Positions 1 through 64,000 of a stretch of 64,000 nt of DNA are shown here, one piece after another. The stretch lies in the NCBI RefSeq assembly GCF_003334355.1, contig NZ_QOWP01000002.1. The stretch is one strand, 5' to 3'. Within the stretch, counting starts at the first letter, position 1; each line of letters begins with the position of its first letter. A program made the position numbers and the translations under genes. The notes under the pieces are model-generated. The model saw only the letters and a program-made list of their open reading frames with translations, did not search any database and was not told where the DNA came from. This DNA is from Escherichia coli (lineage in GTDB: Bacteria > Pseudomonadota > Gammaproteobacteria > Enterobacterales > Enterobacteriaceae).

Positions 1-18188: not shown

Positions 18189-18192
18189 ACGA

Positions 18193-18843
18193 TTACATGG
18201 CGTAGTAATACGCTTTCACCTGCTCCCAGTCCGCTTTGGGGATTGGCTCCAGATATTTTTCCAGCTGGCGGAAGTCATGATTAATCGCTTTATCGCGACG
18301 CAAGCGGCGACGACTTTTCTCCAGGTCAAGAAAACCAGCTTCTGCCTTACCTTCTGTTTTCACATAGATATGGCGAACATAACAACAGCCATGCTGACGA
18401 TTAATGCTATGCATTTTCTTAAACGCCAGCGCCACTGCTTTCAACATGGCTTGCCGTACTTCGTCAGAATAAGGCGATACTGCATGCTGGGCATACCAGT
18501 CAGCAATGCTGATGAACCCCGCCATATCTTCAGTCACCAGCAACGCACGCCATTCACCCTCAATTTTCACCGCTTCACCAAAAACGATCTTCGGCACGAT
18601 GACACCGGCCCGCTCCAGTTCTTTAATTACCGCAACCTCACGGACAATCGTCGGTCGGCCGAACGGATAACGTACGGAATGAAACAGATGATGCGTCATG
18701 CGCTTTACATACAGCTTTTTGCCGTTGCGCTCGACGCATTGCACCCCGCTCATACCATTACGGCGATAGTTAGGCTCTTCAACCCAGTCGCCCTCTGTTG
18801 CCCACCAGTGATTAAATTCGTCGTACTTTGCTGAAACTGCCAT
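18193..18843 (-). CDS. inaA: Acid-inducible Kdo/WaaP-family kinase-like protein
   Basis: 216-aa ORF beginning MAVSAKYDEFNHWWATEGDWVEEPNYRRNG. Confidence 0.88.
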   Translation of the reverse strand: MAVSAKYDEFNHWWATEGDWVEEPNYRRNGMSGVQCVERNGKKLYVKRMTHHLFHSVRYPFGRPTIVREVAVIKELERAGVIVPKIVFGEAVKIEGEWRALLVTEDMAGFISIADWYAQHAVSPYSDEVRQAMLKAVALAFKKMHSINRQHGCCYVRHIYVKTEGKAEAGFLDLEKSRRRLRRDKAINHDFRQLEKYLEPIPKADWEQVKAYYYAM

Positions 18844-19057
18844 ACCCTATCGCCTGTCGTTTTTATTAACGACAATGACTATAGGTGGTTACCTGAGGAA
18901 AATCTTAATGAAACGTGTCGTATTAATGAATTTCTTTTGCCACTACTAGCTTGACACCGCTTTTACCCTTCATTTGCAGCGCATAGATTCCACCAGCCAC
19001 TACCACTAATAGTGCGCCCAGCAGATAAAATGTGAATTTAATCAGGCGGATACAGCG

Positions 19058-19264
19058 ATGAATTTTATTCGACAGGGATTAGGCATCGCCTTACAACCAG
19101 AGTTAACGCTGAAACGCATTGCAGGTGAATTGTGTTCCGTTCCTCTCGAACCAACTTTCTATCGACAGATTTCGTTGCTGGCTAAAGAAAAGCCGGTAGA
19201 AGGCAGTCCACTGTTTTTACTACAAATGTGCATGGAACAATTAGTGGCGATTGGAAAAATTTGA
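19058..19264 (+). pseudogene. yfaH: Remnant of a LysR-family regulator (C-terminal substrate-binding fragment only)
   Basis: 68-aa ORF MNFIRQGLGIALQPELTLKRIAGELCSVPLEPTFYRQISLL resembles the end of a LysR effector-binding domain; no N-terminal HTH portion upstream. Confidence 0.6.
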
Positions 19265-19305
19265 TATGAGACAGGATGGCGCATGAACGCCATCCTGCAG
19301 TAACA

Positions 19306-20382
19306 TTACTCTTTATTAAGAAATTTTACTGCCTTATCAGGGAAATCAGTAAACAACCCATTTACACCCGCTTTGTTATACAGAGCATCATATAACTGAT
19401 TCACATCAGTTGTGTATTCAGGCAGTTTATCTGACCGCACGGTATAAGGATGCACTACCAGCTTGTTCTGCTGAGCATCTTGCACCATGCCAGTGAGTTT
19501 GATATTACCCGGCTGCGATGTCTCCTCAATCAACATATGGTAATCCGGACCAATACCATCTGCATATTCCGCCACCTGTTTCATGGCACCCGGCTTAAAC
19601 ATCCAGTCGTAGTTGTAATTAACCCAGCTTCCGTCCGGCTGTTTCTGCTGCGTTTCATTCCAGTCGGTATAGGCAATCAGCTGTACCAAATTGAGCTCCA
19701 TGCCCATTTTGGGTTCCAGCTCATTCTTAATACGCTTCAGCTCATCAGCATCAAAACATTGCAAATAAACTTTATCGTCCTTACCGGTGTAACCATATTT
19801 CTTCAGCACTTCCAGCGTTTTTGCCGCAATATCCTTCCCTTCCTGATGATGGAACCACGGCGCTTTGATTTCTGGATAGATACCGATATTTTTCCCGGTA
19901 GAGTGATTTAACCCCTGAACAAATTCAATCTCTTCTTCAAAGGTGTGCACCCGGAAGTCGGACTTACCCATTGGGAAACGCCCCGGATAAGTCTGTACTT
20001 TTTTACCGTTTTCAATATCGAAACCTTCGGTAAATTTCAGCGACTTAATTTCATCCAGCGTGAAATCTATCGCGTAGTAACGACCGTCTTTGCGCGCCCG
20101 ATCCGGGAAACGATCGGCAACATCAGTAACACGATCGAGATAATGGTCATGCAGAACAACCAGATGGTCGTCTTTGGTCATCACCAAATCCTGTTCCAGA
20201 TAATCCGCTCCCTGCGCATACGCCATCGCTTTTGCTGGCAGCGTATGCTCCGGCAAATATCCACTGGCACCGCGATGGGCGATGACTATTTTTTCGTTGC
20301 TGTCCGCCGCCATTGCACTGCTTCCCATGACTATAGTGCTCATCATGATCGCCATGCTAAGGTTTTTCAGCTTCAATTTCAT
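19306..20382 (-). CDS. glpQ: Periplasmic glycerophosphodiester phosphodiesterase
   Basis: Track ORF 19306..20439. Refined start MKLKLKNLSMAIMMSTIVMGSSAMA (signal peptide) gives 358 aa, followed by the HRGASGYLPEHT motif. Confidence 0.95.
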   Translation of the reverse strand: MKLKLKNLSMAIMMSTIVMGSSAMAADSNEKIVIAHRGASGYLPEHTLPAKAMAYAQGADYLEQDLVMTKDDHLVVLHDHYLDRVTDVADRFPDRARKDGRYYAIDFTLDEIKSLKFTEGFDIENGKKVQTYPGRFPMGKSDFRVHTFEEEIEFVQGLNHSTGKNIGIYPEIKAPWFHHQEGKDIAAKTLEVLKKYGYTGKDDKVYLQCFDADELKRIKNELEPKMGMELNLVQLIAYTDWNETQQKQPDGSWVNYNYDWMFKPGAMKQVAEYADGIGPDYHMLIEETSQPGNIKLTGMVQDAQQNKLVVHPYTVRSDKLPEYTTDVNQLYDALYNKAGVNGLFTDFPDKAVKFLNKE

Positions 20383-20386
20383 GCCA

Positions 20387-21745
20387 TTAGCCTCCGTTGC
20401 GTTCTTGCAGTAATTGTTCATGGCGACGTTTTTCGCCAATCATCACAACAATCAACAAGATAACCGCCAGAATGCTGCCGCCAATCATTACCATAAAGCC
20501 GCCATCCCAGCCGAAGAAGTCCACGGTGTAGCCAACAATCGCGCTCGCCGCCACCGAACCGCCCAGGTAACCAAACAGCCCGGTAAAGCCCGCTGCCGTA
20601 CCTGCCGCTTTTTTCGGTGCCAGTTCCAGCGCATGCAGACCGATCAGCATCACAGGACCGTAGATCAGGAAGCCGATAACAATCATACAAATCATATCGA
20701 CGGTTGGGTTACCTGCCGGGTTCATCCAGTAAACGATAGTCGCGATGGTCACCAGTGTCATAAAGAAAACGCCGGTTGCCCCACGGTTGCCACGGAAGAC
20801 TTTATCCGACATCCAGCCGCACAGCAGAGTGCCCGGAATACCTGCATATTCATAAAGGAAGTAGGCCCAGGAGGATTTATCCAGCGCGAAATGCTTAACC
20901 TCTTTCAGATAAGTCGGTGACCAGTCGAGGATGCCGTAACGCAGCAGATAAACGAACACGTTGGCGATGGCGATATACCACAGCAGTTTGTTCGGCAGTA
21001 CGTACTGCATGAAGATTTGCTTCGCCGTCAGCTCCTGTTCCGCTTTTTCGTTATAGTCGTCCGGATAATCATTTTTGTACTCTTCGATCGGCGGCAAGCC
21101 ACAGGATTGCGGGGTATCGCGCATCATCGCAAAGGCGAATAATGCCACCAGAATGGCGCAGAAAGCAGGCATATAGAGCGCCGCATGCCAGTCATTGAAC
21201 CAGGCCATCCCCAGCAGGAACAGCAGCGGCGGAATACCACCACCGACGTTGTGCGCACAGTTCCACACTGACACAATGCCGCCACGTTCTTTCTGCGACC
21301 ACCAGTGCACCATAGTACGACCACACGGCGGCCACCCCATCCCCTGGAACCAACCGCAGAGGAACAACAGTACAAACATCACCGCAATGCTCGACGTCGC
21401 CCATGGCACAAAGCCCATAAACAACATCACTGCCGCCGCCAGAATCAAACCTGCGGGCAGGAAAACGCGCGGATTCGAGCGATCCGATACCGAACCCATG
21501 ATGAATTTCGAAAATCCATAAGCAATCGAGATCCCCGAAAGGGCAAAACCTAAATCACCGCGTGAGAATCCCTGCTCAACCAGATAAGGCATAGCAAGCG
21601 CAAAGTTCTTACGAACCAAATAGTAAGCCGCATAGCCAAAGAATATCCCCAGGAAAATTTGCCAGCGCAATCGACGATAAGTCGGATCGATCTCCGCGGC
21701 AGGTAAGCGCGCTTTGTGTGGCGCTGGTTTAAAAATACTCAACAT
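20387..21745 (-). CDS. glpT: Glycerol-3-phosphate:phosphate antiporter (MFS)
   Basis: 452-aa ORF beginning [48 protein letters not shown]. Confidence 0.96.
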
Positions 21746-21852
21746 TGATAGCCTCCGTGGCCCGTGGTCTTATTTATGATTAACAGCCTGATTCAGTGAG
21801 AGAACCTGCCGTTTCTTGAGTTGCCGCGATGTTAAGAAAACATTCATAAATT

Positions 21853-21874
21853 AAATGTGAATTGCCGCACACAT
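21853..21874. promoter_or_regulatory. CRP binding site in the divergent glpTQ / glpABC control region
   Basis: aaaTGTGAattgccGCACAcat approximates the TGTGA-N6-TCACA consensus. Confidence 0.55.
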
Positions 21875-21889
21875 TATTAAATAAGATTT

Positions 21890-21985
21890 ACAAAATGTTC
21901 AAAATGACGCATAAAATCACGTTTCACTTTCGAATTATGAGCGAATATGCGCGAAATCAAACAATTCATGTTTTTACTATGGCTA
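21890..21985. promoter_or_regulatory. Tandem GlpR operator-like repeats
   Basis: Repeated ATGTTC / TTTCGAA / GCGAA half-site-like elements (atgttcaaaatgacgcat, tttcgaattatgagcgaatatgcgcgaaatc) immediately upstream of glpA. Confidence 0.45.
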
Positions 21986-22017
21986 AATGGTAAAAAACGA
22001 ACTTCAGAGGGATAACA

Positions 22018-26082
<4,065 letters not shown>

Positions 26083-26093
26083 CCGACCTTTTG

Positions 26094-26129
26094 ATGCCCG
26101 GTAAGCACATTGCTTATCGGGCATTTTTG
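26094..26129 (+). terminator. Rho-independent terminator of glpABC
   Basis: atgcccggtaagc / gcttatcgggcat forms a 13-bp stem (one G-U) with loop acatt, followed by TTTTT. Confidence 0.8.
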
Positions 26130-26275
26130 CGAGCGCGATTCCACGCACCATGTATGCGTTGCAACGCTTTGAAAATTCCTCTGAAAATGTCTCGCAAAGG
26201 CTGAAACTGACAGATGTCAAAGGCCCGGGATAGACGTAATGTCGCGTCATCATAAATATCAGGTGACGGACAACC

Positions 26276-27178
26276 ATGACCGAATCAACAACATCCTCCC
26301 CGCATGATGCGGTGTTTAAAACCTTTATGTTCACACCCGAAACCGCACGGGATTTTCTCGAAATACATTTACCAGAACCACTGCGCAAGCTTTGCAACCT
26401 GCAAACCTTACGCCTGGAACCCACTAGTTTTATTGAAAAAAGTTTACGCGCTTACTACTCGGATGTTTTGTGGTCCGTGGAAACCAGCGACGGTGACGGC
26501 TATATCTACTGCGTGATTGAACATCAAAGCTCTGCAGAAAAGAATATGGCTTTTCGGCTAATGCGCTATGCCACTGCCGCCATGCAGCGTCACCTGGATA
26601 AAGGCTATGACAGAGTTCCGCTGGTGGTGCCATTGCTGTTTTATCATGGCGAAACATCGCCCTACCCGTACTCACTTAACTGGCTGGATGAGTTTGACGA
26701 GCCGCAACTTGCCCGGCAGTTGTACACCGAAGCTTTTCCGTTGGTGGATATCACCATCGTACCTGACGATGAGATCATGCAACATCGGCGTATAGCTCTG
26801 CTGGAACTGATTCAAAAGCATATTCGCGACCGCGATTTAATCGGCATGGTCGACAGGATCACCACGCTTTTGGTTAGAGGCTTCACTAATGACAGCCAGC
26901 TACAAACACTGTTTAATTATCTGCTGCAATGCGGCGATACCTCCCGTTTCACCCGTTTTATTGAGGAGATTGCCGAACGTTCACCACTACAAAAGGAGAG
27001 ATTAATGACTATTGCTGAACGGCTACGGCAGGAAGGGCATCAAATTGGCTGGCAGGAAGGTATGCATGAACAAGCCATTAAAATTGCTTTGCGCATGCTG
27101 GAACAGGGCATTGATCGTGACCAGGTGCTCGCGGCCACCCAGCTAAGCGAAGCCGATCTGGCAGCGAATAACCACTAA
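26276..27178 (+). CDS. rpnB: Rpn-family recombination-promoting nuclease (PD-(D/E)XK, transposase_31-like)
   Basis: 300-aa ORF beginning [36 protein letters not shown]; formerly yfaD. Confidence 0.88.
27005..27178 (+). CDS. Candidate intragenic small protein (RpnS-like antitoxin), in frame with the rpnB C-terminus
   Basis: In-frame ATG at 27005 preceded by AAGGAG (26993-26998) with a 6-nt spacer. Would encode the 57 aa [57 protein letters not shown]. Confidence 0.45.
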
Positions 27179-27218
27179 TTAACACAGGCCCACAGCCGAT
27201 CCCCATGGGCCTTTGATA

Positions 27219-28022
27219 TCAATAACTACCTTTTATGCGTGGCCCATTTTTGCCTGATTTAAACATCGCCAGTCGTTGATCCAGGGCATCGCTGTAGAGC
27301 ATCGTGTCAACGCCAACAGCGACAAAGTTCGCTCCCCACGCCAGGCATTGCTGCGCCATATCAGGAGCCACAGCCAGAAAACCAGCCGCTTTACCCGCAG
27401 CACGGATCCGCCGAATACTGGTTTCAATAATTCGCTGCACTTCCGGGTGCCCGGCGTTATCCGGGTAGCCCAACGACGCAGAAAGATCCGCAGGTCCAAT
27501 AAACACGCCATCAATCCCTTCGACGTCGAGGATTTCGTCCAGGTTATCCAGTGCCGTTTTACTTTCCACCTGCACCAACAGACAAAGCGAATCGTTAACT
27601 TGCGCCATGTAATTCTCAATGCGTCCCCAGCGCGCAGCCCGTGCCACACTGGCCCCGACACCACGCTCACCGTAGGGAGGATAGCGCGTGGCAGACACCA
27701 CCTGACGTGCCTGTTCGGCAGTATCGACCATCGGGATCAGTAGAGTTTGCGCGCCAATATCCAGGACTTGTTTAATCAGCGGTTTACTGCCTTCCACCGG
27801 ACGGATCACGGGTTGGCTGGCATAGGGCGCTACCGCCTGTAGCTGATGATAAAGATCCTGAATGGTGTTTGGCGCGTGCTCCCCGTCAATCAGCAACCAG
27901 TCATAACCAGAAGTGGCGGCAATTTCTGCCATATAGGCAGTCGTTGAGCTTAACCACAGACCAATTTGCACTTCGCCCTTGCGTAAACGTTCTTTAAAGG
28001 GATTGCTTAATAATGCGTTCAT
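27219..28022 (-). CDS. rhmA: 2-keto-3-deoxy-L-rhamnonate aldolase
   Basis: Track ORF 27219..28325 is over-extended. Refined ATG at 28020-28022 ([24 protein letters not shown]) gives 267 aa. Confidence 0.9.
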
Positions 28023-28039
28023 CGTGTTCCTTAACCTAT

Positions 28040-29329
28040 TTAATGATGTGCCACGTCGGTCTGCGCAACAGTGCGATTTACACGCAGAGTGAAAATAATC
28101 AGCGAACCGATGACCGCCACCGCTGCCAGCGTCAGTAATCCCGCCGCATCGCTGGCAAATAACGTTTCTGCTTTCACGCGCAGGATCGGGGCAATAAACC
28201 CGCCCACTGCACCAAACAGGTTTACAAAACCAATTCCCGCAGCCAGCGCCGTACCGGAAAGCAGTTGTGTCGGCATCGTCCAGAACACTGGCTGCACGGC
28301 AATAAACCCGATAGCTGCAACACACAGCGCTACGATCGCCATTACTGGAGAAAGCAGCCCGGACAGACCAATACCAATGCCCGCCGCCAGTAATGTCAGC
28401 GCTGCGACATTACGCCGTTCACCGGTTTTATCGGAATAGCGCGGAATAAGCCAGGTCCCAAACAAGGCCGCAACCCACGGAATGGCGGTGACCACCGACG
28501 CTGTAAAGCCCACTTTTGTTCCCAGCAATGCCGCAACCTGGGTCGGCAGGAAGAAAATTAATCCGTAAACCGCCACCTGAATGGTCAGGTAGATAATCGC
28601 TAGTTGCCAGACTCGGCCATTACGCAGCGCATCGCTCAGCCGAGAAGTCACTTTCTGTTGTTCTTCACTTGCCAGTTGATTGATAAGCAACGTTTTTTCT
28701 TGTTTACTCAGAAAACGTGCCTGCTCCGGTGTGTCATCAAGCCAAAAGAATGTGAATACCCCAGCACCGACTGCCAACAATCCTTCAATCACAAACATCC
28801 AGAACCAGCCGGGATGCCCCATAAATCCATGCATCTCCAACAGCGCGCCGGAAAGCGGTGATCCCAGTGTTAACGCCAGCGGTGCGCCCATATAGAACAG
28901 CCCCATAATGCTGGCGCGATTACGCTGCGGAAACCATTGCGAGGTGAGATAAATCATACCAGGGAAAAATCCGGCCTCCGCAGCACCAAGCAGAGTGCGA
29001 ACTATCAGAAATTTCGCTTCAGTATCGGCCCATGCCATGGCTGCCGAAAGAAATCCCCACAGCAGTGTTGTCGTACCAATCCAGGTTCTGGCCCCCAGTT
29101 TGCGCATCAAAAGATTCGCCGGAACACCCAGAAACGCATATACCACAAAGAAAATGCCTGCTCCCAGCGCATAAGCTTCATTACTCAACCCGGTATCAAT
29201 CTGGTAGGTCTGTTTGGCAAAACCGATATTCGAACGGTCGAGAAACGCCAGCACATACAGCGCCAACATAAACGGAATTAAACGCACACGGTTTTTCTTC
29301 ACCACGGCGTCAAGCAAAGCGGTGCTCAT
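28040..29329 (-). CDS. rhmT: L-rhamnonate MFS transporter
   Basis: Track ORF 28040..29368. Refined start [22 protein letters not shown] gives 429 aa. Confidence 0.9.
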
Positions 29330-29385
29330 AAAAAGCTCCTTAGAATATGTGGGCGTTACCGTTGTCACAGCAACGCCCGGAGTGA

Positions 29386-30591
29386 TTAGTGGCTGTAGGG
29401 GCGTTTCAAATTGCAGTCACGATTGAGTTCGACGCCAAAACCGGGTTTATCAAGCACTGATTTATGAATACGACCATTCACCGGAACCGGCTCATTGAGC
29501 AGAATCGGGTCAAACTGCGGACGCATCGTTGAACAATCCGGGCTGGTCATCAGGAATTCGCTGAATGGCGTATTGGTGAAGGTGATCACCGCATGGTGAG
29601 AGTAAACAGACGAACCGTGCGGCACCACCAGTTGCCCCCTGGATTTGGCGATTGCGGCAATTTCCACCAGCGTGGTTAAACCACCGCACCAGCCAACATC
29701 CGGCTGCATAATGTCGATACCGGTTTCTGAAAGCGTACGAAAAGATTGCAGTGTGCCGTGGTGCTCACCGCTGGTGACCATCATTCCGACTGGCGCGTTG
29801 CGTTTCAGTTCGCGATAACCTTCATACTGCTGTGGCGGCAGGCACTCTTCGATCCATTTCAGGTTATAGGGCGCGCAAGCGTGGGCCAGTTTGGTCGCAT
29901 AGTTCACGTCCTGACTCATCCAGCAGTCGAGCATTAACCAGAAATCCTCACCGCATTTTTCACGCATATCCGCGACCATAGCGGCATCTTTGCGGATCCC
30001 CGCATCGCCATCATGTGGCCCCCAGTGCGTCGGCATTTTGCCACCGATAAAGCCCATCTCTTTTGCCAGATCCGGACGCGCACCTGTGGCGTAGAACTGA
30101 ATCTCATCACGAACAGCGCCGCCTAAAAGTTTATAAACCGGAAGCCCGACCACTTTGCCGAACAGATCCCACAGAGCCAGATCGACACAGGAAATCGTAT
30201 TCATCACCAGGCCACCAGAGCCGGAGTAATACAGGGTGGCACTGAGCATTTGATCGTGGATCAGTTTGATATCACTGACACATTTACCCTCAATGAAACG
30301 GTTAAGATGTTTTTCGACAATAAAACAGCCCATTTCACCGGCTGTCGAAACGGCGAATCCGGTCTGGCCGTTTTCTGCTTCGACTTCAACAACCAACGTG
30401 CCAAGAACGTTAATGCCAAATGACTGGCGTGACTGCTCGTAATCGCGGTATTTACTCATCGGGGTGGCAATATGATCGTCTATCCAGTGATTCGCCCCCT
30501 GGTCGTGATAATCACCGCCGCCAGCGCCTTTTTCTGCTGTCGCACCGCCAGTAAACCAGGCGCGAACCTGTTTAATTTTTGGTAGGGTCAT
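29386..30591 (-). CDS. rhmD: L-rhamnonate dehydratase (enolase superfamily)
   Basis: Track ORF 29386..30603. Second ATG ([16 protein letters not shown]) has a GGAG Shine-Dalgarno and gives 401 aa. Confidence 0.9.
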
Positions 30592-30605
30592 GATGTTCTC
30601 CATTG

Positions 30606-31388
30606 TTATGAGGCTTGTAAGTCAAAGGGACTTTTCCATCCCAACAGACGTGAAATATCCCTGGCGCAGGCAATGGCCTTGCCCGCCAGATAATCACGGT
30701 ATTCTTCATTGATTTGTAAGCGGGTACCGACCACCGAGATCGCAGCGGTAAGCTCGTTATTGGCGTTAAACACCGGCGCAGCGACACAACGGACATCGGC
30801 GTAATCTTCGCCGTTGTCATAGCTCCAGCCCTGACGGCGAATACGCGCCAGTTCTTCGTGAAGTTGCTGTGGATGAGTAATCGTTGTGGGTGTCGCCTGC
30901 TCCCAGACCAGCCCTTCGATAATACTTTGCTGTACCGCTGCAGGTTGCCAGGCAAGCAGGCATTTACCTATTCCGGAGCGATAAAGCGAAAGGCTTTTTC
31001 CTTCATGGGAACGCACGCTGATAGTGGCTGATGACTCCACTTTCAAAATGTAATAAGCGCTGCCGTTATCAATAATCCCCAGGTGACATAACAGCCCGGT
31101 GGTATCCATCAGTTGCGTCAAACGCGGTCGAGCCAGTTCCCGGAGATCCATCTTGCTTAACGCATGACCGGAAAGCTCCACCAGCCTGGTCCACAAACAA
31201 AAATTTTCCTGGTGATCAAGGCTAAGAAAACGCTGACGCCTGAGTTCATTAAGCAGCAAATAGGCCGTGCTTTTAGGGATTCCCAATGTGTCAATGATCG
31301 TCGCAGCACTACAGGGGCCAATGCGGGCAATCAAATTGAGAATATCAATAGCCCGTGTCAGGGCGGGAACTTTGCTTGATTCCAACAT
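30606..31388 (-). CDS. rhmR: IclR-family transcriptional regulator of the rhm operon
   Basis: 260-aa ORF; N-terminal HTH region and IclR effector domain; first gene of the minus-strand rhmRDTA cluster. Confidence 0.88.
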
Positions 31389-31607
31389 ACTGGACTCCAG
31401 TCTTAGATACTGGAATCAGTCTCGTTGCTCAGGGGGAGTAAAATTGTGAAGCGCATCAAATCCCGCTCCTCGTCCAGCAGACTGGAGAAATTACGCACAA
31501 ATTTGTGAATCAGCGCACGGATTTTTTCTTATTGAGTACAACAGGTTGGACAAATTTTGCCGGAGGGGGAATGTGCCGGTGCAGTAAACCGGCACAGAGT
31601 GGCGGAA

Positions 31608-32810
31608 TCAGACGGATAAGGTCATGGACTCAACAACCTCAATCCAGCCATGCTCACTGGCAATGTCCTGGCCGTTTAACCAACGGCGTAGCATATTCAG
31701 TGCCATCATTGCACACACTTCCTGACGGATAGCCAGGCTGTAGCGTGTAGTGCTGAAACGCACACGCAGAGCGAAAGTGCCGTCTGGCGTGGCTAGCGCA
31801 AAGTTGAGATGCTCGTTCTCGAAACCCGAAACAGCCAGTGCCAGCCCGGCAAAATGGTTGGCCCGCCGTTCTGTAATCCAGTGCGCAGTTTGCGCCAGGG
31901 TTTCCTCCTGTGAAGGAACCACTTCACACGCCAGCAGTGGAGCACCTGCGCGAGAAAGTTGCAAAGCCAATAAACCACCGGTGAATTGCTCGCTCAACGT
32001 CAGGCTGAACTGGCGGTTTTGCAATTCGCGACTGATCTGCGCGGGCAGTCCTTCGGTGCCTTCGAAAATCACGCTCTGTCCGGCAACACGTTTAACGTCC
32101 AGCCACAGTTTTTCCATCGCCTGTTGCTCGCTTGCCGGTCCGGTGAGTTTCAGTTCGATGATCGGCATTGAGGAGCGATAGCCCATTGTTACCCCCGGCG
32201 GCAGTTGTAGAGTGTCCAGGCTTTGTGCCAGATCGCTTTCCGAACGACCAAAGGTAGTTAAACGCAGACAAACCGGCGGCTGTGGTAAAGAAAAACGCTC
32301 GCGCAGACGCGGCAGGATTTCGTGCTCGACCATCACCTTAAATTCTGACGGTACGCCGGGAGTAAAGAACATCAGGCAACGATTAAGCTGCACGGCAAAA
32401 CCACAGGCGGTGCCTACCGGGTTATTGATAAATTCAGCACTGGCAGGCAGCTCCGCTTGTTTACGGTTGCTCGGTGCCATTACTCGTCCACGTTCGTGGA
32501 AATAGCGTTCCATCTCTTTGAGCCAGGCTTCATGCAGCACCAGGCCTTCACCTTTTGCTGTCGCAGCGGCGAGTGCGCTTAAATCATCGCTGGTCGGTCC
32601 CAGCCCGCCGTTAACGATCAGCACATCGGCGTGCTGACTACGTTCGCGAAGAATGGTGACTAAGTCATCAAGGTTATCCCCCACCGTATTGCGGCGAGAT
32701 AATGGCAACCCCTGATGAAAGAAAAAATCGGCCAGCCAGGCAGCGTTAGTGTCAACGATTTGCCCGTGTAACACTTCATCCCCGGTGGATAACATTTCCA
32801 CTTTTAACAT
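31608..32810 (-). CDS. yfaY: CinA-like protein (MoCF-binding N-terminal domain)
   Basis: 400-aa ORF beginning MLKVEMLSTGDEVLHGQIVDTNAAWLADFF, typical of the CinA N-terminus. Confidence 0.85.
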   Translation of the reverse strand: MLKVEMLSTGDEVLHGQIVDTNAAWLADFFFHQGLPLSRRNTVGDNLDDLVTILRERSQHADVLIVNGGLGPTSDDLSALAAATAKGEGLVLHEAWLKEMERYFHERGRVMAPSNRKQAELPASAEFINNPVGTACGFAVQLNRCLMFFTPGVPSEFKVMVEHEILPRLRERFSLPQPPVCLRLTTFGRSESDLAQSLDTLQLPPGVTMGYRSSMPIIELKLTGPASEQQAMEKLWLDVKRVAGQSVIFEGTEGLPAQISRELQNRQFSLTLSEQFTGGLLALQLSRAGAPLLACEVVPSQEETLAQTAHWITERRANHFAGLALAVSGFENEHLNFALATPDGTFALRVRFSTTRYSLAIRQEVCAMMALNMLRRWLNGQDIASEHGWIEVVESMTLSV

Positions 32811-32909
32811 GGTTATCTCCTGCTTTTGTTATCGAATCACTATAACGCAAAGGGAGATAAGGCGTAGTAAGAAACTGAATGGCGCGACAGAATGCCGCGC
32901 CGGAAGGGA

Positions 32910-33452
32910 TCAGAAACTGGCGTTAACCCCAACATACGGGCCGTCAGCCACGGCGTTGTCGCGGTTACCGTCTTTACCCGACAGATTCAGGTAGCGATAA
33001 CCCGCCTCAATACTGACTGGACGCATAATGGTGTAACGCGCGCCAGCATTCGCTTCTTCATAACTTTGAATACCGCTGGAGAGCGAATCCGGAGAGTAGT
33101 AATACTCGCCAAACAAACGGAAGCTGTTGCCAATTTTCCACTGCAAACCACCTCCTACCGCTGCGGCATAACCTTCATCGCCGTAATTCGGGTTGGTGTA
33201 AACGCCTTTTCCGCCAACGGTCGCCATTAACGGCCCGAGAGGCAGATTCAACCCCAGCCCCACGCCAGCGACATCACCGTCGTCGTCGTTATGTGTCCAG
33301 TTACCGCTTAACGCCAGGCCCGTCGTTTCAGTCCCAAAACCGACACCAATATTGGTGTATTCTTTACCCGCCTGACCGCTGATGCTCATTGCATTGACCG
33401 ATGCAGAAACCAACAGCATTCCGGCCAGACCTGCTAGCGCAATTTTTTTCAT
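32910..33452 (-). CDS. yfaZ: Outer-membrane beta-barrel protein YfaZ
   Basis: Track ORF 32910..33473. Refined ATG at 33450-33452 (MKKIALAGLAGMLLVSASVNA signal peptide) gives 180 aa; C-terminal F. Confidence 0.85.
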   Translation of the reverse strand: MKKIALAGLAGMLLVSASVNAMSISGQAGKEYTNIGVGFGTETTGLALSGNWTHNDDDGDVAGVGLGLNLPLGPLMATVGGKGVYTNPNYGDEGYAAAVGGGLQWKIGNSFRLFGEYYYSPDSLSSGIQSYEEANAGARYTIMRPVSIEAGYRYLNLSGKDGNRDNAVADGPYVGVNASF

Positions 33453-33730
33453 TATCCCCTTTCCCACAAGCAATTAATCAAAATTCCCAAAGCTGCGGGA
33501 TTGTACTGCCTGGCACAGAGGATTCAATGAGCGAAAAAAAGGATCTAGTCACTTATTGTAACTAAATACTTCTTAAATAATTAAATGCCGAAAAAACAAA
33601 CACACTTTATCGATACACACAAAAATAATAATAAGTACAGTTATCATCGCAAAAGAGATTACTGTCACTTTCACATATTTGTGAGTTACCGTATTCTCAT
33701 GGTTTCTTTTTATTTATAAGGAATATCCCT

Positions 33731-64000: not shown

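Follow-up and report, generated by a model that had tools for sequence, protein, structure and literature searches.

The interval between inaA and glpQ in the 64,000-nucleotide stretch of Escherichia coli DNA analysed here (the window) is almost certainly the non-functional scar left by the deletion of a single gene pair, composed of a gene for an MFS transporter and a divergent gene for a LysR-type regulator. The interval is the already known yfaH pseudogene and is ordinary. Its ancestor would have carried the pair between inaA and glpQ, with the transporter gene on the minus strand and the regulator gene on the plus strand, and one deletion of 1,879 bp between two copies of a short repeat, CAGATAAA, one in each gene, would have removed the 5' parts of both genes together with the promoter region. 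The survivors, the last 34 codons of the transporter gene and the last 80 codons of the regulator gene, would have been left back to back, lacking a promoter and a native start, and would have drifted neutrally since then. The original prediction had proposed the scar of a deleted gene pair at this place, and the position is indeed occupied by a LysR gene in intact form, alongside a divergent MFS gene, in some 1,230 of the complete E. coli genomes.

The gene order in the window is nrdB, yfaE (plus strand), inaA (minus), the interval, glpQ (minus) and glpT (minus). Both flanking genes are intact according to the list of open reading frames (ORFs) and to the RefSeq annotation of identical or near-identical loci: inaA, which codes for the lipopolysaccharide kinase InaA, lies at 18193-18843 and glpQ at 19306-20382, both on the minus strand. 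Positions 18700-19400 of the window share 100% nucleotide identity with strain 504239 and 99.6% with BW25113. The equivalent of 19058-19264 is listed in the curated MG1655 record (MG1655 2349687-2349893) as the pseudogene yfaH (b2238; NCBIfam NF007272 / PRK09729), which sits at the same locus with equivalent coordinates and differs from the window by a single amino-acid change (R versus S at remnant residue 32) and otherwise by nothing substantive. This K-12 record marks only the 68-codon ORF, whereas the true remnant has 80 codons, and it leaves the adjoining MFS remnant unannotated. PGAP, in contrast, annotates two partial pseudogenes in the interval, in BW25113 as well as in five further scar-type strains: a 'hypothetical protein, missing N-terminus' (18923-19027, minus strand) and a 'LysR family transcriptional regulator, missing N-terminus' (19022-19264, plus strand).

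The reading frames on which the original prediction was built are all present: a 68-codon ORF at 19058-19264 (plus strand), a 13-codon ORF preceded by GAGG at 18908-18949 and a minus-strand frame that ends at 18923. The first had been taken as all that is left of a LysR-type regulator, some 68 codons. It is indeed a C-terminal remnant, although the homology spans 80 codons, with 19022-19261 corresponding to amino acids 213-292 of the 292 of the intact O157:H7 protein (tblastn, 86% identity, E 6e-44); the 3' remnant of the LysR-family gene, including its stop codon, thus occupies 19022-19264 on the plus strand, and yfaH is its ATG-initiated part. In the intact gene, ATC (Ile) stands where yfaH has its ATG (19058), and the 68-codon ORF exists only because this Ile codon mutated to ATG. 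The absence of the HTH-encoding 5' part, also predicted, is borne out by a tblastn search with the full protein, in which amino acids 1-212 found no match within positions 18600-19500. The remnant therefore lacks the N-terminal winged-HTH DNA-binding domain expected of a LysR-family member, and in place of a complete Pfam LysR_substrate domain (PF03466) it matches positions 131-189 of 209 (E 1.2e-6). It does score 162.2 bits (E 2e-48) against NF007272, a 68-aa NCBIfam equivalog model for YfaH with a curated cut-off of 139 bits; since this model also matches amino acids 226-292 of the intact LysR regulator, the YfaH 'family' is a LysR tail.

The minus-strand frame (...FYLLGALLVVVAGGIYALQMKGKSGVKLVVAKEIH*), which contains a hydrophobic stretch and had been described as a transmembrane-like fragment, is real and can now be identified as the 3' remnant of an MFS transporter gene (18923-19027, minus strand; last 34 codons and stop). 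It matches amino acids 363-396 of the 396 of the O157:H7 transporter (tblastn, 94% identity, E 1e-15). Of the twelve transmembrane helices in two six-helix bundles that characterise the MFS, it keeps the last helix and the C-terminal tail. The frame has no ATG, and its internal GTG would give 27 codons; a search of the 34 amino acids against NCBIfam found no match. Both gene remnants are far above chance, and tblastn found no match in the window to the remainder of either intact protein.

The intact counterpart is found in the O157:H7 strain H2495 (L002), whose inaA-glpQ interval contains three genes, coding for a 396-aa MFS transporter (minus strand), a divergent 292-aa LysR regulator (plus strand) and a 356-aa hypothetical protein (plus strand). 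The O157:H7 regulator and transporter genes (WP_000176738.1 and WP_000660231.1) are syntenic with the two remnants, and in comparison with them the window lacks amino acids 1-362 of the transporter, the shared promoter region and amino acids 1-212 of the regulator, which comprise the HTH and the greater part of the effector-binding domain. The interval thus has what is expected of pseudogenes, with intact homologues at the syntenic position in relatives and with promoter and native starts lost.

Alignment of the window with L002 locates the joint. Positions 18600-19029 correspond to L002 5901-6331 and positions 19017-19276 to L002 8199-8457, with a 13-bp overlap (19017-19029). At base level, the window retains a single copy of CAGATAAA, at 19022-19029; this 8-bp direct repeat is present twice in L002, at 6324-6331 in the MFS gene and at 8203-8210 in the LysR gene (11 of 13 positions identical when the flanks are included). 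The stretch that was lost comprises the first 362 codons of the MFS gene, the 151 bp between the two divergent genes and the first 212 codons of the LysR gene. An identical joint is present in 3,074 of 5,426 genomes and in the seven scar loci that were aligned. A short direct repeat at a joint is a classic signature of illegitimate recombination or slippage. The joint in the window, with its single exact copy of the repeat, resembles those of microhomology-flanked spontaneous bacterial deletions, and, judging from the joint only, microhomology-mediated illegitimate recombination or replication slippage is the likely mechanism.

The state of the locus was surveyed in 5,426 complete E. coli genomes. 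The scar, counted where one place covered at least 80% of window positions 18700-19400, is present in 3,074 genomes (~57%), so that ~43% do not have it. The deleted MFS-LysR middle, and with it the intact pair, is present in 1,233 genomes (~23%), 95 of them with an allele ~88% identical. A short form, composed of inaA, ~200 bp and glpQ with neither remnant, accounts for 1,064 genomes (~20%), and ~55 genomes show other states, such as an IS1-associated loss of glpQ and beyond. The segment with the hypothetical gene is present in 1,053 genomes. In one of the strains with other states, E. coli 2020C08-115 (L008, 4145-5000), IS1 lies directly upstream of inaA and is followed by nudI, from which it follows that glpQ, glpT and onwards to nudI have been lost. 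The highly divergent MFS-LysR allele is exemplified by O145:H28 RM12581 (L006, 2886-6243; ~88% nucleotide identity, ~95 genomes). Its LysR tail has 76.5% identity and saturated synonymous sites, the hairpin downstream is a different one and glpQ has 1,080 bp; this allele resembles an import by recombination from a distantly related lineage of Escherichia.

Comparison with related genomes, which had been suggested as a check, extends the intact state beyond E. coli: an intact LysR gene is at the exact position in E. whittamii and in the cryptic clades of Escherichia, with the order glpQ-LysR-MFS-inaA. In several Citrobacter species, in Intestinirhabdus and in a divergent genome labelled 'E. coli' (L033), glpQ is directly beside inaA. 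The adjacency of glpQ and inaA in these outgroups, against the order found in Escherichia, suggests that the pair probably arrived by insertion within Escherichia and that part of it was lost later in the lineage to which K-12 belongs. A Pseudocitrobacter metagenome-assembled genome (L016, 5698-7879) has an MFS gene next to inaA whose protein is 87% identical to the E. coli one, paired with a far more divergent LysR regulator (63%), and glpQ and glpT are not nearby; this could mean either that the MFS gene became a neighbour of inaA before Escherichia arose or that the pair is mobile. The spacer unique to the short form (~70-110 bp; L003 1744-1814 and L012), for which homology was detected neither with the full forms nor with the spacers of Citrobacter, could be either ancestral or filler acquired after a deletion.

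The LysR remnant is evolving as a pseudogene should. Over the 80-codon tail, dN/dS is 0.03-0.19 among intact alleles, and between the window and the nearest intact alleles it reaches 1.58 in one comparison and 0.88 in the other, the latter from 12 non-synonymous and 4 synonymous changes, that is, only 16 substitutions. All scar copies have changes at six residues that do not vary among the intact copies, that of E. whittamii included, and a secondary disabling mutation, a 1-nt deletion flagged by PGAP that shifts the frame of the remnant, is present in strain 4114, one of the seven aligned scar loci. The 68-codon ORF is still open in the other six, which is weak evidence for its retention. Small as these counts are, the pattern is that of relaxed selection and points to neutral evolution of the remnant.

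To the left of the MFS stop codon the DNA is of a different nature. The 214-bp spacer described in the original prediction is not orphan DNA: its left part (18844-18922) is the 5' region of inaA, with a -10 and a -35 element conserved out to Citrobacter. The putative inaA core promoter (18878-18921, minus strand) has TATAGT at 18883-18878 as its -10, the -35-like TTAAGA at 18908-18903 and a marbox-like sequence, ACGACACGTTTCATTAAGAT, at 18921-18902, which overlaps TTAAGA and has 3 mismatches to AYNGCACNNWNNRYYAAAYN. The two hexamers are conserved across three genera, Escherichia, Citrobacter and Intestinirhabdus, as TTAAGA and as TATAGT/TATATT. The marbox-like site is the only one with at most 4 mismatches in 18844-19010, and a stricter scan found no site within 2 mismatches. 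A sigma-70 scan of 18780-19330 called no promoter-like site, not even the putative inaA promoter. Activation of PinaA by MarA has been published (PMC5257004). Judging from these motifs and their conservation, the DNA left of the MFS stop would be a functional inaA promoter, responsive to MarA/SoxS/Rob, with its 5' UTR. The MFS stop codon and the seven codons before it (GTAGTGGCAAAAGAAATTCATTAA; 18923-18946, minus strand) coincide with an element, CGGCAAAAGAAATCCATTAA, that is also found upstream of inaA in short-form genomes that have no MFS gene (L003/L012), so that the inserted MFS gene seems to terminate within sequence that was already present upstream of inaA.

At the other end of the interval, to the right of the LysR stop, a stable hairpin lies just 3' of glpQ (19272-19297, minus strand; 10-12 bp stem, -23.2 kcal/mol, z = -6.0). 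It is present in locus states A-E and in E. whittamii, and in the short form its stem shows a compensatory change from G-C to A-T. The terminator scan did not call this hairpin because no adjacent T-run follows it; it is nevertheless the probable terminator of glpTQ. A search of the interval for RNA families found no match in Rfam; an RNA gene had been considered on the strength of a sub-threshold match to RmaA (24 bits, where the gathering score is 57); the glpQ hairpin was responsible for this match, and the idea was rejected.

Other repeats were noticed in the neighbourhood. An inverted repeat with 14-bp arms (GCCAGATACGACGC / GCGTCTTATCTGGC) lies at 18152-18183, where yfaE and inaA converge; it resembles either a REP-type element or a bidirectional terminator. 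At 16524-16760, the mechanically called nrdB ORF runs upstream through repeated ...RLIRPTAR... motifs, which are typical of REP/BIME repeats, in the nrdA-nrdB spacer; MG1655 also annotates in this spacer, on the opposite strand, the 11-codon yoaM.

The 13-codon ORF (MKRVVLMNFFCHY; 18908-18949, plus strand), with its GAGG at 18896-18899, 8 nt upstream, is antisense to the -35/marbox-like element of inaA and to the 3' end of the MFS gene, and its ATG is the complement of a CAT within the marbox-like site. ORFs of this kind (10-30 codons, starting with ATG and preceded by a Shine-Dalgarno sequence) are no commoner than expected: the window contains 24, and Markov-1 random sequence that matches it in composition gives 48 +/- 7.5. 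The ORF is not conserved either: ATG is changed to ATA in L003, L010, L011 and L012, GAGG to GCGA in L002, L005 and L006, and the stop is lost in the scar-type strain L038. Neither the conservation of frame, start and Shine-Dalgarno sequence nor the above-chance frequency expected of a small-protein gene is thus found, and the curated MG1655 record, which includes tiny validated proteins such as the nearby YoaM, has no small protein in the interval. These comparisons indicate a chance ORF antisense to the inaA promoter, which would not be an annotatable gene.

A single deletion has to be weighed against other histories and against residual functions of the interval. The original prediction spoke of a gene-decay zone, and a scar produced by several independent decay events could be imagined from the extra 1.7-kb segment that O157-type strains have between the LysR gene and glpQ and that is absent from the window, as well as from strain 98208 (L007), in which the scar occurs together with the segment. 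The junction in the window (LysR stop, ATGAGACA, GGATGGCGCATGAACGCCATCC, glpQ) is, however, arranged as in genomes that have the intact pair and no segment, namely L005 (E. coli) and, as outgroup Escherichia, L010 (Escherichia sp. E1V33) and L011 (E. whittamii), so only one deletion is needed. This match, together with the GC content of the segment (33.6%, against 43-50% in its neighbours), identifies the segment as an insertion in some strains and not as a loss here, and a second deletion at the LysR-glpQ junction was rejected on these grounds. The remnant in L007 has a 5' end of K-12 type and a 3' end of O157 type, a mosaic that indicates recombination. Several independent events are therefore very unlikely, and 'gene-decay zone' overstates the case because the single deletion explains the window. 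As to the segment itself, it spans 8458-10166 in L002, with its insertion point at ~19273-19276 of the window, between the LysR stop and the glpQ hairpin; it encodes a 356-aa orphan protein rich in Lys, Asn and Ile (WP_001301786.1), for which no match was found in NCBIfam, PADLOC or PHROGs, and its gene is frameshifted or interrupted by IS1 in some strains. The remnants could also have been kept for cis-acting signals, with inaA upstream activating sequences in the MFS tail and a glpTQ terminator or stability element in or after the LysR tail. The agreement of GTAGTGGCAAAAGAAATTCATTAA with the inaA upstream element conserved in MFS-less short-form genomes speaks for this possibility, as does the conservation of the hairpin after glpQ in all locus states, but the element covers only ~20 nt and the hairpin lies beyond the LysR stop, so that both are outside most of the remnant DNA; moreover, the short form shows that inaA and glpQ manage without the remaining ~320 bp, and the remnant drifts neutrally. 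Retention for such signals is unlikely, though less so than a history of several events.

The micro-ORFs had further been proposed as possibly still expressed small proteins, and the same could be asked of the 68-aa yfaH remnant, either of them being exapted and expressed by read-through or from a cryptic promoter. The yfaH ORF is open in most of the scar-type genomes sampled and has a dedicated 68-aa NCBIfam model, the 13-codon ORF has a well-spaced GAGG, and RNA over yfaH varies with Cpx status, since qRT-PCR found it condition-dependent and 7.7-fold up in a delta-cpxR strain with plasmid-borne nlpE overexpression (pnlpE) (PMC9600279). That RNA was measured over yfaH means that some transcription crosses the region, on one strand or the other; glpTQ read-through or antisense transcription could explain it. 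Against a small protein stand a dN/dS of ~1 with changes at otherwise invariant positions, the frameshift in one strain, the lack of any promoter-like site in the sigma-70 scan of 18780-19330, the loss of the ATG, Shine-Dalgarno sequence and stop of the micro-ORF in one relative or another, its chance-level frequency, its absence from the curated MG1655 set and the ~43% of E. coli genomes that do not have the scar. The proposal is hence not supported for the 13-codon ORF, and the exaptation of either ORF is extremely improbable; the interval is presumably not expressed as protein. Highly speculative too, if marginally less so, are two consequences of the scar itself: by bringing glpTQ to within ~460 bp of inaA, upstream of it and in the same orientation, separated by only one hairpin, it could allow read-through to couple inaA to glycerol-3-phosphate regulation, or YfaH, translated at a low level, could interfere with other LysR-type regulators via its remaining dimerisation surface.

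The importance of the single-deletion scar is small, because yfaH is already catalogued as a pseudogene and has been employed as a neutral site for marker insertion: in MG1655 a marker was put in its place to provide a neutral linked site (PMC2714960). What is added is the exact joint, with its 8-bp repeat and 1,879-bp deletion, the recognition of the partner remnant as the tail of an MFS transporter, the census of locus states in complete genomes and the placement of the 13-codon ORF on the putative inaA promoter, which should keep it from being annotated as a gene. The locus can serve small-protein annotation as a clean negative example.

Follow-up and report, generated by a model that had tools for sequence, protein, structure and literature searches.

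An in-frame internal translation start in Escherichia coli rpnE and its small product, the candidate intragenic antitoxin RpnE_S

The closest described systems are other Rpn nuclease genes, in which a full-length protein (L) and a small C-terminal protein (S), translated from an internal in-frame start, are made from one locus. For RpnA, RpnB and RpnP2 the S protein neutralises the L protein of the same gene, as it was also shown to do for RpnC (Zhong et al. 2023, PMC10400941). In the same study RpnA_S was found to be a dimeric three-helix bundle in which the 4-aa repeats of helix 1 set specificity, and strains were seen to vary by 4-aa repeats starting 8-20 residues past the S start. Published protection against T-even phages concerns the plasmid-encoded RpnP2 only (Zhong et al. 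2023, PMC10400941). The internal start of rpnE was mapped in 2019 (Meydan et al., bioRxiv 10.1101/520783), and its small protein was placed in the RpnL/RpnS family in 2023 (Zhong et al. 2023, PMC10400941). The rpnE start described here is already known, and its detection is a correct rediscovery, not a new finding.

The DNA analysed is a 64,000-nucleotide stretch of E. coli (contig NZ_QOWP01000002.1 of assembly GCF_003334355.1), referred to here as the window; all coordinates are those of the window. The locus is E. coli rpnE, one of five chromosomal genes for Rpn (YhgA-like) PD-(D/E)XK nucleases. The full-length ORF, at 26276-27178 on the plus strand, encodes RpnE_L, a protein of 300 aa. This identity follows from the agreement of synteny, RefSeq naming, NCBIfam scores and published nomenclature. 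The gene order glpC / rpnE / yfaU (rhmA) is the same as in K-12, RefSeq gives the gene name rpnE, RpnE_L scores 704 bits against the equivalog model NF007418 (titled 'ISNCY family transposase'; cut-off 583) and 176 bits against TIGR01784 (cut-off 52), and yfaD is rpnE in the naming of Kingston 2017. The original prediction had labelled the gene rpnB(yfaD), and that label is wrong; rpnB is a different gene, yfcI, found at another place in the genome and adjoining hisP in K-12. No further Rpn or S copies were found by tblastn within the 64-kb window. Among complete E. coli genomes, the region was matched in 5,421 of 5,426, and at least 80% of it was present in 5,410 of the 5,426. The median is one rpnE copy per genome, its location is always chromosomal, and full matches to the window in a single piece ranged from 100% down to 96.7% identity.

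The RefSeq product name for rpnE is 'ISNCY family transposase', and the K-12 RefSeq product name for RpnE is 'inactive recombination-promoting nuclease-like protein'. A 14-nt inverted repeat, complementary at 13 of 14 positions, flanks rpnE at 26213-26226 and 27207-27220; this level of inverted repetition around the gene was reached in only 2 of 200 shuffles. Direct repeats flanking the inverted repeat were looked for and none were found, and the bracketing inverted repeat is absent from the other four rpn paralogs. No evidence of autonomous transposition of rpn genes was found by Zhong et al. (2023, PMC10400941).

Near the 3' end of the ORF, the plus-strand sequence AAGGAG at 26993-26998, which forms codons K240-E241 of RpnE_L, constitutes a Shine-Dalgarno (SD) sequence. 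It is followed, after a 6-nt spacer (26999-27004), by an ATG at 27005-27007 that is codon 244 and lies in frame with the upstream start, (27005-26276)/3 being 243. This ATG opens the internal ORF rpnE_S (27005-27178, plus strand; 57 aa and a stop codon), whose product, RpnE_S, is identical in sequence to the C-terminal tail of RpnE_L and, judging by its sequence and by homology to the RpnA_S structure 7TH0, is a small antitoxin-type protein. The motif, the in-frame ATG and the 57-aa peptide had all been predicted correctly to the base.

Such an arrangement could arise by chance, with AAGGAG being nothing but Lys and Glu codons and the ATG an ordinary internal Met at which no initiation takes place. 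The base rate lends this some support, as 1.73 matches to AAGGAG-N5-8-ATG are expected per window; five were found in the 64-kb window, a number that 3 of 100 shuffles reached. The remaining four all coincide with annotated gene starts, those of glpB, yfaV, elaA and elaD, and the combination of AAGGAG and ATG is therefore a reliable start mark in this window. The comparison with the paralogs also speaks against chance. The motif occupies the same codon positions in all the paralogs. The five K-12 genes and the standalone gene ypaA keep a GGAG core exactly 6 nt upstream of the homologous ATG, with AAGGAG in rpnA, rpnB, rpnE and ypaA, GGGGAG in rpnC and AGGGAG in rpnD. The residue under the first codon of the SD varies accordingly among Lys (AAG), Gly (GGG) and Arg (AGG), whereas the nucleotide core is constant. 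In ypaA the SD falls within the same 15-mer, AAGGAGAGATTAATG, which serves there as a non-coding ribosome-binding site (RBS), since the stop codon of rpnE falls inside it. Judging from these sequence comparisons, what is conserved is a nucleotide-level ribosome-binding site and not a Lys-Glu dipeptide. Prediction of the local RNA fold leaves both SD and ATG unpaired in a loop, and the structure around them does not exceed that of shuffled sequence (z = +1.23). Initiation on the identical K-12 sequence is moreover shown by inhibitor ribosome profiling and by tagging, and a chance arrangement is highly improbable.

Between 26740 and 27102, from 250 nt upstream of the SD through S codon 32, the window agrees with K-12 at every position (100% identity), and the K-12 data on initiation and expression therefore apply to it. 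Ribo-RET revealed in-frame internal start peaks in all five rpn genes, and these starts were called apparently the major initiation sites; the same study described locally enhanced synonymous-site conservation in yfaD and an rpnE internal product nearly identical to YpaA (Meydan 2019, bioRxiv 10.1101/520783). Initiation signal with Onc112 and retapamulin was likewise reported for the rpn internal starts, and chromosomal SPA tagging detected all five small proteins, including RpnE_S, plus YpaA, which was named RpnE_Ss (Zhong et al. 2023, PMC10400941). A small species could also result from proteolysis of RpnE_L, in which case the SD-like sequence would cause an elongation pause only. An RBS/ATG mutant of rpnE itself was not reported in the literature searched, which leaves room for this explanation. 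However, retapamulin and Onc112 trap initiating ribosomes, and their peaks occur in every rpn gene. Mutation of the RBS and ATG abolishes the S protein of a C. difficile homolog as well as that of RpnA, in the latter case by the changes K240R+E241D+M244L, whose residue numbers are the same as in RpnE (Zhong et al. 2023, PMC10400941). In addition, S levels exceed L levels, and dRNA-seq data cited in that study place a transcription start site (TSS) within each of the rpn genes (Zhong et al. 2023, PMC10400941). The probability that proteolysis accounts for the small protein is negligible. Chance motif, elongation pause and proteolysis were all rejected on the published initiation-profiling and mutant data. 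Translation of RpnE_S from 27005 is almost certain, and it probably takes place off a short internal transcript. As had been predicted, standard annotation misses the small product: RefSeq annotates no rpnE_S either in K-12 or in a strain whose sequence equals that of the window (100% identity) throughout the 1,201-nt query.

A candidate sigma-70 promoter for the short rpnE_S transcript lies at 26889-26917 on the plus strand and combines a -35 element ATGACA (26889-26894), a 17-nt spacer and a -10 element TTTAAT (26912-26917), with 10 of 12 consensus matches. The standard sigma-70 scan over 26000-27300, which demands that the second base of the -10 element be A, returned no promoter; the candidate came from a laxer scan. 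The two hexamers and their spacing are nucleotide-identical in rpnA, rpnB and rpnE, synonymous positions included, and in all three genes an AGA Arg codon preserves the last A of ATGACA. AGA is a rare Arg codon in E. coli. ATGACA is also kept in rpnD, where the -10 element is TTAAAT, and rpnC has neither hexamer. Downstream of the ORF, between the convergent genes rpnE and yfaU, a GC-rich palindromic hairpin at 27186-27212 (10-pair stem, six of the pairs G-C) is likely a terminator.

The small protein resembles RpnA_S in sequence and in predicted fold. In a single-sequence search residue 1 of RpnE_S aligned to Met1 of crystallised RpnA_S (PDB 7TH0) with an E value of 0.0015, and an S-peptide profile built without RpnA matched 7TH0 end to end (E 4.6e-11). 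Designer pentatricopeptide proteins, which stood above 7TH0 in the profile search of the PDB, were rejected as artefacts; their scores are sums over 10-11 weak repeats, and no single stretch is significant. The AF2 model of RpnE_S (pLDDT 79.5) has helices at residues 3-33, 38-45 and 49-55, and its best match in Foldseek was again 7TH0 (probability 1.00, TM 0.62/0.76), which was the sole confident PDB match. The weak other fold matches of the model are helix-turn-helix (HTH) domains (TrpR-like, Mu transposase I-beta subdomain and DeoR), and relatedness of RpnS proteins to HTH motifs by HHpred was noted by Zhong et al. (2023, PMC10400941). The Pfam scan of full RpnE_L gave no match to DUF4351 (PF14261), even at independent E values up to 10.

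The alignment of RpnE_S with RpnA_S contains an 8-residue gap, equal to two repeat units. These two 4-aa units, HQIG WQEG, lie in helix 1 of S and are encoded at 27038-27061 on the plus strand; the sequence GGCAGGAAGG occurs as a direct repeat at 27027 and 27051. Extra repeats are inserted in S at 27062/27063, after residue 17-19, the number of units added there being one (KLEG) in ypaA and five in RpnE of strain SC455, a soil isolate. The repeat variation of RpnE_S and ypaA thus falls at the position expected from Zhong et al. 2023.

RpnE_L has the nuclease domain of the family, with its catalytic residues intact. The conserved PD-(D/E)XK / Transposase_31 domain (PF04754, Transposase_31/YhgA-like) covers residues 8-209, encoded at 26297-26902 on the plus strand, with an E value of 8.6e-88. 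The six residues D11, D63, E82, Q84, R94 and D165 (PDDEI motif), listed by Kingston 2017 as needed for RpnA activity, are all identical in the RpnE_L of the window. PADLOC-DB v2 yielded no significant model match for RpnE_L or RpnE_S. The original prediction had described Rpn nucleases as toxic, which for rpnE is an assumption, K-12 RpnE being the sole paralog that is non-toxic when overexpressed. Its overexpression led to no toxicity, no SOS induction and no stimulation of recombination, and RpnA-D were active in all three of these in vivo assays (Kingston 2017). It is plausible that the toxicity of RpnE was masked in the 2017 experiments by co-expressed RpnE_S together with chromosomal rpnE_S/ypaA, because the catalytic residues are intact and because RpnE_S and YpaA were also made from those constructs and in those hosts.

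We consider rpnE very probably to be a gene within a gene, in which RpnE_L would be a latent nuclease and RpnE_S, made from an internal start, a type II-like antitoxin. Translation of the full ORF yields RpnE_L, and the internal SD and ATG yield RpnE_S, probably from a shorter transcript that starts at an internal promoter. By homology with RpnA, RpnB, RpnC and RpnP2, RpnE_S would be a three-helix protein whose long helix 1 pairs with the same helix in RpnE_L and so holds the nuclease inactive, and the count of 4-residue repeats in helix 1 would set the partner specificity. By this analogy we lean, with some reserve, towards RpnE_S binding the identical helix-1 region of RpnE_L and keeping the latent PD-(D/E)XK nuclease off. 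By homology only, RpnE_L would be a latent toxin, RpnE_S its neutraliser and the pair anti-phage; toxicity and defence are, in the case of RpnE, extrapolations from the paralogs. The prediction of an intragenic antitoxin-like protein agrees with the published model and with the detection of RpnE_S, and its antitoxin part stands as demonstrated for paralogs only. The literature searched contained no report of RpnE_S acting on RpnE_L, and nothing relevant was found in post-2023 literature on RpnE, YpaA or RpnS.

It may also be that RpnE_S is made but is not an antitoxin, RpnE_L being a domesticated or non-toxic paralog. RpnE_S might then, for example, bind DNA or have a regulatory role, take part in cross-talk with other Rpn proteins or act as a decoy for a phage factor. 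This reading would account for why RpnE, unlike RpnA-D, was inert in all three in vivo assays, and the weak HTH fold matches of RpnE_S and the HHpred relatedness to HTH motifs (Zhong 2023) would fit it as well. Furthermore, in two-copy strains the repeat number of ypaA differs from that of RpnE, and a mismatch of such kind abolished neutralisation in RpnC. However, RpnE has kept every residue that RpnA needs for its activity. The 2017 constructs unknowingly co-expressed S, the host still bore chromosomal rpnE_S and ypaA, and together these could, we infer, mask toxicity. RpnE moreover shares its L/S architecture, start position and repeat behaviour with paralogs whose antitoxins are proven. 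A role other than that of an antitoxin therefore seems quite unlikely.

The 3' end of the gene differs from that of K-12 rpnE. Up to 27062, the S region of the window is of the rpnE_S type, as judged by two SNPs and by the lack of the 12-nt KLEG unit. From 27103 to 27178 on the plus strand, the C-terminus shared by RpnE_L and RpnE_S has a tail of the ypaA (rpnE_Ss) type, with all 27 informative sites agreeing with K-12 ypaA, and the 62 nt compared past the stop codon of the window rpnE are those that follow K-12 ypaA. Between these two parts, at 27063-27102, lie 40 nt that are identical in both K-12 copies and form the putative crossover interval. A change at 27110 (Phe to Ile), apparently private, is shared by strain SC455, in its ypaA. 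With its one S region, the locus in the window is 195 nt shorter than the two-copy locus of K-12. Because an rpnE_S-type 5' part and a ypaA-type 3' part are joined with the switch in the shared 40 nt, the allele reads as recombinant, and its sequence is consistent with unequal recombination between rpnE_S and ypaA, although the reverse polarity is possible. RpnE_L and RpnE_S stay matched, because both end in the ypaA-type tail. Loss of rpnSs through fusion with the rpn N-terminal region has already been stated by Zhong et al. (2023, PMC10400941).

The two-copy junction (rpnE, 12 nt, ypaA) occurs in K-12 and in 3,134 of the 5,426 complete genomes, and about 42% of complete E. coli genomes are without it. 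In some 2,250 other complete genomes the query for the two-copy junction finds a match to its S-start half alone, as would be expected if they carry a single S region like that of the window. Since these half-junction genomes are joined by full single-piece matches spanning 100%-96.7%, the single-copy state appears common. ypaA is marked as a pseudogene by K-12 RefSeq, and its product, YpaA (RpnE_Ss), is expressed in K-12, as detected by SPA tag (Zhong et al. 2023, PMC10400941). We put forward, as a speculation more doubtful than probable, that the tandem rpnE_S/ypaA is a recombination cassette and that the approximately 58:42 split between architectures reflects recurrent switching under phage pressure. 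An unequal crossover in the shared 5' S sequence would re-tail nuclease and antitoxin in one step and leave the pair matched. Helices 2-3 would change with the switch, and so might the repeat number, according to where the crossover falls. The window allele would then be one product of the cassette, the 58:42 split would not stem from one old deletion, and the 14-nt inverted repeat could mark the moving unit.

The value of these results for annotation is that RefSeq omits rpnE_S, names the gene product 'ISNCY family transposase' and marks the expressed ypaA as a pseudogene. They also raise the question whether RpnE_L is a latent toxin that its antitoxin copies mask. The recombinant rpnE_S/ypaA tail illustrates how the module diversifies, a type of fusion already contained in the 2023 paper (PMC10400941).

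Of the known systems, RpnA_L/RpnA_S of K-12 (7TH0) is a close relative, its N-domain being 63% identical to that of RpnE. In both genes the SD lies at codons 240-241 and the internal start at Met244, and RpnA_S and RpnE_S share the same first 11 residues and the three-helix fold. RpnE_S differs from RpnA_S by two extra 4-aa units in helix 1 and by divergence of helices 2-3, the identity over S being 53%. RpnA has been demonstrated to be toxic, to act as a nuclease and to be neutralised by its S protein, whereas overexpressed RpnE was inert. The rpnE-ypaA locus of K-12 occupies the same chromosomal site, between glpC and yfaU. K-12 rpnE differs from the window at 11 positions in the N-terminal 717 nt and is identical to it from 26740 through the SD and the ATG to S codon 32. 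In ypaA (61 aa, with the extra KLEG) K-12 possesses another S gene, a standalone one, whereas the window has a single S region with a ypaA-type 3' half; the tail of K-12 rpnE ends in EREIVLATTQLTDADIPNCH and that of the window rpnE is of the ypaA type.

McrB/McrB-S and Cas10d/Cas11d are alike in that the full-length protein is modulated by a short isoform of its own C-terminal part, made from an in-frame internal start, and mcrB-S is present in the K-12 annotation. The McrB and Cas10d families are unrelated to Rpn. McrB-S, like Cas11d, is a subunit of a complex and is not known to inhibit a toxin. The Cas10d/Cas11d parallel was cited by Zhong et al. (2023, PMC10400941), who give the short product as a complex subunit. 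Classical type II toxin-antitoxin operons share with the Rpn pairs a protein antitoxin, helical and HTH-like, that binds and inhibits a protein toxin. Unlike in those operons, the Rpn antitoxin has no separate gene and is the toxin's own C-terminal domain, translated separately, and because of this Rpn toxin and antitoxin obligatorily co-evolve.

Comparison of rpnE (yfaD), the Rpn-family nuclease gene between glpC and yfaU, with its K-12 counterpart across window 26276-27102 revealed 11 substitutions, all of which lie inside 26293-26739, and none over the following 363 nt (26740-27102). This substitution-free interval contains the candidate internal promoter, the SD and ATG of rpnE_S (the in-frame internal ORF for the small C-terminal protein, S) and the beginning of S. 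In strain SC455, which has a more distant rpnE allele, just three changes were found across the equivalent interval. Synonymous-site conservation has already been published for yfaD (bioRxiv 10.1101/520783), and the lack of changes in 26740-27102 is consistent, as a sequence pattern, with that report and with overlapping signals. A recombination tract would give the same pattern in this interval.

Other alleles are altered in and around the S-coding part. In E. coli UTME-10 (L005, NZ_CP157104.1), rpnE is broken by an IS2 after residue 211, at 2009/2010 (window equivalent 26908/26909); the insertion leaves the nuclease domain on one side and the S-coding sequence on the other, and falls exactly between the -35 (26889-26894) and -10 (26912-26917) hexamers of the candidate promoter. 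RpnE of the soil E. coli SC455 carries five additional 4-aa repeats (KIEG WQEG KLEG LQKG KVEG), and its allele region (L004 1705-1935) is followed by a ypaA copy, a second, standalone S gene (L004 1936-2133). Repeat numbers differed between RpnE and its own downstream S copy in both of the two-copy strains examined.

The entire rpnE gene is enclosed by a 14-nt inverted repeat, starting 63 nt 5' of the ATG and ending 42 nt 3' of the stop, with arms GATGTCAAAGGCCC (26213-26226) and GGGCCTTTGATATC (27207-27220) that are complementary at 13 of 14 positions. When the 150-nt flanks were shuffled 200 times, an equal level was reached in just 2 cases. This repeat may mark the boundaries of an inserted module, or it may have arisen by chance. 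K-12 has the same repeat at 12/14, enclosing rpnE and ypaA together, and no comparable repeat was found at rpnA, rpnB, rpnC or rpnD. The right arm overlaps a GC-rich palindrome with a 10-pair stem (27186-27212) between the convergent rpnE and yfaU, which is probably a terminator common to both genes. On the other side, the glpC-rpnE spacer (26083-26235) has a 1-nt indel and diverges from K-12 and SC455 markedly more than rpnE itself; this spacer includes a GC-rich hairpin-like element directly 3' of glpC (about 26096-26125).

None of the database records examined annotates rpnE_S. RefSeq and NCBIfam NF007418 name RpnE (26276-27178) an 'ISNCY family transposase', although no evidence of transposition has been found, and RefSeq labels K-12 ypaA (L003 4817-5002) a pseudogene, although YpaA protein was detected by tagging (both PMC10400941). 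In RefSeq, the SC455 ypaA copy is a partial entry named 'hypothetical protein, missing N-terminus', whose first codon is the Lys codon of the SD. The K-12 annotation does list mcrB-S, close to rpnD (L009 19959-20001). Like rpnE_S, mcrB-S is a short isoform with its start codon inside a longer reading frame, here that of a defence nuclease, and so lends itself to comparison with other genes within genes.
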